Shown piece by piece: positions 1-64,000 of a stretch of DNA of 64,000 nucleotides. The stretch spans positions 1-64,000 of the IMG/VR virus record IMGVR_UViG_3300038443_002533; one strand, written 5' to 3'. The translations under genes were made by a program, and so were the position numbers. The notes below the pieces were generated by a model, which ran no database searches, was not told the origin of the DNA, and saw nothing but the letters and a program-made list of their open reading frames with translations. This DNA is from a virus (taxonomy: Duplodnaviria > Caudoviricetes). Positions within the stretch are counted from its first letter, which is position 1. Each line of letters begins with the position of its first letter.

Positions 1-2
1 AG

Positions 3-389
3 TGCATCGAAGGGTTTATGCTGTTCGTGCGCACCGGCTGTCAAGATGACGCTTTCCGGCACATGAACGGTGCCGATGCCAAACGCTACTACCGGGAGCA
101 ATGCCGTACCCGGCAACTCCAAAAACATGAGATCCCCAACGAAAAGGAGATTTTGCTGCATGCGCTCTTCGCGCAACTGCAACAACATTCTGTGATAGCC
201 ACGCTGTTCACCGAATCGAGTTTGCCGTTCGATGCTTACTATTTCTACGGTGATGGTAAAGTCCCGATCCGGCAAGGCAATGCCGCGGTGTTGATCGCCG
301 CGTTGACCGAGCTGCGCGACCACATGAAGCAACACCAGACGCCACCGCCTTTACCGCCCGAGCAATACGAGCAGTTAAGGAAGGTGTAA
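3..389 (+). CDS. NADAR-family (T4 gp30.3/YbiA-like) protein, 5'-truncated by the window edge
   Basis: Frame is open from nt 3 (CIEGFMLFVRTGCQDDAFRHMNGADAK...LFAQLQQH...ESSLPFDAYYFYG). The xEGF start, G.dAK, 'AQLQQH' and 'SLPF..YY.yG' pattern matches my recollection of phage NADAR domains. Confidence 0.55.
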   Translation, partial: CIEGFMLFVRTGCQDDAFRHMNGADAKRYYREQCRTRQLQKHEIPNEKEILLHALFAQLQQHSVIATLFTESSLPFDAYYFYGDGKVPIRQGNAAVLIAALTELRDHMKQHQTPPPLPPEQYEQLRKV

Positions 390-402
390 CCCTCTCCTCG
401 TT

Positions 403-430
403 AGGCGCCCTTCGGGGCGTCTTTTTTTTT
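403..430 (+). terminator. Rho-independent terminator
   Basis: AGGCGCCC-TTCG-GGGCGTCT stem with UUCG tetraloop followed by a T9-10 run. Confidence 0.9.
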
Positions 431-445
431 GTTTAAAGGTAGCGC

Positions 446-1681
446 ATGTTAACCTCCAAACCTCTTGCTTCCACTACCTTCATCGCGGGCCCGCAAGACG
501 ATCTGGCCACGCCGGACGTGTATGAGATCCAGAGCGATGCGGTGATTAACGATTTGCCCGTCCCGAGTTCGATCGCCGACGTGAGTGACATCACGGAAGA
601 AACCCGTGGCGGGAACTCGATGCTGGCCAGCCTCCCGAGCCTGACGTCGATCAACGGTTCCAGCTCTAGCTCCAGTTCGAGCAGCTTTCTCGATAAAGTC
701 AAGTCGTACGGGTCGTCGATGGCCAAAGCCGTGGGTGGTGTCTCCGGGATCAAAGCCATCGCCCAAGGCGGGGGTCCGAGCTTGCTGGCCCGTCTTGGTA
801 ACGGCACGCTTAATGGTATCCCAGGTCTGAGTAGCGGTGCCCTGACGTCGCTCTCCAGTGTGCTGCGTAATAACAACATGCCGCCCGAAGTCCAACGGCT
901 TTTCAATGCCCCGATTCCGAACACGATGGGCACCTACGGCAGCATGGGTAACTCATTCGTGCGCCTCCCCAGCAATAACGTGAACCAGTCTTACCAGATG
1001 AGTTCGCTGATCAATGGGGTGATGAATACGAACAGCAGCAACATCGTCGACCGTGACAGTTCATCCCGTTTGATTGCCGGTCTGGCCATGGGTGGGCAAA
1101 GCAGTGGCTTGAACAATTCCTTCAGCACCCTGGCTCCACTGGCCGGGAATGACCAATCGATCCTGCTCAACGCCGGTATCGCCGTGGCTAGGTACAGCGC
1201 GGTCACGGGTAACATCGGTGGGTTGAAAGATGTGTCCACCGCCATCGGTCCACAAAACTTGACGGTGATTGGCAAATCACTGGCCAAGACCTTCTCATCC
1301 GGTTATCAACCCTCCAGTACCGCGCCTCAATCCAACACGACCCGGGTGAGTGACTTCACCGATCTCTCGGATACGCTGGACGCGATCGATCCGGGTTGGA
1401 TGCGGGAAGACCGCATGAAGGTGGATATCGCGACGCAACTGCCGGTGATGGATTTTCCCGTGACCGATGTGACGATGGTGCAAAGTGGTACGCCGGACTT
1501 CAAGGCCATGGTCCAAGCGGGTGCACTCAAGTCCACGGATCCGGAAAAGAAATGGTTACTCACCGGGACATTGTTTGACAGCACCTCCCCCGAGGCGGAA
1601 CTGGCCAAGCAATTCCCGCTCACGATCACCAGTATCCAAAGCAATACCTTAGCGAACACGACCACGATCGCGTCCGCTTAA
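446..1681 (+). CDS. Hypothetical, probably virion structural protein (Ser/Gly/Asn-rich, 411 aa)
   Basis: Long ORF with phage-like codon use, adjacent to tail genes; poly-Ser tract; no catalytic motif recognised. Confidence 0.6.
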   Translation: MLTSKPLASTTFIAGPQDDLATPDVYEIQSDAVINDLPVPSSIADVSDITEETRGGNSMLASLPSLTSINGSSSSSSSSSFLDKVKSYGSSMAKAVGGVSGIKAIAQGGGPSLLARLGNGTLNGIPGLSSGALTSLSSVLRNNNMPPEVQRLFNAPIPNTMGTYGSMGNSFVRLPSNNVNQSYQMSSLINGVMNTNSSNIVDRDSSSRLIAGLAMGGQSSGLNNSFSTLAPLAGNDQSILLNAGIAVARYSAVTGNIGGLKDVSTAIGPQNLTVIGKSLAKTFSSGYQPSSTAPQSNTTRVSDFTDLSDTLDAIDPGWMREDRMKVDIATQLPVMDFPVTDVTMVQSGTPDFKAMVQAGALKSTDPEKKWLLTGTLFDSTSPEAELAKQFPLTITSIQSNTLANTTTIASA

Positions 1682-1690
1682 GCGACATCG

Positions 1691-1725
1691 CTCCCGCTAC
1701 CCCGAAGGGTAGCGGGAGTATGCCG
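1691..1725. terminator. Bidirectional hairpin followed by TATGCCG motif
   Basis: CTCCCGCTACCC-CGAA-GGGTAGCGGGAG between convergent genes, then TATGCCG (1719-1725) and a T-rich run. Confidence 0.8.
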
Positions 1726-1740
1726 TACTTTCTTTTTTTG

Positions 1741-3726
1741 CTACTGTTTATCCGTACCGCGGTAAAACATCCCGAGAGCACGAATGGGGAACGTGTCCCC
1801 CAAGAAGCTGGCCAGGTGCGCAGGGGATTTCCACTGTTCATACTGGGCCATCTTGCGGGTCAAGTTCAACTTCAAATTGCGGAAGCCGTAGATCTGGTCG
1901 TTCAAGGCCATGCCCGACATCACTGCCAGGTAGTCCGAGTACACGGTATCCGGGGTAAAGGCCGAACCGGTCAATGCCACCGCCGTGACTTGACCAGCTT
2001 CCCCACCAATGGCTTGGCCGATCGCTTGCGCCACCCCTTCACCGAAGCTGAAGTTCTCGGTGATTGGCATGTGCATGATCGACGACATGTCCACCACACT
2101 GAAGGTCACGTCAATGCCCAGCGCTTTACCGTCTTGGGTGAAGCCGACGTTACCGGTACCGCGGGTGATGGTGACCGAATCAATCATGCCCAACCGGGTC
2201 TGGCAACGGCCTTGGTCGTACAACTCCACCAAGAACGGCGCCGTGTACGATTGTGCACCAGTGGACTTCGGCAGCACCCCCGCCAAGATCATCGCCACCG
2301 GAATGTCCAGGTTAATGATCTGCGAGATCGGGTTACCGTACGCGGACACGAGGTTCATGGTGTACGTTGAGCGAGCCAAGTTCGCCATCGAGGATTGCCA
2401 ATACTTCGGCAGGTCCACGAAGGCATTACCAGCCAGCGTCGCCAACCCCGACATCTGCACCGAATCCAGTACGCCTTGACCGAACGAGGTTACCGCGTCT
2501 TTGACTTCACCGAACAACGCGCCGACCGCACCACCCACCAGATTACCGTCAGCAAAGTCAAACCGTTTGCTACGCATATCGGCCGACATGCCATTCACCC
2601 GCGACGACAGATTCGATTCGCCCACCGAGTTGGTGAACGAGTCTTGTACGGTGCCAGTCGAGTTGACCCGGAACGACGCGAATGCCGCACCATCGTCGAG
2701 TTCCGCTTCACCGAATTTCACCAACGAAGCAATCAACCCGTCGTTTTGGTCCGTGCCTGATTTGAAGGTATCTTCCAACGCTTCACTCGGGCTGCCTTTG
2801 TCTTGCGTGTCGGACTTAGCTGGGGCTGCTTCAAACCACGACTTCAGATAGTCTTCGAGGTTGGGTTCGTTCGAGCCCGGCAGCGGTAACGCGGTCGACA
2901 TGATGTCACGGGTGGCTTGCTCCAAGTCCGTGATGCCCATATCGCGCGCTTGGTCCAGGCGCTGCTTGAGCAACTTCATGCGCTGGCGTTCCAAGCGTTT
3001 GGCACGGTTGGCCAACGCATACACGTCGATACTGCCACTCGGGCCAAACAAGGTCGGCATCTTGTCGTGCATGATCGGCCCTGCCGCTGCACCGGTGTAG
3101 CCTTTGTCCACCACTTCACTGGCATTGCCAAACACCCGTGGCACCACGCCACGGTTCACCGCCATGTGGTTGACCATGGTGGAAACCGCGTTCCAATACA
3201 GCGGCATCGCTGGTTTAGAATAGTAGAACTTGGTCTTGGGGACTTTCGACAGGAAGTTCACTGCGGCACCCAAGAAGTGTACTGCGAGCAGCTTCCAGGA
3301 CGCGAGTTGGATCACGAAGCCACCGAGTTGTCCCAAGGCGTAAAAGAACTTGTTACCGATCCGGCCGGTACGCGCGACCTGGGCGGTGGAACTGTTGTAG
3401 AACCCCGTGAAAAACGAGGTCAAGGAATTGTGCATCTCGATACCAAAACGCATGTGAATGATCTGCGAATTGTCATCGATGATTTCTTTGTAAGCCCGCC
3501 CTTTTCCCAAACTCCCGGTCAAGGCATTCTTAACACGAATGTCCGCAAAGCGGGTACGGGATGCAGGAGGGTTGATACAGATACTGCCGCCAGGGCGGGT
3601 ATCGGTATAATCGATTACCGCGGTCGTGAAGAACCGCCGCCGATAATCTTCCGACTGGGGATCGAGTTCATCCTTTTTGACAAGGAAAGAACGGCGAACC
3701 CAGGAAGAGTCTGGTTTGACTGCCAT
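1741..3726 (-). CDS. Virion tail/baseplate-associated protein (phiKZ gp182-like by synteny, 661 aa)
   Basis: Lies directly downstream of the giant tail lysin on the same strand; size and position match the phiKZ arrangement. Confidence 0.6.
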   Translation of the reverse strand: MAVKPDSSWVRRSFLVKKDELDPQSEDYRRRFFTTAVIDYTDTRPGGSICINPPASRTRFADIRVKNALTGSLGKGRAYKEIIDDNSQIIHMRFGIEMHNSLTSFFTGFYNSSTAQVARTGRIGNKFFYALGQLGGFVIQLASWKLLAVHFLGAAVNFLSKVPKTKFYYSKPAMPLYWNAVSTMVNHMAVNRGVVPRVFGNASEVVDKGYTGAAAGPIMHDKMPTLFGPSGSIDVYALANRAKRLERQRMKLLKQRLDQARDMGITDLEQATRDIMSTALPLPGSNEPNLEDYLKSWFEAAPAKSDTQDKGSPSEALEDTFKSGTDQNDGLIASLVKFGEAELDDGAAFASFRVNSTGTVQDSFTNSVGESNLSSRVNGMSADMRSKRFDFADGNLVGGAVGALFGEVKDAVTSFGQGVLDSVQMSGLATLAGNAFVDLPKYWQSSMANLARSTYTMNLVSAYGNPISQIINLDIPVAMILAGVLPKSTGAQSYTAPFLVELYDQGRCQTRLGMIDSVTITRGTGNVGFTQDGKALGIDVTFSVVDMSSIMHMPITENFSFGEGVAQAIGQAIGGEAGQVTAVALTGSAFTPDTVYSDYLAVMSGMALNDQIYGFRNLKLNLTRKMAQYEQWKSPAHLASFLGDTFPIRALGMFYRGTDKQ

Positions 3727-3776
3727 AACGCATCCTCAAAAAAGCGAGGGGTGGTGAAACCCCTCGCGGTCTTACA

Positions 3777-6700
3777 TTAGAACGGGGAACGCGGACGAGC
3801 GACCGAGACCGGGGGACGCGGCAACTCGCTGGCCTGACGTGGCATGGTGCGCGCTTCTTGTGAGGACGGGGTGGCGTTAGCGGGATTGGCTGGTGCCGGA
3901 CCCGCTTTCAATCCACTTAAGCCATCACGGATTTCCTTCAGAACCCCTACCGCATCAAGTTGCACCGAGTACGATTTTTCCAAGATGCTGTTGGTTTCTT
4001 GCAGGTTAGAAATACGCACGTCCATTTGTTGCTGCGCATTGGCCATCTGGTCTTGGCTGCGCGTTGGCGGTACGAAACCACCCGCCATCATGGGGTTAAT
4101 GGGTACCGTCGGGGTGGCCACCGGCTTGGCCGTTGTCGGAGTCGGGGTCGGGGTCGTCGCTGGGCTCGGAGTGTTCCCCGGCAAGCCTGGCATGCCCAAC
4201 CCAAACGCTGGCTTCGCGGTCGGTGTGGTCGGTGCAGTCGGTTTGGCGTCTTCTTTCTTGGCCGTGGCTGGCGGTGGTGCTGAAGCTACCAGACTTTCGC
4301 CACCATCCATGGATAAGTTCTGGGACTTACCTTGCAACCGGCTATTGACCAGTTGGTAGATTTGTCCCACCGTCAACGGTTCCCCGTTGCGGCTATAGAA
4401 GATCGAGCGGTTCTTGGCGGCTGCATCCGGCAGGATCATCGCCCCCAAGGCGTTGGGGTCAGCGGTCAAGAACTTCTTCGCCCCACCTGGCCCCAAGAAG
4501 TGTGAGAAGTAAATATCCGTGTCCGTCACCGGACGACCGAGCTTTCCATCGAGTGCATCCACACTTTGCTTGAGGTATTCCGCCCCCATCAAGGCATTGG
4601 CACGGGGATCAGTCGCGGGGGTACCAGGTGCGATACCGTACTTCTTGCCGAATTTCTTCAGCATCCACGACCACGTATCGGAGACGAATTGGTACAAGCC
4701 TGTGGCGGAGGTACCTTTAGCCTTAACCATGTAGTCAAAGCCAGACTCCACCGCAGCCATCGCCGCCATCAACTTCCCATCCACCCCCACCATCTTCGAC
4801 ACCGACAAAATCATGTCTTTGACTGCTGCCCATGATTTATTGCCCTGTGGTTTCGGAATAGCGTTGATGTCACCGCCCGTGCCTTGACCCGGATGTTCCA
4901 TCTCACGCCCACCACTCATCCCACTCGGGGCCGATCCCGAATACGGGTTCGATCCGACTTGGGGCGCAGTCGCAATCCGCGCATTGGCACCCACGGAACC
5001 CGAGACCGCCGCTTTGGTCGATTGCCAGAAGTCCTTGATCGTGCCCAGGAATCCGGTCGATTTCGGCGGTGTGGCCGGTTGACTGTTGGCGGCCGACTTA
5101 CCTGCGGTCGGTTGGTTACCGCCTTTGCCACCCGGCTCTGCCAGCACCATGGCTTTGGCCATATCCTTCAAGCCTTGCATGTTGCCGTCGGTGGAGCGCA
5201 CGTCGGTATTGAGTTCATACCCGGTCCAGGGGGAGGTGCTGACATTCCAGACACTGCCACCGTTGGTGTTGGTGGTGTACAGAGCAGTCGCCACGTCCAC
5301 CGCTTGGTTGGCCTTCAAGACGAGTTTGCCATCGACCGGATCATCCTTCCCGGTTTGGGCTTTCATCAAGCTGGCATAGTTCAAGAACACCGGTAGGAAC
5401 CGCTGGTTGAACCAACTGATCCAGTTTGCCACCAAGCCATCATTCGAGGCATCTACCCCGAAAGCCGGACCCGAGGTCAAGACTTGTTGCTCGACCGAAC
5501 CCGACCATGTAGCGACGTTCTTGGCGTATGTCAGTTTCGGTGTCAAGGCTTTTTCCAAGGCTTGCAGAGCGCGCACCTTATCCAACTCCATCTTCACCAA
5601 GCCATACGCTTTAAACCGCACCACATCGACGCCATCGAGTTTATTCGTACCGAGTGACTCCAACACCACGGACGAGCCCGAGGCCATGACCTGCGCCCCT
5701 TTAGCGGGTTGGACCGACGTTGCCATTCCGCCGAGAGACAAGGCTTTCGCACTCACACCGGCTGGACCGCCTGGTGTACCTGCCGATGCCGTTGCTGTTT
5801 TCGCTGCGCCAATGGCTGCTGCGGCAGTGACCCCGGCCGCTTGCGCGCCCGGTGCTTTCTTCTTCAGTTCGCGTTCAGCCAACTGAATGATTGCGGTCAC
5901 ATCCCCCGCACCCATCTTCAGGCTCGGCAGATCCTTAAATGGCGAGGTGCTGTCGTTGTAGGCGCCTTCCGGGAAACGCGTGGCATTCAGGTATTGCAAG
6001 GCTTGGGTTGGCTCCAGCCCATCCACGTCACTCAACCACTTGTCCGCTGCAATCCCTTTCAAGGCTGCTGCGTGGGTCAAGAACACGGGCTTAAAGCGTA
6101 CACCGAACCAGTGAATCCAATCTTCCATCGCCGACTGGTCGTCTTTATCGATATTGAAATCTTTAAAGAGGGTCATCGGGTCACAGCGTTTCGGATCGAG
6201 CTTGGCGTCACCCTTACCGTAGATCACCGCGTCTTTGAGTTTGTCTTCCAGACCAAACACCGCCGCCAGGTGATCCGTGTCTTGCGGATGGAAACCGTAC
6301 TGGACGTAACGGATACGCGAGAGCAAACCGAGCTTCTTACGGGTGAAGTACTTGTACCCGAAATACGCCCCTGCTGCCACCCCAGCGACTGCGGCCGCGC
6401 CTATCAACACCGGTGCACTGATGACGCCCGCGATCGCGGTACCCGCTGCACTCAGCGCCGTGCCAGCCATGGCAGCACCACTGGCGAGCATACCGCCAGC
6501 GCCCGTCAACAGGCCACCCAGCCCGAGTCCTTCCAGACCGAGCAGACTCGCCCCCACACTCGCCGCACCTTTGATACCACGCCAGCCTTTACCCAGCAGG
6601 AACTTGGCTTTACCTTTGAAACCTTTGGCGTCTTTCCAGCCCGGCCCTTTCGGACCTTTCGGGACTTTATTCCCGCCGCCAGTCACGATGGTGGTATCCC

Positions 6701-9700
6701 CACCCTCAGCATCCTCCTTCTTCCCGCGCAGACGATCCCAGAGCGACTTAGCGCCGTTCTTGATGCGGGTGCCGATCCCAGGTGCACCCGGAGCAGCTGC
6801 CGCACCCGCTGTCGCTTTCTCAGATTCAGCTTTCTGACGCATCTGGTCTTCATAACTCCCGTCACGAATCCCATCACCGTTGCTGTCCCAGTCGCTGTGC
6901 TCTTTCGGCTTGGGCAGACGATCACGCAGCAAATCCCGAATCTCTTTCAAGAACGAGTTTTGCTCCAGTTGGATCTGGGCCGAAGCGGCCAGCACTTCCG
7001 CCGAGGTACCTTTGGCGAACGGGTTCTTGCCCCGCAACAGATCGAATGCGCCACCGATACCGCGCACCCCGGTTTTCACCAAGGTCTTACCCAGCTTTGC
7101 GCCACCGGTGACCAACTTCGTCGCCGCGGTGGTAGCGGTACGACCGATCTTCAGGGCGGTACGGGTGGCGAGCTTTATCCCACCAAACGCCAGGTTCGCC
7201 AACTTAGCCCAACCGGTACGAATGGTTTTGCCGTTTTTGTCTACCAGACCTTTGCGGATATCGTCGTGGGTCAAGACCGTTTCCGGACCATCAGCCCCCA
7301 TGGTCAATACCACGCCATCGATCTGGGATGGCCGTTTGATGACGTTACCGGTAGTGGCAGAGTAATACGCCCCAGCGCGCATCATGCGTGCGGTCATGGC
7401 CGGTTCACCCGGACGACCTTGGACGAAGATGTCTTGGGCCAAATCCATCAAGCCCCACGCTTTCTTGGTCAACCACCATGCCGCACGGAAGACTGGCGGC
7501 AAACCACCCGTCAAGGCACCGAAGACTTTCTTACCGATACCGTAAGCGCTTTTGATGGTCACCCCCAGGGCCTTCAGGGATTTCTTCACCGGACCGATCT
7601 TCTGCCAAGCGTGCTCGACTTCATCGGCCGACAGCATGAGTTGCTCACCCGCTGCGGTACGACGCACCACATCGCCGGTGATATCTTTCAGACGACGGAT
7701 GGGTTGACCCGTGGCTTTATCGAAGTAGACATTCCCTTCTTGCAGCATGCGGCCGTACAACCGTGGACGCCGTTCGTTACCGACGTAGATATCCACGAAG
7801 CCCCGTGCTCGGCGGTATTGGCTGGCCACAGCGAAACTCGCTGCATCCCCTGCCAACCCAGCTGTGCCTTTGAAAATGTTCCAACCGAGTTTTACCCCGC
7901 CGCCGACCAGACCGTTGGCGACCCGTCCACCCAATCGGGCTGTGCCGGTGACGGCGTTGAAGCCACCTTTGACTAGATCGGTCAAGCGCAGGTTCAACCG
8001 GGACAGGCCACGGCGAGCGGCACCGCCTGCACGGCGCAGTGCGCCTTCGGGGGGCACACCACCAGTGGTGATGATACCGTCTTCCAGACGATCGCGGATG
8101 GCCAGCAGAATGTCTTTGATTTCAGTAAAGACATTCTTTTCCGGGCCACGGGTGGCGCTACGACGCAATGCTTCGGTTTGACCCTGGACATTACGCAGCA
8201 GTTGTTCACCCACGCCTTGCGCCCGTTGATGTGCCCCACGCAGACGTTCACCCAAGTCCGACAGGTGTTCATCACGGTGTTCCCACAGATCACGCAGACG
8301 GGTTTGCGCCGCAGCGATTTGTGGTTCGACCCGATTGCGCAGGCGCTGGGCTTCGACATTCACTCGACGCTGAGCGCGTCGCGCTTGCCGCTGGGCTTGT
8401 TCTGCCATGACTTGGGCTTGCTGACGTACGGCATCCAGACGTTGTTGATTCGCATCCAGGAAGCGACGGCTTTGTACCCGGGTTTGACGACTAGCGCGCC
8501 GCGCCATCCGACCCGTGGCACGCATCGCAGAACCAGCACCCTCAACCATCTGGTCAAACATCGATGGCGTACCGTTACCCTGACCCGTGTGCAGATCCGC
8601 TTGCATGGCAGTCAAGATGTCTTTGATGTCCGCCACCAACGGCTTGGTGTTTTGCAGCTCGATGATTTCAATCAAACGCTGGATTTCCGAGACCGTCGAT
8701 TGTTGAGTGGCGCCATGTGCCGCCAGTGCCGAGGGTTCGACCCCGCCTTGACGGATACGACGGCGACCTTGGCCCGGCAGACCCATGATCGCATTGGCGT
8801 TGTAATTCTCCCCTGCGAAATACGCATTGATCTTGGCCATGTCGATTTGCGTTGAACCCGGCTTGATCAAGCCCATGTCTTCCAGCAAATCACGCGGATA
8901 GACTTCGAGCAGTTGTTGAATCTCCGCCCGACGGTCATTCGCCGAACGTCCCACACCGCGGAAACGTGCCGCGAAGTCGAGGTTAGTCGCCCCTTCCGTG
9001 GTTTTGTCTTTCTTGGCCAGCTCTTTAAACAGAGCTGCGTATTTATCACCGTGCGCCGAGTTACCGAAGTTACCGGCATTCAGATAGTTAGAGATCCGGC
9101 CACTTTCATAGCCAGCCCGGCCCCGCAGGTTGTCATTCATCAGAATGTCAGCCAACTCTTTGCGCTGCGCTGGCGTCAACTCACCGCGCGGGTCGACCAT
9201 CTCCAGCACCCGATCGCGTTCATTCTTCACCCCGTTACGCGAGGCTTCATCGAACAAACGGTGGAAGGTGCTTTGCCGAACCGCTTTGGTGTTGGAGAAC
9301 GCCCCGCGGTGATAGTCATACTGGGTCAAATCGATCGCGTTGTTACCCGTGCGTTGGATTTGCAGTTCTTGGTAGATCCGGGCCAGATAGCCCGGGATCA
9401 CTTCCACCAAGGACTTATGCGCTTGGTTGTTGAAAGTGGTTGGGCTATACAAATCGCCGATTCCACTTTCTTTAACTTGGGTGTTGCTGGCGTTGGCACG
9501 ACGCACCGTGCCTTTGGCCAGATCCATCAGTGGGTCACCGATGGCACCAAACAGATTGCTCAAGAACCGACGCTTGTTGTCCGACAGCCGGTCACCAAAC
9601 CGATTGTCCAGGAACTCATCCACCGAGGATGTCGAGTCCGTGGCTCGGTTCGACCAATCCGTGGCGATCTGCGGGGCATTCTCGACACCGTATTGGAGAC

Positions 9701-10859
9701 GATTACCGAAGCGACGCAGTGATTGGGCCTGACGACTGGTGGCGCCAGCGATCTTCTTACCGACACGGGTTGCCGCAAGTTTACCCAACCACTTGGCACC
9801 TTCGCCACCGACCACGTTACCAGCCATGCGGAACTTGTCCATCCCCATTTCCTGGGCCATGGAGATCGAGTCTTGCGCCATCTCGGCGCCGGTGATACCG
9901 TCACGAGCACCCGAAGCGAATTCCCGCAGACTACCCAGTGCTTGTTCGCGGAATGCCCGACCAATGTTTTGGACGAAGTTATTCCGTTGCCCGAAGATCC
10001 CGTCTTGCAGACCAGACATGAGCTTGTTACGCAGCATGTCTTTGAACTTCTCACTGGTCTTGAGCTTAACGATATCCGGCAGCGCAGTGTTATGCAAGAT
10101 CCCCGACATCATTTCGCCGGTGCGCAGATTGTTGCGGCGCATCTCGTTGAGCATGTCAACGTTGACGAAATACTGACGGGCTTGCAGTTCCAGCGATTTC
10201 TTGTGGTAACCGAACTCAACCCGGCGTTGGTACGCCGCCATCGAGACGACCGATTTACGGATGCCGTCGAGCTGGGTGATCGAGCTGTTATACCGGTCGT
10301 TGTCCACCGTATCGCGCAGCGTCTCACGCGCATCGTGTTTGGCTTCCCGACGCGCTTCTTCCTTGGCATTGTAGCGGAAGGTATCGGCCAGAATCCCTGC
10401 CACCGCCATGTCAGTCGCCGCATTCGCCCCGATCCCGGCTTGGGGTTTCTCGCGGTGTTCATCGGCGAATTGCTTGAGGATCCGTTCGGCTGACTTAGGC
10501 AGATACTTACCGCCGGCCGGCATCATTTTATCGATGACACGGCTCACGTCTTTCATCAGCGGCTTGGTTTCCTTCAAGCCTTCATTGTATAGTTCCCGAA
10601 CGGTTGACGCTGATTGGTCGGCCAAATCCAGCATATTACCGTAACCGCGCGGTAAAGCTTTCTTGATAAATTCACGAAAAAATGATGGGCTCTTGACTGC
10701 TTCTTTGGCGCCTTCCCAGGCCCCTTCTGCGATCCGCTCCACTGCTTCGCGTTTGGTCTTGACGGGCTTGGGTTCCAAACTGAATTCATCGAAGTCGAAT
10801 TCATCCCCAAAGTTGTAAGAATCCAGGTCCAGCCTTTCATTAGTTGCTTGCTTGGCCAT
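3777..10859 (-). CDS. Giant tail protein (tape-measure-like) with C-terminal lytic transglycosylase domain (phiKZ gp181-like, 2360 aa)
   Basis: SLT motifs near the C-terminus (AMAAVESGF...SATGLYQF..DTW...DPRANALMGAEYL...IYFSHFLGPGGA, ~nt 4480-4780); long Ala/Gly-rich helical body with a hydrophobic segment; divergent from the vRNAP genes as in phiKZ. Confidence 0.85.
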   Translation of the reverse strand: MAKQATNERLDLDSYNFGDEFDFDEFSLEPKPVKTKREAVERIAEGAWEGAKEAVKSPSFFREFIKKALPRGYGNMLDLADQSASTVRELYNEGLKETKPLMKDVSRVIDKMMPAGGKYLPKSAERILKQFADEHREKPQAGIGANAATDMAVAGILADTFRYNAKEEARREAKHDARETLRDTVDNDRYNSSITQLDGIRKSVVSMAAYQRRVEFGYHKKSLELQARQYFVNVDMLNEMRRNNLRTGEMMSGILHNTALPDIVKLKTSEKFKDMLRNKLMSGLQDGIFGQRNNFVQNIGRAFREQALGSLREFASGARDGITGAEMAQDSISMAQEMGMDKFRMAGNVVGGEGAKWLGKLAATRVGKKIAGATSRQAQSLRRFGNRLQYGVENAPQIATDWSNRATDSTSSVDEFLDNRFGDRLSDNKRRFLSNLFGAIGDPLMDLAKGTVRRANASNTQVKESGIGDLYSPTTFNNQAHKSLVEVIPGYLARIYQELQIQRTGNNAIDLTQYDYHRGAFSNTKAVRQSTFHRLFDEASRNGVKNERDRVLEMVDPRGELTPAQRKELADILMNDNLRGRAGYESGRISNYLNAGNFGNSAHGDKYAALFKELAKKDKTTEGATNLDFAARFRGVGRSANDRRAEIQQLLEVYPRDLLEDMGLIKPGSTQIDMAKINAYFAGENYNANAIMGLPGQGRRRIRQGGVEPSALAAHGATQQSTVSEIQRLIEIIELQNTKPLVADIKDILTAMQADLHTGQGNGTPSMFDQMVEGAGSAMRATGRMARRASRQTRVQSRRFLDANQQRLDAVRQQAQVMAEQAQRQARRAQRRVNVEAQRLRNRVEPQIAAAQTRLRDLWEHRDEHLSDLGERLRGAHQRAQGVGEQLLRNVQGQTEALRRSATRGPEKNVFTEIKDILLAIRDRLEDGIITTGGVPPEGALRRAGGAARRGLSRLNLRLTDLVKGGFNAVTGTARLGGRVANGLVGGGVKLGWNIFKGTAGLAGDAASFAVASQYRRARGFVDIYVGNERRPRLYGRMLQEGNVYFDKATGQPIRRLKDITGDVVRRTAAGEQLMLSADEVEHAWQKIGPVKKSLKALGVTIKSAYGIGKKVFGALTGGLPPVFRAAWWLTKKAWGLMDLAQDIFVQGRPGEPAMTARMMRAGAYYSATTGNVIKRPSQIDGVVLTMGADGPETVLTHDDIRKGLVDKNGKTIRTGWAKLANLAFGGIKLATRTALKIGRTATTAATKLVTGGAKLGKTLVKTGVRGIGGAFDLLRGKNPFAKGTSAEVLAASAQIQLEQNSFLKEIRDLLRDRLPKPKEHSDWDSNGDGIRDGSYEDQMRQKAESEKATAGAAAAPGAPGIGTRIKNGAKSLWDRLRGKKEDAEGGDTTIVTGGGNKVPKGPKGPGWKDAKGFKGKAKFLLGKGWRGIKGAASVGASLLGLEGLGLGGLLTGAGGMLASGAAMAGTALSAAGTAIAGVISAPVLIGAAAVAGVAAGAYFGYKYFTRKKLGLLSRIRYVQYGFHPQDTDHLAAVFGLEDKLKDAVIYGKGDAKLDPKRCDPMTLFKDFNIDKDDQSAMEDWIHWFGVRFKPVFLTHAAALKGIAADKWLSDVDGLEPTQALQYLNATRFPEGAYNDSTSPFKDLPSLKMGAGDVTAIIQLAERELKKKAPGAQAAGVTAAAAIGAAKTATASAGTPGGPAGVSAKALSLGGMATSVQPAKGAQVMASGSSVVLESLGTNKLDGVDVVRFKAYGLVKMELDKVRALQALEKALTPKLTYAKNVATWSGSVEQQVLTSGPAFGVDASNDGLVANWISWFNQRFLPVFLNYASLMKAQTGKDDPVDGKLVLKANQAVDVATALYTTNTNGGSVWNVSTSPWTGYELNTDVRSTDGNMQGLKDMAKAMVLAEPGGKGGNQPTAGKSAANSQPATPPKSTGFLGTIKDFWQSTKAAVSGSVGANARIATAPQVGSNPYSGSAPSGMSGGREMEHPGQGTGGDINAIPKPQGNKSWAAVKDMILSVSKMVGVDGKLMAAMAAVESGFDYMVKAKGTSATGLYQFVSDTWSWMLKKFGKKYGIAPGTPATDPRANALMGAEYLKQSVDALDGKLGRPVTDTDIYFSHFLGPGGAKKFLTADPNALGAMILPDAAAKNRSIFYSRNGEPLTVGQIYQLVNSRLQGKSQNLSMDGGESLVASAPPPATAKKEDAKPTAPTTPTAKPAFGLGMPGLPGNTPSPATTPTPTPTTAKPVATPTVPINPMMAGGFVPPTRSQDQMANAQQQMDVRISNLQETNSILEKSYSVQLDAVGVLKEIRDGLSGLKAGPAPANPANATPSSQEARTMPRQASELPRPPVSVARPRSPF

Positions 10860-10929
10860 ACCGTTCTACTCCTGTATATAGTCATTCCTCTACCCGAGGT
10901 GTCATAGTTTTAGTTTCCCGGGACCTTCC

Positions 10930-12552
10930 ATGCAAAAATCAATGATCCCTTTTAACGTGAGCATCCTATCGCTCACGCCTGCGAAGTTGGCTGGCTTGAT
11001 GCCAATCACCTCGCTGGCGATGTACGATGGTATCACGCACAACTTTCACCCCGACGGTCTGTTCTCAACACGGATATTTGGTCGGGTGGGGGATGATGTT
11101 CGTTCGCGCCGCTACGCCTACATCGACATCAAGGTCGGAGTGTTCCATCCGATCATTTACAATACCCTCGTATCGCTCAAACGCCTGTATGGCGGGATCA
11201 TGTCCGGTAACGAATATGCGCTGTGGAATCCCGAGAAGAAGGATTTCGAGCGCTCCGATGCGATCCGCGGCGAAACCGGTTACCATTACTTTACCCAGTA
11301 CTGGGACAAGATCGATTTCACCAAGACCAATTCGGACAAACGCGATCTGGCGATTCGCTTGATTGAGAAATACAAAGCGGTGGCAATGACCAGCAAAGTG
11401 TTGGTTCTGCCCGCCGGTCTGCGTGACGTGGAAATCGGCGCCGATGGGCGTCCTCGTGAAGACGAGATCAATCCGCTGTATCGCCAACTCATGGGCGTGG
11501 CTAACACGCTGTCCGACATCGCGATTCGCTCCAACCCGGAACTGATCGATCGTGCGCGCTTCAAACTGCAAACCACGTTCGTGAATATCTACGAACTGTT
11601 TGAGCGTCTGATCTACGGCAAGAACAAACTGATCCAAGGTAAGTGGGCCAGCCGCCGCGTGATGAATGGTACGGGTAACGTGATTACCGCCTTGCCAGTG
11701 GAAACCCAGTATCTGGGCGAACAAGGCTCGGTCGGGTTTAACGATACCGCTATCGGCCTGTTCCAGCTGATCAAAGGCATGTTGCCGATTACGCTCTACC
11801 AACTCAAGAACGGTTGGTTGAAACACGCGTTCCCAGACATCAGCCAGCCGGCGTACCTGGTCGACAAGAAAACCCTCAAGCGTCAAGCGGTGCCGCTCAA
11901 GACGGAATACTACGATCGCTTCCAAACCAACGAAGGCTTGGAGAAAGTGATCAATGCATTCCGCGAGGAGTCGCTGCGTGATCTGCCGATGGAAGTTGAA
12001 GGGTATTACCTGGGTTTGATTTACAAAGGCCCGGATGGCACCTTCAAAATCTTCAACGACATCGACGAGCTGCCCGCCGATCGCAAACGCGAACACGTCA
12101 GCCCCCTGACCTTCTGCGAACTCGTGTATCTGTCGGGTTATCGGGTGTGGAATAATTATCCAGCGACTGTGGCCCGCTATCCGATCACGGGTGTGGGTTC
12201 GATCTATCCGACCAACCTGTACGTGCGCACCACCACCGTCGCCGAACGGCGGCGTGAGTTGGACCAGCATTGGGAACCGATGGACGATCAACACATCGCC
12301 TTGGAATTCCCGATCCCGGGTCCGTACATGAAATCCATGTCCCCCCATCCAACCCGTCTGGCCAAACTGGGCGGTGACTTCGATGGTGACATGATGAACT
12401 GCAATATCGCCTACTCGGATGAAGCGATCCGTGAAATTCAAGACTACTTCACCAAACGTCGGGCCTACGTCGGCACCGATGGTCGTTTCATTTCCAGCAC
12501 CGCGGTGCACACAGTGGAACTGGTACTGCATAACCTGACTGGGGATATGTAA
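10930..12552 (+). CDS. Virion RNA polymerase beta' subunit, N-terminal/catalytic part (phiKZ gp180-like)
   Basis: Catalytic DFDGD motif (KLGGDFDGDMMN); beta' motifs 'GLFSTRIFG' and 'LPAGLRD'; 'GKNKLIQGKWASRR'. Confidence 0.9.
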   Translation: MQKSMIPFNVSILSLTPAKLAGLMPITSLAMYDGITHNFHPDGLFSTRIFGRVGDDVRSRRYAYIDIKVGVFHPIIYNTLVSLKRLYGGIMSGNEYALWNPEKKDFERSDAIRGETGYHYFTQYWDKIDFTKTNSDKRDLAIRLIEKYKAVAMTSKVLVLPAGLRDVEIGADGRPREDEINPLYRQLMGVANTLSDIAIRSNPELIDRARFKLQTTFVNIYELFERLIYGKNKLIQGKWASRRVMNGTGNVITALPVETQYLGEQGSVGFNDTAIGLFQLIKGMLPITLYQLKNGWLKHAFPDISQPAYLVDKKTLKRQAVPLKTEYYDRFQTNEGLEKVINAFREESLRDLPMEVEGYYLGLIYKGPDGTFKIFNDIDELPADRKREHVSPLTFCELVYLSGYRVWNNYPATVARYPITGVGSIYPTNLYVRTTTVAERRRELDQHWEPMDDQHIALEFPIPGPYMKSMSPHPTRLAKLGGDFDGDMMNCNIAYSDEAIREIQDYFTKRRAYVGTDGRFISSTAVHTVELVLHNLTGDM

Positions 12553-12554
12553 CT

Positions 12555-15500
12555 ATGCTGTTAGATTTTAACGTCTTTTACCGTACGTATGGCTTGCGTC
12601 GGGTGGAGCAACTGATGACCCCGAAGTTCGGGCGTCTGGAACGCTTCCAACTGCCGCGTAAAGCCATCGTGCACATGGCCCACCTGAGTCCCACGGCGTA
12701 TGGCCCGTCGGATTCGGATGTGGTTCTGCAAGGCTTTTCTGCCGCCATCATGAAAGATGACAAGGTGTTGCAGAAAGCCCAAGCCCGCACGATCTGGGTC
12801 CATCACGTCACGCAAATGGCCCCGGGGATTCTGGGTGCGCCAATCAAACAAGCCGTGCAAGCACCGGTGGTGATTCGTCAATACCACCAACACTATCGTC
12901 GCTTCCGTAATGCGGTCGACGACCGTGCCCTGGCCGATGTCAGCAGCCTGCTGGTGTACAACTACGGCATGCTGCCGCACCTGGTACGCTACCCCCGTGG
13001 TCCGATGAATCACTACCTGGAATGGTACAACATCGAACATACCGTGTGGAGCGAAATCGCCCGGCTGGCCGAGATCAGTGACCGTCCGCAATTCGTGGTG
13101 ATGCATCTGCCGCAGGTATTGCCACCGCGTTCGGTGTTGCAGCAGTACGAAGCGATGGATCCACGCAAACCCATGCAGCGTTTGATGAAGATGTTCTACT
13201 CGAACGAACACCTGTTCCTGGGTGAAGTGTGGAAGTGGTTCGGTCTGCATCGTCAGCAATCCATGCTCGGCAAAGTGCCGCGTCAACACCTGTCGAAAGT
13301 GAACCTGGTATTCCTGGAGTCCGGCCAATGGACTACGGTGAACCTGGGTATGCTCGATAACTGGCGTAAACCCACGCCGGATGAGTTGTTCCCCAACGAA
13401 GTGGTGAAGTCGAACCTGCTCGACCCGACCCGCTTCCAGAACCGCATCCTGCGTTTCTTTATGTCGGTCACGCAGTTGCGTTCGGCCGCTCCGACGGCCC
13501 AAGTCGACGTGCATGATAAACAAGTGTTCGATGCCGATGACCGCGAAGACCTGAAGAAAGAACTGGCCAGCGTCACCAAGGTCGGGGCGGGTCCTGCGGT
13601 GATCGATCCGATGACGGGGATTGCCAAAGTCCCCACCGCAACCCTGAAAGCGGAACTCGGCAGTCCCGCTGACGATAAGCCGGACGACACCGCCGATACG
13701 GTCAAGGTCGATGAGCATCTGGATGCGGCGATCAATGCTGAACTGGATGAGATGGAAAAGGTCTTGCCGACCACCACCGACGACGTTCAGGACGAGCAAT
13801 CGTTGCTGGAGAAACGTCGGGCTGCCATCGAAGTGCCGCAACTGGTGGAAGCGGAGATCCCGTCGCTGGTGCGGTTGCCGCACGATGAAGCCCTGTTGAA
13901 AGTCGCCAAAGCCAAACTGGCGAACGGTACCATCAGTGCCGCGCAGTACCGTAACTACGAACGGGTGGCGAGTGCTTACAAGAGCATGCCTTCCCCGGAT
14001 CCGAAGATGACGGTGGCGGAATTCATCACGATCCCGCCGGAGACGCTGAAGATCGCTGAATCCAAACCGATTCCGGATATCGCCAGTGTGCCGGACAAGT
14101 CGATGCTGAAATCGTCGCTCCTGGACTTCGACCAACGCTACACCCGGGAAGTGATGCAGCGTGACGTCGCCTCGATGGTGATGTGTTTCGCCCAAGCTGG
14201 CTATGGCGTGACCGAGTACAACGTCGAGACGGTGGAAGACCTGATGGGGTCGTACAACATCTACACAGTGCGCTTGCTGCCAACCGATGGGACTGCGTCG
14301 ACGATTCGCTTTAAACTGCCGATCGTAAACGACGATGGTGGTTACGAGAGCAATGGCGTCAAGTATTCGCTGCGTAAACAACGGATTGATATACCGATTC
14401 GTAAAACCGCCCCGGACACGGTGGCCCTGACGAGTTACTACGGTAAAGCGTTTGTGCGCCGCAGTGAAAAGAAAGTCAACAACTACGCCATGTGGATGAC
14501 TAACGGTTTGATGGCGAAGATGCTCGATGAGCAAGACCCGACCATCACCAATGGCCACACCGGCGACATGTCGGACAACACGGTGAAGTTGCCGCGACTG
14601 TACTCGGTGATTGCCACCGCGTTCAGCAGTTTCACCATGACCCCGCAAGTCTACCCGCGTGATCTCGGCCAGCTCACGTTTGAGATGTCGTTTGACCATA
14701 CCAAACGGGAAGCGCTGTTCGGTAAAGAGGCGATGGACAAGTACGAGCAGAACGGCACCATCATCGCAGGTAAGTCGACGCTCGGTACGCACTACGTGTT
14801 GATCACCAAATCCTCCACGGTGGCGATTGCCGGCCCGACCCGTATGGGTGAGCCCGGCATATACCAGTTCCATTCGCTGGAAGAACTGATCGGCATGGAT
14901 CGCCGCAAAGCCCCGGTGGATGTGGCGGTGATGAAGGTCGGTGGTGCTACCATCCCGGTCGGGGTGATCCTGGCTTACGAAATGGGTCTGGAGCCGATGC
15001 TGGCGTTGCTCAAATCGAAGATCCGTCGCGTACCGGCGGGGATGCGGTTGGACCTGGGGTTGAACGAAGAGCCAGTGGTGTTCAATGATGAAACCCTCAT
15101 CTTTGACAAGAACGATACCTTGACCGGATTGTTCCTGGGCGGCTTTAACGAATACCATCGCCACATCCGTCGCTACAATGTCCATCTGTTTAACAGCAAA
15201 GAAGTGTATCTGAACGTGCTGGAAGCCGATGGGTTGGGTGTGCGTTACATTCGTGAGATGGACTTGTTCTACCAAATGTTCATCGACCCGATCACTCACG
15301 ACATCCTGGTGGAGATGAATGAGCCGACGGATATGCGGGCGCTGCTCATCCGTGCTGGCACCATGCTGTTGCGTGACGACCACCCGGATGAACTGGATGG
15401 CGCTTACCAACGTCTGCGTGGTTACGAGCGGATGGCCGGTGCCGTGTACACCGAGATGGTGCGTTCGATCCGTCAACACAACGGCAGTGCCGGTAAGTCG

Positions 15501-16988
15501 CGTTCGCCATTGAACATGGATCCGTACGCGGTGTTCACCGAGATTCAAACCGATGCTTCCAAAGCCCAAGTCAATGAGATCAACCCGATCCAAAACTTGA
15601 AGGAACAAGAAGCCGTGACGTACAACGGTACCGGCGGGCGCAACAGTCGCACCATGACCAAAGCCACCCGCACGTACCACAAGAACGACATGGGTTTGAT
15701 TTCGACCGATACCGTCGACAGCTCGGACGTGGCGATCAATACCTACACCAGTGCCGACCCGCAGTTCACGTCGCTGCGTGGTGTGACGCGGCGTTACACG
15801 CCTGAAATGGGTGCGGCTCCGCTGCTCTCCACTGCGGCGTTGTTGGCACCGGGCAGTGACCGGGATGATCCGAAGCGTGTCAACTTCGTGGGCATTCAGC
15901 ACTCGCACAGCGTGGCCTGTGAAGGTTACCACCAATTGCCAGTCCGCACGGGCTATGAGCAAGTCATCGCTCACCGGACCGGGGATCTGTTTGCTGCCTC
16001 GGCCAAGCAAGACGGTAAAGTCATTTCAGTCTCCCCGACTGGCGTGATTGTGGAATACGCCGATGGCAAAAAGCAAGGGTATGAGATTGGGCGTCGTTTC
16101 GGCAATGCTGCGGGTCTCACGATTCCACACACCGTCATGGCCAACGTCAAACCGGGGCAAGCGTTCAAAGCGGGCCAGATCCTGACCTACAACACGGGGT
16201 TCTTCGAGCCTGATATCTTGAATCCAGATAACGTGGTGTGGAAAGCCGGTATGCTGGTCAAGACCGTGCTGATGGAAGTGCCGGAGACGCTGGAAGACTC
16301 CTCGGCAATTTCGGCACGCCTGGCAGAGAGCTTGGTAACGAAAGTGGCCAAGTACTCAGACATCGTGGTGACCTTCGATCAAGCCATTACGATGAAGGTC
16401 AAAGTCGGGCAAGCCGTCGGCAGCGAGGATATTTTATGCATAATCGAAGACGCTGTGACCAGCCAAGCCAATCTGTTCAACCAAGACTCGCTCAACACCC
16501 TGAAGTTGCTGAGTAACTACGCCCCCCAAGCCAAAGTCAAGGGGATGGTGGAACGCATCGAGGTGTATTACCACGGTGAGAAAGAAGACATGTCGGATTC
16601 GCTGCGCAAGATCGCAGATGCGGGCGATAAAGATTTGGCGGTACGGCTCAGTTCGGCCAACCGCAAAGTCTTGACCGGCAGTGTGGACGAAGCGTTCCGG
16701 GTGGAAGGTGAACCGTTGCAGTTGGAGCACATGTGCATCCGGGTGTATATCACCTCTGATGTCTCCATGGGTGAAGGCGACAAAGGCGTGTTCGCTAACC
16801 AGATGAAAACGGTGGTCGGTAAGAAGTCGACAGCGGAGTACACCACTGAGAAAGGGGAAGTGATTGATGCGGTGTTCGGTGCGACCAGTATCGACAACCG
16901 TATCGTGAATTCGCCATACATCATCGGCATGTACAGCGTCTTGTCGGAATTGGTCGGTCAAGAGGCGTTAGCCGCTTACGAGTCGTAA
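12555..16988 (+). CDS. Virion RNA polymerase beta subunit, large part (phiKZ gp178-like, 1477 aa)
   Basis: beta-like motifs 'DDPKRVNFVGIQHSH', 'EDSSAIS', 'GDKGVFANQMKTVV', 'IDAVFGATSIDNRIVNSP'; uninterrupted ORF. Confidence 0.9.
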   Translation: MLLDFNVFYRTYGLRRVEQLMTPKFGRLERFQLPRKAIVHMAHLSPTAYGPSDSDVVLQGFSAAIMKDDKVLQKAQARTIWVHHVTQMAPGILGAPIKQAVQAPVVIRQYHQHYRRFRNAVDDRALADVSSLLVYNYGMLPHLVRYPRGPMNHYLEWYNIEHTVWSEIARLAEISDRPQFVVMHLPQVLPPRSVLQQYEAMDPRKPMQRLMKMFYSNEHLFLGEVWKWFGLHRQQSMLGKVPRQHLSKVNLVFLESGQWTTVNLGMLDNWRKPTPDELFPNEVVKSNLLDPTRFQNRILRFFMSVTQLRSAAPTAQVDVHDKQVFDADDREDLKKELASVTKVGAGPAVIDPMTGIAKVPTATLKAELGSPADDKPDDTADTVKVDEHLDAAINAELDEMEKVLPTTTDDVQDEQSLLEKRRAAIEVPQLVEAEIPSLVRLPHDEALLKVAKAKLANGTISAAQYRNYERVASAYKSMPSPDPKMTVAEFITIPPETLKIAESKPIPDIASVPDKSMLKSSLLDFDQRYTREVMQRDVASMVMCFAQAGYGVTEYNVETVEDLMGSYNIYTVRLLPTDGTASTIRFKLPIVNDDGGYESNGVKYSLRKQRIDIPIRKTAPDTVALTSYYGKAFVRRSEKKVNNYAMWMTNGLMAKMLDEQDPTITNGHTGDMSDNTVKLPRLYSVIATAFSSFTMTPQVYPRDLGQLTFEMSFDHTKREALFGKEAMDKYEQNGTIIAGKSTLGTHYVLITKSSTVAIAGPTRMGEPGIYQFHSLEELIGMDRRKAPVDVAVMKVGGATIPVGVILAYEMGLEPMLALLKSKIRRVPAGMRLDLGLNEEPVVFNDETLIFDKNDTLTGLFLGGFNEYHRHIRRYNVHLFNSKEVYLNVLEADGLGVRYIREMDLFYQMFIDPITHDILVEMNEPTDMRALLIRAGTMLLRDDHPDELDGAYQRLRGYERMAGAVYTEMVRSIRQHNGSAGKSRSPLNMDPYAVFTEIQTDASKAQVNEINPIQNLKEQEAVTYNGTGGRNSRTMTKATRTYHKNDMGLISTDTVDSSDVAINTYTSADPQFTSLRGVTRRYTPEMGAAPLLSTAALLAPGSDRDDPKRVNFVGIQHSHSVACEGYHQLPVRTGYEQVIAHRTGDLFAASAKQDGKVISVSPTGVIVEYADGKKQGYEIGRRFGNAAGLTIPHTVMANVKPGQAFKAGQILTYNTGFFEPDILNPDNVVWKAGMLVKTVLMEVPETLEDSSAISARLAESLVTKVAKYSDIVVTFDQAITMKVKVGQAVGSEDILCIIEDAVTSQANLFNQDSLNTLKLLSNYAPQAKVKGMVERIEVYYHGEKEDMSDSLRKIADAGDKDLAVRLSSANRKVLTGSVDEAFRVEGEPLQLEHMCIRVYITSDVSMGEGDKGVFANQMKTVVGKKSTAEYTTEKGEVIDAVFGATSIDNRIVNSPYIIGMYSVLSELVGQEALAAYES

Positions 16989-16990
16989 TT

Positions 16991-17016
16991 CCCTGGGGAC
17001 CTTCGGGTCCCTGGGG
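16991..17016 (+). terminator. Hairpin with UUCG tetraloop after the vRNAP beta gene
   Basis: CCCTGGGGACC-TTCG-GGTCCCTGGGG (two G-U pairs); weak U-tract. Confidence 0.6.
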
Positions 17017-17045
17017 GCTCTCTTTGAAGAATCAAAAGGACTAAC

Positions 17046-17243
17046 ATGAAAAACCTTGCATCACTGCAAACGGTGGTGACGCTCGCCAATGCGGCTGAGT
17101 TGACTGCTGGGATTGCCCGAGAAGTTCTCGGCAATGACGTGGCTGACATGGTGGACGGCAATGAACTGACCACCGACGTGGCGCGTGACATCGCTCTGGC
17201 CCACATTCAATCGAAACTGTCTGTGCACACCGGGAGTGTTTAA
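17046..17243 (+). CDS. Small hypothetical protein (65 aa)
   Basis: AAAAGGA SD upstream of ATG; stop abuts the next ATG. Confidence 0.7.
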   Translation: MKNLASLQTVVTLANAAELTAGIAREVLGNDVADMVDGNELTTDVARDIALAHIQSKLSVHTGSV

Positions 17244-18671
17244 ATGCTGAGCACACAAGCCATTTATAAAGCCATCGCACTGGCTGAACAATTCGACGCC
17301 AGCGGCGTGATGGTCGTCCCTCTGGGCGGCTCGCCGTTGCACCACATGGTCGAATCGTCGAACATCACCGCCGACATGGCGTTCAAGAACGAAGACGGCG
17401 GGGTCCTGTTCGACTTCTACCGTATGGAACAAGCGGCCAATGCCAAAGAAGGCATCCTGGATCGTTCGCGTCACGACTACGCCTGCGGCGACTTCATCAA
17501 GCTGGCCGCCGGCTCGGTGCAGAAAGCGCTGTACGTCACGCGCAACATCGTGGCCCCGCGTATCCACGAGCTGCTCGACCTGATCACCCTGCGTCTGGGC
17601 AATGCCCCGGTATCGGAACTGTCCAAGCTCCAGATCACCGAAGAAGCCGATTGCCCAGCGATCTACGGTCCCAACCTGCGTGGTATGGTCGACAAGTTCG
17701 CCAACTACCACAACGGGGAACCGGCGCTGTCGATCGATGGTCCGGAACTCGGCACCGACGAAATCCTGAAGTACATAGAAACCGGCATCGCGTCGGTCGA
17801 CGCCGATCTGCTGCCCTGGGCCGCGGCCCTGCCGGAAGCGACGCTGCAAAACGTGTACCGCAGCTTCTTCACCATCCGCAACGGTCAAGACACGCGCTCG
17901 TACTTCGGCCGCATCGACAAGTCGGTGGTCAACATGGTGCTGGTGTATTGCATCGCCACCCACCTGCTGGAAAACGACGTGGTTCTGGAAGGCGTCTCGC
18001 TCGGTCTGAAAGAATACCGCGCAGCACTGATGGGCCTGCAAGCCCAGTCGGCACACCTGCTGTCGATCCAGATGGAAAACAACGACTCGGCCATCAAGAA
18101 CGGCAACATGGTGCGCAGCATCGTCGGTTCCGACATCCGTGTGTTCCCGCCGGTCTACCGTGAATGGCTCAAGCAAGGCGGCAATACCGACGTGCTGTAC
18201 GGCATGGCGGTGTCGGGTGAACTGGCTTTCACGGTCGATGCGATCACCGACAAAGCCGACCAATACGTGGCAGCCTGGAATCGCTACTCGTCGCTGGTGA
18301 CGGCGCGTGACAGCATGGCCCGTATGAACTTCCTGCGTGAACAACTCGTGATGGCCTACGAGTCGATCCTGGCCAAGCCGGACGCCGACGGCGTGGTGGC
18401 TGGTGCGGTGGCCATCAAGCAAGAACTGGATGCGTTCCGCGACGTGTTGCGTACGATGACGGCGCAAGACACGGACGACCTGCATCAGCTGTGCCTGAAG
18501 CTGGTGTGCCGTGCCTCGTTCCCGGCCAGCCCGGCCGAATTCATCCTGACCCGCATGGATGAAGAAGCCAAGCGCAACCCCAAGCTGTCGCCGCGTGAAG
18601 CCGGCGCCGTGGCGGTGCTGGAATACATCTCCAGCTGGGTGGCGTCGCTGCTGGTGGTCAAGGGTCTGTAA
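17244..18671 (+). CDS. Probable virion head protein (phiKZ gp177-like by synteny, 475 aa)
   Basis: Strong codon bias; lies between the vRNAP beta and prohead protease genes. Confidence 0.6.
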   Translation: MLSTQAIYKAIALAEQFDASGVMVVPLGGSPLHHMVESSNITADMAFKNEDGGVLFDFYRMEQAANAKEGILDRSRHDYACGDFIKLAAGSVQKALYVTRNIVAPRIHELLDLITLRLGNAPVSELSKLQITEEADCPAIYGPNLRGMVDKFANYHNGEPALSIDGPELGTDEILKYIETGIASVDADLLPWAAALPEATLQNVYRSFFTIRNGQDTRSYFGRIDKSVVNMVLVYCIATHLLENDVVLEGVSLGLKEYRAALMGLQAQSAHLLSIQMENNDSAIKNGNMVRSIVGSDIRVFPPVYREWLKQGGNTDVLYGMAVSGELAFTVDAITDKADQYVAAWNRYSSLVTARDSMARMNFLREQLVMAYESILAKPDADGVVAGAVAIKQELDAFRDVLRTMTAQDTDDLHQLCLKLVCRASFPASPAEFILTRMDEEAKRNPKLSPREAGAVAVLEYISSWVASLLVVKGL

Positions 18672-18681
18672 CAGGTAACCC

Positions 18682-19443
18682 ATGGATCATCGCCACTACA
18701 TCCATGATCCAGACCGGGTGAAGTCGTATTTGCGTGAAGTGAGTGGGGGTCGGGTCGCGACGGACGAAGGGCAATCAACCGAGGTGAACAACGCTCGTCT
18801 GGTGGCCGCTAAGCCTGTCAAGATCGTGATCCCTGCTCGCTTTGCCGAACGCGAGTTGGCCTATGTCGGCATTGACACCCGTATCGTTGGCATCTTTGCC
18901 ATGATTGTGGATGACCAGTATTACGGTGTTTCGCTCGCGAATGCCATGATGCGCATCACCCCCAGTTCAACCAGCAAAGTCATGTACGATGAGGACGAGT
19001 ATTACGAGTTCTCCTTCGATGCGGGGGCCACAGTGTGCCCGCAACTCGACCTGGTGAAGATCGACACGTTGGTGTACAACATCTACGACGAGATCATTTC
19101 CAAAGGTCGGGTGCCGTGGTATTTGTCGTATGAGCAACTCGGTATGTTGTTCGATACGGCCAAAGAACACGCAGGGGCCAATATCGGTCAGCAGCAAGAA
19201 GTCACGGAATTGATGGTCTCGATCATCGCCCGGGATGCTGAGGACCGTACCAAGTACTACCGCCAAGTCATTGCCCAGGATCCTCAGAAGAAACCTGTGT
19301 TCATTCCGCTGCGTAGCGTCGCCTATGCTGCCACCAATACGCTGAACAAGTTGGCCGGCAGTTATGCCAAGGACGGGATGATTTCCGCTTTGGTCACGCC
19401 AACCGAACGGGTGGAGCGATTGGAAGAGCTGCTGCGCCGCTGA
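18682..19443 (+). CDS. Conserved virion protein, candidate small vRNAP-associated subunit (phiKZ gp176-like by synteny, 253 aa)
   Basis: Position immediately upstream of the prohead protease and size match the phiKZ/SPN3US arrangement as I recall it. Confidence 0.5.
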   Translation: MDHRHYIHDPDRVKSYLREVSGGRVATDEGQSTEVNNARLVAAKPVKIVIPARFAERELAYVGIDTRIVGIFAMIVDDQYYGVSLANAMMRITPSSTSKVMYDEDEYYEFSFDAGATVCPQLDLVKIDTLVYNIYDEIISKGRVPWYLSYEQLGMLFDTAKEHAGANIGQQQEVTELMVSIIARDAEDRTKYYRQVIAQDPQKKPVFIPLRSVAYAATNTLNKLAGSYAKDGMISALVTPTERVERLEELLRR

Positions 19444-19470
19444 CGCGCTTCCCTCTACAGAAAGTCGATT

Positions 19471-20280
19471 ATGGGAAACATGAATTTGAATTCGGTCGTC
19501 TTTGCCTGTACCTCGCTGGTTGGGGTCAACAAGGTCGGCACCCTGAAACGCGACGAGAATGGTTACTACCCGATGGTGGTGGGCGCCCTGAACGTCTTTA
19601 ACTCGGGCGGCAGCTTTTACCCGCTCAAAGCCGAAGTGCAGGATCTGCTCACCAACAGTTCCGGCTCGTTCCAACGGCGCATCAACCGCGGCGCCCTGCG
19701 CGGTGAACTCGGTCACCCGAAGCCCCCGCCGCGCGCGACCAATCCCGCCGAGCAACGCATGCGGGATGAAGAGTTCGTACGTCGCAATCTGTCGATCTAC
19801 GAAGAGCGGATTTGCTGCCACCACATGAAGATCTGGCTCGACTTCGACTCCGTCAAGGACAAAGAAGGGCGCTCGGTCATCTCGATCATGTCGCTGGTCA
19901 AACCCAGTGGCGAACTCGGGCATGTGCTGCAACAACAACTGGACAATCCGCACGAAAACGTGTGCTTCTCGATCCGTTCGTTCACCGACAACAAAGTCCG
20001 CTTTGGAGTCGAAGAGCGTACACTGAAGGAAGTCATCACGTTTGACTGCGTGAATGAGCCGGGCATCGCGACCGCTGAGAAGTATTTCTCGCCGGCGCTG
20101 GAGAGCAACTACGAGATGGACATCTCGCGTAGTCTCCTCGAACGCGCGATCCTGGAACATCGTCCGAGTGGCATGTCGAATGAGTCGATGGTGATTTCTC
20201 CGGAAGCGTTGTTCAACGCCATCGGGTATCCGCTGCCGAATCAAGCTTCGCTGCGTCGTCCTTCCCTGCACTGGAAGTGA
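19471..20280 (+). CDS. Prohead (head maturation) serine protease (phiKZ gp175-like, 269 aa)
   Basis: T4 gp21-type motifs 'LRGELGHP', 'FSIRS' and 'ITFDCVNEPGI'; C-terminal A-L-E possible self-cleavage site (FSPALES). Confidence 0.85.
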   Translation: MGNMNLNSVVFACTSLVGVNKVGTLKRDENGYYPMVVGALNVFNSGGSFYPLKAEVQDLLTNSSGSFQRRINRGALRGELGHPKPPPRATNPAEQRMRDEEFVRRNLSIYEERICCHHMKIWLDFDSVKDKEGRSVISIMSLVKPSGELGHVLQQQLDNPHENVCFSIRSFTDNKVRFGVEERTLKEVITFDCVNEPGIATAEKYFSPALESNYEMDISRSLLERAILEHRPSGMSNESMVISPEALFNAIGYPLPNQASLRRPSLHWK

Positions 20281-20340
20281 TCCCTACCCTCTCCACCCTC
20301 TCGGGGGTGGAGAGGCGTATGGCGCTAATTGTTTTTACGG

Positions 20341-20359
20341 CTATATCACTAAACTGATC
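20341..20359 (+). promoter_or_regulatory. Early-type phage promoter (TATATCAC)
   Basis: CTATATCACTAAACTGATC, identical to 60379-60397; resembles the phiKZ early TATATTAC consensus. Confidence 0.7.
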
Positions 20360-20462
20360 TAACGGTAATAATCGTTAACAAGTTGCAAAAATGCGATAAG
20401 AAAATAGTCGCCCTCCTCCTGCTATAGAGAACCAGACCCCCTTAACCATAAAGGAATTGCAA

Positions 20463-21014
20463 TTGGGTAATCCAGTCACGCTCATCGCGGAACTGAAAGA
20501 CGCGGTGATTGAAGTCCATGGTCACACTCACAACCTCGCGCTGGTCATGTCCCGCGCCGGCAGCTGCCCACTGATCGACGTCAAGTTGCAAGACCTCGAC
20601 ATGGACACGCTGTTCCAATCCAGCCCGGTTGACATCGGTGTGGATAACCTGTCGCCTGTCGTGTACAAACACAGCGGCAAGATGCTGATCATCGTGGGCC
20701 GCAACCACGTTCTGAAAGCACAGGACAAGAAGCACGCCACCATCGAAGCCCGGCTCCTGACTTCGGTCGCGCTGAAATCGGCCCGCATCGTGGAAGCGTC
20801 GACAGTACCCAGCACTCCGGTGCTGAATACGCCACGCATCATCGACCAGCGTCGCAACACCGCCAGCGCTGGTCCGAGCCACGAACGCACCCGCACCGCT
20901 GACCACATCCGCAACGATGCCGGTCGCCCGCAACACAGCACGCCCCGCCCTTTCACCGGCGAGCCGCGCCCCTCCTTCAGCAAACCGTCCTCCCCAAAGA
21001 AACGGTTTGCTTGA
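20463..21014 (+). CDS. Hypothetical protein with degenerate ParB/Srx-like motif and basic disordered tail
   Basis: TTG start at 20463 has AAAGGA 7 nt upstream (better than 20457); PVVYKHSGKMLIIVGRNHVLKA resembles the ParB PIxV...IIaGERR motif. Confidence 0.55.
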   Translation: MGNPVTLIAELKDAVIEVHGHTHNLALVMSRAGSCPLIDVKLQDLDMDTLFQSSPVDIGVDNLSPVVYKHSGKMLIIVGRNHVLKAQDKKHATIEARLLTSVALKSARIVEASTVPSTPVLNTPRIIDQRRNTASAGPSHERTRTADHIRNDAGRPQHSTPRPFTGEPRPSFSKPSSPKKRFA

Positions 21015-21081
21015 CGCTGTCACCACAGCACTTGTAGCACCCTTTGTTTTACCACCTCAAAAACTTCAAAAAGGAAATGAC

Positions 21082-21582
21082 ATGTCTGACGATAAACTGA
21101 AGCCGGCTGCCTCGCACGCGGAGCTGACCGATAAGATCGAACAACTCGCCAAGCTCGGCAAAAACGGCGTCGGTGAAGCCCTGGACAACATCTACGAGCA
21201 GACCCTGCCGATCGACCTGCCCATCGCCACCGTCGAGCGCCTGCGCGCCCACGACAAAGCCTTCATCGCTGCCAGCGCCGACGCCTTCGGCAACCTGTCC
21301 CGTGCCGCGGCCGTCGCCGATGCCAAAATGACCGAGACCTCGGCCCGCTTCCCGATGGTCGGCGGCTCGTACGTCGATTTCACCTGGGACCGCGAAGTCG
21401 AGCGCAACGCCGGCATCGCTGCCAAGGGCGAAGTCGCACCGAAGAAGACCGTCTACGGCGCCATGTCCGGCAAAGCAGTCATGGGCGGTTCCGACTCCGG
21501 CGCCGGCGAGCTGAACAAGGTGTTCAAGCGCCAGAAGCAAGCCGCCTACGACCTGTTCGCGCCGGCCGCTACCACGGCCTAA
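21082..21582 (+). CDS. Highly expressed hypothetical protein (166 aa)
   Basis: AAAAAGGA SD before ATG 21082 (ORF-track start 20917 is an over-extension); very strong C/G third-position bias like chmA/phuZ. Confidence 0.8.
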   Translation: MSDDKLKPAASHAELTDKIEQLAKLGKNGVGEALDNIYEQTLPIDLPIATVERLRAHDKAFIAASADAFGNLSRAAAVADAKMTETSARFPMVGGSYVDFTWDREVERNAGIAAKGEVAPKKTVYGAMSGKAVMGGSDSGAGELNKVFKRQKQAAYDLFAPAATTA

Positions 21583-21591
21583 GGACCAGCG

Positions 21592-21644
21592 CAACCGCAA
21601 TGCCGGCCGTAGCTTACCAGGCGCACCTACCGGCGTTGCGGTTG
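21592..21644 (+). other. 15-bp RNA hairpin
   Basis: CAACCGCAATGCCGG (21592-21606) pairs with CCGGCGTTGCGGTTG (21630-21644) with one U-G pair; 23-nt loop; followed by TTCTTCCT. Confidence 0.7.
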
Positions 21645-21870
21645 TTCTTCCTGAAAATCAATTGAGCGGTAATTGTGGATGACCGTGGTTGCTCATCCGC
21701 AGTAAGCTTGGTTGGGGGTAAAACGCTACCCTGTGAGTCGCTGTCGCGGCATGCGTGAGAATACCCGAAGCGGGAAAAGTGTGAGCCATGATTCCTCCCA
21801 GTCATTCCCCTAACTCGCTTCTGGTTGCAGTAACCTTCTGGCCCGTGGAGACATCGGCCAGTTGTAAGAA

Positions 21871-22025
21871 AGAGTGTTGCCAGAGTGGTTAAATGGTAAC
21901 GCGGTACAAGACAGCAAGGGTGGCTACCGTGAGCCGAAAATCTCGTTTGACAACAAACGAGCACCTGATCCTCTTCAAGAGGCCGAGGCCCTTCAATCTC
22001 GTGAGTTCGAATCTCACACACTCTT
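21871..22025 (+). ncRNA. tRNA-like RNA (155 nt) with a large multi-helix insert in place of the anticodon arm
   Basis: Perfect 7-bp acceptor AGAGTGT/ACACTCT; Ser/Leu-type D arm T8G9-CCA-GAGTGGTTAAA-TGG; perfect T arm GTGAG-TTCGAAT-CTCAC; ~104 nt between D and T arms; no encoded CCA. Confidence 0.75.
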
Positions 22026-22069
22026 TTGAAAATCCTAGCAAGTGATGCTGCTTCGTACCTCTTAAATGA

Positions 22070-22290
22070 AAAAGGTTGCTACCCATGGAGGGTACCAGCC
22101 CGGTAAGGAGTCACGTTCCAAGGTCCGGAGAAATCCGGTATATCACCGTGAGAAATCACGCGGTCTTGGATGAGCTAGGTGACAGATGAATCGGTTCCGA
22201 CTGATTCACTCTGGCTAAGGTGACAAGGTCCCCTGGACCCTGCGGACACCTTTTCGGATCCACCAGTTGCATGGCCAGAACCCACCGCTA
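22070..22290 (+). ncRNA. Highly structured non-coding RNA candidate
   Basis: TCCAAG/CTTGGA closes two GAAA-capped hairpins (CCGGA-GAAA-TCCGG; GTGA-GAAA-TCAC); also CAGA-TGAATC/GATTCA-TCTG, AAGGTG/CACCTT enclosing GGTCC/GGACC, and TACCC/GGGTA; no credible ORF. Confidence 0.6.
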
Positions 22291-22296
22291 GTAGAA

Positions 22297-22340
22297 ACCA
22301 CCTCAGCCTCCGGGCTGGGGTGGTCTTCTATGACCTTTTC
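22297..22340 (+). terminator. Strong Rho-independent terminator closing the ncRNA locus
   Basis: ACCACCTCAGCC-TCCG-GGCTGGGGTGGT followed by CTTCTATGACCTTTTCTTTTTTTTT. Confidence 0.85.
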
Positions 22341-22456
22341 TTTTTTTTTGTTTATAGGCGTTTTGAGGCTGTCGTTATGTGTGGATGACAGAAGTTACTC
22401 ACGTCAATAGAAAACCCCGTATAACGCGTTCTAGTCTTTCCTAACGGCATAATACG

Positions 22457-22483
22457 CCTCCTTCCCCATGACGGGGAAGGAGG
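22457..22483 (-). terminator. Hairpin downstream of the tail tube gene
   Basis: CCTCCTTCCCC/GGGGAAGGAGG with outer ATACG/CGTAT; flanked by CGGCATA (TATGCCG on the minus strand). Confidence 0.7.
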
Positions 22484-22501
22484 GACGTATGTCGTGTTGA
22501 A

Positions 22502-23395
22502 TTACACGTTGACTTGACGCTGTGCCACGGCATCCACGCTGGCACCGTAACCAACCAGGTTCGCAGCTTTGACGTCGGCCGAGATCTGGTCGATCATGGC
22601 TTGACGCATCATCGGGTTGGCCCCGACGTAGTTGACCGTGTTCAGGATCTGCTGGGCAAAAGCATCCACGCCAGCGCCGACTTGTTGCAGTGCGGTGAAC
22701 TGGACGTCGACGTTCAGCGTTTGCATGTCCTGGGTCTTGTCAGCCGAACCGACGATGTCGCCGGTGCCTTCCGGCATCATGTTGAAGCACAGGAAGGCTT
22801 GTTCGACTTTGCGGCCGTACGGATCCGGTTCGATGTAGAGCACCGTCGCGGTGGTCATGTCGCCCAGGTTGTCCGTCACTTCACCCGACGCATATGCGGC
22901 TTGGAAGGCGGCCAGGGTGGAGACCATCGGGAACTTGGTGTCCGGGTCCATGCCCGCGTACAGCAGCCACGCTTCCAGGAAACGCTGGATCGGACGACCG
23001 AAGCGTTCCAGGTAGGTATGCTTCGGCTTGGACTCGGCGCGCTTCATGTTCACCAGGTCTTGCTGGGTTTGACCCGAGCCACCGTACGGGTTCTGAGCGA
23101 ACTCAGCGGTCAGGCCGCGGTTCAGGCCTTCGACGTTGAGCCACTGGGTTTCGATCAGGGCGCGCAGGCACGCCACGAACTTGTCACCATTCGGGAAGTA
23201 CTTGAACAGCTTCGGGGCTTCGATCAGGATCGGGATGAGGTGACGACGGACGTACGCTTGGTTGTTGACCCAAGCCGCATTGTCCGGTGCCCAACCCATC
23301 TGGCCGCCATAGGTCAGATCGACCATGGGTGCCTGTGCTCCCAGCCCGTACGCTGTGCCAGCCTGAAGAATGGCACCATTAGGACGAGTAGTCAT
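22502..23395 (-). CDS. Tail tube protein (phiKZ gp30-like, 297 aa)
   Basis: Directly follows the sheath gene; strong codon bias; size and order typical of the phiKZ sheath-tube pair. Confidence 0.75.
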   Translation of the reverse strand: MTTRPNGAILQAGTAYGLGAQAPMVDLTYGGQMGWAPDNAAWVNNQAYVRRHLIPILIEAPKLFKYFPNGDKFVACLRALIETQWLNVEGLNRGLTAEFAQNPYGGSGQTQQDLVNMKRAESKPKHTYLERFGRPIQRFLEAWLLYAGMDPDTKFPMVSTLAAFQAAYASGEVTDNLGDMTTATVLYIEPDPYGRKVEQAFLCFNMMPEGTGDIVGSADKTQDMQTLNVDVQFTALQQVGAGVDAFAQQILNTVNYVGANPMMRQAMIDQISADVKAANLVGYGASVDAVAQRQVNV

Positions 23396-23460
23396 TTATA
23401 TACCTTTTAAAGTAAAGCAACCCAGCTCACGCCGGGTTGCCGAGGTCAATGCAGGAAAAC

Positions 23461-25548
23461 TTAGGCAGCGTTGGCCAGGTCTTCGGCGCGGTACGATTCG
23501 ATGGTCAGCGACTGGACCGAACGCATCGGCGAAGCACCCAGCTTGACCTTGGTGGTCCAGCTGTAGCCACGCAGATCGTCATCCGCCGTGAACTCCGTCG
23601 ACACGATGATCGTGAAGCGGTTGTCGAACTTGTCCTTCACCGCCGCCATGTAGGCCGCGTTGATACGCTCGACCAGCTGCTCTTTGGTCAGGTCGCTGCG
23701 ACCGGTGAAGTCGCGGTGCACCTTCTCGCCGAGCGACACCAGTTGGGCGCACGCGAACGCCGTGATCGCCGAGTTGAGCACCGAAGTGTCGTCTGCGTAC
23801 ACGGTTTGGAATTGCGGGAAGTACATCATGTCCATCGTGTACGGCTCCGGCCATACCAGACCTGCATCCCAGTCCTTGTAGCGTGCGTTGGCCGGGCGGA
23901 ACACCACGTTCAGATCGCGCAGCTGCGTGACTTGGTTGTTCGGGCTGACGTCGGGCTTGTACTTCGAGACCCACTTGCCGTTCGAGGCACCCATGTAGAG
24001 CGACCAGGCGTATGCGCGGTCGATCGACGCCGGGATCGTGCCCGCGTAGTTGCTGTTGAGCAGGTAACCCGAACCCCCGATGATCGCTGCACGCACCGTC
24101 GGGGTAGCGTACATCGACGATTCCGGGAAGTTCTGGAGCGTCGACAGCAGCGTGATCGCGACCGAACGTTCTTGGTCGTCGGTCAGGTCCGGCCCGCCGA
24201 CTTGGTGGGTGGCCGCCATGACGAAGGTGTTCTTGCGCACGGCGATGAAGTTGGCCATGGTCTTCTTCACGTCGAGCGGGAAGCCCGAGTCCCAGAAAAT
24301 GTTTTCCGGGTTGTTGACCGAGTCCTGACGCTGGCTGTTCTTGTCGCCGTACTCCAGCAGCTTGGCTTTCACCAGGGCCGCGAAGGTGTCGTTGTTCATC
24401 GTGCCGTCGCTGCCGCCTTGGGCGAACATCGTGGTCGACTGGGCCAGACGCACCGAGTTGGCTGCACCGGTGACCAGTTGGAACGTGTGGTACGGTGCAC
24501 CGTAGGACGACACAGCGGTGAACGGGTTGATACGATAGATTTCATCGTCTTCACCCATGATGTCCGAGAACTGGTCCATCGCCGGCAGTTCTGCCGTGTA
24601 GATCTTCGACAGGACGGTGGCGATGTTGGCATCGTACACCTTGATCTGGTCGAAGTCACCGATGGTCGGCGACAGGCCCGGGGTCGAGACGTCTTGCCAG
24701 TTACGGACGAAGATGTCACCGATGTACAGCTGGGCCGAGGTGTTGCGATCACGCAGGCCGGGCTTCAGCGAGAACGGGATAGCTTGGGCGCCGGTCAGGG
24801 TCGAGACGGCCGTGGCAGTGGTCAGGGCGTCGGGACGCGACATCACGGCCAGTTGGAACGGGTAGGCTTTCTGATCGGTGATCAGGCGGGTGTCGACTTG
24901 GACATTGGTCAGCTGGGTCAGGGCCCACAGCGAGATGCCCTTGTTGTTGCCCCATTCGCCTTCCGAGCTGACCATGAAGTCGAAGAACGGATAGCGGCTC
25001 GACTGGGTCGCATTGCCGCTGTCGACCTGGTCACCCACGGTGACTTGAGCGGCGCCGAAGTCGCGCACGCCGTCAATCGTCGGGATGGCTTCGACCACCC
25101 ACTTGCCCAGGTAACCGGCGACCTTGCTGTTGGTCGGGACCTTGTTACCGCTGCCGTCGATCTGGTACGTACCGTCAGCGTTACGCTGATAGTCTTGCAC
25201 TTGGGTGGCGAGCAGGTCGAGCGACAGGCGGAACGCCGCCGGCGGGTTCGCATCAGCGGGCAGCACGCGTTCCACCATCGAGGCATTGCCTGCCTTGTTG
25301 AACACGTTGTTGAACGCCGTCGCGTGGTTGAAGTACTTGTCCAGTTCGTCAAAAGTTTCTTGACCGAAAATCGTAGCGCGGCTGTCACCGACTACGAGGT
25401 AACTTTTACCTGGCTTCCCTTTGCGAGCAAAGAGAAACGATTTCGGCAGGTGGGATGGCTGATCGAGCGGTTGAGGATTCAGCATCCGACCAGACACATC
25501 GTGAATGCCGTTGTTATACGACATCGGTGTTGCGTTCGGAATGTTCAT
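23461..25548 (-). CDS. Contractile tail sheath protein (phiKZ gp29-like, 695 aa)
   Basis: Sheath-like motifs 'GGSDG', 'FWDSGFPLDVKK', 'KVHRDFTG'; strong codon bias; followed by the tube gene. Confidence 0.85.
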   Translation of the reverse strand: MNIPNATPMSYNNGIHDVSGRMLNPQPLDQPSHLPKSFLFARKGKPGKSYLVVGDSRATIFGQETFDELDKYFNHATAFNNVFNKAGNASMVERVLPADANPPAAFRLSLDLLATQVQDYQRNADGTYQIDGSGNKVPTNSKVAGYLGKWVVEAIPTIDGVRDFGAAQVTVGDQVDSGNATQSSRYPFFDFMVSSEGEWGNNKGISLWALTQLTNVQVDTRLITDQKAYPFQLAVMSRPDALTTATAVSTLTGAQAIPFSLKPGLRDRNTSAQLYIGDIFVRNWQDVSTPGLSPTIGDFDQIKVYDANIATVLSKIYTAELPAMDQFSDIMGEDDEIYRINPFTAVSSYGAPYHTFQLVTGAANSVRLAQSTTMFAQGGSDGTMNNDTFAALVKAKLLEYGDKNSQRQDSVNNPENIFWDSGFPLDVKKTMANFIAVRKNTFVMAATHQVGGPDLTDDQERSVAITLLSTLQNFPESSMYATPTVRAAIIGGSGYLLNSNYAGTIPASIDRAYAWSLYMGASNGKWVSKYKPDVSPNNQVTQLRDLNVVFRPANARYKDWDAGLVWPEPYTMDMMYFPQFQTVYADDTSVLNSAITAFACAQLVSLGEKVHRDFTGRSDLTKEQLVERINAAYMAAVKDKFDNRFTIIVSTEFTADDDLRGYSWTTKVKLGASPMRSVQSLTIESYRAEDLANAA

Positions 25549-25742
25549 TATGTCAGGTTCCTGTCGCTAATAATGAATGGTATGGTTTCGGTATTGTTTC
25601 GAAGTCGATGCCCAGCATCATAGAATCGTAAAAAAATACTGGAATAAAGAGTGCAAAGCTTCCAGTAATGTTAAAACAACCTGAGCGGACTCGACGTTGG
25701 TTCAACATACGATGTCGCCGCTGTAATAAGGATCCGTCAAAA

Positions 25743-26714
25743 ATGACAATCTACAACACAGCCTACCAAACGACGGCTTGTGCGAATTTCCGCATGCAGG
25801 ACATCGTCAGCGCTGTTCGCGAAGCTCAAGTACGTGACTGCCTGCCCAGTGCGGATGGGGTTGCGTATGTGGACGTCTCGACTGGTGCCAGTGGTCAAGT
25901 CAAAGCGTTCAAACACGCGCTGCTCGTGACCAAACACGATGTGCAAGCCATCCGGCATTCGAACGAACTCAAACTCGAACCCTTCCTGGCGATGGATGTG
26001 CGCGCTGCCGGTCGGTTCGATGTCACCACCAACCGTTTCAAAGTCACCAACTCGACCATGTATAAAAACCTGGTCTACCGGGCTGGCTTGACCGCCCTGT
26101 GGCTGTCCAACGGCGCGACCGCCTTCCGTGCCATCACCCCGATGGCAACCGGTATCTTCGCGGCTTGGCTGTCGGAAGCGATCGGCTTCAAGTACGCCCT
26201 GGACCCGAAAGCCAAGATCGAACTCATGATTGTGGCCGGCATCTTCTACCAATCGAACCATGTGGAAGGCATCGAGTTCGACCAGGGGAATGAAGACCGC
26301 TACCTGGCCGCGATTGCCAATGCGCTCAAGGTCAACGTCGTCGACGTCAAGCGCATCTACGCCCAGACCCAAGTCATCAGTTCGATCGAAGACTTCTGCA
26401 ACAAGGTCAAGCTGGTGCTGGGTAACATCCGGCTGGAGAACCTCAACCACGGTATCCTGATCACCCTGATGGGCAGCACCTGGGCCGGCGACAACGCGGT
26501 GGAACTCACGGCGGTGGCACTGGAACATCCGCCGACCTGGATTTCGCTGGTGTACGAAGCGGCCACCAACCTCGCGCTGAAGAAAGTCGGGTTGTCGCGC
26601 ATCGTCGAGCGCAGCCAGTACAAAGATGGGCTGGAACGCTTGGCCTCGATGCTCCGATCGAGCCTGCCGGAATCCTCGGAAAAAGTCATGCGTGAAGTCC
26701 CTGCCGGTCTGTAA
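25743..26714 (+). CDS. Virion structural protein (phiKZ gp28-like by synteny)
   Basis: Divergent from the sheath gene; probable start MTIYNTAYQTT at 25743; first of three genes preceding terminase. Confidence 0.6.
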   Translation: MTIYNTAYQTTACANFRMQDIVSAVREAQVRDCLPSADGVAYVDVSTGASGQVKAFKHALLVTKHDVQAIRHSNELKLEPFLAMDVRAAGRFDVTTNRFKVTNSTMYKNLVYRAGLTALWLSNGATAFRAITPMATGIFAAWLSEAIGFKYALDPKAKIELMIVAGIFYQSNHVEGIEFDQGNEDRYLAAIANALKVNVVDVKRIYAQTQVISSIEDFCNKVKLVLGNIRLENLNHGILITLMGSTWAGDNAVELTAVALEHPPTWISLVYEAATNLALKKVGLSRIVERSQYKDGLERLASMLRSSLPESSEKVMREVPAGL

Positions 26715-26723
26715 TTCCGCCTC

Positions 26724-26759
26724 CCACCATCTGGATCGCCCATGCGGTCTGGATGGTGG
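26724..26759 (+). terminator. 16-bp hairpin with three G-U pairs, then TATG and a T-run
   Basis: CCACCATCTGGATCGC-CCAT-GCGGTCTGGATGGTGG followed by TGTGTCTATGTTTTTTT. Confidence 0.7.
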
Positions 26760-26791
26760 TGTGTCTATGTTTTTTTCTTTGAAGGACCATC

Positions 26792-29359
26792 ATGGCTGAC
26801 TATTTGATTAAGCAAGCCATCCAAGACATTTGGTGCACCCCAGCCCAAGACCAGCAGAACGTCATCAAACTGGCCAAGATCACCCGCTATGGCGGGGTGT
26901 ACACCAAAGTCGACGTGATGTGGCGGCAATACACCTTGCCTGTGGCCGGTGCCCTGTTTCACTGTTACCAAATCGGCGGCATCTCGCCCAAGCAACTCGG
27001 GTTGACGATTCCTGCCAAACGCGGTTTGTGGATGTATGTCCCGACCGTGTGCGAAGCCGAAGAAACCATCGTCGACCTGTACACCGGCAATGGCCGGCAA
27101 TCCCCGCGTATTCTGGCCTGGTACATGGTGAGTGAAGACAATGACCTAGTGTTGGCGGTGCAGCAAAACGAAAAGGTCGAGATCGACTACAACACCGAAG
27201 ACCTGTACCTGCGGGTGTACCACAACGCCTACTTCGGGTCGGTGCGCCGTGATTTGGTTACCGATTACATTCAAGTGCGTGGCGGGGTGATGGGGAACAC
27301 GGACGATATCCTGGCCCTGCAAAACCAGTTCATCGCGGCGCGTCAACGCGGGCACGCCTACGCCTTCGTCAACGGGTACTTGGTGGATGACATCAACCTG
27401 CTGACGGTGGTACCGAACGATGTGGTCGAATTCGTGTACGATGGCTCGATCTATGCGATCGAAGATATTCACGTGGGTGACCTCAATGTGTTCGATAGCA
27501 CGCTGGATTTGAAGCGCAAATACCTGGTGCACCCGAACCAGTCGCTCAAGACCACCATCACGTACCAAGACGACATCGATGTGTTCCTGTACCAGTCCAA
27601 TGCCCAGGGTCAGTTCAAGGGCTTGTACTTCCACCGTAACCAAGTCGATGCAGTGCGCCAAGTCACCCATGCCGATTATGCGGTGACCGTGCCGTACGTG
27701 GAATCCTATCTGGCCACCCGACCGGACTGGAGCGACATCAACAATCTGACACTGCGTTTGCATCTGCGCAAATCAGGCTATCGTCGTCCGCTGCTCAATG
27801 AAGCCAACCGGATCAAAGACCTGTACACGCTGCCCGACGATTTGATTGTCAAGGCCATGATCGGGGTCGACGCGACGGTACCGGAATGGCAAGCGGCGAC
27901 GTTGGAAGCATCGGCCTACACCAAGATCATGCGGGCCTCGACCATGGAGATCACGGCGAGCCTGGTGCAAACCGCCCTCGGTTACAACTCGATGTCGCAA
28001 CTGCTGGCACCCACCCCGCAATTCGTCAAGAACATCTCGGGACTGGGGATCGTGCAAATCCCACCGAACCTGCAATACCGTTCGACGGTGTTCGAGTTCG
28101 ACTTCCAAGGGAATCTGCTGGGATGGTACCTGCATTCGCTCGGTGCGAGTTGGACCACCCGCAACCCCCTGACGTCCTTGGTCCAGATCATCTCGGGCTA
28201 TGGCCGGCGTGAGTTGGACGAGAAGTACGGGAACGGTGTGACGACGGTGGATAACAATCTGGATTACCGCATGTACAACTGCACCATCGTCAACGGTGAG
28301 CCAGACAACCTGTGGCGTGATGTGACCGACAGCGGGGCGTATGTGGCCACGGGCGGTAATCTGACCTGGCTGGTGAATCCGACCACGACTTACGGCATGG
28401 TACGCAGTAACCGTGACTTCCTGTGCTACAACTTGGCGCTGCCGATCCAAAGCGGGGTGTTGCAATTCTCGCTGACCTCGGACCAAGACCGTGGGCAGGG
28501 TTTCCAAAACACCATCATGCAAGTCCAGATGGGGGAACTCGATCTGTGGCTCAACAACAAAGCCCTGGTCGAAGGCATCGATTACATCGTGCAATTCCCG
28601 CGGGTGGTGATCATCAGCAAGCAATACATTCGTCCTGAGTTGGCTGCCCAGCAAATCACCGTGCGCTTCTGCGGCCATTGCAACAGTGACATGAGCCGCA
28701 CCATCACGGGGGACCGCGGGTTCGTCAGCCATGGGGTGTTGTCGAATAACCAGCGCTACGATATCCGGGCCGACAAGGTCTTGCATATCGCGGTGAATGG
28801 TGGCGTGTACGATCGCACTGAACTCACGTTTGCGGAAGACCACAGTGGGATCAACGTCGACGGGGTGCCGAATGGCTCACCTTACGTGATTCGCGATATC
28901 GTGGTGCCGATGCGCGGTACGACCAACGCGAAAACGTATGATCTGCGCGCCCAAGCCTTGGTGACCGACCAACATGTGTCGGATTATCTGACAGCACACT
29001 TACCGCAACCGAGTTACACCCAGCCCAGCCCCATCACGGAGCGGTACCCTGTCTACAGCCCGTTCGTCTCCGCATTGATCGACGATCTGGCCAGCCACGT
29101 GTTTGTCGACAGCCGCATGTTCAATCATTACAACGATGACGATGTACGTGACATGTGTCGGTATTACGAGCAGTTCCTGGCGTTTGATCCGACCCGTGAT
29201 CCGAACAAAGCGAACGACAACTACGTGAGTGTGCAAGCTTACTACAAAGACACTGTGACCAACCTCGGGCTCTTCGAGTACCGGTTCTTGGCACGGGCGG
29301 TGTCGCTTTACTTAAATAATGCTGTCTCACTGTCCGAATTCGTGACCGTGACGGCGTAA
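26792..29359 (+). CDS. Virion structural/baseplate protein (phiKZ gp27-like by synteny, 855 aa)
   Basis: Long beta-rich ORF with GAAGGA SD in the conserved sheath-terminase block. Confidence 0.6.
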   Translation: MADYLIKQAIQDIWCTPAQDQQNVIKLAKITRYGGVYTKVDVMWRQYTLPVAGALFHCYQIGGISPKQLGLTIPAKRGLWMYVPTVCEAEETIVDLYTGNGRQSPRILAWYMVSEDNDLVLAVQQNEKVEIDYNTEDLYLRVYHNAYFGSVRRDLVTDYIQVRGGVMGNTDDILALQNQFIAARQRGHAYAFVNGYLVDDINLLTVVPNDVVEFVYDGSIYAIEDIHVGDLNVFDSTLDLKRKYLVHPNQSLKTTITYQDDIDVFLYQSNAQGQFKGLYFHRNQVDAVRQVTHADYAVTVPYVESYLATRPDWSDINNLTLRLHLRKSGYRRPLLNEANRIKDLYTLPDDLIVKAMIGVDATVPEWQAATLEASAYTKIMRASTMEITASLVQTALGYNSMSQLLAPTPQFVKNISGLGIVQIPPNLQYRSTVFEFDFQGNLLGWYLHSLGASWTTRNPLTSLVQIISGYGRRELDEKYGNGVTTVDNNLDYRMYNCTIVNGEPDNLWRDVTDSGAYVATGGNLTWLVNPTTTYGMVRSNRDFLCYNLALPIQSGVLQFSLTSDQDRGQGFQNTIMQVQMGELDLWLNNKALVEGIDYIVQFPRVVIISKQYIRPELAAQQITVRFCGHCNSDMSRTITGDRGFVSHGVLSNNQRYDIRADKVLHIAVNGGVYDRTELTFAEDHSGINVDGVPNGSPYVIRDIVVPMRGTTNAKTYDLRAQALVTDQHVSDYLTAHLPQPSYTQPSPITERYPVYSPFVSALIDDLASHVFVDSRMFNHYNDDDVRDMCRYYEQFLAFDPTRDPNKANDNYVSVQAYYKDTVTNLGLFEYRFLARAVSLYLNNAVSLSEFVTVTA

Positions 29360-29369
29360 TGGAGCAACC

Positions 29370-31055
29370 ATGACAGATACTGTTTTGAGCACTGTCGGTA
29401 TCAGCGGTACCGATGGCGCGGTGCCCGTCTACGACCCGGCCGGGCGTTGGACGATTTGGGCCCTGAGCGAAATCTACACCGGGGGTCCGGGCCAGAATCG
29501 CTACGTGCCGAAGGTGAAGGACTGGATCGTCGATACCGACACCAAAGTCTTCTACGAAGTGATCTCGATCGACGTGACGACCCTGATCCCGCGCACGCAG
29601 ATGATCACCCCGCTCGCCCAGAACCAGAAGCTCGATAACATCGACGTGATTCTGGGTGTGGGTCCAGGCGGCATTTCGGACACGTTCCGCGCTTACGTCA
29701 ACAAGAACGTGATGCCGTACACGATCACGCTCGATGCGCGTCTGCACTGCTACACCGAAGAAGCCGAAAGCTTCACGATCTTCATGGGCACGGATGTCAT
29801 CGGTGAAGCCAAACCGATCAGCCAGCTGTACAGCCCGACCAACCAACTGCTCGGCACCGCGATCCCGATGGTCCTGGCCGCGGTGGATGGCAACAACCGC
29901 AGCATCAAGGCCTTCCCGACCTGCTACACCACGGAAGACCTGCAAGACAACACCAAGCTCGCGGTGATCGTGTATTCGGATTCGGGTCACCAAGTCTCGA
30001 AGGTCGAAGTGCTGGTGGAAAACACCCAGTTCGTGCCGACCGCCAACAGCTCGGTCAAGTACATCACCAACATCAGCCTGGAGTCGCCATTCATCTCCTC
30101 GGCCGATCCGAACGTGCTGTCGTTCCCGGTGAACATCACCATGAACGGCCTGTCCCTGATCGGCGTGGTGCAGTACAGCGATGGCAGCAAGCTGCGTTAT
30201 CCGGTGAACAACACCAAGTTCTCGCTGCGCGGTCTGGACAACTTCGTTTCGACCTACGCGGGCCAAGAGTTCGATCTGGTTCTGGACTACAAGCTCGCGC
30301 CCGGTGAAGTCGTGATGGGGCTGCAAACCAGCTTCTCCGGCTCGGTCACACGCGAATACACCGGGGTCACCACCAACTACGAGGGCATGTACTCGCCGAA
30401 GCTGTACGGCTATCCGGTGTGGCAGAACTCGGTGTTGGGCTACCGTCTGGAATGGTGGCTGTACGACATGGAACGTCGCATGTGCCAGTTGGTGACGCCG
30501 TATGTCTCGGTGAACGCCAACTCGCGTCCGTTCGATCCGCTCGGATACGGGGTCAAACAAACGCTCGGCGTGTCGATCAACCTGAAGGATGTCAATCCGT
30601 CGGGCTTGGCGCTGATCCACGTGCAGACCATCGACATCGTGCTGCGTCAGCCGGGCACTGCTCGCACCACGAATTGGGCCGTGGGCTTCACCACCAACCA
30701 AGACATTCTGTTCGGCGAAAACAACTTTGCCAAACTGAACATCATCGATCAGAACCAAGTCACGCTGGACATTACGTGTGGCGAGACCGATGTGAATGTG
30801 TGGTTGGCGCGGATGTACTCCCTGACCTACCCGCTGACCGATCAGGGTCAAGAAGTGGCGCCGCCTGCGCCGACCCACTTCGCGATCAAGACCACCAGCT
30901 GGGAAGTCGCATATCCGATGAGTCAGTGGAACAAGGTCTTGACCCTGAGCCACCTGATCAACAACAACGATACGGTGTTCATCAAGTTCTTCATCCGTAC
31001 CGTCGACACCGACGTCCAGCTGAGCATCGCCGGCCTGCCGGCTTGGCAACAGTAA
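29370..31055 (+). CDS. Virion structural/baseplate protein (phiKZ gp26-like by synteny, 561 aa)
   Basis: GGAG SD; Ig-like, beta-rich composition; immediately upstream of terminase. Confidence 0.6.
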   Translation: MTDTVLSTVGISGTDGAVPVYDPAGRWTIWALSEIYTGGPGQNRYVPKVKDWIVDTDTKVFYEVISIDVTTLIPRTQMITPLAQNQKLDNIDVILGVGPGGISDTFRAYVNKNVMPYTITLDARLHCYTEEAESFTIFMGTDVIGEAKPISQLYSPTNQLLGTAIPMVLAAVDGNNRSIKAFPTCYTTEDLQDNTKLAVIVYSDSGHQVSKVEVLVENTQFVPTANSSVKYITNISLESPFISSADPNVLSFPVNITMNGLSLIGVVQYSDGSKLRYPVNNTKFSLRGLDNFVSTYAGQEFDLVLDYKLAPGEVVMGLQTSFSGSVTREYTGVTTNYEGMYSPKLYGYPVWQNSVLGYRLEWWLYDMERRMCQLVTPYVSVNANSRPFDPLGYGVKQTLGVSINLKDVNPSGLALIHVQTIDIVLRQPGTARTTNWAVGFTTNQDILFGENNFAKLNIIDQNQVTLDITCGETDVNVWLARMYSLTYPLTDQGQEVAPPAPTHFAIKTTSWEVAYPMSQWNKVLTLSHLINNNDTVFIKFFIRTVDTDVQLSIAGLPAWQQ

Positions 31056-31132
31056 CTCGTGCTGCATTCCCTCTCTGCTACCGCAAGGTGGCAGAGGGGA
31101 TTTCCTTTGACCTAGATTGAAAGAGGTGTAAT

Positions 31133-33334
31133 TTGATCCTCTACGAATCCGACTGGCTGTTGTATCCCACAGCCATCCCGCATTTAAGCACCCGCAATGA
31201 AAGCTGGGTGTACATGGCCAAACTCTACAAAAGCATGGGGATTAAAAACCACATGTTTCTGTTGGCTTTGATCAACCCCTTGTTGGAATTCATTGACCCC
31301 CATGCACCGAACCTGACCCAAGAAGAAAAGGACATGATCGTTGCGGAGTGCAAGATCAACCCGTGGTATTACTTTCGGGAAGTGGCACGCATTCCGGCAG
31401 GTTCTGGTCAAGCACCGATTCCATTGAAAGCCAACCGCGGCAATATCGCGATGTGGTGGTGTTTCTTTAACCATGTGACGATGACGCTGATCCAACCGCG
31501 TCAGACGGGTAAATCGTACACGGTATATGAACTGGATGTGTATTTGCTCACGGTGCTGTGTGAAGGTACCCTGATCAACTTGCTCACCAAAGATGAAAAG
31601 CTGCGCAAAGAAAGCGTGGACATCATCAAGAAGATTTTCGACACGCTACCCGATTACATCGATTTGCGTAACAAACGTACCGACGCGAATAACACGGAAG
31701 AGATCACGGTCAACCTCTTGGAAAACAAGATGAAGACCTTCGTGCCGCGTTCGTCCGAGAAAGACGCGAATAACGTCGGTCGTGGTTTCGGCTCGGCCAT
31801 TAACCACATCGACGAAGGCCCGTTCTGTGGTAACGTCCACATCTCGCTGCCGGCAATGCTCTCCGCCGGTAACGCGGTGCGCGACCGCGCTAAAGCCGCC
31901 GGTGCGCCGTACTGCAACATCATCACGACGACCGCCGGTAAGCTCGACACGGATGAAGGTAAGTTCATCTACGACAACTACATCCTGGGCTCGATGCCAT
32001 GGACGGAGCATGTGTTCGATATGCCCAATCCAGAAGCGTTGGAAGAATTCGTGCGTCGCAATGCGGGCGGTAACTTCCAGATCGCGATCATCATGAGCCA
32101 CCGCCAACTCGGTTTCACCGATGCCTGGTTGTGGGAAAAGATCCGCGAATCGAAATCCTTCGGCGATGCGGCGGACCGCGATTACTTCAACGTCTGGACC
32201 TCGGGTACCGAATCGCATCCACTGTCACCCCAACTCTTGAAACGAATTGTGGCGTCGGCCAACGATTATGTTTACGACCAGGTGTTCCCGCACCAAAAGT
32301 ACATGATCCGTTGGAATGTGGATGAGAAGAACTTACCGAACTACTTGGCGCGAGCGAAGTTGATCTTGGGGGTGGACCCGTCGTCTGCCAACAACAACGA
32401 CGATATCGCCTTGGTCTGGGTCGATGCAGATACGCTGGATGTGGTGGCGACTGCGGCGATCAATGAAACCAATATCCTGATGTTCGGTAACTGGCTGGCG
32501 GTGTATCTGGTCGAGAACAAGAACGTGACCTTGGTGCTCGAAACCAAATCCACCGGTGAAGCGCTGCGTGATATGTTGCTCAGTATCTTGCCGTCGTTCG
32601 GGGAAGATCCCTTCAAACGGATCTTCAACACGATTGTGCAAGACAAAGAGGACTTCCCGGAACGCTTTGAATTGGTGCGGTTGCCGGTCTCACGTCGGGA
32701 AGACAGCATGTACACGCTGAACAAATCGGCGTTCGGTTTCTGCACCGCGGCGAGTGGTCGTTTTGCCCGGAGTGACTTGTACGGCAACACGCTGCAAAAC
32801 GCTGCCAAGCGTAGTGCAGACAAAGTGTACGACAAACGCCTGATCAACCAGATCGCCGGTCTCGTGAAGAAGAATGATCGGGTTGACCACCAAGCCGGTA
32901 AGCACGACGACATGGTGGTGGCGTGGTTGCTGTGCCATTGGTTCTTGTCTTACGGTAAGCACATGACGACGTACGGCATCCAAGACGTCATGACGCAAAT
33001 CGACGATGGTAAGAGCATGACCTACGAAGAGCACCTCGCGTTGGAACAGCAACGTGCCCTGCGCGCCACGATCGATGAACTGGGTAAGCAACTCGAAGAG
33101 ACTGCTGATCCGTATCTGGCCAGCAAACTGGAACACCAACTCCGCGTGGTGGCCCAAGGCATCGTGTATCAACAAGGTGACCTCACCAGCATCGATCAGT
33201 TGCTGGCGGATATCAAAGAGCGTAAGAAGAAACGGGTCCAAACTGCTGCGGTGAATTACGAAGCCGAAGCGATTAACGATCACGACTTCTACCGCAAAAT
33301 GATGGGTTACCAAAGCAACGGCTTTTATCGTTGA
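31133..33334 (+). CDS. terL: Terminase large subunit
   Basis: Walker A 'QPRQTGKS', Walker B-like 'NHIDEGPF', coupling motif 'ITTTAG', nuclease 'ILGVDPS...DD' and 'HDDMVVAWLL'; TTG start after AAGAGGTGTA. Confidence 0.92.
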   Translation: MILYESDWLLYPTAIPHLSTRNESWVYMAKLYKSMGIKNHMFLLALINPLLEFIDPHAPNLTQEEKDMIVAECKINPWYYFREVARIPAGSGQAPIPLKANRGNIAMWWCFFNHVTMTLIQPRQTGKSYTVYELDVYLLTVLCEGTLINLLTKDEKLRKESVDIIKKIFDTLPDYIDLRNKRTDANNTEEITVNLLENKMKTFVPRSSEKDANNVGRGFGSAINHIDEGPFCGNVHISLPAMLSAGNAVRDRAKAAGAPYCNIITTTAGKLDTDEGKFIYDNYILGSMPWTEHVFDMPNPEALEEFVRRNAGGNFQIAIIMSHRQLGFTDAWLWEKIRESKSFGDAADRDYFNVWTSGTESHPLSPQLLKRIVASANDYVYDQVFPHQKYMIRWNVDEKNLPNYLARAKLILGVDPSSANNNDDIALVWVDADTLDVVATAAINETNILMFGNWLAVYLVENKNVTLVLETKSTGEALRDMLLSILPSFGEDPFKRIFNTIVQDKEDFPERFELVRLPVSRREDSMYTLNKSAFGFCTAASGRFARSDLYGNTLQNAAKRSADKVYDKRLINQIAGLVKKNDRVDHQAGKHDDMVVAWLLCHWFLSYGKHMTTYGIQDVMTQIDDGKSMTYEEHLALEQQRALRATIDELGKQLEETADPYLASKLEHQLRVVAQGIVYQQGDLTSIDQLLADIKERKKKRVQTAAVNYEAEAINDHDFYRKMMGYQSNGFYR

Positions 33335-33343
33335 CGGCATAGG

Positions 33344-33371
33344 CTCCTGCTACCCGTTGGGGTAGCAGGAG
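33344..33371. terminator. Bidirectional hairpin between convergent genes
   Basis: CTCCTGCTACCC-GTTG-GGGTAGCAGGAG flanked by CGGCATA and TTATGTCC. Confidence 0.8.
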
Positions 33372-33782
33372 TTATGTCCATGTGGGTTTGGGGTGGGACG
33401 ACAGACGTTGATCCAGCAAATCCAAATAGGCCATCACTTGGGCTTGCCGAATCTCGCTGTTAAAACTGCGGGTGCTCACCAAAGAAGGGAGTTCGAGATC
33501 CAACTCACACGCTTTCCGTAAAGACAACGGGGCGTCGTTGGTGACCACCGAAAACACTTTGTAGGTGAACAACCAGCGGTCTGGGATATACCAATGCTTG
33601 TACTGTACCCGGTATGTTTTCCGGTGACAGTAAATCGCGATCTCATACCCTTGGATCGTGAATCCTTTCAAACACCCTAAGGCTTGATCGGATTCCCGAA
33701 TCTCGGTCACCCAGCGTGGGCCACGTACTCGCTCAAAAGCCAGTAGCACCAAACCTACCACTGTCCGCCAAGCGTATTTCAT
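33372..33782 (-). CDS. Hypothetical protein (136 aa)
   Basis: Fills the gap between the hairpin and the upstream minus-strand gene; plausible composition. Confidence 0.55.
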   Translation of the reverse strand: MKYAWRTVVGLVLLAFERVRGPRWVTEIRESDQALGCLKGFTIQGYEIAIYCHRKTYRVQYKHWYIPDRWLFTYKVFSVVTNDAPLSLRKACELDLELPSLVSTRSFNSEIRQAQVMAYLDLLDQRLSSHPKPTWT

Positions 33783-33807
33783 GGTCGCCTCTCTCGCGGG
33801 TCATGTT

Positions 33808-35031
33808 TTAAGCGCCAGCATAATGCCGCTTGGCGAGACTACGCAGTACGATGTAAAGCAGCACCCCGGTGCGAATCGGTGGCAGCAGACTCACGTTGCG
33901 GGTACCGGTGGCATCCTTCACCAGTTGCTCGGTGTGTTGGCGGATATCCATCAACACGGGATCGGTCGAGCGGGCGGCGGTGTACACCCCACGCAGACGC
34001 GCCATCAGGCCCGGCAGGTCATGCGGGTTCTTGAGCGAATCGGTGTTGTGGGCCAGGTAATCGAAGCAGTGCACCATGATTTCCTGCACCAAGGCTTGGA
34101 GGCGATGCGCTTGATTGCCTTGGAAGTTATCCGACAGCCATTCGAGCGTACCGCGGAACAGATGCGGCGGCATGGTTTGCACCATCCCTTCCACCACGCT
34201 CAAGAGTTCTTCACGCATGAACGACGACTTGTCCGGAATCACCGATTGGATATACCGGGTGTAGTTCGCCAAAGACTTGGTCTTGTCCTTGAGGATCTCT
34301 TTGCCGTCATGCTCCACCGTTTGCGAGACCGCGATGATGCGTTTGCCCGACGCGTTGATCTGGTAGTGCACCCCAGCGATGAGCTTGAGTGTTTTCCGCA
34401 GACGCGTTTGGATATCGTTGACGATCTTTTCGATCTCGCGATCGTCACCCATCTTTTTGAATTGCTGAAAGCGTGGGGTGTGCGGATCCAGAATGTCTTC
34501 GGCACGTTTACGCAAGTACGCTCCCCAGCTTCCCTCTTGCTTCAAGTCGAACTTCATCGACAGTGATGCATAAGTGGCTTCCGCCACAGCTTTGTCGGCG
34601 GGGTAAACGAAGTGGCGATACAAACGGCTGGTCAGGAACTTGTACTGCATCACGAGGATCACCGAGATCATTGCATCGTGGCGCAATTGCTCGGGGATGT
34701 CGGCGTTGATCAGCAGATGCGTGAGCCAGATGCACGACAGGTTCATCGCGTCGGAGGCGACTTGGTGATCCCGGTGCACAGTTGGCAGTTTGAACAGGGC
34801 TTCTTGCAGCGTGTGTTCATCCACATGCAAGATTTCATCGAACCACACCAGGCGATCGGCGTCCGTGAAGCGCACGATTTGCACACCGGTTAAGTGCCCC
34901 CCAAAGAACTTGACGTGTTCGTCATTCTTCGCAGCAAACGCCAAGGCATACGTGATGACCTTTTTAGCGAGGATTGCGTCGGCAACAACATCAGGACACT
35001 GTTGCTCGAACACATTTCGGATTAGTAACAT
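33808..35031 (-). CDS. Conserved jumbo-phage hypothetical protein (~407 aa)
   Basis: Helical protein; likely start MLLIRNVF at 35031 with AAAGGA SD. Confidence 0.7.
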   Translation of the reverse strand: MLLIRNVFEQQCPDVVADAILAKKVITYALAFAAKNDEHVKFFGGHLTGVQIVRFTDADRLVWFDEILHVDEHTLQEALFKLPTVHRDHQVASDAMNLSCIWLTHLLINADIPEQLRHDAMISVILVMQYKFLTSRLYRHFVYPADKAVAEATYASLSMKFDLKQEGSWGAYLRKRAEDILDPHTPRFQQFKKMGDDREIEKIVNDIQTRLRKTLKLIAGVHYQINASGKRIIAVSQTVEHDGKEILKDKTKSLANYTRYIQSVIPDKSSFMREELLSVVEGMVQTMPPHLFRGTLEWLSDNFQGNQAHRLQALVQEIMVHCFDYLAHNTDSLKNPHDLPGLMARLRGVYTAARSTDPVLMDIRQHTEQLVKDATGTRNVSLLPPIRTGVLLYIVLRSLAKRHYAGA

Positions 35032-35097
35032 GAAAATTCCTTTGGATAAAGGTTTACACAAGATGAGGCCTTGCGGGCTTATCCAAGCGGCATAAAA

Positions 35098-35120
35098 CCT
35101 CGCTGGGGTTTCCAGCGAGG
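35098..35120 (-). terminator. Hairpin followed (minus strand) by TATGCCG
   Basis: CCTCGCTGG-GGTTT-CCAGCGAGG; CGGCATA at 35088-35094. Confidence 0.7.
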
Positions 35121-35136
35121 CAGGGAAGAAAAGCGA

Positions 35137-35823
35137 TTACTTCGCTTGGCGGGCAGCGCGGGCTTTGACGAAGTCGCCGAACGAGTGGACGACTTTACCG
35201 CCCATAGCGACGACGATCGATTCCAGGGCGGCCGACAGATCCTTGGTGTCGGTGACCAGCGGTGCGCTCGGGTCGAGCACGGCGTCCGGCACGACGTTGT
35301 CGATCAGCACCGTCACGTTTTCCGGATGCTCGGCTTCGGCCAGCAGTTCGGTGACGTTCTTGGTTTCGGCCGGGGTGACCTGGGTTTCGTCGATCGCATA
35401 CAGCGTCTCGTAACCATCGTTGCCTTCCGGTACATCGTCGGACAGGGCGCTGGCGATGCTGGAAGCGACGGCGGCGTCGATGGCTTGCGATTCGAGCACG
35501 ATGTTGCCGACTTCGGACACGATCGCAGCTTCCACGGTTTCCTGGGTTTGGCCTTCTGCCGGTTGCAGGTTGGTGGTGTCGACCGAGAAGCCGGTCTCTT
35601 CCGACGGTTTCGGTTCGGCGGCCGGATCGCCTTCTTTCGGCTCTTCGATCGGGGCTTCTTTGTCGTAGACCTTGCCGAGTGCTTCGGAGTACACGTCGGC
35701 CAGCGGGCCTTTCATGACGACCAGGGTGTCTTCGGTGGCCGGGGTTGCAGGAGCGTTGACGTCGTAGTCTTCGAATGCGAGTTGGTGACGGCGACGGGTG
35801 CCAAGCAGATTACGCAGAGACAT
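35137..35823 (-). CDS. Acidic probable internal head protein with prohead-protease sites (228 aa)
   Basis: Contains A-F-E and A-L-E motifs matching the S/A/G-x-E specificity of gp175-type proteases; strong codon bias; GAAGGA SD. Confidence 0.6.
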   Translation of the reverse strand: MSLRNLLGTRRRHQLAFEDYDVNAPATPATEDTLVVMKGPLADVYSEALGKVYDKEAPIEEPKEGDPAAEPKPSEETGFSVDTTNLQPAEGQTQETVEAAIVSEVGNIVLESQAIDAAVASSIASALSDDVPEGNDGYETLYAIDETQVTPAETKNVTELLAEAEHPENVTVLIDNVVPDAVLDPSAPLVTDTKDLSAALESIVVAMGGKVVHSFGDFVKARAARQAK

Positions 35824-35829
35824 TTTTGA

Positions 35830-36330
35830 GTTCCTTCATGAAGTAAAAGAGTTCGATGATCGGCATACCCAGTTCGAGAGTATCTGCCTTCACAGTATGG
35901 TTACGCAACTCTGGTGGCTGGGAAAATAACAATGTTAATAAAAATGCAACGGCGCCCTTTACACATCTTCTCTTTGATTTTTAGCGCTACGCTATTTTTA
36001 GTATAGACCATTCTCTGTTGTTAGGTTTGCTTTGCTTTTTTGTACTTTGTTATTGTGGGCAAAAGCGCTCCTCAAGAGCGCGTTTTCTCTACAAATTTTT
36101 TAAAAGATGTAAGCGCCTTCAAGGCGCGTTATTCGATTCGAATTGATTGATATAAAAAAATATTCATCCCCCTGGTATTATGCACCGACGAACAGCGTGA
36201 GGAGAAAAAAGGTAACGAGGATCGCTTTCAGCGAGACGAAGTTAAGTAGGAAAAAGTAGACATGTAATGGGGGAGGGGGGCACTCTCCTAGGCGAGACGG
36301 AGGCGAGCCTCTAAAGGAATGGGGGGATCT
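35830..36330. other. AT-rich non-coding region at the late/early switch, with twin palindromes
   Basis: Visibly AT-rich; GCGCTC-CTCAA-GAGCGC (36065-36081) and GCGCCT-TCA-AGGCGC (36113-36127). Confidence 0.6.
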
Positions 36331-36335
36331 AGACA

Positions 36336-36608
36336 ATGGGAGAAAAGATGGAAGACGTGAAATTTGATATCTCGGTCGGCGTGAATCGGGAGCCGGTCTG
36401 GGCGGTCGTGCGGATGGAGCAGATGCTGGGTCTGAACGTCAGAAGGTTCGTTCCGATCGGTACCACCGAGTTTACCTTGGAGCAACTGCATGCGTTGCAC
36501 ACCCAAGCCGTAGCCCGCCAACAACCTGATAGCTTGATCGCTTGTATCACTAAAGCCATCGATACCGCCCAACAAGTCGCAGCCCTATCCACCCCTTCTA
36601 CGCTTTAA
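36336..36608 (+). CDS. Small hypothetical protein (90 aa, or 86 aa from 36348)
   Basis: G-rich SD-like leader; followed by hairpin 36617-36645 and TATGCCC. Confidence 0.55.
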   Translation: MGEKMEDVKFDISVGVNREPVWAVVRMEQMLGLNVRRFVPIGTTEFTLEQLHALHTQAVARQQPDSLIACITKAIDTAQQVAALSTPSTL

Positions 36609-36673
36609 GCTGGCTCACCCTGCCGACCTTAATGGTCGGTGGGGTTATGCCCTCGGAATGAATCGGGTAATAG

Positions 36674-36694
36674 AAAATTAAAGGCATATATCAC
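36674..36694 (+). promoter_or_regulatory. Early-type promoter (AAAATTA-N6-TATATCAC)
   Basis: Same architecture as 46849-46869 (AAAATTACAGTGCTATATTAC); heads the early gene block. Confidence 0.7.
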
Positions 36695-36756
36695 CTAGGT
36701 GAGAGTTAATGGAACTCACTAACCATCTTTCATAACTAACAACGAAAGGAATTCAA

Positions 36757-36996
36757 ATGAGCTACATGTCCGCTAACAACATCGCCGGGATCTTCGACGA
36801 CGTACTGACGTTTCTCCGCGATAACCCCAAAGTGCCAAGAGAAATCCGTGAGGAAATCGAAGGCGCGTCTGAAGTCGTCCTCCAGGTCGGTAAAGGGTTC
36901 TTCTTCATCCAGTACATCACGGCCGACGGTATTCCGAAGAAATACCATCATTACGCAAACGGCATGCTGATGATGACTTCTGGTGTCAACAACTAA
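36757..36996 (+). CDS. Early hypothetical protein (79 aa)
   Basis: AACTAACAAC + AAAGGA leader. Confidence 0.8.
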   Translation: MSYMSANNIAGIFDDVLTFLRDNPKVPREIREEIEGASEVVLQVGKGFFFIQYITADGIPKKYHHYANGMLMMTSGVNN

Positions 36997-37016
36997 CAAC
37001 GAAAAGGGATCTCGCC

Positions 37017-37424
37017 ATGGCAACCGCAATCGAACTGCATCAAAAGTACCTCGAAATGGTTTCGAAGAATAACGAGCAGTATTGGTTCTTCGAGCTGAGC
37101 ACCATTCGTGTTCAAATCGACGCTGTCCTCCAGTTCGCGAAAGAAGGATTGGAGGAAGTTAAGCAAGAAATCGAAGACTGCGATGAAGCAGAAAAAGCGA
37201 TGCTGACCAGCTCTATGCAAGAATACGAGCGTGACATCGAGCGGATTCAGATTCTCCGTGACAAATACCTGATCCATGAAAATGGCTACATCGTGACCCA
37301 TCAAGTCGATGGTCCGCCCGAATGGTATTCGGGTGACGTCGTGTTCTTCAGCCAAGACGTCTACGAGGCCGCAGATGCCCGTGTGTTCTTCAACGCTCAC
37401 GCTCTCATCACCAATAACCAATAA
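37017..37424 (+). CDS. Early acidic coiled-coil protein (135 aa)
   Basis: AACTAACAAC + AAAGGGA leader; heptad-rich. Confidence 0.8.
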   Translation: MATAIELHQKYLEMVSKNNEQYWFFELSTIRVQIDAVLQFAKEGLEEVKQEIEDCDEAEKAMLTSSMQEYERDIERIQILRDKYLIHENGYIVTHQVDGPPEWYSGDVVFFSQDVYEAADARVFFNAHALITNNQ

Positions 37425-37441
37425 CGAAAGGATACACCCCA

Positions 37442-37777
37442 ATGATCACCCAACTCGATGAACGCCATATCGGTCTCGTCAGATTCGAAGGCAACATCTG
37501 GTACGCTGTGCGCCCCATGGAACCCGAGGATGAAGCGGGACTCTTACTCAACCCTATTCCGTTCAATTGCGCTGATCGTCGCGTGATGCACAACGATAAA
37601 GAAATGGCGGCGGAGTTGGTGCTGGGAGAACTCTCCGAAGCCACCAAGATTCGTTTTCAGATGAGCGAAGAGCGTTTCGATCAGATCAACCGTGAAATCA
37701 CCAAACATCTGCAAGCGGTGCGTGATTTCACCCAAGGTTGCATCATGGCCCAACAAGCCGGCTTCGGCGTGGGGTGA
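37442..37777 (+). CDS. Early hypothetical protein (111 aa)
   Basis: AAAGGA SD; operon context. Confidence 0.75.
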   Translation: MITQLDERHIGLVRFEGNIWYAVRPMEPEDEAGLLLNPIPFNCADRRVMHNDKEMAAELVLGELSEATKIRFQMSEERFDQINREITKHLQAVRDFTQGCIMAQQAGFGVG

Positions 37778-37779
37778 TC

Positions 37780-38109
37780 ATGAACGATGACTTTTATAGC
37801 CACGCGTTGGGCGTCATCGTTGACCTAACACCGGCTGAGATTCAAGCAGGGTTGGCGGCTGTTGAGATTACGGTCACCAATCACCATAGCGGTGAGTTGT
37901 TGTCGGAAGTACCGTTCGAGGAAACTTGGGTGGGCATGGAAGTGCTCGATGCAGCACAGAAATCAGGATCCATTCTGCACCGTATTCCGCTGAAGAACCT
38001 GCATCGTCATTCCATCAATACCGACGATAACTGGATCACGGTGGAATGGAAGAACGGCAAGAAAGTTTGTCTACCACAAAAGGAATTCAACAACGTCAGG
38101 GTGAAGTGA
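37780..38109 (+). CDS. Small beta-barrel-like paralog 1
   Basis: Start MNDDF at 37780; shares LxxVP[FY]xxxxVGM...W(I/L)x(V/I)xW with the next two genes. Confidence 0.75.
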   Translation: MNDDFYSHALGVIVDLTPAEIQAGLAAVEITVTNHHSGELLSEVPFEETWVGMEVLDAAQKSGSILHRIPLKNLHRHSINTDDNWITVEWKNGKKVCLPQKEFNNVRVK

Positions 38110-38348
38110 ACGTGACCAATAATTATTCGGGCCAACTTCTTTCGGAAGTGCCTTACCCAGAGATCCATGTAGGGATGAAACTGATTTCAGAGAAACTCAT
38201 TGTCGGGGAAGTGGTACTCAAAATCGACGAAGCCCAAATTAAACAATACGGCAAGGTCCCGCTGGATAATTGGCTGCGGATCAAATGGAAAAGCGGTCGT
38301 GAGATCGCTCGCCCTCATCGTGAACTTAACAACATCAAGGTGAAGTAA
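38106..38348 (+). CDS. Small beta-barrel-like paralog 2 (80 aa)
   Basis: GTG start overlaps the previous TGA (GTGA); clear similarity to paralog 1. Confidence 0.75.
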   Translation: MNVTNNYSGQLLSEVPYPEIHVGMKLISEKLIVGEVVLKIDEAQIKQYGKVPLDNWLRIKWKSGREIARPHRELNNIKVK

Positions 38349-38349
38349 C

Positions 38350-38898
38350 ATGCACAACCACTACGTCAATCAACCGCTCGCGCAAGTTCCCTACGACGAT
38401 ATCTTCGTGGGTATGCCCGTTAAAGGCGCCCGCGGCGTACCGGGTAAGGTCGTCCATAAGTCCATCCCGAGTTTCAGTGAAGAGGGGTGGATTCGGATCG
38501 ACTGGACCAACCACCCGCAGCAAGCGAACCATCACAGCTACTTCAAAGACGTCATCGTCCAAGAAGTCGCCCTCGAACCGGTCGTCGAGAAACGTCGTCT
38601 GGTGGTGAAAGCCAAGCTCTTTACCTTCACCCCGATCGCCCGCGGCGCGGTGATGCATCTGATGCTGTACCAACCGTCGCCGGCGACTCGCGCCGCACTC
38701 CCGCGTATCGATCCCAAAACCATCATCACCCAATTGTCGTTGTGGCAAAGAGAAGAGAGCACCGATGGTGACGAGGTGCATGAAGGTCCGTATGAAATCA
38801 TGTCGGTGTTCCGTGATCCCAAGAATGGTGACGAGGTCTGGCACGTGGTGTTCAAACACCTCGATCTGTGCGAGGAAGTGGCGAGGGACGTACCGTGA
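38350..38898 (+). CDS. Paralog 3 (N-terminal shared domain plus extra C-terminal domain, 182 aa)
   Basis: HNHYVNQPLAQVPYDDIFVGM...GWIRIDW matches the family motif. Confidence 0.75.
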   Translation: MHNHYVNQPLAQVPYDDIFVGMPVKGARGVPGKVVHKSIPSFSEEGWIRIDWTNHPQQANHHSYFKDVIVQEVALEPVVEKRRLVVKAKLFTFTPIARGAVMHLMLYQPSPATRAALPRIDPKTIITQLSLWQREESTDGDEVHEGPYEIMSVFRDPKNGDEVWHVVFKHLDLCEEVARDVP

Positions 38899-39455
38899 CA
38901 CGGATCGCCATCATCGGTACGGCTGGGCGGGATAAGACTAAGCCCATGACCCCTGGGTTGTGGCGATGGATGCTGCGCGACGCTTATAGCCGTGTCCCGA
39001 AAGGCGCCCATGTGGGGTCCGGGGGTGCGGCATGGGCTGACCATCTGGCGGTCTCGATGTTCTTGTTCGGCCATGCCGGTGAAATCACCCTGTTTCTCCC
39101 CGCCCCTTTCAAGAATGGTCAATTCGTGGAAGATGGTTGGAAAAGTGCAGGAGCCATCGCGAATTACTACCACCGCCAATTCAGCCGCATCATCGACCGT
39201 GATACCTTGGCCCAAATCGGGGAAGTGATCCGGCAACATTGGGAAGTCGAGAACAGCCCGATTCGGATCGAAGAAGAGCCGTCTTCTCCCACCAGCCGCG
39301 GTATGTTTGCACGCAATGCCAAAGTCGCGCAGATGGAAAAAATGTTAGCGTATACCTTCGGGGAAGGCGATGAGCCTGCTGATGGAGGTACGCTCGATAC
39401 CTGGAACAAATGTCAAGGTGAGAAAACCCACATCACCTTGCCGTACATTTACTAA
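38895..39455 (+). CDS. SLOG superfamily (YspA/cpYpsA-like) nucleotide-binding protein
   Basis: RIAIIGTAGR first strand; signature 'SGGAAWADHLA' (SGGAxGAD-like), 'MFARNAKVA' and 'GGTLDTWN'; GTG start overlapping the previous stop. Confidence 0.75.
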   Translation: MTRIAIIGTAGRDKTKPMTPGLWRWMLRDAYSRVPKGAHVGSGGAAWADHLAVSMFLFGHAGEITLFLPAPFKNGQFVEDGWKSAGAIANYYHRQFSRIIDRDTLAQIGEVIRQHWEVENSPIRIEEEPSSPTSRGMFARNAKVAQMEKMLAYTFGEGDEPADGGTLDTWNKCQGEKTHITLPYIY

Positions 39456-39469
39456 AGGAAGGATACCCG

Positions 39470-39781
39470 ATGCCTTTGTTTGATGATTTGGTTATTCGCG
39501 CTAAGCATATCGACGTAGAGACATCTGCACATGGCGCCATCAAGACCCTCACGATTCATCTGCCGGATGCGACCACCCGCGAACAACTCGCAACGTGTAA
39601 TCGCAATACGACCATCAACGGCATTAAGTTGGTGGATGAATTCGACGACGGTAGTCTCGATGAACATGAGAATCACGCCACCTTCAGCGTGGTGGCTTGT
39701 TTCACTGAATCGGCGCGTAAGAAGAATACGGTCACGCTGATCCTGATCGACCTCAATGTTGTATGGCGGTTGGAAATGTAA
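39470..39781 (+). CDS. Early hypothetical protein (103 aa)
   Basis: AAGGAAGGA SD. Confidence 0.7.
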   Translation: MPLFDDLVIRAKHIDVETSAHGAIKTLTIHLPDATTREQLATCNRNTTINGIKLVDEFDDGSLDEHENHATFSVVACFTESARKKNTVTLILIDLNVVWRLEM

Positions 39782-39787
39782 CAGATT

Positions 39788-39817
39788 CTCAGGTATGGGC
39801 ATCTGCCCATACCTGAG
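39788..39817. repeat. Perfect 14-bp inverted repeat
   Basis: CTCAGGTATGGGCA-TC-TGCCCATACCTGAG; no U-tract. Confidence 0.85.
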
Positions 39818-39929
39818 GAATGTTTCGATATGGCGCTAGAATTTTTCAAAACCATATAACAGTGGTGAATAGGAAAAGGAATACCTCCTTTATCCCCCTT
39901 GATAACTAACAACTTTAAAAGGATTCATC

Positions 39930-40286
39930 ATGAACTTCATCAAAAATCTGTGGAACAAAGTCAAGTCGTTCTTCTCGAATATGTTCAGCCGCAAAGCTGA
40001 AGCCAAGATCGAGACCGTCACTACCCCGGCAGCAGTGGCTCCGGTTGCCGCTACCCCGGTCGAGTCCGTTACCGCTGAAGTCGCGGCTGACGACAACACT
40101 GCTAAAGAAGCCCGCATCACTGAGCTTTTCAACAGCATCATGGGTCTGGCCAAGTTCCGTAACTATTCGCTGACCGAAGCCTTCCATGCTGCTCGTGAAG
40201 GTGATGAAGCGACCCTGGCGCGCATCGAACACGAAATGAACATCAAGAAGTACAAAGCTCCGAAGCACAACCGCAAAGCTGCTTAA
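39930..40286 (+). CDS. Amphipathic-N-terminus array gene 1 (118 aa)
   Basis: MNFIKNLWNKVKSFFSNMF; AACTAACAAC/AAAAGGA leader. Confidence 0.85.
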   Translation: MNFIKNLWNKVKSFFSNMFSRKAEAKIETVTTPAAVAPVAATPVESVTAEVAADDNTAKEARITELFNSIMGLAKFRNYSLTEAFHAAREGDEATLARIEHEMNIKKYKAPKHNRKAA

Positions 40287-40331
40287 TCTTTCCCCGCCGT
40301 CCAATCCATAACTAACAACAAGGATATCATC

Positions 40332-40733
40332 ATGTTTGCTTTTCTGAAGAATCTGTACAACCGCCTGGTCGATCGCTTGGCTTGGGCTCACACCAAGATC
40401 ACCCGTTACGCGGTCCGCCTCGCCATTCGCGCTAACGGACTCGACTTTGATCGTCGCACCGGAAAAGGTGGGGTGCCTTTCATCGTGACGTTTGCTCAAC
40501 GCGCCGCTGGCTTTCTGTTGTATGTTCTCGGTTTCGTCGTATGTGTGCTGGTCCCCACGTTCTTGATGACTTACGTGGTAACGACTTTGGTGTCGTTGCT
40601 GCTGGGTCAAGTCATCGGTGGCGTGATTGGCTTCCTGATCGGTTCGGCTTTCGGTATCGATCTGGTGTTTGTGACCCAGCGCGTTGAGCGCACCCTGCGT
40701 GAACTGAATGCACAATTCGGCTACGCCGCTTAA
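40332..40733 (+). CDS. Array gene 2, membrane protein (133 aa)
   Basis: MFAFLKNLYNRLVDRLAW plus two long hydrophobic segments. Confidence 0.85.
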   Translation: MFAFLKNLYNRLVDRLAWAHTKITRYAVRLAIRANGLDFDRRTGKGGVPFIVTFAQRAAGFLLYVLGFVVCVLVPTFLMTYVVTTLVSLLLGQVIGGVIGFLIGSAFGIDLVFVTQRVERTLRELNAQFGYAA

Positions 40734-40763
40734 TCTTCTTACAATTAACAACAAGGATCAATC

Positions 40764-41249
40764 ATGAACTACCTCCGCAATCTCTGGGCCGGCATCAAAG
40801 CATTCTTCTCGCGTATCTTCGGCAAGAAAACCCGCCCGGTTGAAGTGTATGAATCGAAAGATGAAGCACCGAAAGAAGTCAAGGTGTTCGATACGACGCT
40901 GGCCTTCGAAGCCGCTTACAACGAGGCCGAAGAAATCGAATACAAGGCTGAGTGGAACAACGGCACCGGTTACTACGACCACGCAGCTGAAGGCAACCAT
41001 GCTCCGAAGCTGGAAGTCGGCCAAATCGTCAAAGCCCATAGCCCGTACCCAAACAACCGCAAGTTGCTGATTGTCGGTACCGAACTGGGTAATGTCGTGA
41101 TCTTCGAACGTTACACGGCCGGCGCCCATGGCGTTTATGTGTGGAATGCAGCCGCTCAGTTCGAACGCGCTTACGGCGATAAGTTGGAGCGTCCGCTGAC
41201 GGCTGGTAACATCCGCTTCATCCTGAGCCTGGCCAAAGTCCCGGCTTAA
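40764..41249 (+). CDS. Array gene 3, soluble domain behind an amphipathic helix (161 aa)
   Basis: MNYLRNLWAGIKAFFSRIF; domain related to the 44991-45728 product. Confidence 0.85.
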   Translation: MNYLRNLWAGIKAFFSRIFGKKTRPVEVYESKDEAPKEVKVFDTTLAFEAAYNEAEEIEYKAEWNNGTGYYDHAAEGNHAPKLEVGQIVKAHSPYPNNRKLLIVGTELGNVVIFERYTAGAHGVYVWNAAAQFERAYGDKLERPLTAGNIRFILSLAKVPA

Positions 41250-41291
41250 TCCATTCGTAGCCCAATCTCGAACTAACAACAAGGAACTATC

Positions 41292-41702
41292 ATGAACCAA
41301 TTCTTCACCCGCATCTGGAACCACATCAAAGACGGCTACTGCTTCGCTCGCGATTACATCGCCAACAAAGTCGCCAAGATCGATCTGTACGGCGATCGTC
41401 TGATCGCACAAGCCGTAGCGGAGGACAGCTTCACCAAGCGTCTGCAAGGCATGCTGTGCAAAGTCGCCGCCTTCGTTCTGGCTTTCTTCACGGCCTTCAC
41501 CGCCGGTTACATCATCGGCATGGTGTTCGGTCTGCTGCTCGGCCCGATCCTGGGCTTGATCGCCATCCCGCTGGCTTACATGGTCGGTGAAGATTTCGGC
41601 AGCGCCATCACCCGCGCTCAGCTGAAGATCCGTATCGCTAATCTGTTCGCCAAAGAAGTGCGCGTGACGGAAGTCGAAGACATCGCTTTCGCGGCCGCCT
41701 AA
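41292..41702 (+). CDS. Array gene 4, membrane protein (136 aa)
   Basis: MNQFFTRIWNHIKDGY plus a hydrophobic hairpin. Confidence 0.85.
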   Translation: MNQFFTRIWNHIKDGYCFARDYIANKVAKIDLYGDRLIAQAVAEDSFTKRLQGMLCKVAAFVLAFFTAFTAGYIIGMVFGLLLGPILGLIAIPLAYMVGEDFGSAITRAQLKIRIANLFAKEVRVTEVEDIAFAAA

Positions 41703-41746
41703 ACAACACGGGGAACTCCGGTTCCCCATCTTTAAGGAATCTCTTC

Positions 41747-42112
41747 ATGAACTTCATCAAGAAATGGTACAAGCGCATCGTCGGTTGGCTGGCTGCCCCG
41801 ATCGCGCAAGCCATGGATTTGGTTGCCGAGTATACGGCACCGCTCATCGCTGTCACTAACGGCATCAAGATCGACTGGTCCTGGCGTCTGCTCGGTCGTC
41901 TGTGCCTGGCGGGTCTGGTGTTGTTGGGCGCGATGATCTACGTCGCCTTTGGCATTATCCTGTCCATCGCCGGCCTGACTCTGCTGTTCGGCTTACTGCT
42001 GAACCCACTGGTGGCTAACATCCTCGCCCTGATGGGCGTGGGCTATGTGGCGTACGACGTGGTCAAAGCAATCGATGTTCAGCGCGCCGATGTCGCCGCT
42101 GAGCCCACTTAA
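41747..42112 (+). CDS. Array gene 5, membrane protein (121 aa)
   Basis: MNFIKKWYKRIVGWL plus 2-3 hydrophobic segments. Confidence 0.85.
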   Translation: MNFIKKWYKRIVGWLAAPIAQAMDLVAEYTAPLIAVTNGIKIDWSWRLLGRLCLAGLVLLGAMIYVAFGIILSIAGLTLLFGLLLNPLVANILALMGVGYVAYDVVKAIDVQRADVAAEPT

Positions 42113-42130
42113 TTCCTCAAGGATAGCAAC

Positions 42131-42493
42131 ATGGACTTCATCAAGAAACTCATCATGGGTGCGGCGAAACTTGCATACGGCATCTTCATCGCTCCGATCG
42201 TCGAACTGAAGAACCTTCTCAAGAAAACCGCTGCCGAGAAAGTGCTGACGGTACTGAACGCTGCGTCGCGGGTGATCATCCTCGCTTCGTGGTTCACCGC
42301 TGTGCCGGCATTGCTGGTCACCCTGGCCTGGGTGTGGTTCTGGATCTCGTTGGTCTTCGCGTTCGTCTGCCTGGGCTTTGCCATCGCCGGCGGTGGTCTG
42401 GGCATGGCGCTGGTCATGGCTGCGATCAAAGCCCGCACCGAACAAGACGTCGAAGCACCCGTGGCTGACATCGCTGAACCGGTCTTCGCCTAA
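42131..42493 (+). CDS. Array gene 6, membrane protein (120 aa)
   Basis: MDFIKKLIMGAAKLAY plus a hydrophobic hairpin. Confidence 0.85.
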   Translation: MDFIKKLIMGAAKLAYGIFIAPIVELKNLLKKTAAEKVLTVLNAASRVIILASWFTAVPALLVTLAWVWFWISLVFAFVCLGFAIAGGGLGMALVMAAIKARTEQDVEAPVADIAEPVFA

Positions 42494-42499
42494 AGCATC

Positions 42500-42772
42500 A
42501 TGCGGCACTTTCTGAAAACCTTAGCCCAAGCCATCTACCGTCACACGGTGGGTGGCCTGGTGCGGTTATGCCGTCATACGCAGACTGCTTGCGTGGATGA
42601 AGAAGACAAACGGTACGTGGGACGCCTCGTGCTGTACAGTGCTTTCTGCCTCTGCGCGTGGTGGTTTCCCGGCGCGGCAGCGATTCTGCTGACGTTACGC
42701 ATCATGGCTTTCGGTGATTTCCTCACCATCGTCAGTAACATTTATCAACAAACGGCCAACGCCTACACCTGA
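42500..42772 (+). CDS. Array gene 7, membrane protein (90 aa)
   Basis: MRHFLKTLAQAIYRH plus a hydrophobic C-terminal half. Confidence 0.7.
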   Translation: MRHFLKTLAQAIYRHTVGGLVRLCRHTQTACVDEEDKRYVGRLVLYSAFCLCAWWFPGAAAILLTLRIMAFGDFLTIVSNIYQQTANAYT

Positions 42773-42811
42773 CTTCAGGGGTGGGCAGTTGTCCACCTTT
42801 CTGGAGTGATC

Positions 42812-43111
42812 ATGCGGAAGCTGTTTGGTTTCATCAAGCATTTGTTCTTCGCAGCGAAAGTCATCGTCGGTGCCGTTGTGGCGCCGGTGGTGTCTCTGGT
42901 TGCGACCACCCTGCAAGCTAAGCCGATCAGCTTAGGTCAGCTGACCTTTGCGTTCTGGCGGCTGTTGGTGTGGCTGTTCTTCGTCCTGTGTGCCACGACC
43001 TCGGTCGGCGTGCCTCCCCTGATCGCCCTGCTGTTCTTGGCAGATCTGGCAATCGTCGGGGTGCAAATCGTCGGTGGCGTGGTACTTCAACTTAAGGAGT
43101 CACCAGCATGA
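42812..43111 (+). CDS. Array gene 8, membrane protein (99 aa)
   Basis: MRKLFGFIKHLFFAAKV; GGAG SD; very hydrophobic. Confidence 0.8.
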   Translation: MRKLFGFIKHLFFAAKVIVGAVVAPVVSLVATTLQAKPISLGQLTFAFWRLLVWLFFVLCATTSVGVPPLIALLFLADLAIVGVQIVGGVVLQLKESPA

Positions 43112-43464
43112 ACCAATTCATCGACACCCTCTCGGTGTTCATCGGCAACATCCTGCGCCTGAAGCCCACGGGTTGGCAGGAAGCCCGTCGCGTGGCAGCC
43201 CAGATGCGGCAAACCCGTCTCGAATTCAAACCGTCCAAAGTGGTGATCGACGGCGAAGAAACGGATGTGGTGGCACCGCATTCCCCGCTCGCGTATCTGG
43301 GCGAAGCAGTCCTCGACGCGCTGGGTTTCGTCGGCGTCGTCTGGCTGATCCACAAAATCGTGATGGGGTTCCTCGTCGCATTGCCATGGTTGTTGGTGAT
43401 CGCGGCGCTCGGTCTCATCCTCCGGGCCAGCGGGAGTAAGTCGCCCGAACCCCAGGTATCGTGA
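43108..43464 (+). CDS. Array gene 9, membrane protein (118 aa)
   Basis: MNQFIDTLSVFIGNIL; AAGGAG SD; C-terminal hydrophobic hairpin. Confidence 0.8.
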   Translation: MNQFIDTLSVFIGNILRLKPTGWQEARRVAAQMRQTRLEFKPSKVVIDGEETDVVAPHSPLAYLGEAVLDALGFVGVVWLIHKIVMGFLVALPWLLVIAALGLILRASGSKSPEPQVS

Positions 43465-43517
43465 ATCTCATTCAAGTCAATCAACGTACTTATCAAGTCA
43501 ATAAAAGGAAACGAATC

Positions 43518-44225
43518 ATGCAATCCATCAATCAAGCCAAAGAAGCCACCCGTCAACCGTCGGCCAAGGAACTGAACCACTCGTTCACCGTGGTCAAAAG
43601 CCAGCTCACTGAGCTGCGCAAAAAGCTCCACACCGCCCAAGGTGAAGAGCGCCGCAACATCGAGTGCGAAATCACCACGCTGCTCAAGTCGATCGGCCTG
43701 GAACACGTCGAACTCGAAGTGCGCACCGACGGCGCCCCGGAAGCCGACACCACCAGCATCGGTGCCAAGATCGCCGTGGCGCTCCAGGACGCTACGACGG
43801 AAGCGGCCAAGCACGTCCCCGAGACCGCGTCGAGCGACGCTGCCGCTGCTCAACCCGGCCTGTGGGCCCGCTTCAAGGCCTGGGTCAGTGCGAACAAAAA
43901 GAAGACCATCGCCGGTGGTCTGGCCGTACTCACCGGCGCTGCCGGCCTGTGGCTCTGGCTGCGTGGTAAAAATATCAGCACTGCTGTATCGTCTGTGTCC
44001 GGCATGACGGAAGTGCCGAGCACCGACACGCTCCCGCTCCCAGCGGAAACCAGCGACGCATCGATCTTCGCTCGCGCTGGCGAGTGGATCGTGCACGCCG
44101 CCGGCGTCGTCAAAACCTGGGGGATCTCGGCCTGGAACTGGGTCAAAGGTCTGTTTAACCGCACCACCACCGCAACGGAGGTAACTGTTGAAAGCGCACC
44201 TGAAGCTGTTCCCGCTGGCGCCTAA
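43518..44225 (+). CDS. Array gene 10, coiled-coil plus single-TM protein with internal amphipathic helices (235 aa)
   Basis: AAAAGGA SD at ATG 43518; TM IAGGLAVLTGAAGLWLWL; Trp-rich helices GLWARFKAWV and ISAWNWVKGLF. Confidence 0.8.
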   Translation: MQSINQAKEATRQPSAKELNHSFTVVKSQLTELRKKLHTAQGEERRNIECEITTLLKSIGLEHVELEVRTDGAPEADTTSIGAKIAVALQDATTEAAKHVPETASSDAAAAQPGLWARFKAWVSANKKKTIAGGLAVLTGAAGLWLWLRGKNISTAVSSVSGMTEVPSTDTLPLPAETSDASIFARAGEWIVHAAGVVKTWGISAWNWVKGLFNRTTTATEVTVESAPEAVPAGA

Positions 44226-44325
44226 GGCGATCCAGCATCCGACCGTCGGCCAAGTGCTGGGGTCACTGCTCATCGCGGCTGCTTTGTTTGTTGGCACGAA
44301 CGTGTTGGCGGGCAATTTTAGCTAA
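44188..44325 (+). CDS. Unannotated 45-aa hydrophobic peptide (array gene 11)
   Basis: GGAGG SD (44177-44181) 6 nt before TTG; MKAHLKLFPLAPKAIQHPTVGQVLGSLLIAAALFVGTNVLAGNFS; ends just before the terminator. Confidence 0.55.
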   Translation: MKAHLKLFPLAPKAIQHPTVGQVLGSLLIAAALFVGTNVLAGNFS

Positions 44326-44339
44326 GCTGTCGACCGATA

Positions 44340-44380
44340 GGGAGTGGGTTATCCCCACTCCCTCCGGTTGTTTGTTTTTT
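44340..44380 (+). terminator. Rho-independent terminator ending the array
   Basis: GGGAGTGGG-TTATC-CCCACTCCC followed by a T-rich run. Confidence 0.75.
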
Positions 44381-44406
44381 GCCCATAAAACACAAAGGGA
44401 TAGTCT

Positions 44407-44634
44407 GTGACTTTTATTAAACTGAAAGAGCAAATCGAGCTGTTACGATTGCGTCGACAAGCATCGCGCATCGCCGTGCGGTTGTATGAGGCGGCGACTG
44501 GCCAGGAAGACATTGACACGATCAATACCTGGTTTGACGTCTGTAATCAAGCCCAGACTGGCGAAGATGTAAAAGCCGGCATTGAAGCGTTAATGGGTTT
44601 GGCTCGCAACAAAGATATCACCATTGATCTGTAG
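44407..44634 (+). CDS. Hypothetical protein (75 aa)
   Basis: AAAGGGA SD, GTG start, helical composition. Confidence 0.65.
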   Translation: MTFIKLKEQIELLRLRRQASRIAVRLYEAATGQEDIDTINTWFDVCNQAQTGEDVKAGIEALMGLARNKDITIDL

Positions 44635-44653
44635 CGCTTGGCGTTATAGGTAA

Positions 44654-44935
44654 ATGGATGGAATTTACCTATACCACTATTTTGGATCGCTTATGCTGCC
44701 CATCATCATTGCCGGGTTGTTATTGTGGGTGGTGCGTCCCCGTACCAGCCCGGCCGCTACCTCGTCTGCCCCAGTCTCCCCACGGACTTTTCTCAAATCG
44801 CTGATTCCGGTGCGTCTGCGTTCGCGTCCGAAACGCAAAGAGAAATTGATCGATCTGATCGAGTATTACCACCTGTCTCCTTTGATTCATTCCAGAGAGG
44901 ATTCATCCATAAAAAATATTCCTTCCAGGGAATAA
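44654..44935 (+). CDS. Possible single-TM protein (93 aa)
   Basis: TAGG SD; N-terminal hydrophobic stretch followed by basic residues; atypical codon use. Confidence 0.45.
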   Translation: MDGIYLYHYFGSLMLPIIIAGLLLWVVRPRTSPAATSSAPVSPRTFLKSLIPVRLRSRPKRKEKLIDLIEYYHLSPLIHSREDSSIKNIPSRE

Positions 44936-44990
44936 GTTGTACAGTAACAACCTTGTCGATAACTCCATACCAACAAAGAAAGGGATCACC

Positions 44991-45728
44991 ATGCAACCGT
45001 CTTACATCAACGAACAGCGCACCATCGAAGGTTTCTTCAATGCGTATGAAAACGCTGAGGTCACGATCGCCTTCCGCACCCACTTCATGGCGCGTGAACG
45101 CATCGGCCGCGAAGCCAACTTCATGCCGATCGTCGACCACCCGGAAGGGCGTGTGGTCCTGAAGCCGGGCGAGATCGCCAAGATCCATGCCAAGCACCCG
45201 GACGAAAACAAGCAGTTCCTGAACAACCTGATCCTGGTGATGGGTACGCCCTACGGGGTGGTGGTGTTCCACGCCACCGAGAAGAACTTCGCCCGTGCCA
45301 AGAACGGCAAAGTCAATGGCGTGCTGCCGCACATGCACACCACGATCAACTTCACCAAGATGGCGATGCGCGTGTTCAAGCGCAAAGGCTGGCGTGGCTT
45401 CCTGGGTGACTTCGACATGAAGAACTGGGTGTTCTCGCCGACCTTCCAAGCCGATATGGATGAGCAGGTCGCCATCGACCGGCAAGCCGAACTGGAACGG
45501 TCGCGGCTGCACTACGAGGAAACCGGCGAAGGCAAATCGTTCGCCGGCACCATCGTGACTGACGGCCTGCCACCGCGTCGCCGCGCCCAGCACCCGACCA
45601 CCAAGTCGACGCAACCGCGCCTGACCTCCCATGATGTGAAGGAGAAGAATCCGTTCTTCAAGAAAAGCGACGTGGCTCCACCGCGCCGCCAACCTGGTCT
45701 GCACGCCGGCGGTTATCCGGCAGACTAA
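44991..45728 (+). CDS. Hypothetical protein sharing a domain with array gene 3 (245 aa)
   Basis: AAAGGGA SD at ATG 44991; strong codon bias. Confidence 0.8.
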   Translation: MQPSYINEQRTIEGFFNAYENAEVTIAFRTHFMARERIGREANFMPIVDHPEGRVVLKPGEIAKIHAKHPDENKQFLNNLILVMGTPYGVVVFHATEKNFARAKNGKVNGVLPHMHTTINFTKMAMRVFKRKGWRGFLGDFDMKNWVFSPTFQADMDEQVAIDRQAELERSRLHYEETGEGKSFAGTIVTDGLPPRRRAQHPTTKSTQPRLTSHDVKEKNPFFKKSDVAPPRRQPGLHAGGYPAD

Positions 45729-45745
45729 CCTCATGAGGAGTTATC

Positions 45746-45967
45746 ATGGCACGCTCTCAGAAACAATCGATTTCCGCTGATTCCATGCGGGATGAAGTTA
45801 ATCTCTACCTCGGTCAAGGGCAGCGTGAACTCGCCATCCGCCACTACCAGGAGAAATGTTCGTGTTCCATCGAGAGTGCTGTGATCTTCGTCAACCAAGT
45901 CTCTTCGGATCGTTTGCGTGCCCAACGTGAACAACTCCAAAAGACGCGTGAGCTGCATCTGGCTTAA
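45746..45967 (+). CDS. Ribosomal bL12 (L7/L12) C-terminal-like small protein (73 aa)
   Basis: RELAIRHYQEKCSCSIESAVIFVN resembles the KI.AIK.yRE.tG.gL.EAK..V pattern; GAGGAG SD. Confidence 0.45.
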   Translation: MARSQKQSISADSMRDEVNLYLGQGQRELAIRHYQEKCSCSIESAVIFVNQVSSDRLRAQREQLQKTRELHLA

Positions 45968-45975
45968 ATAGCTAA

Positions 45976-46003
45976 CCCTCCCTACCCGCGAGGGTAGGGA
46001 GGG
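45976..46003. terminator. Bidirectional hairpin between convergent genes
   Basis: CCCTCCCTACCC-GCGA-GGGTAGGGAGGG, then CGCTATGCGCTTTCTTTT. Confidence 0.8.
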
Positions 46004-46025
46004 CGCTATGCGCTTTCTTTTTTGG

Positions 46026-46835
46026 TTACCGATTACCACCAATCATGAGCGACATGTAACGCCGCATCGATTCCGGATCGTTCATGAACGCGACCTTGGC
46101 CCACTTCTCCGCCAGGTGCTCTTGGTACATCTGTTCTGCGTCAGCGTAGCTGTCGATGATCTCTTTGATCTTACCGACTTGCACACCCGCACGCAGTTCA
46201 CCGATATCGAGCTTGATGACGTAGCTGTTGTAGATGTAGGCTTTGACCGCCAACTCTACCAGACGCGCGAACACCAAATAGCTGCGGGCTTGGATGTTGG
46301 AGAGGTTTTCTTCATTCTCCAGCGAGCAGCGCAGGTACAGGTTATTGGGCAGGATGATCGAGTCTTGCACCATCACCACGTTTTCGCCGATGAGTTCGAC
46401 CTTGGTGGTGCCGACGTGGGGCGTGCGGATCTGGGCTTCCATCGCTGCATTGGCCAGTTGGAGTGCTGGGCTCGTGCGGCTGTAAGAATATACCCCGTAG
46501 CCAGATTGGGTGTTATACAGGTCCCCGTAGGTCACGTCGAAGACGCTCAGGATCGAGCGGCCATCGGTCATGGATTTGGGGATACGAAATACGGTGGTGT
46601 AACCGTCATCAACCGTTTCACTCGGCAAGCCCGACAGATCGATACGGGTCTCGACACCGCTGACCAGATTGCAGTCCACCAATACCCGCGGTTGCAACAC
46701 GAGGCAACGGATGCGTTCTTTGATATCGCTGGGTAGATCGCGGTATTGTTGATACGGTTCGAGAAACACCACCTTCAGGATCTCACGCGGGATTCGGAAC
46801 ATCATCTCGTCGAGAGCTTTGGTGATCGGATTCAT
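46026..46835 (-). CDS. Conserved jumbo-phage hypothetical protein, probably late/structural (269 aa)
   Basis: AGGAG SD; isolated minus-strand gene in the early block. Confidence 0.75.
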   Translation of the reverse strand: MNPITKALDEMMFRIPREILKVVFLEPYQQYRDLPSDIKERIRCLVLQPRVLVDCNLVSGVETRIDLSGLPSETVDDGYTTVFRIPKSMTDGRSILSVFDVTYGDLYNTQSGYGVYSYSRTSPALQLANAAMEAQIRTPHVGTTKVELIGENVVMVQDSIILPNNLYLRCSLENEENLSNIQARSYLVFARLVELAVKAYIYNSYVIKLDIGELRAGVQVGKIKEIIDSYADAEQMYQEHLAEKWAKVAFMNDPESMRRYMSLMIGGNR

Positions 46836-46848
46836 TCAATGCTCCTAG

Positions 46849-46869
46849 AAAATTACAGTGCTATATTAC
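46849..46869 (+). promoter_or_regulatory. Early promoter (TATATTAC)
   Basis: AAAATTACAGTGCTATATTAC; matches the phiKZ early consensus. Confidence 0.75.
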
Positions 46870-46933
46870 TACATTGACGTTAGTACATAGCATCTTCGCA
46901 TTTTCCTCTAACTAACAACAGAAAGGCAACACC

Positions 46934-49327
46934 ATGACCGATATTCAGAAGGAAGACGCAAAGTCGTTTCAAAACTACTATCGCCATTGCGGCGAACATT
47001 GGGGGCTCGCCGGCGATAGCGCACACAACGACCGCTGCCCGGAATGTAACAAAGAAATTCAACCGTACGAATCCATCGATATCACTAACGGCAAAAACAC
47101 CAACCCGAAAGTGCATCTGTTGTTTTTCGGCGCCAACCCGACGCAGTGGGGTAAAGCTTCCGTGATGGCAACTGCGCGCGCGATCGATCATTTGCAGCGC
47201 ACGGGTTCGTACGTGATTAGCGTTGGCGATAAGGATGATTCGGATGAAGCCGTCGTGAACAAATGGGAATGGTTTAAAGATCTGATTCTGGGGCGGGAAG
47301 AACGTGGCGACACCCAAGACCGCTGGATCGTTGTCGTCGATAGCGGTTCGCCGGGATTCCGGAGAATCGCCACGTTGGGGGTTGGTAACCCGACAGTCAC
47401 CCTCTTCCATCATATTCAGCCTGGCCGCGACACTTATCTTTATCCTGCGGATATTCCCACACATTCGCAACGCCCAGAAAAGCTGCGACAAGTCATTGAG
47501 TATTACCTCAATCGCGGTTTTAACAAACAACTACAAAAGGATATCACCATGGAAACCAAACCGACCATGACCGACGGCAGTCTTCGTAACTTGCTGGTGG
47601 GTGCCCGTCAACTCATCGCTACGTGGGCCAGTGCCCCTCTCCTTGGCGTTGACCACGTTGCTAAACAACAGCAGTCGCTCTTCAGCCCTGAGCATATTGC
47701 CAAGGAGCTGCATAACTTGCGCGATCATCCCAAATACGCGCCGCCGGCGATGATCGATCCACGCATCAATGCGCTGGTCAATGATTTGATTCCCGTGTTT
47801 AACACGGAAGTCGAGCTTAATAAGGAAGAGTCTAATAGCTTCATCTTGCGGCTCGATATGGCAATCGACACGCTCCGCGACGGCGATAAACCGACTGCGG
47901 CGACACCGAAAGAAGAAACCAAGTCAATCAGTCTCGCCGAACTGCACAGCACCGTCGTTAACGCGATCAATCTTCTCAGCGACCCGTCGTCGAATATCGA
48001 TCGGCCTCGAACTATCGAATATCTCACGCATGTGGAAGCTTATTTGCGTGATCGATGCGATCAATCGGCCAGTGACGCATCTAATGGCGGAATACCCGAG
48101 GGAGCGGTGGCTCGGTATCTGGAACAAGCTTTGGGCAGACTGTCGAATGACTTTATTGCGGGACAGCGGGTGTTGGAGAAGAAGTTCGACGAGCTGGCTC
48201 GTACAGCTTACCCGTTCATGCAAAATGCTTTCCTGAGCGCCCCCGCATGGATTTCGCAACCTTACGGTCCGATTCGTCAACCGATGATGGATTCGTTTCC
48301 GAAGATGCCGGATGGCTTCGGCTTCCCCAACCACATCGAGGACCGCGAAAAGTTCGAGTTTTTCCAAGACCCACGTAACCGCGGCCTTCCCCGCCGCGGT
48401 ATTAACAACGGGTTCGGTATGGCTGGCCCGGGAGTACCGGTCGCCCCCAGGGCGGAACCACTGGTAAGTTTCGACGGCATCTTCTTGTTCCACGTCGAAC
48501 ACACGATGGCCCTTGAGACCATCAGATCGACGTATTCGTGGCTCACGCAAACGTATCCAAATGCCAAAAGCATAGTGATTAATTACGATGGCGCCCAAAC
48601 CGACGAGGAAATTGCCGAGCGATACAAGAAAATTTTGACAGAAGTGGTGAGTCGTTATAGCGGGGTCGACGCGTTGCAGGTAAATGTGGTGGTTACGCCC
48701 TCGCTCGCCACCGCGCCCATGGATAAGATAAATCGTATCCGGGATATGTTGAGAACCAGGGTTACTCCCTATACCGCCTTACTGGCTTCCTCTTTCAATA
48801 ATCGCGAAATGCTGATCGTGAGGCTCAATAGTTCGATCAAGTTCGCGCGGAAATGTACCGAAACTAGCTCGTCGAGTTGCGACCCGCAGGGGGCTCAGGT
48901 CAACAACCTGAGTGACTATCGTGGCGTCGTGATGTTCCACGTCAACGATCCGTCCATTGAATTTGCGCTGGGTCAGAATGAAGCGGATATCAACGCAGTG
49001 TTACCGAACGCGCGCCGTTATATGGTCTTTCATCCATCACGGGGAAATCAACCGCTCGATACTTTCTTGCGGGAAGCCATCAGTGATGTGGAACCTCGGT
49101 CCAAGACACAACAAATCCTGCATGTCGTACTCAGTAATGATACGTCAGTGTGGGATGCGCAATTCATGAACGACACGTTGAGTGCATTGATGCAGCTCGA
49201 TCAACCGTGCACGACATTCTACCTTTCCAATGGTAAGTTGGATCGACACAATTTCGCCCACACTTTGACGAACACGCTGCAGCAGTATAGTTTCATGCCG
49301 GGCACACGTGTACAATCGCGTTATTAG
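46934..49327 (+). CDS. Multidomain hypothetical protein (797 aa): Zn-finger-like N-terminus, degenerate P-loop domain, long C-terminal part with its own internal start
   Basis: HC...W...CPEC; FGANPTQWGKAS followed later by WIVVVDS; in-frame ATG at 47549 with a full A/C-rich + AAAAGGA leader. Confidence 0.7.
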   Translation: MTDIQKEDAKSFQNYYRHCGEHWGLAGDSAHNDRCPECNKEIQPYESIDITNGKNTNPKVHLLFFGANPTQWGKASVMATARAIDHLQRTGSYVISVGDKDDSDEAVVNKWEWFKDLILGREERGDTQDRWIVVVDSGSPGFRRIATLGVGNPTVTLFHHIQPGRDTYLYPADIPTHSQRPEKLRQVIEYYLNRGFNKQLQKDITMETKPTMTDGSLRNLLVGARQLIATWASAPLLGVDHVAKQQQSLFSPEHIAKELHNLRDHPKYAPPAMIDPRINALVNDLIPVFNTEVELNKEESNSFILRLDMAIDTLRDGDKPTAATPKEETKSISLAELHSTVVNAINLLSDPSSNIDRPRTIEYLTHVEAYLRDRCDQSASDASNGGIPEGAVARYLEQALGRLSNDFIAGQRVLEKKFDELARTAYPFMQNAFLSAPAWISQPYGPIRQPMMDSFPKMPDGFGFPNHIEDREKFEFFQDPRNRGLPRRGINNGFGMAGPGVPVAPRAEPLVSFDGIFLFHVEHTMALETIRSTYSWLTQTYPNAKSIVINYDGAQTDEEIAERYKKILTEVVSRYSGVDALQVNVVVTPSLATAPMDKINRIRDMLRTRVTPYTALLASSFNNREMLIVRLNSSIKFARKCTETSSSSCDPQGAQVNNLSDYRGVVMFHVNDPSIEFALGQNEADINAVLPNARRYMVFHPSRGNQPLDTFLREAISDVEPRSKTQQILHVVLSNDTSVWDAQFMNDTLSALMQLDQPCTTFYLSNGKLDRHNFAHTLTNTLQQYSFMPGTRVQSRY

Positions 49328-49405
49328 TAATTTTCTACAATCTTTCCCACATTCAATGTCCAATTGGCGTTGAGCTTTTCATAACCAAAAACACAAGGAT
49401 CTAGC

Positions 49406-50449
49406 ATGACCAACACTAACCCGAACACGATCACCAGCGCACCCAAAGGCCGCATCCGGTTGTACTGCTGCGGTGGCGCTGCCATCAACATCGTCAGCCA
49501 GCTCAACAAGATCCGCATCAACCCGGACATGCTGGCCAGCTTCGAGCCGGTCCAGATCGACACTGCGGTCTCCAACCTGGGCGACCACACGATCGGCATG
49601 GAAACCTACCTGCTGCCCAAGACCAAGGGCTCGGGTAAAGACCGCACCGAAAACCTGGCGCTGGCACGCGAACATACCAAGCCGATCCTCAAGGCCCACC
49701 CGCCGCTCGATCTGAACATCGTGCTGTCCACGGGCGCCGGCGGCTCCGGCTCGGTCCTGGCACCCTCGATCGTCAGCGAACTCCTGGCCGCAGGTCAACA
49801 GACCATCGTCCTGCTGATCGGGGTGACCGCCTCGCGCCGTGAAATCAACAACACCCGCGGCACGATCAAGAACTACCAGGAAATCGCGGCAGCCCGCAAC
49901 GCCCCGGTGGTGATGAGCTACCTGCAAAACTCATCCAACATGCCGCGTGAAAAGGTCAATGCGCACATGCTGTCGACGATCTCGTACCTCGGCCTGCTGT
50001 TCTCGAACCGCAACAGCGAACTCGATCCGATGGACCTGCGCAACTGGCTGTTCTTCACCAAGCAGGGCATCACCTCGGGCCTGAAGCCGCAACTGTTCAG
50101 CCTGAACATCCTGCTGCGCGATGAGAAGGATGCCCAAGCCGACATGGTGTTCGAAAACGATCTGCACAACCTCGGCAACGTGCTGTCGCTCGCAACGCTG
50201 GCGCGTCAAGGTGTGCACACCGATCTGCCCGATGGCTACCTGCCGGAATACCAGGCAGTGGGCTTTGTGCCGAACCTAGCGGGCAGCACGGCGTTCGAGG
50301 GCACTTCGGTGAACTACCTGATCACCGACGGCCTGGTGCCGACCATCATCGCTGAACTGCGCAATGCTGCCCAGCATCCGCAGCCGGATCAGATCGATGC
50401 GACGGACATGGACGATGACGATGAAGTGAACGCGGTGAGCTTCGCGTAA
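49406..50449 (+). CDS. phuZ: Phage tubulin PhuZ/TubZ
   Basis: 'LYCCGGAAINIV', 'QIDTA', 'GSGKDR', tubulin signature 'GAGGSGS'; acidic C-terminal tail; strong codon bias. Confidence 0.92.
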   Translation: MTNTNPNTITSAPKGRIRLYCCGGAAINIVSQLNKIRINPDMLASFEPVQIDTAVSNLGDHTIGMETYLLPKTKGSGKDRTENLALAREHTKPILKAHPPLDLNIVLSTGAGGSGSVLAPSIVSELLAAGQQTIVLLIGVTASRREINNTRGTIKNYQEIAAARNAPVVMSYLQNSSNMPREKVNAHMLSTISYLGLLFSNRNSELDPMDLRNWLFFTKQGITSGLKPQLFSLNILLRDEKDAQADMVFENDLHNLGNVLSLATLARQGVHTDLPDGYLPEYQAVGFVPNLAGSTAFEGTSVNYLITDGLVPTIIAELRNAAQHPQPDQIDATDMDDDDEVNAVSFA

Positions 50450-50715
50450 TGCGCATCGCCGTCATCGGAGGCGGCTCCGACGGACGGCTAGGGGCCGCCA
50501 TGCTGGCACTACTGGGAGGATCTCTGCACTGCGTAGAGATCATGAGTTCGGTGCAAGAACTGGTGGCCTGGATGCCATCGCTGGTTCTCATCGAAGTTCT
50601 CGGTATCCATCATGGCGGCATTTTCGAAGGGGTCCGCCCAGGATCACTCCTCACGTCTAGCGAAACTGTGTGGCCCGCGCTTTGGGTGTGCGGCAGCTAC
50701 ATCTATTTCTCATGA
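50449..50715 (+). CDS. Possible small protein translationally coupled to phuZ (88 aa)
   Basis: TAATG overlap; starts with a Rossmann-like MRIAVIGGGSDG; weak codon bias. Confidence 0.4.
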   Translation: MRIAVIGGGSDGRLGAAMLALLGGSLHCVEIMSSVQELVAWMPSLVLIEVLGIHHGGIFEGVRPGSLLTSSETVWPALWVCGSYIYFS

Positions 50716-51040
50716 CGAAGGTCCCCTGGGTTACCGCCATGCTGCGTGCAGGTAACTTCGGAAATAGATCCTCATCTTTCCCCTAGCCATTCGCTGCGAG
50801 CGATATTAGATGCCTGTCCGGTATCTGTCTGAGTCTGCGTCCTCTGTGCCTGCGATGTGAGGTGCACGACGGGATGATCGGACGTTAAATGAAGTACACT
50901 TGGAGGGGAGTGGATTGAACGAAGGGACGCAGTTTTCTGATTCATGAGTCAGAGAACTGGTCAACATTAGTTATCCCAGGCCCCTCCATTTCCTCCACTT
51001 ACCTAAGGGTTCTCTTACGAGAGCGTTTGGGTAAGTGGGT
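50716..51040 (+). ncRNA. Structured intergenic RNA candidate
   Basis: GTTACC/GGTAAC; CTGCGTCC/GGACGCAG; TGGAGGGG/CCCCTCCA; CAGTTTTCTGA/TCAGAGAACTG; terminal 13-bp stem enclosing CTCT-TACG-AGAG. Confidence 0.5.
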
Positions 51041-51090
51041 TAATTTCTTATGCCGCCACCTCGTTTCGGCATTAATTTACCCATCACCGT

Positions 51091-51098
51091 TATATTAC
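51091..51098 (+). promoter_or_regulatory. Early promoter (TATATTAC)
   Basis: Exact motif 23 nt upstream of the 51122 ATG that heads an 8-gene operon. Confidence 0.7.
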
Positions 51099-51121
51099 GT
51101 AGACCCCTTTAAAGGATCGCC

Positions 51122-51550
51122 ATGCCCTCCAAACGTTCGGTATGGATACTGGACATCCATGACTTTTTGAAGTACTTAGAGACGGCGTTTAGCCAGTTAG
51201 GATCGAAATTCCCGTGGTTACTCGACACCCGCGCCATCGACCAGAATTATCCATGGACTGCGACCCAACGGTTTACCGAACACCGCACCCAGCGTGATGA
51301 ATTGATCGACTGGCTGATCCGTAAGTACTTGGCCGAAATGCATTACATCGACCAGGGCTTGGATGAGTACAGTCCAGAATTCAACGAGGTGCTCGACTAT
51401 TTGTGGGAACATCACGATTATCCGCGCCAGGCGCGCCAATACTTCTGGTTCCCTTTCTTGGTAGGTCATTTGCACGCGCATGCAATCTACCGACAATCGA
51501 TTTGGTTGTATGTGGACCTCACATACAACCCTCATGAACAATTACGCTAA
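51122..51550 (+). CDS. Operon gene 1, hypothetical (142 aa)
   Basis: AAAGGA SD; tightly packed operon between phuZ and the DNA polymerase gene. Confidence 0.8.
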   Translation: MPSKRSVWILDIHDFLKYLETAFSQLGSKFPWLLDTRAIDQNYPWTATQRFTEHRTQRDELIDWLIRKYLAEMHYIDQGLDEYSPEFNEVLDYLWEHHDYPRQARQYFWFPFLVGHLHAHAIYRQSIWLYVDLTYNPHEQLR

Positions 51551-51552
51551 CC

Positions 51553-52485
51553 ATGCACCAATCTTCTCATCAGTTGGATATCCGGCACTCGTATTTCGCC
51601 GACATCCATGACGTCGCTCACGCCATTCAAACCACCTTGGCGACGGTGCTCCGGGAACCGGATAAAGGCGTTTATCTACCCAACCAGTTGGAACCAGTGA
51701 TGCGGGCAGGGTATCCGTATTGGTATCAGGAAACTGTATTCCTGAATAAAGTGCAGCATGTCGAACGCCCCAATCCTGAACCCGGGATGTATCCAGTCAT
51801 GGAGGAATTGCGTCGCCTGAACAACCAGCCGTGGCAGTATTACCGCTACAACTACATCCGGGTGGAAAACTTCGAACAAGTCTTAACCACACCATTCGAT
51901 GTGGTCGATATGGGATTGGGGTTTGTCGCCCCGTATTACAATCCGCATGATGAGTTTCCGGGATCGGATGCCCAGCCCCGTCGCACTGTGTTACCGCATC
52001 ACCGTGCACACGAGGCCACGCTGACCCCGACCCTCCCTTGGGCCGGGATCCGTATCGCGCACCAAATGATCGAAAACGAAATCAGTTCGACTCGTTATTT
52101 TGGTAACTCTCCTGCTAAAACGCTGGAAGAGATCGCGTTACCGTTCGTGAGTGAAGCGTATCTGCCGCCCACGATTCCGGATAGCGCCAAGATCGACCAC
52201 ATGAGGAGCGATCGGTGGTTTCATCAAGCGTTGAACAACATCTTCGAAAACATGTTGCTGGTGCTCACCCCGATCCGCAATGTGTTGCGTAATAACCCGT
52301 ACCAGATGTGCAGCGTCAATTACAACGATGGCTATCAAATCCGCATCGACCAGTTGGGAGACTACCGTATCCATGAATGGGAGCGGATCGTCAACGATCC
52401 TGACTACCAACAATTCCTCCGGGCTAAAGCCAACGGCACGCTCGCGCAACTCTACCCGGCTGACCCTTCTACCCTCTACCGCTAA
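51553..52485 (+). CDS. Operon gene 2, hypothetical (310 aa)
   Basis: 2-nt spacing from the previous stop; aromatic-rich. Confidence 0.8.
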   Translation: MHQSSHQLDIRHSYFADIHDVAHAIQTTLATVLREPDKGVYLPNQLEPVMRAGYPYWYQETVFLNKVQHVERPNPEPGMYPVMEELRRLNNQPWQYYRYNYIRVENFEQVLTTPFDVVDMGLGFVAPYYNPHDEFPGSDAQPRRTVLPHHRAHEATLTPTLPWAGIRIAHQMIENEISSTRYFGNSPAKTLEEIALPFVSEAYLPPTIPDSAKIDHMRSDRWFHQALNNIFENMLLVLTPIRNVLRNNPYQMCSVNYNDGYQIRIDQLGDYRIHEWERIVNDPDYQQFLRAKANGTLAQLYPADPSTLYR

Positions 52486-52487
52486 TC

Positions 52488-52871
52488 ATGGTTACTGAAG
52501 CACTGTTTTTGCTCCCGTTTGACCCGGTGCTTCAAGTGATTGAGACCGGGATGCCGCGCTTGCCCGCTCAAGCGCGGTACAATATCGTCGTGCGGGAATT
52601 CATTGGACATTTGCTCGATGAACTCAGCGTGAAGATCTGGGACCGAGATGCGACTGCGCACACGGCACCTGCGGTCTGTTACTTGAAGAAGTGTGGGGTG
52701 GAGGAGTGGTTGGCGGAAACGTTCGCGCAAAACGTCTTCAATGCCATCTTCGACACCGTGGTCAGTTACTTCCCCAACCTGACGTTTCAAGAACTGGCTG
52801 CCGGACGGTTTGTGTTGGAGCCCGATAATGTCACCCTGCTGGTTTATTTGAAACAAGCCGCTTATGCATAA
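52488..52871 (+). CDS. Operon gene 3, hypothetical (127 aa)
   Basis: 2-nt spacing; overlaps the next start. Confidence 0.75.
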   Translation: MVTEALFLLPFDPVLQVIETGMPRLPAQARYNIVVREFIGHLLDELSVKIWDRDATAHTAPAVCYLKKCGVEEWLAETFAQNVFNAIFDTVVSYFPNLTFQELAAGRFVLEPDNVTLLVYLKQAAYA

Positions 52872-53256
52872 ATACATCGTCGATACCTTTGGGGCGTTTG
52901 AAGACTACCGGGGGTTTGATGAGTTGTTCGATTTCTACCCGAATGGGTTGGCGGGTGTCATCGCCGACTATTTCGAACACCATCTGACCCATCCCCACGA
53001 AGATGCCGCGGACCGCGTGTTTGTGGACCGGATCTTCCAGCTTTACCACGATTCGCAACAATTTCATAGCCTGTATGTCAACGATGTCGAACAACATCAT
53101 GTTGAACTGGCCATCACGACCGCGACGTACTTGATCGGTCGGACTGTGGAAGAATTCATCAAACACCACCGAACGTTGTTGCGGGAATTTAAACTGAACA
53201 GCGCAGCAATAGAACTCGGCACCGAGTGGGGGTATCTGTTGCTCGAAAAACAATAA
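52864..53256 (+). CDS. Operon gene 4, hypothetical (130 aa)
   Basis: Overlapping start; acidic/His-rich. Confidence 0.75.
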   Translation: MHKYIVDTFGAFEDYRGFDELFDFYPNGLAGVIADYFEHHLTHPHEDAADRVFVDRIFQLYHDSQQFHSLYVNDVEQHHVELAITTATYLIGRTVEEFIKHHRTLLREFKLNSAAIELGTEWGYLLLEKQ

Positions 53257-53265
53257 GGAGCGAGA

Positions 53266-53676
53266 ATGGCCGTAGGCGATAATTACACCATCGATTTTTC
53301 GGAGGCCATTGCGATCCTGGAAAAGCAACTGGTCAAAGATGATCTGCCCACGATTGACCTCGATCCGGTCAAGTGGCGCGTCATGGAAATGTTTGAGCAT
53401 GTCGACCCCATGGTGCATTTGGAGCGCATCATCCGGGATATTTTGGCCCACGACTGGCTGTATAGTAAGGTCGAGTTTGTCCACACCACCCCCAGCCGGG
53501 CCAAACGTGAAAAGATTTTGCTGGACCAATACCTGCATGCGTGTTTGCGCCAGTTCGGATTGAACATGTATCGCAAACTTCAAGAACTCGGATTGATCGT
53601 TACCGGCACCGAGCGTTATAAAGTCATCATACAGCCGATGGATTATGAAACTTACACCTTACAACGTACCCGGTAA
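53266..53676 (+). CDS. Operon gene 5, hypothetical (136 aa)
   Basis: AAGGAG SD; shares a C-terminal motif with genes 6 and 7. Confidence 0.8.
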   Translation: MAVGDNYTIDFSEAIAILEKQLVKDDLPTIDLDPVKWRVMEMFEHVDPMVHLERIIRDILAHDWLYSKVEFVHTTPSRAKREKILLDQYLHACLRQFGLNMYRKLQELGLIVTGTERYKVIIQPMDYETYTLQRTR

Positions 53677-54286
53677 CGAACGTATCTATCCGGTTCCTGC
53701 GGTCGCGCCTCAGTACCCGGACTATTACATCCTTAGCATCGGCGACTTGGTCGCGCGGTTCGTGGGTGAATGGGATACGATCATCAACTCGGAAATCATG
53801 TCGCATCCGTTCGAGGGGAATATCGTGTTCCCGGAAGTGTATTCGATCGCGGACGACGGCAGCATCTTCAAACAAGTGTATTCGGCCCAACATGTCTCCG
53901 AACGGAGCCGGGCCTGGCATCCCGATATCAGCCTCATCATCGGGGCGGCGATCGAAGCCATCAAAGCCAAAGGCGAAGCCGAGCACGATTTGGACTTGGC
54001 CTTAGGTACGCTGTGGGTGGATGTGGCGTACATGGCTGATATCCAAGTGCGTTCCAACATCCCCAGCCAACATGTGCCCGCGGCGCTCTCCAGCACGCGG
54101 CGCCAAATCGCCGACCTCGCTATGCAATTCGGGAAGCAACTCTATCAGCGTTTGATTGAGTACGGTATGTACAAACATAACCGCTTCCCCTATCACTACG
54201 TGGGGTGGCAAGATGATTGTGCTATTGTCGCGCTCGACGCTGAGGTTCCTGACCCACCCCCCGGGGTCGACTTCACCATGGAGTGA
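53645..54286 (+). CDS. Operon gene 6, hypothetical (213 aa)
   Basis: Overlapping start; QFGKQLYQRLIEYGMY motif. Confidence 0.8.
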   Translation: MKLTPYNVPGNERIYPVPAVAPQYPDYYILSIGDLVARFVGEWDTIINSEIMSHPFEGNIVFPEVYSIADDGSIFKQVYSAQHVSERSRAWHPDISLIIGAAIEAIKAKGEAEHDLDLALGTLWVDVAYMADIQVRSNIPSQHVPAALSSTRRQIADLAMQFGKQLYQRLIEYGMYKHNRFPYHYVGWQDDCAIVALDAEVPDPPPGVDFTME

Positions 54287-54289
54287 TTC

Positions 54290-54643
54290 ATGTACGACAT
54301 CACCATCATCGATACCATGGAGATGGTGGAAGAGTTTGAGCGGTCCTTGGGTTACCAAATCTGCCAAGAAGATCGCTTACAACTCTTCCAACAACTTTTC
54401 TGGATTCTCGATACCAATACCCCGCTGGACTTAACCGATCGTAATATCCTAGATTACAACAGTCTTGTTTTCGCCAATCATTTGAGTGTGAACCACGAAG
54501 CCGTGGACAAACTGGCCTACCATTTGATGGTGCGCCTGTGGTCTGAGCTGCAAGCACGTGGTTTCTATATCGACGGTAAATTGATGTATATCCCTTTCTC
54601 CATGCAAGGATGGGATTTATGCATACACCGCTGCAAGAATTAA
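54290..54643 (+). CDS. Operon gene 7, hypothetical (117 aa)
   Basis: GGAG SD; LWSELQARGFY motif. Confidence 0.8.
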   Translation: MYDITIIDTMEMVEEFERSLGYQICQEDRLQLFQQLFWILDTNTPLDLTDRNILDYNSLVFANHLSVNHEAVDKLAYHLMVRLWSELQARGFYIDGKLMYIPFSMQGWDLCIHRCKN

Positions 54644-54664
54644 TTCCCTTCAAATGAGGTTTTC

Positions 54665-55069
54665 ATGGATATCCAAGTCGGTGGTTCGTATTCGTTCAGT
54701 GTGTACCCGGTGGCCGTGCTCGGCACCAATTTCAAAAATGTATTGGTTCAGTCGATTTTGGATGCCGACTCGGCGCAAGCGCTGGGCTTGGATATCTTGG
54801 CGCAACACGCGCTGATTTATCCGAGTCTGCCGAACACCACGGTCAACAACCCGCAGAAGTACCGTTATCTGAAAATCAAGCTGCCTACCGGCTTGAGCCA
54901 GATCATCGCCATGGAATGGATCAATCCCGATACGCTCGAAGCAGTGAATCTGGGACGGTTTACCATTGTGATCGAAAACGAATCGAGCAGCAAACAGGCC
55001 AAAATCCTGGAAGCCTTGGCGGGGAATAACTTTACCGTCAAGTCGATCCAATTCGACGCAGCCTCCTAA
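54665..55069 (+). CDS. Operon gene 8, conserved SH3-like beta-barrel protein of phiKZ-like phages (134 aa)
   Basis: GAGG SD; 'YSFSVYP..VLG..FKN....ILD...A...DI...H..IYP.LP' pattern; position just upstream of the DNA polymerase gene. Confidence 0.6.
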   Translation: MDIQVGGSYSFSVYPVAVLGTNFKNVLVQSILDADSAQALGLDILAQHALIYPSLPNTTVNNPQKYRYLKIKLPTGLSQIIAMEWINPDTLEAVNLGRFTIVIENESSSKQAKILEALAGNNFTVKSIQFDAAS

Positions 55070-55079
55070 TCCTTTTTTA

Positions 55080-55440
55080 TTCGGGATCCTTATTGAATGC
55101 AGCGAGGTGCACACGCCTTGATGCTCTCCGCTTGGGACCTGGCCCAAAGGAGTGAATGATCCTGTATGCGGCAGGGTTAGTTTGTGTGAGAGTGACGCTA
55201 CGCCTTCCATCGAGCTTAAGTGAAGGGGTGGCACGAAGTGGGCGCTTGGGCTGTTCGGGGGCTGTTGATCCCGTCGGTTACTTTCCTCTCCGTTGGTTGA
55301 TCCGGCCGTTGAAGAGCTTTGGCCCCACGCCAGCTTACTGAGAGGGCGTGGCGTCACTCGTTTTTTGTACCCCATTGCGCGTCATGCGTGATATCCCAAG
55401 TTGTAACTTTGACCAGGGGCCTTCGGGCTCCTGGTCCTTT
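55080..55440 (+). ncRNA. Structured RNA / attenuator-like element upstream of the DNA polymerase gene
   Basis: 18-bp helix 55190-55207/55342-55359 (two G-U pairs) followed by T6; alternative 7-bp helix; terminal UUCG hairpin 55411-55436. Confidence 0.55.
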
Positions 55441-55507
55441 TATGCCGTTTCTTTTTTTGTATTAGCCGACCTCATCATGTAGTCAAGCTTGCACACTAGG
55501 CCACTCC

Positions 55508-57652
55508 ATGTCCAAAAACAGTCCATTTATTTATCCTGCCGAAGAGTACACCCGCGAGATTGCCCCGATCAAACACGGGATCCATCAACACGCGGTGCAC
55601 CTCCAGATCATGGCCGGGATCCCCTACGAAGAAGCGGTACAGTTCGTCAAGCAACAACTTTCTCCCGGTGGTGAGTTCCCGATTCAAGACCCGAACGCGG
55701 TGTTCCTGGAACGCGATTTCGATACCGGTGACCGGGAAGACGGTGTAGTACCGATGTCGCAATACCTGCGCACGATTCTTCAAGAAGAACAGATCTACGC
55801 CCCGACCTTTACCACCTATCACAATCCCAAGGTACGCCTGTCACCCCTGTCGAAGTTCCAGGACGACAACGTCAAGTCACGCGGTAAAGCGAAGAAGGCG
55901 ATGTTCAAAGCCGAGCAAGAAGAAGGCAAGGACAGCTTTAACTACAACTACTACAGTGGTAAACAAACCACCGAGAAGTTGGCAAACAACGCCGTGTCGG
56001 GCGCGATGGTGAGTGAACACAATCCGCTGCACAACAAAACCGGCCACTCGTCGCTGACCTCGTCGTGCCGTCAAACCTCAGCGTACGGCAATGCCAACAA
56101 CGAACGCTTCCTGGCCAGTAACCGCCATTACTGGTCGTATGACACGGCCCGTAACAACATCGTCTCGATCATTGCCCACACCGACTTGGCGGCCGTGGAA
56201 CGGGTGATGACGCGTTATAACCTGCATTATCCGACCGCTGAAGAAACCTTCAATGTTGTGTACCGCTCGGCCAGCTTGTATTGGAACTCCAAGCCAGCGT
56301 ACGCCAAGATCCGTGACTTGATTGATCATCTCACGCCATTGCAACGTGCTGCCTATGTGTACACGGGCGACATGTACCAACTGAAGGAATTCAACGATGA
56401 TTTTCTACGCACTTTTATGGGACGCCTTATTCAACGGGTGGAAGTACCTGATCCCACTCCCGCCGAGACCATTAAGAAGTGGCCCGAAGACTTCTTCAAC
56501 CTAGCCAAACAACTCCAGCCCGAGATCACCAAGGGCAAGTCGATGGATGAGATCAAGAACGGCGATCCAGTCGGTTATGGGATCGTGGCAGCACAAACCG
56601 AAAACATCGCCAACGTCATGTGGGCGTATGCGGATTTGATCCGGACCTTCTGGGCCACGGACAATGTGCCTGCCTCGATCGCCATGTTCCCGCACAGCTT
56701 GCGCCGGGTGGTGCTGGTGTCCGATACTGACTCGACCATCTTCACCACGCAAGATTGGATTATCTGGTATTGCAAACAAGTCAAGTTCGACACGACCTAC
56801 GACGCGGTGTGCGCCACCATGATATTCTTGGCCTCGCAATCGATCATCCACATCCTGGCTAAAATGTCGGCCAACGTGGGGATTGGACGGGACCACGCCT
56901 TCACGATTGAGATGAAGAATGAATACAAGTTCGACGTGTTTGTTCTGACCCAACTCGGTAAGCACTATTTCGCCCAGATCAGCTGTCAAGAAGGCAACAT
57001 CAAAAAGGAACTCAAGAAAGAAATCAAGGGCGTGCACTTGAAGTCCTCGAATGCGCCCAAGCAGATCGTCCAGATGGCGGAAGACATGATGCTCGACATC
57101 ATGAACACCATCATGGCCAAGGGCACCCTGCAAGCGTATAAGTACGTTAAGCAAGTCGCGGACTTGGAACGTTCGATCATCGCGTCGATTCAGAAAGGTG
57201 AATTCAAGTTCTTGAAGCTCAGCACAGTGAAAGACCCGCAGGCGTATAAGAACGGTGAAGAAACCTCGACGTATAAACAGTACGGCATGTGGAACGATGT
57301 GTTCGGTCAGAAGTATGGTCGGGTCGCACCGCCGCCATACAAAGCCATCTACGTGAGTTTGGAATTGGACAGTAAAACCAAAACCAGCAACTGGTTGGAC
57401 AAGATGCCGGACCAAGAAATCGCTCGTGCCATGCGGCGATGGCTGGAAGAGAATAACCGCGATAAGATCACGTCACTGCAATTGCCGTTGCCGATTGTCT
57501 CGGCAAAAGGCATTCCGGATGAGATCATGTCGGCGGTGGATGTGCGTAAGATTGTCCAAAAAGCAACCGCGATGTTTTATCTCATCTTGGAAACCATTGG
57601 ATTCTACTTCAATCATGATGACTTGAGCCAACTGGCCATGGACTATTATTGA
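55508..57652 (+). CDS. Family B DNA polymerase, polymerase-domain subunit (phiKZ gp50-like, 714 aa)
   Basis: Region III 'EKLANNAVSG' and region I 'VSDTDST'; no exonuclease domain, consistent with the split jumbo-phage polymerase. Confidence 0.85.
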   Translation: MSKNSPFIYPAEEYTREIAPIKHGIHQHAVHLQIMAGIPYEEAVQFVKQQLSPGGEFPIQDPNAVFLERDFDTGDREDGVVPMSQYLRTILQEEQIYAPTFTTYHNPKVRLSPLSKFQDDNVKSRGKAKKAMFKAEQEEGKDSFNYNYYSGKQTTEKLANNAVSGAMVSEHNPLHNKTGHSSLTSSCRQTSAYGNANNERFLASNRHYWSYDTARNNIVSIIAHTDLAAVERVMTRYNLHYPTAEETFNVVYRSASLYWNSKPAYAKIRDLIDHLTPLQRAAYVYTGDMYQLKEFNDDFLRTFMGRLIQRVEVPDPTPAETIKKWPEDFFNLAKQLQPEITKGKSMDEIKNGDPVGYGIVAAQTENIANVMWAYADLIRTFWATDNVPASIAMFPHSLRRVVLVSDTDSTIFTTQDWIIWYCKQVKFDTTYDAVCATMIFLASQSIIHILAKMSANVGIGRDHAFTIEMKNEYKFDVFVLTQLGKHYFAQISCQEGNIKKELKKEIKGVHLKSSNAPKQIVQMAEDMMLDIMNTIMAKGTLQAYKYVKQVADLERSIIASIQKGEFKFLKLSTVKDPQAYKNGEETSTYKQYGMWNDVFGQKYGRVAPPPYKAIYVSLELDSKTKTSNWLDKMPDQEIARAMRRWLEENNRDKITSLQLPLPIVSAKGIPDEIMSAVDVRKIVQKATAMFYLILETIGFYFNHDDLSQLAMDYY

Positions 57653-57659
57653 CGGCATA

Positions 57660-57691
57660 CCTACCCTCTACCCGCAAGGGTAGGGGGCAGG
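57660..57691. terminator. Bidirectional hairpin between convergent genes
   Basis: CCTACCCTCTACCC-GCAA-GGGTAGGGGGCAGG preceded by TGACGGCATA. Confidence 0.75.
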
Positions 57692-57706
57692 GATGTCATG
57701 CGGGAC

Positions 57707-59008
57707 TTATGCTTCGTGGAAGTTGTTGGTGGCCATTTCGAACAGCGACAGCCAGAACTTGTTGTGGCGTGCCGCCACGTTCAGCAGCTTGCCGGTGGGT
57801 TGGGTTGCCCACTGGGCGTAAGCCGTGGTGAGCGGCATCATCCGTTTGGCGAAAGACGTGCCTTCTTTGTTGTCTTCCTTGATACGTTTGAGCATCGCGT
57901 CACAGGCGTTTTGCACAGCGCCGGCCTTGTCTTCCAGCGCCTTGAACTGATCCGCCTTGAACTTGATCAGTTCGTTGATGAACGCCAGGCGCTCCTTGAC
58001 GTACTCCAGCAGCTTGTCCGGCGTCACGTCCAGTTTCATGCTGACGATCTTGTTGCTGCCGAAGCTGGTGTCTTGGTCGACCGAGAAACGGATCTTCGAG
58101 AGCATGGCGATCTTGGTTTCGACCGATTGGGCTGGATCGGTGATCTTGTCGCTGTAACCGGCGGCCGTGACTTTCATCTGGGCGATTGCTTTGGTTTCCC
58201 ATTTGTCACCCTTGCCCGGATGCAGATCCAGGCGTTTCATGTAATCGGCGAAGTGACGGCTCAGCACATCCACCACTTGACCGATGTCCGACATCTCGTC
58301 ACCGTTGTAGGCGCCGTAGGCTTGAGCCAGGCCATCGCCGATCGGAATCATCAGACCGTGTTGGTTCTTGGTGGTTTCCAGCACGTAGTTGTTGAAGTCT
58401 TGTTCCTGACGCCCCGCGGTATTGAACAGGTCGAGGAAACTTTTGCCACTGTAGTGGAAGATGTCGGTCATCGAGCTGGTGACCATGGCACCGTCGTTGG
58501 CCAGATAACCTTTCATGCCGGACAGCCGTTCGATCAGCTTCTCGGCATGCTTTTTGTTTTGCTCCAGCGTCGAGAAGTACGTGGTCATCCAGTGTTTGAA
58601 GCCGACCCACATGTTCTTGATCGCCGTGACGATCGCGTCCCAGATCGACTTCAGCGTGCTGGCGATACCTTCCACGCTCAGGCCTTCCGGGGTCGGTTCA
58701 CCGCCCTCGGCTGGCATCGGCAGCGAGATCACGTCAGCCGGATCGGCATCGGAGCCGGCCACGGCCATGTCGCCCACGGCTTCGACCAGTTCGGCTTCGA
58801 CTTGACCGCATTGCGGGGTGATGTCCACCACTTGCACGGCGTCGTTGGCCACGTCCGCCACGTCGGTGATGTGATCGGCTGCCGCCGTGGCTTGGTCGAG
58901 CGCTTGGCTGGCTTCGCTGTGTTCGTCCGCCAGGATCGCTTCCTCTTCGACCGACAGGGTCGGGATCGGGGCGGGTTGCGGTGCCGGGGCTTTCAGATGT
59001 CGTTGCAT
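57707..59008 (-). CDS. Internal head protein, phiKZ inner-body/ejection paralog family type (~433 aa)
   Basis: Acidic propeptide, S-V-E protease site (GLSVE|GIASTLKSIWDAIVTAIKNMW) followed by an amphipathic helix; start MQRHLK at 59008. Confidence 0.7.
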   Translation of the reverse strand: MQRHLKAPAPQPAPIPTLSVEEEAILADEHSEASQALDQATAAADHITDVADVANDAVQVVDITPQCGQVEAELVEAVGDMAVAGSDADPADVISLPMPAEGGEPTPEGLSVEGIASTLKSIWDAIVTAIKNMWVGFKHWMTTYFSTLEQNKKHAEKLIERLSGMKGYLANDGAMVTSSMTDIFHYSGKSFLDLFNTAGRQEQDFNNYVLETTKNQHGLMIPIGDGLAQAYGAYNGDEMSDIGQVVDVLSRHFADYMKRLDLHPGKGDKWETKAIAQMKVTAAGYSDKITDPAQSVETKIAMLSKIRFSVDQDTSFGSNKIVSMKLDVTPDKLLEYVKERLAFINELIKFKADQFKALEDKAGAVQNACDAMLKRIKEDNKEGTSFAKRMMPLTTAYAQWATQPTGKLLNVAARHNKFWLSLFEMATNNFHEA

Positions 59009-59027
59009 GTTGTTCTTCCAGGAGAAA

Positions 59028-60122
59028 TTAAAGAGAGCCAAGAATCTCGTTGATCGCATTCATGGCGGGGGTGTGTAACGGCTTGGGTAAGGTCGCATCC
59101 AATACCCGTTGATTCTTCAAGCGGATCAACAGGGTGGAGACATCGGCCAAACCAGCTTGATTGCGGATGCGCCCTGTCTTTTTGGCAATGCGTGTCATGA
59201 ATAACAACATCGGCAACCGCGCCAAAATCACGGACCATAGAATTTGTCGGGTCGGCGCCACATCCGGCACATACATCACTTCCCGCATGTCGGGGAAGGT
59301 CACGGCAGGGATAGCGGCGAGCAGTTGCCTAGCGTTATAATCCGAGTTCTCCAAGATGGTGAGCAAACGCTTGAGGACCGTGTCCACTTGGCGGGTGTAG
59401 TTCGGCAGGTGCACCACATCACGCGTGGGCAACATCATCATCGGAGTTTGGTTGAACAGATGGTCGATTCGGTTAAACACTGCGTAGTCCAGATAACTCT
59501 CCAGCATATTCGGTAACACGAACATGTGGATGAATTGCATGGTGTTGCGCTGCACGTAATCGGGATTGGCAGTTTGCTTTCGCTGTTCACTCAAACGAAA
59601 TGCCCGGTGTTGCACGGCCAACAAACTCACGTTCACAGCGATCACAGCCACCCCATGGTGCGGGCTGACAAACCGACCGTTGGGCACTTGCAAGGTTACG
59701 TGGGGAAACGGATGACGGACCACCCGTACCGGCGTAGCATCGGCCCAATGGTCTTCGACATGCTGATAGTCAAAGTCTTCATCGAAGGCAATCACCACTT
59801 CGGCGGTGTGCTTATTAAAGAACACCCCTTTAAAGAGTTGTCCTTCGCCAAACGGGGTGGTGAACTGCAAACTGTTGGCCACACTCAAGGCATTGATACT
59901 GACGTTGCTGTAATAGCGATCACTGGGTAAGCTTAACGGTACGCTTAACGACTGCAAGAATTTGACGAGCAGATGGTCACTGGCCACGCTATAGCTGGCG
60001 TGACGATAGTGTTGCAGCAAGGTGATGAGATTTCGCTTCAAGCCATCTTGCACCGCTTTCCATTCAGGCAGTCGCGCTACGCCGTATTCTTTCTTGGGGT
60101 CGACATTCACGAGGCTATACAT
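59028..60122 (-). CDS. Conserved jumbo-phage hypothetical protein (364 aa)
   Basis: Long ORF divergent from chmA, in the conserved DNAP-chmA block. Confidence 0.7.
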   Translation of the reverse strand: MYSLVNVDPKKEYGVARLPEWKAVQDGLKRNLITLLQHYRHASYSVASDHLLVKFLQSLSVPLSLPSDRYYSNVSINALSVANSLQFTTPFGEGQLFKGVFFNKHTAEVVIAFDEDFDYQHVEDHWADATPVRVVRHPFPHVTLQVPNGRFVSPHHGVAVIAVNVSLLAVQHRAFRLSEQRKQTANPDYVQRNTMQFIHMFVLPNMLESYLDYAVFNRIDHLFNQTPMMMLPTRDVVHLPNYTRQVDTVLKRLLTILENSDYNARQLLAAIPAVTFPDMREVMYVPDVAPTRQILWSVILARLPMLLFMTRIAKKTGRIRNQAGLADVSTLLIRLKNQRVLDATLPKPLHTPAMNAINEILGSL

Positions 60123-60378
60123 AGGCGAGACTCATCGTGGAAATAGGAAAGAGAGGGTGGAGGTGACATACGATTGCCATCCGGATTCGCATTACAAAAA
60201 TACTTCGAGATGGTATCGCTTGAGCGAGGGATGTAAACTCGGGACGATGTGAAAGGGATAACATGCAAAAGTAAAAAAATACGTCACGTACCCCATTGTA
60301 TAGTGGAAAACGCGAACAGCGTCCCACAGTTCGTATTGCAGTATGCTCTCAGAAATCTGGCGCTAAAACATTTTAGCA

Positions 60379-60397
60379 CTATATCACTAAACTGATC
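60379..60397 (+). promoter_or_regulatory. Early-type promoter of the chimallin gene
   Basis: CTATATCACTAAACTGATC, identical to 20341-20359. Confidence 0.75.
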
Positions 60398-60472
60398 ACC
60401 CAGGAAAGTGGTCAATAAACAGTTTGTTTGCGCAAACAAATTACAACAACTTGTACAAAAAAGGAAATAAGC

Positions 60473-62482
60473 ATGAAAGGTACTCAAGTCACGGGCTCCA
60501 CCAACACCCAGCAAACCGCAGGTCAGCCGAACGATCTGTACGGTGGCGCAGCGCAAGCTTCGCAGGGTCAAGGTCAAGCCAACTACCAGACGCCGCCGCA
60601 ACCGCAAGGTGCACCGGTCGGCGGTCAACGTCAAGCCGGCGCCGGCCTGCTGTTCCGCGGCGGCGCACTCAACCAGGGCCGTGACAACAACGGCCGCGAC
60701 CTGGGCGAGCTGACCAAGAAGATGCAGGACTTCTACGAAAAGGAGAAGGACAACGAACTGGTGGGCTGGAACGTCCGCGTGGTGCCGATGGCGCGTGATG
60801 CCATCAACACGGCACAGAGCGGCTACAGCAACAAGATCGCGATGATCCTGGTGATCGCCGACCGCGGCGACAACCGCGCAGCGTACCACACGCTGCTGCT
60901 GGCTTCCGACATGGCACCGGCCCCGGCCACCCGCGGCAACGACCTGTACGGCAGCTACGGCCAAGACCGCGTCACCGCACCGCGCACCCCGGCCACCCTG
61001 GCCGACGATGCCCTGGCCACGGTGATCCGTCAACGCGTCGGTCAGCTGATGCCGCAAGCCGAGATCTTCTCGGCCGACTGGAGCCAAGTCCCGACCAACT
61101 TCAAGATCGACGATCCGTACAAGGTCGCCAGCATCTTCATGAACGCGATCCGTGCCTGCGCCTGCGAACTGGAAACCAAAACGCCGGGCTTCAAGTTCAG
61201 CCGTCTGGCCGACGTCGCTGCCGACAGCTCCTCGCTGCTGGTCGACTCGATTCACCTGAACCAAGACCAAGCCAACCCGCCGGTCGAAGCGTTCGACGCC
61301 GCTGGCCTGCCGATCCGTGCTGAAATCGTGTCGGACTTCCGTTCGGAACAGCAACGCCAGGGCGGCGCCCAGCAGGACAAGACCGAGAACACCGCGGGCG
61401 TGATGGAAATCGGTCGCGTGCTGGCCTACACCTCGCTCAACATCGATCCGGTCGCCGGCCGTCGCAACCGCTACGTCGTGGGTGGCAACCAAGGCAACTC
61501 GAACGACACCCAGGAATACTCGGGCGAGATCACCATCTCGGGCTTCGACGCCGGCGTCCTGCCGGACCTGGGCAACGTGCTGCTGCTGATCTCGACGATG
61601 CTGCCGCTGTTCGACCAACAGAAGTACGGTCCGCAGTGGTTGCGCAGCTTCCTGCCGGCGCATCTGCAACTGCATGGCGGCCCGGGCCGTTCGAACTTCC
61701 GTCCGCGTGACCTGGGCGCGACCAACTTCGACTACGGTGCCAAGATCGGCGACGCCGTGGGTCCGTTCCCGACCCACGAAGCCAGCTTCGGCAATGACGA
61801 GTTCTACCGCCTGGTGAACTTCATCATGCAGCCGTATCCGGCCTTCTCGATCGACGTGCCGGTGGCAGGTGCCGATACCTGGTTCCTGCGCGTGTTCGCC
61901 GAAGCCACCGAAGTCGACGGCGCTCGCCAAGCCATCATCAACGCGATGGATGCGATGACCGAGAACCGCTTCAGCGCGATCTTCAACCAGACGGCGTCGC
62001 GCCAGATCGTCCTGCCGCGCACCGAGCGCGTGCTGAACGGTTACTACACCGACGACCAGGGCCGCGTGCGTGACCTGCGCGAAATCGATATGCTGTACCT
62101 GCTCAACGCCAAAGGCCACGAGCAGCCGGATATCGCCAAGCGCTGGGCCAACACCTTCGGTGGCAGCAACGACTACCAGCTGGCCGAGCGTCTCAAGCTG
62201 ATCGAAATGGTGGTGCACCCGACGGTCACCGGCATCTCGATCCACAAGACGTTCCACCCGGACTTCCTGGTGGCGATGGACCAATCCATCGCGCAGTCGC
62301 AGTTCCAGCCGAAGATCGTGATCCCGGACTCGGACGACCGCATGACCGTGCGTCAATCGGCCGGCCTGGCACAAGCCGGTGCCCTGGTGGCGAACTTCCA
62401 CACCACCATGTTCACCAGCGCGCCGAGCTACACCGGCAATACCGCAGGTTACCGCGGTATGGCCCACACGCGCGTGTACTGA
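60473..62482 (+). CDS. chmA: Chimallin, major phage nuclear shell protein (669 aa)
   Basis: Size, extreme codon bias, early promoter, Q/G-rich disordered N-terminus, and the diagnostic position immediately upstream of nvRNAP beta' and near DNAP/phuZ; AAAAAGGA SD at 60473. Called mainly from synteny. Confidence 0.8.
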   Translation: MKGTQVTGSTNTQQTAGQPNDLYGGAAQASQGQGQANYQTPPQPQGAPVGGQRQAGAGLLFRGGALNQGRDNNGRDLGELTKKMQDFYEKEKDNELVGWNVRVVPMARDAINTAQSGYSNKIAMILVIADRGDNRAAYHTLLLASDMAPAPATRGNDLYGSYGQDRVTAPRTPATLADDALATVIRQRVGQLMPQAEIFSADWSQVPTNFKIDDPYKVASIFMNAIRACACELETKTPGFKFSRLADVAADSSSLLVDSIHLNQDQANPPVEAFDAAGLPIRAEIVSDFRSEQQRQGGAQQDKTENTAGVMEIGRVLAYTSLNIDPVAGRRNRYVVGGNQGNSNDTQEYSGEITISGFDAGVLPDLGNVLLLISTMLPLFDQQKYGPQWLRSFLPAHLQLHGGPGRSNFRPRDLGATNFDYGAKIGDAVGPFPTHEASFGNDEFYRLVNFIMQPYPAFSIDVPVAGADTWFLRVFAEATEVDGARQAIINAMDAMTENRFSAIFNQTASRQIVLPRTERVLNGYYTDDQGRVRDLREIDMLYLLNAKGHEQPDIAKRWANTFGGSNDYQLAERLKLIEMVVHPTVTGISIHKTFHPDFLVAMDQSIAQSQFQPKIVIPDSDDRMTVRQSAGLAQAGALVANFHTTMFTSAPSYTGNTAGYRGMAHTRVY

Positions 62483-62509
62483 TCGAGCAGCACTGTACTA
62501 AGAGAAAAA

Positions 62510-62539
62510 GTGAGGCCCTTGCGGGTCTCACTTTTTTTT
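62510..62539 (+). terminator. Rho-independent terminator after chmA
   Basis: GTGAGGCCC-TTGC-GGGTCTCAC followed by T8 (A5 upstream). Confidence 0.9.
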
Positions 62540-62602
62540 CTTTAGGCAGACAAACCAGGGCTGTCAGTCATTATTTATTCTCTTGATTAAAAGAGGTGTA
62601 TC

Positions 62603-63886
62603 ATCGGTACTTATCTGCGTCTCGTCAGCCATGACGAATTGTGGAACCAACGCTCGCACCGTGATCCGATCATCATCAATGAATTCCAAGAGTGTTCGCA
62701 CGACGCACTCAAGGCGTTCAAAGAAAAGATCTTCACCCGGTACCAGCCCAACGACGTATTGACCAATACCCCCCGCTGCGATTGTCCGGAAGGGCCCCGT
62801 GGCAAGAAGTACCTCGGCGTGATCTGCGAGCACTGTAACAAACCGGTGGTGAACGTGCGCGATCAGAAGCTCGAATCGATCGTGTGGTTGCGGCAACCCA
62901 CCAATGTCGCCCCGTTGATCAACCCACGGGTGTGGACGATTCTCTCCAATCACTTCAAGAAAGGACGATTCAACATCATCCAGTGGTTGTGTGATACCAA
63001 GTACCCGGTGCCGGACAAACCACCCAAGATCTTCGCCCAGTTGATTGCCATGGGCTTGGACAAAGAGCGCGGGTATAACAACTTCGTGCGCAAGTTCGAC
63101 GAGATCATCAGTAAGCTGCTCACGATCAGTGACTTCCGGAAGAAGAAACAAGACAACCCGAATGAAGTGCACCACATCGTCAAGTTCTTGCAGATGAACC
63201 GCGGCAAGATCTTCTCCAAGTACATGGCGTTGCCGAACAAAACCTTGTTGGTGGTGGAAGACACTGACATGGCGGTGTACGTCGATTCGAACGTGCCGAT
63301 TGCGATCGACGCGATTGAATCCTTGATCGGCTTGGATGATCCGCTGAATGGCTACACCGATTCGGTGAAGCAGAACCGGGTGGTGCGGGCCATTGCCAAC
63401 ATGGCCACGTATTACGAGGAATTCAACAAGAAGTCGTTCTCGTCGAAGGAGGGCATCTCACGGAAACACTTGGCGGCTACGCGTTGCGACTGGTCGGCCC
63501 GTGCGGTGATCACCAAGCTGCCGGTGCAGCACTACCACCGCGAGTTGCACATCCCGTGGGGCGTCGGGGTGGGGCTGCTGCGTTTGCACTTGGCCCGCAA
63601 GCTGAAAGACCGTGGCTGGTTGCCGAATGAAATCTGGCGCTTCCTCAACCGCTATGCCAGCGAGTACAATCCGCTGCTGGATCAGTTGTTCCAGGAACTG
63701 ATCAGTGAATCGCGGCACGAACTGATCGAAGGTTCGGGTCTGCGTGGCCTGCCAGCGATCTTCCAGCGTAATCCGTCGCTCGGCCTGGGTTCGATGCAGA
63801 TGCTGTTCATCACCCGTGTCAAGCCGGATCCGGCCGATCAAACGATCTCGTTGTCTGACTTGATCGTTCGTGGCTTCAATGCTGAT
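62603..63886 (+). CDS. Non-virion RNA polymerase beta' subunit N-terminal part (phiKZ gp55-like), 5' exon; not in the ORF track
   Basis: My translation: IGTYLRLVSHDE...PIIINE...PRCDCPEG...YLGVICEHC (Zn finger)...SKEGISRKHLAATRCDWSARAVI...IFQRNPSL...GFNAD, where homology breaks inside the NADFDGD motif. Confidence 0.85.
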
Positions 63887-64000
63887 TGCCCAATAAGCAA
63901 CAATTTCTGTAATACATCGCCCTTCGTAAAGAAAGGATATGCATGGAGTATAAAGGCGATGTTGAAAGTAAAGAATACCCTGGATTCTATTTGGTTCCAA
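63887..64000 (+). mobile_element. 5' end of a probable self-splicing (group I) intron inserted in the RNAP active-site motif
   Basis: Abrupt loss of the expected FDGD after NAD; AT-rich shift; contains a new SD+ATG in another frame. Confidence 0.65.
63943..64000 (+). CDS. Start of a probable intron-encoded HNH/NUMOD4-type homing endonuclease (3'-truncated)
   Basis: AAAGGA SD 5 nt before ATG; MEYKGDVESKEYPGFYLVP resembles NUMOD4/HNH N-termini; only 19 codons visible. Confidence 0.5.
   Translation, partial: MEYKGDVESKEYPGFYLVP

What the first reader, a model, noticed from the sequence alone, without database searches (positions are those of the whole stretch)
21871..22025. tRNA-shaped RNA with a cloverleaf nested where the anticodon arm should be
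Seen: flawless acceptor stem (AGAGTGT/ACACTCT), class-II-type D arm and T arm with TTCGAAT, but ~104 nt between D and T arms. That insert can form its own four-way junction: AAGGG (21916-20)/CCCTT (21989-93) closing three hairpins, GGCT/AGCC, CTCGTTTG-ACAA-CAAACGAG and CCTCT-TCA-AGAGG. There is no canonical 5-bp/7-nt anticodon arm and no encoded CCA. It is too short for tmRNA or a group I intron-containing tRNA. Inference: a tRNA mimic that keeps the elbow and acceptor (RNase P/CCA processing, EF-Tu or ribosome binding) but does not decode. Possible roles include a decoy for host anticodon nucleases, stringent-response modulation, or a scaffold. This is the best candidate for an undescribed system in the window.
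Basis: partly seen in the sequence, partly recalled or inferred. Interest (0 to 1): 0.85.

Follow-up and report, generated by a model that had tools for sequence, protein, structure and literature searches.

The report
Anticodon-less tRNA-shaped phage RNA module
A phiKZ-like jumbo phage encodes an RNA that keeps the top half of a serine tRNA but carries a folded 104-base insert where the codon-reading arm should be, so it cannot decode; it is conserved, is held in RNA libraries, and sits as a removable module inside a larger noncoding RNA locus.

Summary
Positions 21871-22025 (+) hold a flawless 7-bp acceptor stem, a class II D arm and a T arm with TTCGAAT.

The frame is tRNA-Ser-type. When a relative's Ser anticodon and variable arms are put in place of the insert, ARAGORN calls a normal tRNA-Ser.

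It does not look like a decaying pseudogene. A closely related strain has 14 substitutions across 517 nt and none inside the element. Contigs of eight metatranscriptome runs (six studies) hold it unspliced.

It is an accessory cassette lying between two conserved domains of an ORF-free locus of about 700 nt. Close relatives lack it, and one carries a Leu-type counterpart at the same site.

The same genome has four more tRNA frames with large inserts at 162.2-163.2 kb, and one of these shows 7 compensatory pair changes against its orthologue. Phage SPP1 holds a similar Leu-type element.

The phage encodes a CCA-adding enzyme. No EndA, RtcB or Ro60 gene was found.

The most likely reading is a non-decoding "tRNA chassis" that serves as a processing and stability handle displaying a variable cargo. 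Its function is unproven. This scan has noted similar anticodon-less tRNA-like RNAs in other phages.

The parts
21871..21877 (+). acceptor stem, 5' strand (AGAGTGT)
   Evidence: 7/7 Watson-Crick pairs with 22018-22024; strict frame scan
21880..21896 (+). class II (Ser-type) D arm: 3-bp stem CCA/TGG; the loop carries A14, G18G19 and A21
   Evidence: similar D arms in phage tRNA-Ser genes; chimera test
21897..21915 (+). 19-nt mostly unpaired linker in place of the 5' half of the anticodon arm
21916..21993 (+). 78-nt cargo: a four-way junction closed by AAGGG/CCCTT. Hairpin 1 lies at 21921-21936, hairpin 2 at 21942-21961 (8 bp, ACAA loop) and hairpin 3 at 21964-21988.
   Evidence: minimum-energy fold and pair probabilities 0.81-1.0; z = -2.3; no covariation data
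21994..22000 (+). 7-nt linker before the T arm
22001..22017 (+). T arm GTGAG-TTCGAAT-CTCAC, identical to that of the canonical tRNA-Ser(GCU) of relative G005
22018..22025 (+). acceptor 3' strand (ACACTCT) plus discriminator T; no encoded CCA
21826..21870 (+). 45-nt leader that comes and goes together with the element (part of the cassette); contains hairpin CTGGCC...GGCCAG. Bases -1 to -3 can pair with 22025-22027.
   Evidence: the allele in run X9 lacks about 21826-22028; alignment A2. In the other strain 21869 A>G and 22027 T>C keep that pairing.
21590..21825 (+). upstream conserved noncoding domain A. It includes a hairpin at 21591-21645 with a conserved loop and covarying stem, and a block ending ...CCTCCCAGTCAT.
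   Evidence: held in RNA-library contigs
22029..22290 (+). downstream structured noncoding domain B (GNRA-capped helices)
   Evidence: contigs of three studies run through it and stop at 22285-22287
22298..22349 (+). 11-bp G+C-rich hairpin (22298-22323) followed by a T-rich tract (22336-22349); terminator-like and conserved in relatives

Best explanation
The element is a tRNA-Ser-derived 'chassis' RNA. Its acceptor/T-arm stack and D/T elbow are intact, but the anticodon and variable arms are replaced by a 104-nt insert that folds into its own four-way junction, so it cannot read codons.

It is a gain-or-loss cassette placed between two conserved domains of an ORF-free RNA locus of about 700 nt, downstream of the head-gene operon of a phiKZ-like jumbo phage.

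Proposed mechanism (inferred, not shown): the intact top half is the part recognised by RNase P, by 3'-end trimming enzymes and by the phage's own CCA-adding enzyme. These enzymes would cut at 21870/21871 and after 22025. That would separate domain A from domain B and release a compact, nuclease-resistant RNA of about 155 nt that displays the cargo. This is the natural counterpart of the engineered 'tRNA scaffold'. Alternatively, the top half acts as a tRNA-like docking handle while still attached to the long RNA.

The cargo is the variable part and its partner is unknown.
For: Shown:
- The frame is exact and tRNA-grade. With the Ser anticodon and variable arms of relative G005 in place of the insert, default ARAGORN calls a tRNA-Ser.
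- Phage tRNA-Ser genes elsewhere share its T arm, its ...CTCT acceptor end and, in some, U73 and the TGCCAGAG D-arm start.
- No anticodon arm exists.
- Constraint: a closely related strain has 14 substitutions in 517 nt and none in the 155-nt element. The nearest are at 21869 and 22027, two bases outside each end. (362/517)^14 is about 0.007.
- Contigs of 8 metatranscriptome runs in 6 studies hold it. Contigs from two studies bridge both ends with the insert present.
- Cassette behaviour: a related allele (X9) and the DNA of G001, G003 and G005 lack it. G002 has a Leu-type frame (A73, AATTGGTA D loop) with an unrelated insert at the same site. The site therefore seems to need a tRNA shape, not one identity.
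- Family: four more frames with 62-89-nt inserts lie at 162274-163138.
- One of these keeps 34/34 pairs with 7 compensatory changes against its G005 orthologue.
- Another keeps the same frame but carries a wholly different insert in G005.
- The phage encodes a full CCA addition/repair enzyme (NF008137, 482 bits), and three of the frames lack an encoded CCA.
- Precedents: tRNAs lie covalently in the linker of the phage RNA GOLLD (PMC12286853). M. smegmatis YrlA is cut by RNase P and gains CCA (PMC4201824).
Against: - No RNA ends were measured. All RNA data are assembled contigs, which cannot show 5' or 3' ends, and DNA carry-over in the libraries is not excluded.
- Contigs that bridge both boundaries show that an uncut form exists.
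- Bases -1 to -3 can pair with 73 to +2 and lengthen the acceptor helix to 10 bp, and the two flanking substitutions keep that pairing. Leader-trailer pairing usually hinders bacterial RNase P.
- The insert fold has no covariation support.
- Relatives do without the cassette, so it is dispensable.
- The constraint test rests on one independent strain comparison.
Confidence: 0.45

Rival explanations
1. tRNA-shaped excisable insert (intron-like or mobile cassette). The element is a selfish or neutral insertion into the long noncoding RNA. It is tolerated because RNase P and a 3' tRNA-trimming enzyme cut it out, leaving 3'-OH and 5'-phosphate ends that a phage RNA ligase rejoins. The tRNA-shaped piece is then a by-product.
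For: - Presence or absence at one site among close relatives, with a different tRNA-type frame at the same site in G002.
- An RLIG1-family RNA ligase candidate (PF17720, 29.5 bits, cut-off 25) lies near the tRNA cluster.
- Sibling elements are tRNA frames split by tRNA-like inserts.
- Earlier scan notes proposed this mechanism for other phages (e1-2989576); I did not test it here.
Against: - Excision at the tRNA ends would leave the 45-nt leader and two T's behind, so it would not restore the sequence of the alleles that lack the cassette.
- No joined form 21870^22026 was seen in four RNA runs, though contigs drop rare forms.
- No extra copies of the element were found in IMG/VR or elsewhere in the genome.
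- A selfish insert does not explain a conserved 104-nt cargo.
Confidence: 0.15
2. Aminoacylatable tRNA mimic or decoy. After CCA addition the chassis is charged by an anticodon-independent synthetase (SerRS). It then either titrates host factors or soaks up host defence toxins that act on tRNA acceptor ends or elbows.
For: - All frames in this clade are of the three identity types whose synthetases ignore the anticodon: Ser/Leu class II frames, and G3:U70 plus ACCA (Ala) frames. Identity rules are from PMC9976931.
- The element has G2:C71 and C11:G24; that these belong to the E. coli Ser identity set is my recollection, not read in the papers consulted.
- The phage has a CCA enzyme.
- tRNA-targeting defences and phage RNA-repair countermeasures are well established for jumbo phages (PMC7824862).
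Against: - The discriminator is U73, not G73.
- It has no long variable arm in the canonical position, which is the main Ser determinant (PMC9976931).
- It has no anticodon loop, so it cannot decoy anticodon nucleases.
- A Leu-type frame substitutes at the same site in G002, which argues against an identity-specific role.
- Nothing was tested biochemically.
Confidence: 0.12
3. Relic: a duplicated tRNA-Ser gene whose middle was destroyed by an insertion. It is transcribed only because it lies inside an expressed locus and has no function of its own.
For: - It is dispensable in relatives.
- The insert shows no covariation evidence and no match to any Rfam family.
- tRNA sets shrink in this clade: 7 canonical tRNAs in G005, 2 in G000 and 1 in G001.
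Against: - Zero substitutions fall in the element against 14 in the flanks.
- All 15 frame pairs are perfect and the conserved tertiary bases are kept.
- Sibling frames evolve by compensatory changes.
- The cargo folds better than shuffles.
Confidence: 0.15
4. Intron-containing tRNA-Ser that is spliced into a decoding tRNA.
For: - ARAGORN with introns allowed and thresholds lowered to 80% proposes a tRNA with a 60-nt intron.
- Lak megaphages have tRNAs with unexplained introns (PMC6784885).
Against: - That ARAGORN model has a mismatched anticodon stem, and no removal of one block yields a 5-bp stem with a 7-nt loop.
- No EndA or RtcB gene is present.
- The insert is too short for a group I intron and gives no Rfam hit.
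- RNA-library contigs carry the insert.
Confidence: 0.03

Closest known systems
Canonical class II tRNA-Ser of phages (Rfam RF00005)
   Same: 7-bp acceptor, 3-bp D stem with G18G19, T arm GTGAG-TTCGAAT-CTCAC, and the ...CTCT acceptor end followed by U73 as in several phage tRNA-Ser genes. The frame becomes a callable tRNA-Ser when a Ser middle is supplied.
   Different: No anticodon arm and no canonical variable arm; 104 nt of unrelated structured RNA stand in their place. Not detected by ARAGORN or by Rfam.
tRNAs embedded in the variable linker of GOLLD RNA, a large phage noncoding RNA (PMC12286853)
   Same: A tRNA-shaped module is covalently placed between two conserved domains of a large phage noncoding RNA. 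The module is optional among relatives.
   Different: Domains A and B match neither GOLLD, ROOL nor any other Rfam family. I take the GOLLD linker tRNAs to be ordinary tRNAs; the paper does not describe their structure. This module lacks an anticodon arm.
YrlA, the bacterial Y RNA with a tRNA-like domain (Rfam RF02553; PMC4201824)
   Same: A non-decoding RNA that keeps the T arm, D arm and an acceptor-like stem. The M. smegmatis member is cut by RNase P and gains CCA.
   Different: In YrlA the acceptor-like stem is capped and the RNA ends form a Ro60-binding stem. Here the acceptor is open and the other end is replaced. No YrlA hit covers this element. A sibling scores only 31 bits (gathering score 69), and the YrlA paper warns that dimeric tRNAs give false positives (PMC4201824). 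The phage has no TROVE/Ro60 gene.
tmRNA tRNA-like domain
   Same: Acceptor and T arm are kept and the anticodon arm is replaced by other RNA structure.
   Different: No G3:U70 (A3-U70 here), no tag reading frame identified, 155 nt instead of about 360, and no ARAGORN tmRNA call.
'Enigmatic' introns in tRNA genes of Lak megaphages (PMC6784885)
   Same: Phage tRNA genes carrying inserts of tens of bases with no known splicing route. One insert may itself encode a tRNA, as in this genome's nested siblings.
   Different: In the Lak cases tRNAscan (eukaryotic settings) assigned a tRNA type and anticodon once the intron was removed. Here no anticodon arm remains.
Engineered tRNA scaffolds for RNA expression (Ponchon and Dardel 2007; from my own knowledge, not read here)
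   Same: A cargo RNA replaces the anticodon arm of a tRNA, so that cellular tRNA-processing enzymes trim the ends and the fold protects the cargo.
   Different: That design is man-made. A natural use of the principle is only inferred here.
110-nt Leu-type frame of Bacillus phage SPP1 (NC_004166, 6647-6756)
   Same: The Rfam tRNA model spans it end to end, with about 50 nt in place of the anticodon arm, and it lies inside the head-gene operon.
   Different: Leu-type rather than Ser-type, with a shorter cargo and a different phage group. I found no paper describing it.

Membership tests
tRNA (RF00005) | 7-bp acceptor stem directly stacked on a 5-bp T stem, with a T loop of the TTCRANY type | tested here: met
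tRNA (RF00005) | D arm with A14, G18G19 and A21, plus U8 | tested here: met
tRNA (RF00005) | 5-bp anticodon stem with a 7-nt loop (U33, purine 37) | tested here: not met
   No such arm exists in 21897-22000. The relaxed ARAGORN model has a mismatched stem.
tRNA (RF00005) | Score at or above the curated threshold of standard detectors | tested here: not met
   ARAGORN default finds 0 genes in the window. Rfam gives no tRNA hit even at E <= 10.
Intron-containing tRNA (protein-spliced, bulge-helix-bulge type) | The exons rebuild a complete cloverleaf once one contiguous block is removed | tested here: not met
Intron-containing tRNA (protein-spliced, bulge-helix-bulge type) | Splicing endonuclease and RtcB-type ligase available | tested here: not met
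   No PF01974 and no PF01139 in the complete phage genome. The host is unknown, so host enzymes were not tested.
Intron-containing tRNA (any type) | A spliced form is present in RNA | tested here: inconclusive
   Only unspliced contigs were seen in four runs, and contigs drop rare forms.
Group I intron in a tRNA | Catalytic core of about 200 nt or more with P3-P8 helices | tested here: not met
   The insert is 104 nt, and Rfam gives no hit at E <= 10.
tmRNA | G3:U70 alanine identity pair and a tag reading frame | tested here: not met
   A3-U70; ARAGORN's tmRNA search is negative.
YrlA / Y RNA (RF02553) | Match to the covariance model, and a Ro60 (TROVE) gene as partner | tested here: not met
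   No hit on this element; no TROVE domain in the genome.
GOLLD / ROOL large phage RNAs | Match of the flanking domains to RF01998 or RF03087 | tested here: not met
Substrate of RNase P, 3' trimming and CCA addition (functional class 'tRNA-like') | Cleavage at +1 and addition of CCA | not testable with these tools
   Only assembled contigs were available. The phage does encode a CCA enzyme.

The most novel reading that the evidence does not exclude
Positions 21590-22350 encode a new class of large, abundant phage noncoding RNA (a GOLLD/ROOL-like two-domain RNA of rhizosphere phiKZ-like jumbo phages). Its linker accepts interchangeable anticodon-less tRNA chassis modules: Ser-type here, Leu-type in a relative, none in others. 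These modules belong to a widespread, undescribed family of natural tRNA-scaffolded RNAs, seen also in this phage's tRNA cluster and in SPP1. Phages would use them to deliver variable RNA cargos through the host's tRNA maturation machinery.
Probability: 0.3. Interest if true: 0.85.

Novelty: new variant of a known kind. Interest (0 to 1): 0.65.

Why it matters
tRNA mimicry is known from tmRNA, Y RNAs and plant-virus 3' ends. I found no paper describing natural RNAs that use the tRNA top half as a chassis for an unrelated, swappable cargo. In this case the chassis is conserved while the cargo and even the tRNA identity vary, and the element sits in the linker of a large phage noncoding RNA.

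If the chassis really recruits RNase P, 3' trimming and CCA addition, phages would have arrived at the 'tRNA scaffold' principle used in RNA engineering.

It would also give an experimental handle on why large phage RNAs such as GOLLD and ROOL are so often tied to tRNAs.

On the practical side, standard tRNA finders and Rfam miss these genes, so phage RNA gene content is under-annotated.

Tried and rejected
- ARAGORN in default mode found no tRNA or tmRNA in the window. Rfam found nothing at gathering score and only noise at E <= 10 over 21400-22700.
- blastn of 21500-22600 against 50,697 phage records gave no match. The closest cultured phages share at most 46% identity in the tail tube protein, and Klebsiella phage Eowyn has no comparable locus.
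- Three pattern scans of IMG/VR were run: D arm plus T loop, cargo hairpin, and T arm plus acceptor. They found no second copy, only ordinary phage tRNA-Ser genes and chance hits.
- The single metagenome scan with the tail tube profile gave only three loci, two of them already known. The distant one has no noncoding locus.
- Searching the genome for antisense targets of the element gave nothing beyond chance; the best was 13 nt at E 0.48.
- No TROVE/Ro60, RtcB, Rnl-type ligase (PF09414) or tRNA-splicing endonuclease domain was found in the phage.
- The four ORFs overlapping the element (135, 65, 51 and 50 aa) match no Pfam or PHROG family.
- By eye, the hammerhead-like words CUGAU and GAAA in the cargo are in the wrong order around four helices, and no ribozyme family scored.
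- RNA contigs of runs X2, X3 and X5 do not cover the flanking genes. The tool warns that uncovered parts prove nothing, so I do not use this as evidence of higher abundance.
- The stop of contigs from three studies at 22285-22287 is only a weak hint of a 3' end.
- The YrlA hit on a sibling element (31 bits, below the gathering score of 69) is treated as resemblance only.
- The 'mini-tmRNA' reading of sibling 162827-162964 holds only in part. The frame ...TPA-stop is kept in G005, but the rest of the frame changes freely, so I do not endorse it.

Full report
**Source.** The window is the first 64 kb of a complete 272,470-bp virus record with direct terminal repeats. It is a phiKZ-like jumbo phage. 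The tail sheath (PF20961, phrog_3242) and tail tube (PF23806) genes lie at 23461-25548 and 22502-23395 on the minus strand. A head maturation protease gene lies at 19471-20280 on the plus strand. The closest cultured phages share at most 46% identity in the tail tube protein. The finding lies in an ORF-poor gap of about 900 nt, between a plus-strand gene that ends at 21582 and the end of the tail tube gene.

**Observation.**
- Acceptor AGAGTGT/ACACTCT, all seven pairs Watson-Crick.
- U8, and a 3-bp class II D stem whose loop carries A14, G18G19 and A21.
- T arm GTGAG-TTCGAAT-CTCAC, discriminator T, and no encoded CCA.
- 104 nt between the D and T arms.

Pair probabilities are 0.81-1.0, and the competing helix CGCGGTA/TACCGTG is 2.5 kcal/mol worse. 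The cargo folds better than 196 of 200 shuffles (z = -2.3), and the whole element has z = -2.0.

A strict scan of both strands of the genome asked for a perfect acceptor directly after a perfect T arm. It found this element, the tRNA cluster at 162.2-164.0 kb, and five feature-less hits in coding DNA. The frame is therefore not a chance match. ARAGORN in default mode and Rfam both miss it.

**What the frame is.** Phage tRNA genes elsewhere that have the same T arm and a ...CTCT acceptor end are nearly all class II tRNA-Ser. Several have U73, and one has the same TGCCAGAG start of the D arm. The canonical tRNA-Ser(GCU) of relative G005 has an identical T arm. I replaced the 104-nt insert in silico with the anticodon and variable arms of that tRNA-Ser, and default ARAGORN then called a normal tRNA-Ser. 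The chassis is thus tRNA-grade, and only the middle is foreign.

No single-block removal rebuilds an anticodon arm. The only ARAGORN model, obtained with introns allowed and thresholds relaxed, has a mismatched stem. The inner junction is a cloverleaf in outline only, with no T-loop or D-loop motifs.

**Constraint and presence in RNA libraries.** Eight metatranscriptome runs from six rhizosphere studies hold at least half of the sampled words of 21860-22035. Laid contigs show the following.
- Two studies bridge both ends of the element with the insert in place (21773-22287 and 21841-22286).
- A third study has contigs that break at 21872 and resume at 21881.
- Contigs of three studies stop at 22285-22287. 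This is a weak hint of an RNA 3' end, about 12 nt before a conserved hairpin and T tract.

These contigs come from a closely related strain. It differs at 14 positions over 517 nt. None of the differences lies in the 155-nt element, and the nearest are at 21869 and 22027, two bases outside each end (probability about 0.007 if substitutions fell evenly). This is one independent comparison. Contigs cannot show ends or strand, and DNA carry-over is not excluded.

The two flanking changes (A>G at -2, T>C at +2) both keep a possible 3-bp extension of the acceptor helix. That extension could mean the element is not efficiently cut by RNase P.

**It is a cassette.** A fourth RNA run holds a more diverged allele in which about 21826-22028 is missing: the element, a 45-nt leader and TTT. 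At the DNA level, relatives G001, G003 and G005 have conserved block A (...CCTCCCAGTCAT) followed almost directly by block B (GAAACAyTCC...), with no tRNA-like element.

Relative G002 has a 134-nt frame at the same site, with another acceptor, A73, a Leu-type AATTGGTA D loop and an unrelated insert. Two different tRNA identities at one site argue that the tRNA shape matters there, not a particular amino-acid identity.

Both flanking blocks are structured and conserved. One example is a hairpin at 21591-21645, whose loop is conserved while its stem covaries among six phages. No Rfam family matches them. The layout is two conserved domains with an optional tRNA in the linker. The same layout is reported for GOLLD RNA of phages (PMC12286853).

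**Family context.** With introns allowed, ARAGORN finds four frames of 138-165 nt at 162274-163138, next to the only two canonical tRNAs of the genome.
- Two of them (162533-162689 and 162974-163138) contain a second T arm, a capped acceptor-like helix and a second D arm. Rfam's tRNA model parses the latter as two tRNAs with mismatched acceptors, whereas the nested pairing is perfect.
- The three class I frames all have G3:U70, and two of them end in an encoded ACCA (the third has A73 then TCA).
- The 162827-162964 element and its G005 orthologue keep 34 of 34 pairs with 7 compensatory double changes and no disruptive change.
- The 162533 frame is conserved in G005 but carries a completely different 51-nt insert and no conserved anticodon loop.

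So the pattern across the clade is a conserved chassis with a variable cargo. The frames are all of Ala, Ser or Leu type, the three systems whose synthetases ignore the anticodon (PMC9976931). This is suggestive but untested, and this element has U73 rather than G73.

Earlier first-reader notes of this scan on the same genome described the nested elements and nearby enzymes. I confirmed three of those enzymes.
- A SNase-like nuclease lies next to the cluster.
- An RLIG1-family ligase candidate is also present.
- So is a full CCA addition/repair enzyme (NF008137, 482 bits, with an HD domain).

No EndA, RtcB, Rnl-type ligase or Ro60 gene is present.

**Beyond this clade.** Earlier follow-up notes of this scan report anticodon-less class II tRNA-like RNAs in other phages. 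I checked one claim. Bacillus phage SPP1 has, between genes 10 and 11 of its head operon, a 110-nt element that the Rfam tRNA model spans end to end, with about 50 nt in place of the anticodon arm (21.6 bits, below the gathering score). I found no paper describing it or this kind of RNA. The nearest published items are the 'enigmatic' tRNA introns of Lak megaphages (PMC6784885) and the YrlA tRNA mimics (PMC4201824).

**Interpretation.** What is shown: a real, constrained, tRNA-Ser-derived module that cannot decode, is optional, sits inside a larger noncoding locus, and belongs to a family.

What is inferred: the intact top half is used as a handle for tRNA-processing enzymes. These would cut it out, separating domains A and B and releasing a stable tRNA-shaped RNA of about 155 nt that displays the cargo. 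Alternatively, the top half docks such proteins onto the long RNA. I put this at about 0.45.

The rivals are:
- an intron-like excisable cassette resealed by the phage ligase (0.15);
- a chargeable mimic or decoy (0.12);
- a functionless relic (0.15);
- a spliced decoding tRNA (0.03).

Noticed in passing
G000 162274-163138 (L007:375-1239), outside the window: Four tRNA frames with 62-89-nt inserts sit beside the only two canonical tRNAs of the genome. Two are nested 'tRNA inside tRNA' arrangements with a capped inner acceptor. The three class I frames carry G3:U70.
   Followed up: partly
G000 162441-162514 (L007:542-615): A 74-nt element with a perfect acceptor (GGGGAAG/CTTCCCC), a T arm with a TGCGAAT loop and encoded CCA, but an aberrant D and anticodon region. 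ARAGORN does not call it.
   Followed up: no
window 21591-21645: A hairpin lies right after the stop codon of the upstream gene. Its loop (TACCAGGCACACC-like) is conserved in six related phages while the stem sequence covaries. It may be a protein-binding or promoter/processing site.
   Followed up: partly
window 21705-21810 and 22029-22290: Two conserved structured noncoding domains flank the cassette. Neither matches Rfam. Contigs of several metatranscriptome runs hold them, including one contig at depth 188 in a root library. Together they may form a new large phage RNA.
   Followed up: partly
G000 162827-162964 versus L009:1515-1644: A short frame ending ...T-P-A-stop, with TAA in a hairpin loop, is kept between the two phages. 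The upstream codons change freely.
   Followed up: partly
G000 161875-162225 (-), 166767-167393 (+), 186067-187329 (+): A SNase-like nuclease lies beside the tRNA cluster. There is also an RLIG1-family RNA ligase candidate (208 aa) and a full-length CCA addition/repair enzyme with an HD domain.
   Followed up: partly
L004:6043-6174 (-) and L008:1854-1967 (-): Relatives G003 and G001 hold further class II frames of 131 and 114 nt. The first reaches 36.4 bits with the Rfam tRNA model despite a large insert. The second has a 9-bp hairpin with a 6-nt loop in place of the anticodon arm, plus an oversized variable arm.
   Followed up: no
L072:6647-6756 and 6773-6804 (Bacillus phage SPP1, NC_004166): The model phage SPP1 carries a Leu-type tRNA frame with about 50 nt replacing the anticodon arm. 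It is followed by an acceptor/T-arm minihelix, in a gap where the annotation of gene 10 is flagged as conflicting.
   Followed up: partly

Follow-up and report, generated by a model that had tools for sequence, protein, structure and literature searches.

Structured phage RNAs without an assigned function, among them T4 rnaC/rnaD, GOLLD and ROOL, are an old open question. The T4 pair lies in the tRNA cluster and is processed from a precursor. The preQ1-II riboswitch is a three-stem H-type pseudoknot with an extra hairpin in loop 3 and a Shine-Dalgarno (SD)-like tract within the knot. T4 rnaC and rnaD (species 1 and 2 RNAs) are adjacent noncoding RNAs of 120-140 nt that are transcribed in sequence and whose function is unknown (PMC12685909). 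GOLLD and ROOL come from large phage loci close to tRNA genes; their RNAs contain pseudoknots and GAAA loops as well as a variable region, and a tRNA is sometimes embedded in them (PMC12286853). A further mark of these two families is a homo-oligomeric cage formed through intermolecular A-minor and kissing contacts. Pseudo-ToxI of Pectobacterium phage phiTE is a small intergenic pseudoknot RNA that neutralises a host defence protein (PMC3475682), and theta (minimal HDV-like) ribozymes are pseudoknotted RNAs found downstream of phage tRNA-like genes (PMC10879173).

The DNA analysed here (the window) comprises the first 64 kb of a 272,470-bp phage genome that is complete and has direct terminal repeats; the phage is phiKZ-like, from its head protease, tail sheath and tail tube genes. 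At 22070-22290, an earlier note made from the letters had described a second discrete structured RNA, built on a three-way junction with twin GAAA tetraloops and following a tRNA mimic. The flagged element is real but compound: an uncatalogued, clade-wide pseudoknot (PK-A) and a private extension, together ending a modular phage RNA cassette.

The closest likeness is to T4 rnaC/rnaD, as adjacent phage RNAs without an assigned role, and to GOLLD for the variable region that can hold a tRNA. Unlike the T4 RNAs, those of the window trail a late structural operon next to a tRNA mimic that does not decode, and they are exchanged among relatives. With GOLLD/ROOL the locus shares pseudoknots, GAAA loops, a variable region and tRNA proximity, but the cassette has no universally conserved 3′ domain, its modules assort independently, its zone spans ~320-860 nt, and the GOLLD and ROOL covariance models gave no match. 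Pseudo-ToxI is taken as the working model for a decoy role, although 36-nt tandem repeats are absent here and PK-A is 47-60 nt long with a third stem; the ToxI model (RF02519) had its best matches in the genome at E 4.9-7.6, none of them at the locus, which contains no tandem unit. The position downstream of a phage tRNA-like gene recalls the theta ribozymes, whereas PK-A has neither the HDV nested double pseudoknot nor a catalytic-C junction and is not adjacent to a tRNA 3′ end. PK-A has the same topology as preQ1-II, but no Rfam match and no downstream gene, and its purine tract is the 5′ strand of the first stem (S1). No cassette sequence matched any cultured phage (blastn, phage records), and the literature searched, with incomplete coverage, held no description of the cassette or of PK-A. 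The locus offers 14 natural cassette versions that differ by gain, loss and reordering of small uncatalogued folds and whose modules are separable for expression and testing; PK-A and the pseudoknot of the 5′ core described below are candidate new RNA motifs, from uncultured phages of a small clade.

The noncoding cassette and its relatives

The flagged segment is the 3′ end of a noncoding cassette that runs from a late-operon ORF to a strong terminator, ~760 nt (from the stop at 21582 to 22294-22349) without a credible gene. The features surrounding the segment are as follows.

21082-21582, plus strand: 166-aa ORF that closes the protein genes of the late head-protease operon and at whose stop the cassette begins
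21592-21644, plus strand: long hairpin directly 3′ of the stop codon, with a conserved loop motif at 21616-21626 (inverted repeat I2; in 11 of 13 relatives)
21655-21760, plus strand: 5′ core, a long stem followed by an H-type pseudoknot with a loop-3 hairpin (alignment A5)
21788-21805, plus strand: hairpin with an anti-SD-like CCUCC loop (also in relatives L001, L002 and L048)
21869-22026, plus strand: tRNA mimic in which a multi-hairpin insert takes the place of the anticodon arm (L037 and L044 have this type)
22294-22349, plus strand: intrinsic terminator, a GC-rich stem followed by TATG and a U tract (same position in relatives)
22457-22483, minus strand: hairpin just beyond the end of the converging tail tube gene (inverted repeat I4; conserved in relatives)
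22502-23395, minus strand: phiKZ-like tail tube gene, synteny anchor (PHROG 3185; PF23806 in close homologues)

The 166-aa ORF matched no Pfam or PHROG family; the tail tube gene, which converges on the cassette from the right, matched 288 phage records, and the hairpin beyond its end is probably its terminator. No sigma70-like promoter was found in or before the cassette, so the cassette appears to be co-transcribed with the late operon. The terminator stem (22297-22324) had a pairing probability of 1.0 and formed in every context folded. Rfam and ARAGORN gave no match within the window, the tRNA mimic itself not being called by ARAGORN, and Rfam gave none on L039 or L001; small ORFs in the cassette, such as one of 35 aa at 22066-22173, have neither an SD sequence nor conservation. 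On both strands, TATG follows nearly every terminator hairpin (22329 and 22488 in the window, and in relatives); we take it to resemble the phiKZ late-promoter motif.

Relatives were gathered through the flanking proteins, giving 13 distinct syntenic loci (designated L with a number) whose tail tube proteins are 67-89% identical. A noncoding zone of ~320-860 nt from stop to terminator lies at the same place in 13 of 13. Downstream of the shared hairpin and 5′ core the modules differ and include two tRNA-mimic types, the anti-SD hairpin, another knot-like module and others; comparison of the loci shows independent assortment of modules among the relatives. At distant phiKZ-like loci and in two Erwinia phages no comparable gene-free gap was seen, as judged by ORF spacing alone.

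In the 5′ core, S1 occupies 21715-21732 and the loop at 21723-26 pairs with 21753-56. Alignment A5 (10 sequences) had 91% of cells paired and 19 cells with a compensatory change (0 of 500 shuffles). This knot, found in 9 of 13 relatives with strong covariation, is probably the best-supported new motif at the locus; it has a three-stem topology like that of PK-A and no Rfam match. Possible pairing partners for the CCUCC loop of the next hairpin are ribosome-binding sites and purine leaders like the one in PK-A.

Several other elements recur in these zones. The second tRNA-mimic type is inserted into a stem tip inside the noncoding zone of L002, L037 and L039, and the same stem is a plain short hairpin in the window (21834-21863) and in L044. 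A single-stranded linker of the GYAGUAAAC type is repeated between hairpin modules in L037, L039, L044 and L004 and occurs in the window at 21826 and 22289; it is a candidate processing or recombination site. A further module (a closing stem, AACAUU, and GGGG pairing with CCYC) lies mid-zone in L001-L005, L043 and L048 and is absent from the window genome.

The flagged segment and the PK-A pseudoknot

All motifs named in the earlier note were located: TCCAAG (22117-22) with CTTGGA (22165-70), GAAA-capped stems at 22125-38 and 22147-60, AAAAGGT (22070) with ACCTTTT (22248), AAGGTG (22217) with CACCTT (22247), and the repeat copies at 22174 and 22214. The segment folded better than its dinucleotide shuffles (z = -2.38, 5 of 200 shuffles; -2.19 in a second run), the minus strand giving z -1.5, and z values of -2 to -3.4 occur in coding windows of the same genome as well. 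In shuffles, a pair of GNRA hairpins with 5 bp or more had p = 0.0024. Three special-tetraloop hairpins of at least 5 bp (GAAA, GAAA, UCCG) occurred in 0 of 5000 shuffles and none on the minus strand, in a test to which the UNCG class was added post hoc and in which the two GAAA stems share an 8-mer. This strand-specific trio is a stronger sign of RNA-level selection than the fold z. The earlier note is supported in that a structured, noncoding RNA of the plus strand runs up to a strong terminator, and the segment divides as follows.

22074-22100, plus strand: hairpin H1, 10 bp, pentaloop AUGGA with one CsrA/RsmA-type GGA loop (z -2.6)
22105-22151, plus strand: likely PK-A, a three-stem H-type pseudoknot (family pairing and descriptor)
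22110-22183, plus strand: nested alternative fold, the earlier three-way junction (z -2.7 to -2.95; only in this genome)
22125-22138, plus strand: GAAA-capped 5-bp hairpin common to both competing folds (probability 0.95-0.96)
22160-22288, plus strand: domain B, predicted when PK-A forms (folding with the second knot stem, S2, forced; no homologue)
22187-22208, plus strand: 9-bp hairpin with a UCCG (UNCG-type) loop, common to both folds (probability 0.96-0.97)

The inner stem of H1 had a probability above 0.9 in all contexts, and H1 was not found in relatives; the UCCG hairpin had z -2.5 on the plus strand and -1.1 on the minus strand.

The comparison shows PK-A to be a family among the relatives: S1 joins a purine leader to a pyrimidine tract, the intervening bases pair 27-40 nt downstream (S2), and loop 3 carries one or two variable hairpins, often GNRA-capped. 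It is kept at the same locus in nine relatives, with compensatory changes. A covariance model (R3) was built from the last module before the terminator of L003, L039, L043 and L044; its top two matches in 99 kb were the terminal modules of L001 and L005 (E 0.02 and 0.05), with that of L048 fourth (E 0.45), which joined two module groups earlier treated as separate. In the form of L001, L002 and L048, pairing over all four helices reaches 97.6% of cells, and 6 pairs are compensatory, one of them in the knot helix. In the other group (alignment A8) the paired cells amount to 86% for S1 and 100% for S2, a result that is not statistically significant; these covariation counts rest on 3-4 related sequences. 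S2 shows two or three pair types at each of its five positions. No conserved start codon follows the SD-like leader.

At the window site, S1 would be formed by GGAG (22107-10) and UUCC (22116-19) and S2 by UCACG (22111-15) and CGUGA (22147-51), enclosing a 27-nt loop 3 with the GAAA hairpin of 22125-38; S1 has only 4 bp, and all S1 and S2 pairs are intact. A descriptor was written after this site had been seen (purine leader scored by a profile from seven relatives, a minimum of 4 bp in S1 and of 5 bp in S2, and a hairpin within a loop 3 of 27-40 nt), and the site carries every element of this post hoc pattern. It is the single match in the window cassette and ranks first in 545 kb over both genome strands (shuffle p 0.002-0.003), with a score of 10.3 against 10.2 for a genome match at 182471 and 9.3 for minus-strand false matches. 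L050, whose S2 is the same as here, and L004, whose S1 is the same, were recovered untrained at lower scores, and L003 and L043 were missed on leave-one-out. The covariance models, built from 3-4 sequences and without the knot, gave E 0.34 (R3) and no match (R1) at the site. Membership of the window site in PK-A is on this comparison likely. A PK-A subtype pattern had 55 viral matches, nearly all within ORFs; the best, in L080, was rejected as chance, since it lies in an unrelated low-GC element, antisense to a protein-gene remnant. Separately, L080 carries a drum RNA at 1926-2039 (RF02958, 100 bits), an unrelated locus.

The remainder of the segment, more than half of it, has no homologue: 22152-22290 gave none by BLAST, pattern or covariance model, nor did the flagged sequence as a whole by these means or by alignment. 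Blastn of four cassette versions against 50,697 phage records returned chance or terminator matches only; DNA searches and a single-sequence covariance model (R2) found no match in five relative genomes and the 13 loci; exact patterns in viral and genome contigs gave none or unrelated matches; and pairwise alignment of the segment with the relatives' zones gave nothing significant. By-eye likenesses to hairpins of L001, L002, L004 and L051 were dropped, pairwise alignment being without significance.

Competing folds of the segment

The nested fold consists of the helix 22117-22/22165-70, the second GAAA stem and a GUCAC/GUGAC helix. It and PK-A are mutually exclusive, both needing 22116-19 and 22147-51. 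The helices of the three-way junction are present and belong to the minimum-energy fold, but they have no support in relatives and compete with the conserved pseudoknot; one discrete second RNA on a twin-GAAA junction is not upheld, since the comparison favours a pseudoknot built from the same bases. Even in nested models, the probability of the second GAAA loop is only 0.20-0.27. The eye-catching junction is, by comparison among relatives, probably not the conserved structure.

With PK-A formed, domain B is predicted to consist of a closing helix (22160-64/22284-88), a long bulged stem and a three-way junction. The two pairings that the earlier note saw as competing fared differently: the AAGGUG/CACCUU helix forms in domain B, and the long-range AAAAGGU/ACCUUUU closure had a probability of ~0 across six folding contexts. 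The gapped repeat is present, but taken alone is marginal (p = 0.04); in the domain B model both GGUG copies pair with a CACC, which would explain it. A possible loop-junction knot (22196-200/22254-58) had a null p of 0.12, domain B alone folds with z -1.4, and it shows no covariation.

Rough energies were -66.6 kcal/mol for the junction state and -59 to -64.5 for the PK-A state, or -60 to -71 with a second knot, a range that depends on the assumed knot penalty; PK-A thus lies 2-8 kcal/mol above the junction fold unless the second knot forms. Energies cannot decide between the two, comparison favours PK-A, and a switch between them is possible.

Proposed role and rival explanations

The segment is probably co-transcribed with the tRNA mimic, as the earlier note held, there being no promoter-like site or convincing terminator between them. 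It is not a fixed partner of the mimic, because the other two phages with this mimic type carry other sequence 3′ of it, a terminator directly after it in L037 and a 60-nt PK-A module alone in L044; conversely, eight relatives have PK-A without this mimic in the cassette.

On our best explanation, to which we give roughly an even chance (about 0.5), the flagged segment would be the last cargo slot of a swappable, RNA-only cassette at the 3′ end of the late operon, with PK-A (22105-22151) as its conserved part, a private 130-nt domain between PK-A and the terminator, and a putative decoy role. tRNAs are processed by RNase P, RNase E and 3′ exonucleases (PMC10879173). More tentatively, and by analogy, host enzymes of this kind might cut the late transcript around the tRNA mimic and release a stable 3′ RNA of ~310 nt (22027-22340), protected by the terminator, which could bind proteins as a scaffold or as a decoy, its targets being for instance anti-phage or RNA-binding proteins of the host. 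With a reading frame, a regulated gene and a catalytic core all absent, binding to protein is the ordinary role that is left. A host-phage arms race would be expected to turn modules over quickly, and fast replacement of compact knots suits decoys aimed at proteins of the host, of the kind that pseudo-ToxI is in phiTE. An extended version, rather unlikely, would have these jumbo phages carry, behind a late operon, a set of small RNAs (three-stem pseudoknots and multi-helix forms) that can be exchanged for one another, are cut out at mimics and each decoy a different host RNA-binding defence protein, with the last RNA here bistable or doubly pseudoknotted.

The main rival to a decoy makes PK-A a cis element of the 3′ end, which would shield the transcript from 3′ exonucleases or tune termination, with domain B as a displacing insertion. 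In eight relatives the distance from the end of S2 to the terminator stem is 7-10 nt, and in L043 it is ~8 nt, because of which PK-A appears usually to be the 3′-most RNA of the transcript; but the usual spacing is lost in the window, where PK-A lies 146 nt upstream, and in L004 (573 nt), L037 and L051 have the same kind of terminator without PK-A, and the terminator stem is already strong, so that we consider a cis role unlikely. A two-state switch, in which the three-way-junction fold would take over from a PK-A formed during transcription, draws on the transcript prefix ending at 22151, which folds S2 and the GAAA hairpin, on prefix folds that change between 22156 and 22170, on strands 22156-60, 22165-70 and 22179-83, each of which competes with one PK-A strand, and on states lying within a few kcal/mol; it is nevertheless quite improbable, as the competing strands are missing from every relative, no gene lies downstream for a switch to control, and the terminator forms in each context folded. 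We give still less weight to decaying or neutral filler, that is, a PK-A relic and locally duplicated hairpins tolerated in an untranslated 3′ region: the lack of homologues for 22152-22290, the weak z of domain B, the z values of coding windows and repeated 8-mers suggestive of duplication are consistent with it, but strand-specific special tetraloops and G-U wobbles, the intact pairs of S1 and S2, and the filling of the locus with folded modules in every relative argue otherwise.

Least probable is the ribozyme reading, in which the earlier note's separate tertiary-folded, twin-GAAA three-way-junction RNA would trim the tRNA mimic. The junction does belong to the minimum-energy fold (z -2.95), its GNRA hairpins are significant (p 0.0024), and theta ribozymes beside phage tRNAs are a precedent (PMC10879173). 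However, the second GAAA loop has a probability of ~0.2, the segment begins ~45-80 nt after the mimic and is absent from the other two phages that carry it, and no known catalytic core or Rfam match at E up to 10 was found. A loose HDV-like/theta descriptor, run without a positive control, had no plus-strand match in 21583-22345 and matched 6 of 100 shuffles; the nested double pseudoknot P1-P2-P3-P1.1 with the catalytic C first in J4/2 is absent, as is a theta-type cleavage site at the tRNA 3′ end (the mimic ends at 22026, the first stable helix begins at 22074 and PK-A at 22105). Core patterns of hammerhead, twister and pistol ribozymes were found on neither strand of any zone. The repeated motif was rejected as an HDV J4/2 on the HDV-core search, and a loose HDV match in L002 has no counterpart in L001 or L048. 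Among other RNA classes, a tmRNA (tRNA-like domain, pseudoknots and tag ORF) was found by neither ARAGORN nor Rfam, and the single GGA loop (H1) in the predicted folds does not make a CsrB/RsmZ-type sponge.

Some further observations concern the surroundings of the cassette. Genes for Hcp, Rap1a and Tae4 (type VI secretion tube, immunity and peptidoglycan amidase) lie between the terminator and the tail tube gene in some relatives (L037, 3840-5190; L039; L051, 4071-5398). A tRNA mimic lies upstream of the 166-aa ORF, and not in the cassette, in L003 (6180-6040, minus strand) and L041 (2320-2455). A second tRNA island (G000, 162200-164100) contains tRNA-Gln, tRNA-Asn and several look-alikes with replaced anticodon arms.

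Follow-up and report, generated by a model that had tools for sequence, protein, structure and literature searches.

The window analyzed in this study is a 64,000-nucleotide stretch of viral DNA (IMGVR_UViG_3300038443_002533:1-64000), and positions are counted from its first letter. At 39930-44325, it contained 11 co-oriented small genes (g01-g11) located between a hairpin with a promoter-like element and a strong terminator (Table 1). The source phage encodes chimallin (PF25677 match, 2e-20) and a split multisubunit RNA polymerase (phrog_3148 and phrog_2986), and is an uncultured soil member of the Chimalliviridae, the nucleus-forming jumbo phages.

Table 1. Genes and regulatory features of the array
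Feature	Position	Strand	Description
Hairpin	39786..39819	+	15 bp, ends upstream operon; RNA fold z -5.9
Promoter-like element	39836..39860	+	CTAGA-N13-CATATAAC; member of a genome class of 12 sites
AACTAACAAC leader	39904..39913	+	before g01, read from sequence; more copies at 40310, 40743 (AATTAACAAC), and 41271
g01	39930..40286	+	helix, Ala/Pro/Val/Glu linker, helical domain of ~45 aa, basic tail ending AA; soluble, without hydrophobic core
g02	40332..40733	+	helix and 59-aa hydrophobic hairpin with GxxxG runs
g03	40764..41249	+	helix, disordered linker, alpha/beta domain; soluble
g04	41292..41702	+	helix and hairpin, long GxxxG zipper; C-terminus AAA
Short GC hairpin	41708..41729	+	between g04 and g05; RNA contig reads through
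g05	41747..42112	+	helix and hairpin
g06	42131..42493	+	helix running into hydrophobic stretch, plus hairpin
g07	42500..42772	+	helix and short hairpin; 90 aa; dN/dS 0.24
g08	42812..43111	+	motif shifted by 4 residues; three membrane helices probable
g09	43108..43464	+	helix, soluble stretch, hairpin; start overlaps g08 stop
g10	43518..44225	+	without N-terminal motif; one membrane helix between amphipathic stretches LWARFKAW and SAWNWVKGLF, conserved in an alignment of five orthologues
g11	44188..44325	+	tail-anchored peptide, 45 aa; frame overlaps g10 end
Intrinsic terminator	44339..44378	+	10-pair stem with 7 GC pairs, then T-rich tail

Genes, products, and transcription signals of the array

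The plus-strand frames of the array are true genes, as indicated by codon-model calls, dN/dS values of 0.10-0.45 against orthologues, and JGI gene calls in relatives. Long antisense ORFs across the array were rejected as shadows. The start of g08 was placed at ATG 42812 (MRKLF...), which has GGAG 8 nt upstream and agrees with the orthologues, and not at GTG 42806, and the start of g10 was corrected to ATG 43518. The best-conserved member was g08, with 89% identity to the related contig L003 and a dN/dS of 0.10, and the short g11 was conserved in L002, L003, L007, L008, and L013.

An N-terminal helix motif was found on nine of the 11 genes, and g10 and g11 encode membrane proteins without it. 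As described in the original prediction, most motif proteins carry membrane segments and two, g01 and g03, are soluble. The other seven have hydrophobic hairpins, with a core of 27-62 residues containing at most two basic and at most two acidic residues and with a K/R-rich N-side. In g06 and g08, the motif continues into a hydrophobic stretch, which may itself cross the membrane. Additionally, C-terminal alanine was in excess; g01 ends in AA and g04 in AAA.

In the AF2 model of g03 (pLDDT 83.8), a helix (3-18) and a linker (19-40) precede the domain (41-156). The AF2 model of g05 (pLDDT 88) has helices at 2-29, 31-37, 46-82, and 87-112, and its N-terminal helix is packed beside the hairpin in a three-helix arrangement, a predicted packing that would suit a structural or a docking helix equally well. 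A four-copy complex prediction for g05 scored 0.00 with an uncertain partner fold, which counts neither for nor against oligomers.

L002 and L003 retain the hairpin upstream of the array, where a T>C/A>G pair is compensatory, and the upstream intergenic region showed 93% identity across three phages. All 12 sites of the promoter-like class lie on the plus strand, compared with 3.65 sites in shuffled sequences; one precedes chimallin (site ending at 60387), and a 26-nt twin of the array element occurs at genome position 233867-233891. Because the element matches that before chimallin, assignment of the array to the early class, as originally proposed, is plausible. One root-metatranscriptome contig covers exactly 39853-44329, although such contigs, obtained from three RNA runs of one study, cannot prove a single transcript or its timing, and genes were not ranked by depth differences or uncovered stretches. 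Together with the conserved upstream signals and the downstream terminator, which was confirmed at 44339-44363 (44340 in the original prediction), this contig agrees with the proposal that the genes form one unit. The AACTAACAAC leader, which had been described as shared by several of the genes, is real at several array genes but is not specific to the array, since about 40 variants occur genome-wide, each immediately 5' of a ribosome-binding site. A search of Rfam with 39400-44700 found nothing.

The shared N-terminal helix

The motif common to the nine proteins was M-[NDE]-F-[IL]-K-[NK]-[LIW]-[FWY]-x-[KR]-[VI]. All nine N-termini quoted in the original prediction were recovered at the positions given there, and the motif was above chance: when a profile of eight N-termini was used to find the ninth, the left-out protein ranked 1-4 among 316 genes in every case. 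With a profile of 51 N-termini, in which Phe was conserved in 48 of 51 and Lys in 37 of 51, the nine array proteins were the only matches (13.5-26 bits), and the next gene scored 11.8. The claim that this segment is amphipathic was borne out, as the hydrophobic moment was maximal at 90-100 degrees, the periodicity of an alpha-helix, with medians of 0.59 for the motif and 0.30 for the N-termini outside the motif set (Mann-Whitney p 3e-6). The helix has an average charge of +2 and 3.7 aromatic residues per 18, against a background of 1.5. By these sequence properties, the shared segment is an amphipathic alpha-helix that is cationic and rich in aromatic residues. Purifying selection acts on it at the protein level (codons 2-18, pS 0.40-0.63 versus pN 0.12-0.29). 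A tblastn search with the 22-residue N-terminus of g01 gave matches only at E ~3, within tape-measure genes, and searching the literature for TATATTAC yielded no information.

The bodies behind the helix were stated to be otherwise dissimilar, and this held for all pairs but one. After removal of 20 residues, 20 of 21 pairs scored at the level of reversed controls, and only g02 and g04 remained related (71%, E 4e-5). Full-length paralogy of the array proteins, a first impression from BLASTP, was withdrawn after this profile test for every pair except g02-g04. The stretch common to g01 and g03 was limited to 22 residues. In g01, residues 1-22 were almost invariant across five orthologues, and the remainder was 40-73% identical. 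The g03 orthologues in L006 and L014 bear the helix, whereas nine homologues of the g03 domain elsewhere lack it, including one in another phiKZ-like contig outside any array. The occurrence of the helix on unrelated bodies, together with its absence from these nine homologues, supports the view that it is an amphipathic module that can be moved between proteins, in line with the 'address' helix of the original prediction.

N-terminal amphipathic membrane-targeting helices are known from the bacterial proteins SepF, E. coli MreB, and Noc, and from helix alpha-0 of PspA/Vipp1. These helices are likewise short, cationic, aromatic-rich, and movable between proteins, and through them soluble domains reach the membrane on its cytoplasmic side. 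The array helix, which is related to them neither by sequence nor by family, is common to nine neighboring phage genes, of which seven encode integral membrane proteins, and its membrane binding is a prediction. Among the array genes, none resembling PspA was seen. Since integral membrane proteins need no targeting helix, the helix in seven of the nine proteins must serve more than targeting. The S1 helix of MscL and the slide helix of Kcv/KcsA are N-terminal interface helices of small two-helix channels. The array hairpins resemble these channels in size (about 90-140 residues), in the amphipathic helix at the N-terminus, and in having two membrane helices and a predicted cytoplasmic location of both termini; they differ in lacking a Pfam match to these families (E <= 0.1) and a pore loop, and in the very tight turn of the hairpin.

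Distribution and database comparisons

The original prediction suggested searching relatives for equivalent arrays, and the array was found in the same order in no fewer than six further metagenomic contigs (L002/L013, L003, L006, L007, L008, and L014), which belong to a single chimallivirus clade. Membership was variable: g02 and g03 were missing from some arrays, g02 for example from that of L002. A profile search of 1.84 billion proteins yielded 17 matches, and the motif was present in 16 of the 16 retrieved. The array was not found in the syntenic slot of the cultured relatives FLC9 and RP12, and neither nucleotide searches with the 4.7-kb region nor tblastn with g04 and g10 found a match among 50,697 phage records. 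We regard the array as accessory and lineage-specific. The original prediction knew of no description of such a module, which is consistent with the reviews and papers searched; in particular, a term search of a 2025 review and a 2024 preprint on early-infection vesicles found no mention of a transmembrane or amphipathic phage protein.

Searches of Pfam, PHROG, PDB, and fold databases gave no match that assigns a function. The best matches to Pfam-A and PHROG families had E values of 0.004-0.08, all far below the curated cut-offs, and PDB sequence profiles for g01 and g10 returned nothing. For g03, a scan of viral contigs found no relatives, a Foldseek search of the PDB with the model gave nothing below E 0.08, a wide structure search reached a best Z of 4.1, and matches in BFVD were unnamed viral proteins only. 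Feature and structure look-ups in the ESM Atlas with g04, g05, and g01 provided no usable lead, and the shape search with g05 was non-specific. The best structural match of the g05 model was a conjugative-type archaeal pilus (8dft_A; VIA Z 9.5, rmsd 3.6 A, 103 of 112 residues), with a Z below the level meaningful for helical bundles. Foldseek found no significant match for this model (pilin fold, E 3.6, TM 0.37-0.39). Conjugative-type pilins are likewise small lipid-embedded helical hairpins, but g05 has no signal peptide and its predicted topology is opposite. The modeled likeness is a lead only.

Possible roles of the array

We interpret the array as an accessory module of the inner membrane that is lineage-specific, probably early, and built on a common in-plane anchor helix, a reading to which we assign a probability of about 0.5. 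A single, probably early transcription unit of this rhizosphere chimallivirus clade would supply a set of proteins for the inner membrane of the host. Their N-terminal 16-18 residues most likely lie in the plane of the cytoplasmic leaflet and would form a portable membrane-interface module. The helix would anchor the soluble domains of g01 and g03 at the membrane. In the seven integral proteins, it would precede a tight helical hairpin with both ends on the cytoplasmic side and act in the way of the interface helix found at the N-terminus of small membrane proteins with two helices. The helix is the sole element common to nine otherwise unrelated or unrecognizably diverged families, and therefore probably gathers them on one membrane surface for joint action. 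The varying membership of the array argues against a fixed complex.

The likeliest job of the module would be a host-specific early change to the cell envelope, for example one that excludes rival phages or counteracts membrane-based defence. Such a change is favored over a core step of nucleus-forming replication because the module is accessory and lineage-specific. Biogenesis of the early-infection vesicle, one of the roles suggested originally, is unlikely as a core role given the absence of the array from the FLC9 and RP12 slot and from the phage records searched with tblastn. Moreover, the early-infection vesicle forms ahead of new protein synthesis.

The helix could also be a docking peptide that binds one common protein partner rather than lipid. 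This partner might come from the host (an insertase or a protease, for example) or from the phage (g10, for example), and the operon would then encode clients or adaptors. The Phe and Lys of the helix are more strictly conserved than would usually be needed for binding to lipid only, the AF2 model has it packed against other helices, integral proteins do not require a lipid anchor, and the C-terminal alanine excess hints at termini read by shared machinery. However, the composition of the helix is typical of interface helices, and the helix is also present on the soluble proteins of an otherwise all-membrane operon; we consider docking unlikely. Somewhat less probable still is the absence of any address function, with the hairpin genes being tandem duplicates diverged beyond recognition, the helix the slowest-evolving part of an ancestral three-helix fold, and g01 and g03 chance fusions of a duplicated 5' end. 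The common architecture and similar sizes, the residual g02-g04 relationship, the joint duplication of leader and start region, and the three-helix model of g05 fit such an origin, but the reversed-control result for the remaining pairs does not, nor does the fact that several lineages have kept the helix on two soluble, unrelated bodies, or that it is better conserved than the rest of g01.

A set of holins, antiholins, and regulators permeabilizing the inner membrane late in infection would account for small membrane proteins with two to three helices and glycine-zipper-like motifs, and g02 has a faint holin match (phrog_526, E 0.045). This is very unlikely, because no endolysin adjoins the array, the promoter-like class is shared with chimallin, and 9-11 genes is far above known lysis cassettes. 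Moreover, an endolysin-like, signal-anchored transglycosylase (phrog_669, 2e-11) and a neighboring 133-aa membrane protein lie about 200 kb away on the other strand, at genome position 244.5-245.7 kb. The capsid-targeting sequence of the T4 internal proteins (IPI, IPII, IPIII, and Alt) is similarly a short N-terminal address, carried by unrelated proteins whose tandem genes lie in a variable part of the genome, and the array products could by this analogy be packed in the head and injected. The phiKZ-type head protease has the cleavage consensus S/A/G-x-E. In g01 and g03, no such site was found behind the tag. Seven of the array proteins are hairpins integral to the membrane, and the promoter-like element belongs to the chimallin class and not to that of the adjacent structural genes, which leaves a capsid propeptide highly improbable.

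A bolder extension of the inner-membrane module, which we regard as doubtful, is that a clade of nucleus-forming phages encodes a small membrane proteome of its own, addressed by the one portable N-terminal helix. Early in infection, the nine tagged products would come together with g10 and g11 in a structure of mixed protein and lipid, formed at the host inner membrane or derived from it. Host AAA+ proteases would then recognize the alanine-rich C-termini and remove the proteins when the early phase is over. This would amount to a phage membrane-sorting code with built-in turnover.

Taken together, the operon is a compact and testable case of how nucleus-forming phages organize the infected cell. 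Nine different proteins may be directed to the membrane by a 16-residue peptide, and one of them has a soluble domain whose versions in other jumbo phages lack the helix. If this is true, the peptide would be a ready-made tag for finding more phage membrane effectors. Within soil phage-host systems, the module could further be considered for a part in counter-defence or in host-specific exclusion.

The array and its common N-terminal helix

The interval 39930-44325 was filled by 11 small genes (g01-g11), all on the + strand; g01-g09 begin with an amphipathic helix of about 16-18 residues. The gene calls matched independent calls in related contigs, and orthologue comparisons gave dN/dS of 0.10-0.45 in the + strand frames. 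Large antisense ORFs were rejected as shadows by the iterated codon model used for choosing the + strand genes. In addition, g11, in a different frame overlapping the end of g10, was conserved across five related contigs. No match was found in Pfam or PHROGs for any of g01-g10.

A regular expression based on these N-termini found eight of the nine helix-bearing proteins and only three further sites among 13,676 candidate starts. A leave-one-out profile of eight N-termini is the stronger evidence, being non-circular: the omitted ninth ranked 1-4 of 316 genes in all nine trials. The consensus of 51 N-termini from all arrays was M-[NEDQ]-F-[ILF]-K-[NKT]-[LIW]-[FWY]-x-[KRA]-[VI] (Phe in 48/51), and the corresponding profile matched only the nine array proteins in this genome, each at its N-terminus. 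These results indicate that the common N-terminus of the original prediction is real. Its amphipathic character was also borne out, as hydrophobic residues occupied positions i, i+1, i+4, i+5, i+8, i+11, and i+12, and the hydrophobic moment peaked at 90-100 degrees (median 0.59 vs 0.30 for other N-termini, p 3e-6). The helix had a mean charge of +2 and 3.7 aromatic residues per 18, vs 1.5 elsewhere. At codons 2-18, synonymous differences were frequent (pS 0.40-0.63) and replacements rare (pN 0.12-0.29); therefore, selection acts on the peptide and not on the RNA.

The sole N-terminal match to the helix profile outside the array was weak (8.9 bits) and belonged to a 245-aa protein in which an initial MWNFFKRLFGGGK is followed by a long charged disordered region and a terminal, glycine-rich GGGGSFDGGGASGDWS tail.

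Seven of the helix-bearing proteins contained hydrophobic cores of 27-62 residues, each with at most two basic and two acidic residues, and the K/R-rich N-sides of these cores point to a tight hairpin whose two ends would be cytoplasmic. The AF2 model of g05 (pLDDT 88) comprised helices 2-29, 31-37, 46-82, and 87-112. When orthologue profiles were compared with the first 20 residues removed, the pair g02/g04 alone exceeded the reversed-sequence control (71%, E 4e-5, vs 20%), and the remaining pairs scored at control level. Full-length paralogy, suggested by BLASTP, was thus upheld only for g02/g04, and the earlier description of the proteins as otherwise dissimilar is essentially correct.

The soluble proteins g01 and g03 had only their first 22 residues in common (50% identity), which in g01 were near-invariant among five orthologues whose overall identity drops to 40%. 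In the g03 model (pLDDT 83.8), a disordered linker joins the helix (3-18) to an alpha/beta domain (41-156). All nine homologues of this domain in other contigs start at the domain, without helix or linker, and one is encoded on a different phiKZ-like contig, away from any array; the helix-bearing form occurred only in array copies (the window, L006, and L014). The domain with and without the helix provides the best evidence that the helix can be transferred as a unit. The g03 domain, with motifs WNNGTGYYD, PNNRK, and FERYT, is widespread among uncultured jumbo phages and without known fold match.

C-terminal alanine was found in 7 of the 11 array proteins (64%) vs 14% of other genes (p 2.8e-4), and C-terminal AA in 27% vs 4%; the alanine pattern recurred in orthologues of g01-g04, g06, g07, and g10. 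ClpXP and related proteases classically recognize non-polar Ala-Ala termini as signals. The alanine ends may be read by a protease or bind a partner, and a role in turnover is speculation.

Transcription and translation signals

A bipartite promoter-like class, (GGCG)CTA[GA]A-N13-[TC]ATAT[ATC]AC, had 12 sites, all on the + strand, vs 3.65 in shuffles, often followed by TAAACTGATC. One site precedes the gene for chimallin, which is an early gene, and a 26-nt twin of the array's element lies at genome 233.9 kb. In the related phage AR9, AT-rich ATAT-type elements serve as the early promoters (PMC5312081). The class is probably the early promoter of this phage and, since it also precedes chimallin and ATAT-type elements are early in AR9, we infer that the array is expressed early. 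The intergenic region upstream of the array was 93% identical in three phages, above coding-sequence identity, and contained a 15-bp hairpin in which relatives show a compensatory change.

After g11, a strong terminator closes the set, as predicted. One contig of 4,480 nt, from a root metatranscriptome, spanned 39853-44329, and two more RNA runs of the same study covered this interval partially. These data mark presence in RNA libraries and fit the predicted co-expression as one transcription unit; that the unit is a single transcript is beyond what contigs can prove. The leader AACTAACAAC, of the form ATAAC[TC]AACAA(C), had been noted before several of the genes; it does not define the set because about 40 copies occur genome-wide, always on the + strand, 8-20 nt 5' of a ribosome-binding site. 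Its role could be that of a translation leader or of a further type of promoter.

The g01 5' untranslated region is predicted to fold such that GUGGUGAAU is paired with AUUCAUCAU, a stretch extending into the A of the start codon, and such that a small AAAGGA/UCCUUU hairpin forms. A 9-codon mini-ORF upstream of g01 overlaps the promoter-like element. Together, the modelled fold and mini-ORF suggest possible translational control.

Coordinates of features in the window and in the whole record (genome)
Feature	Coordinates	Strand	Detail
Promoter-like element of the array	39836-39860	+	CTAGA-N13-CATATAAC
Other promoter-like sites, window	46845-46869, 60363-60387	+	
Promoter-like sites, genome	20349, 70369, 128420, 180220, 193858, 218558, 233891	+	
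Leader copies, window	36734-46919	+	
Mini-ORF	39830-39859		9 codons
5' untranslated region	39862-39930		predicted fold
g03	40764-41249	+	
g08 start	42812	+	ATG
g10 start	43518	+	ATG
Single-pass membrane protein cluster, genome	133552-134877	+	outside window
245-aa protein, genome	164932-165669	+	outside window
Candidate lysis pair, genome	244531-245654	-	outside window

Possible functions of the helix

Fold and sequence searches gave no functional handle for the array proteins. The best structural match of the g05 model was an archaeal conjugative pilin (Z 9.5), unsupported by Foldseek, and this likeness is only a lead. We consider it about an even chance (roughly 0.5) that the helix, as an in-plane anchor common to the set, gathers accessory inner-membrane proteins. 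That it is instead a docking peptide for one common partner appears distinctly less likely, and somewhat less so again that it is a duplication relic without address function. A lysis-control set is improbable, and was lowered further by a candidate lysis pair elsewhere in the genome, in which a transglycosylase-like protein with a signal anchor (phrog_669 endolysin, 2e-11) adjoins a 133-aa membrane protein. Least probable of all is a capsid-targeting sequence.

The genome has another cluster of small single-pass membrane proteins, whose C-terminal domains contain Cys and are conserved; this second cluster showed no relation to the array motif.

The phage and the distribution of the array

The full record (272,470 bp, with direct terminal repeats) begins with the window. 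Gene content assigns the phage to the chimalliviruses, since it has a chimallin homologue (PF25677, 2e-20), split subunits of a multisubunit RNA polymerase, a DNA polymerase, and a tail sheath of phiKZ type. The cultured phages nearest to it, all of them distant, are Burkholderia phage FLC9 (45.6% DNA polymerase identity) and Ralstonia phages RP12 and RP31. Public runs containing the region were rhizosphere and root metagenomes.

Equivalent arrays, with the same genes in identical order, were present in related contigs (L002/L013, L003/L012, L006, L007, L008, and L014), three of them on contigs of 226-271 kb. Their 5' half was variable, as g02 and g03 were absent from some and g04 and g05 from L006, and g06-g10 were constant. 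When 1.84 billion representatives were searched with a profile, 17 proteins of 113-149 residues were returned, and all 16 retrieved had the motif. Searchable papers and reviews on nucleus-forming phages contained no account of such a module, consistent with the original prediction. In FLC9 and RP12, the syntenic slot held no array and unrelated soluble genes instead. Since the module is present in related contigs and absent from this slot, it is accessory and clade-specific, which speaks against a core role, for example in the early-infection vesicle biogenesis proposed originally.
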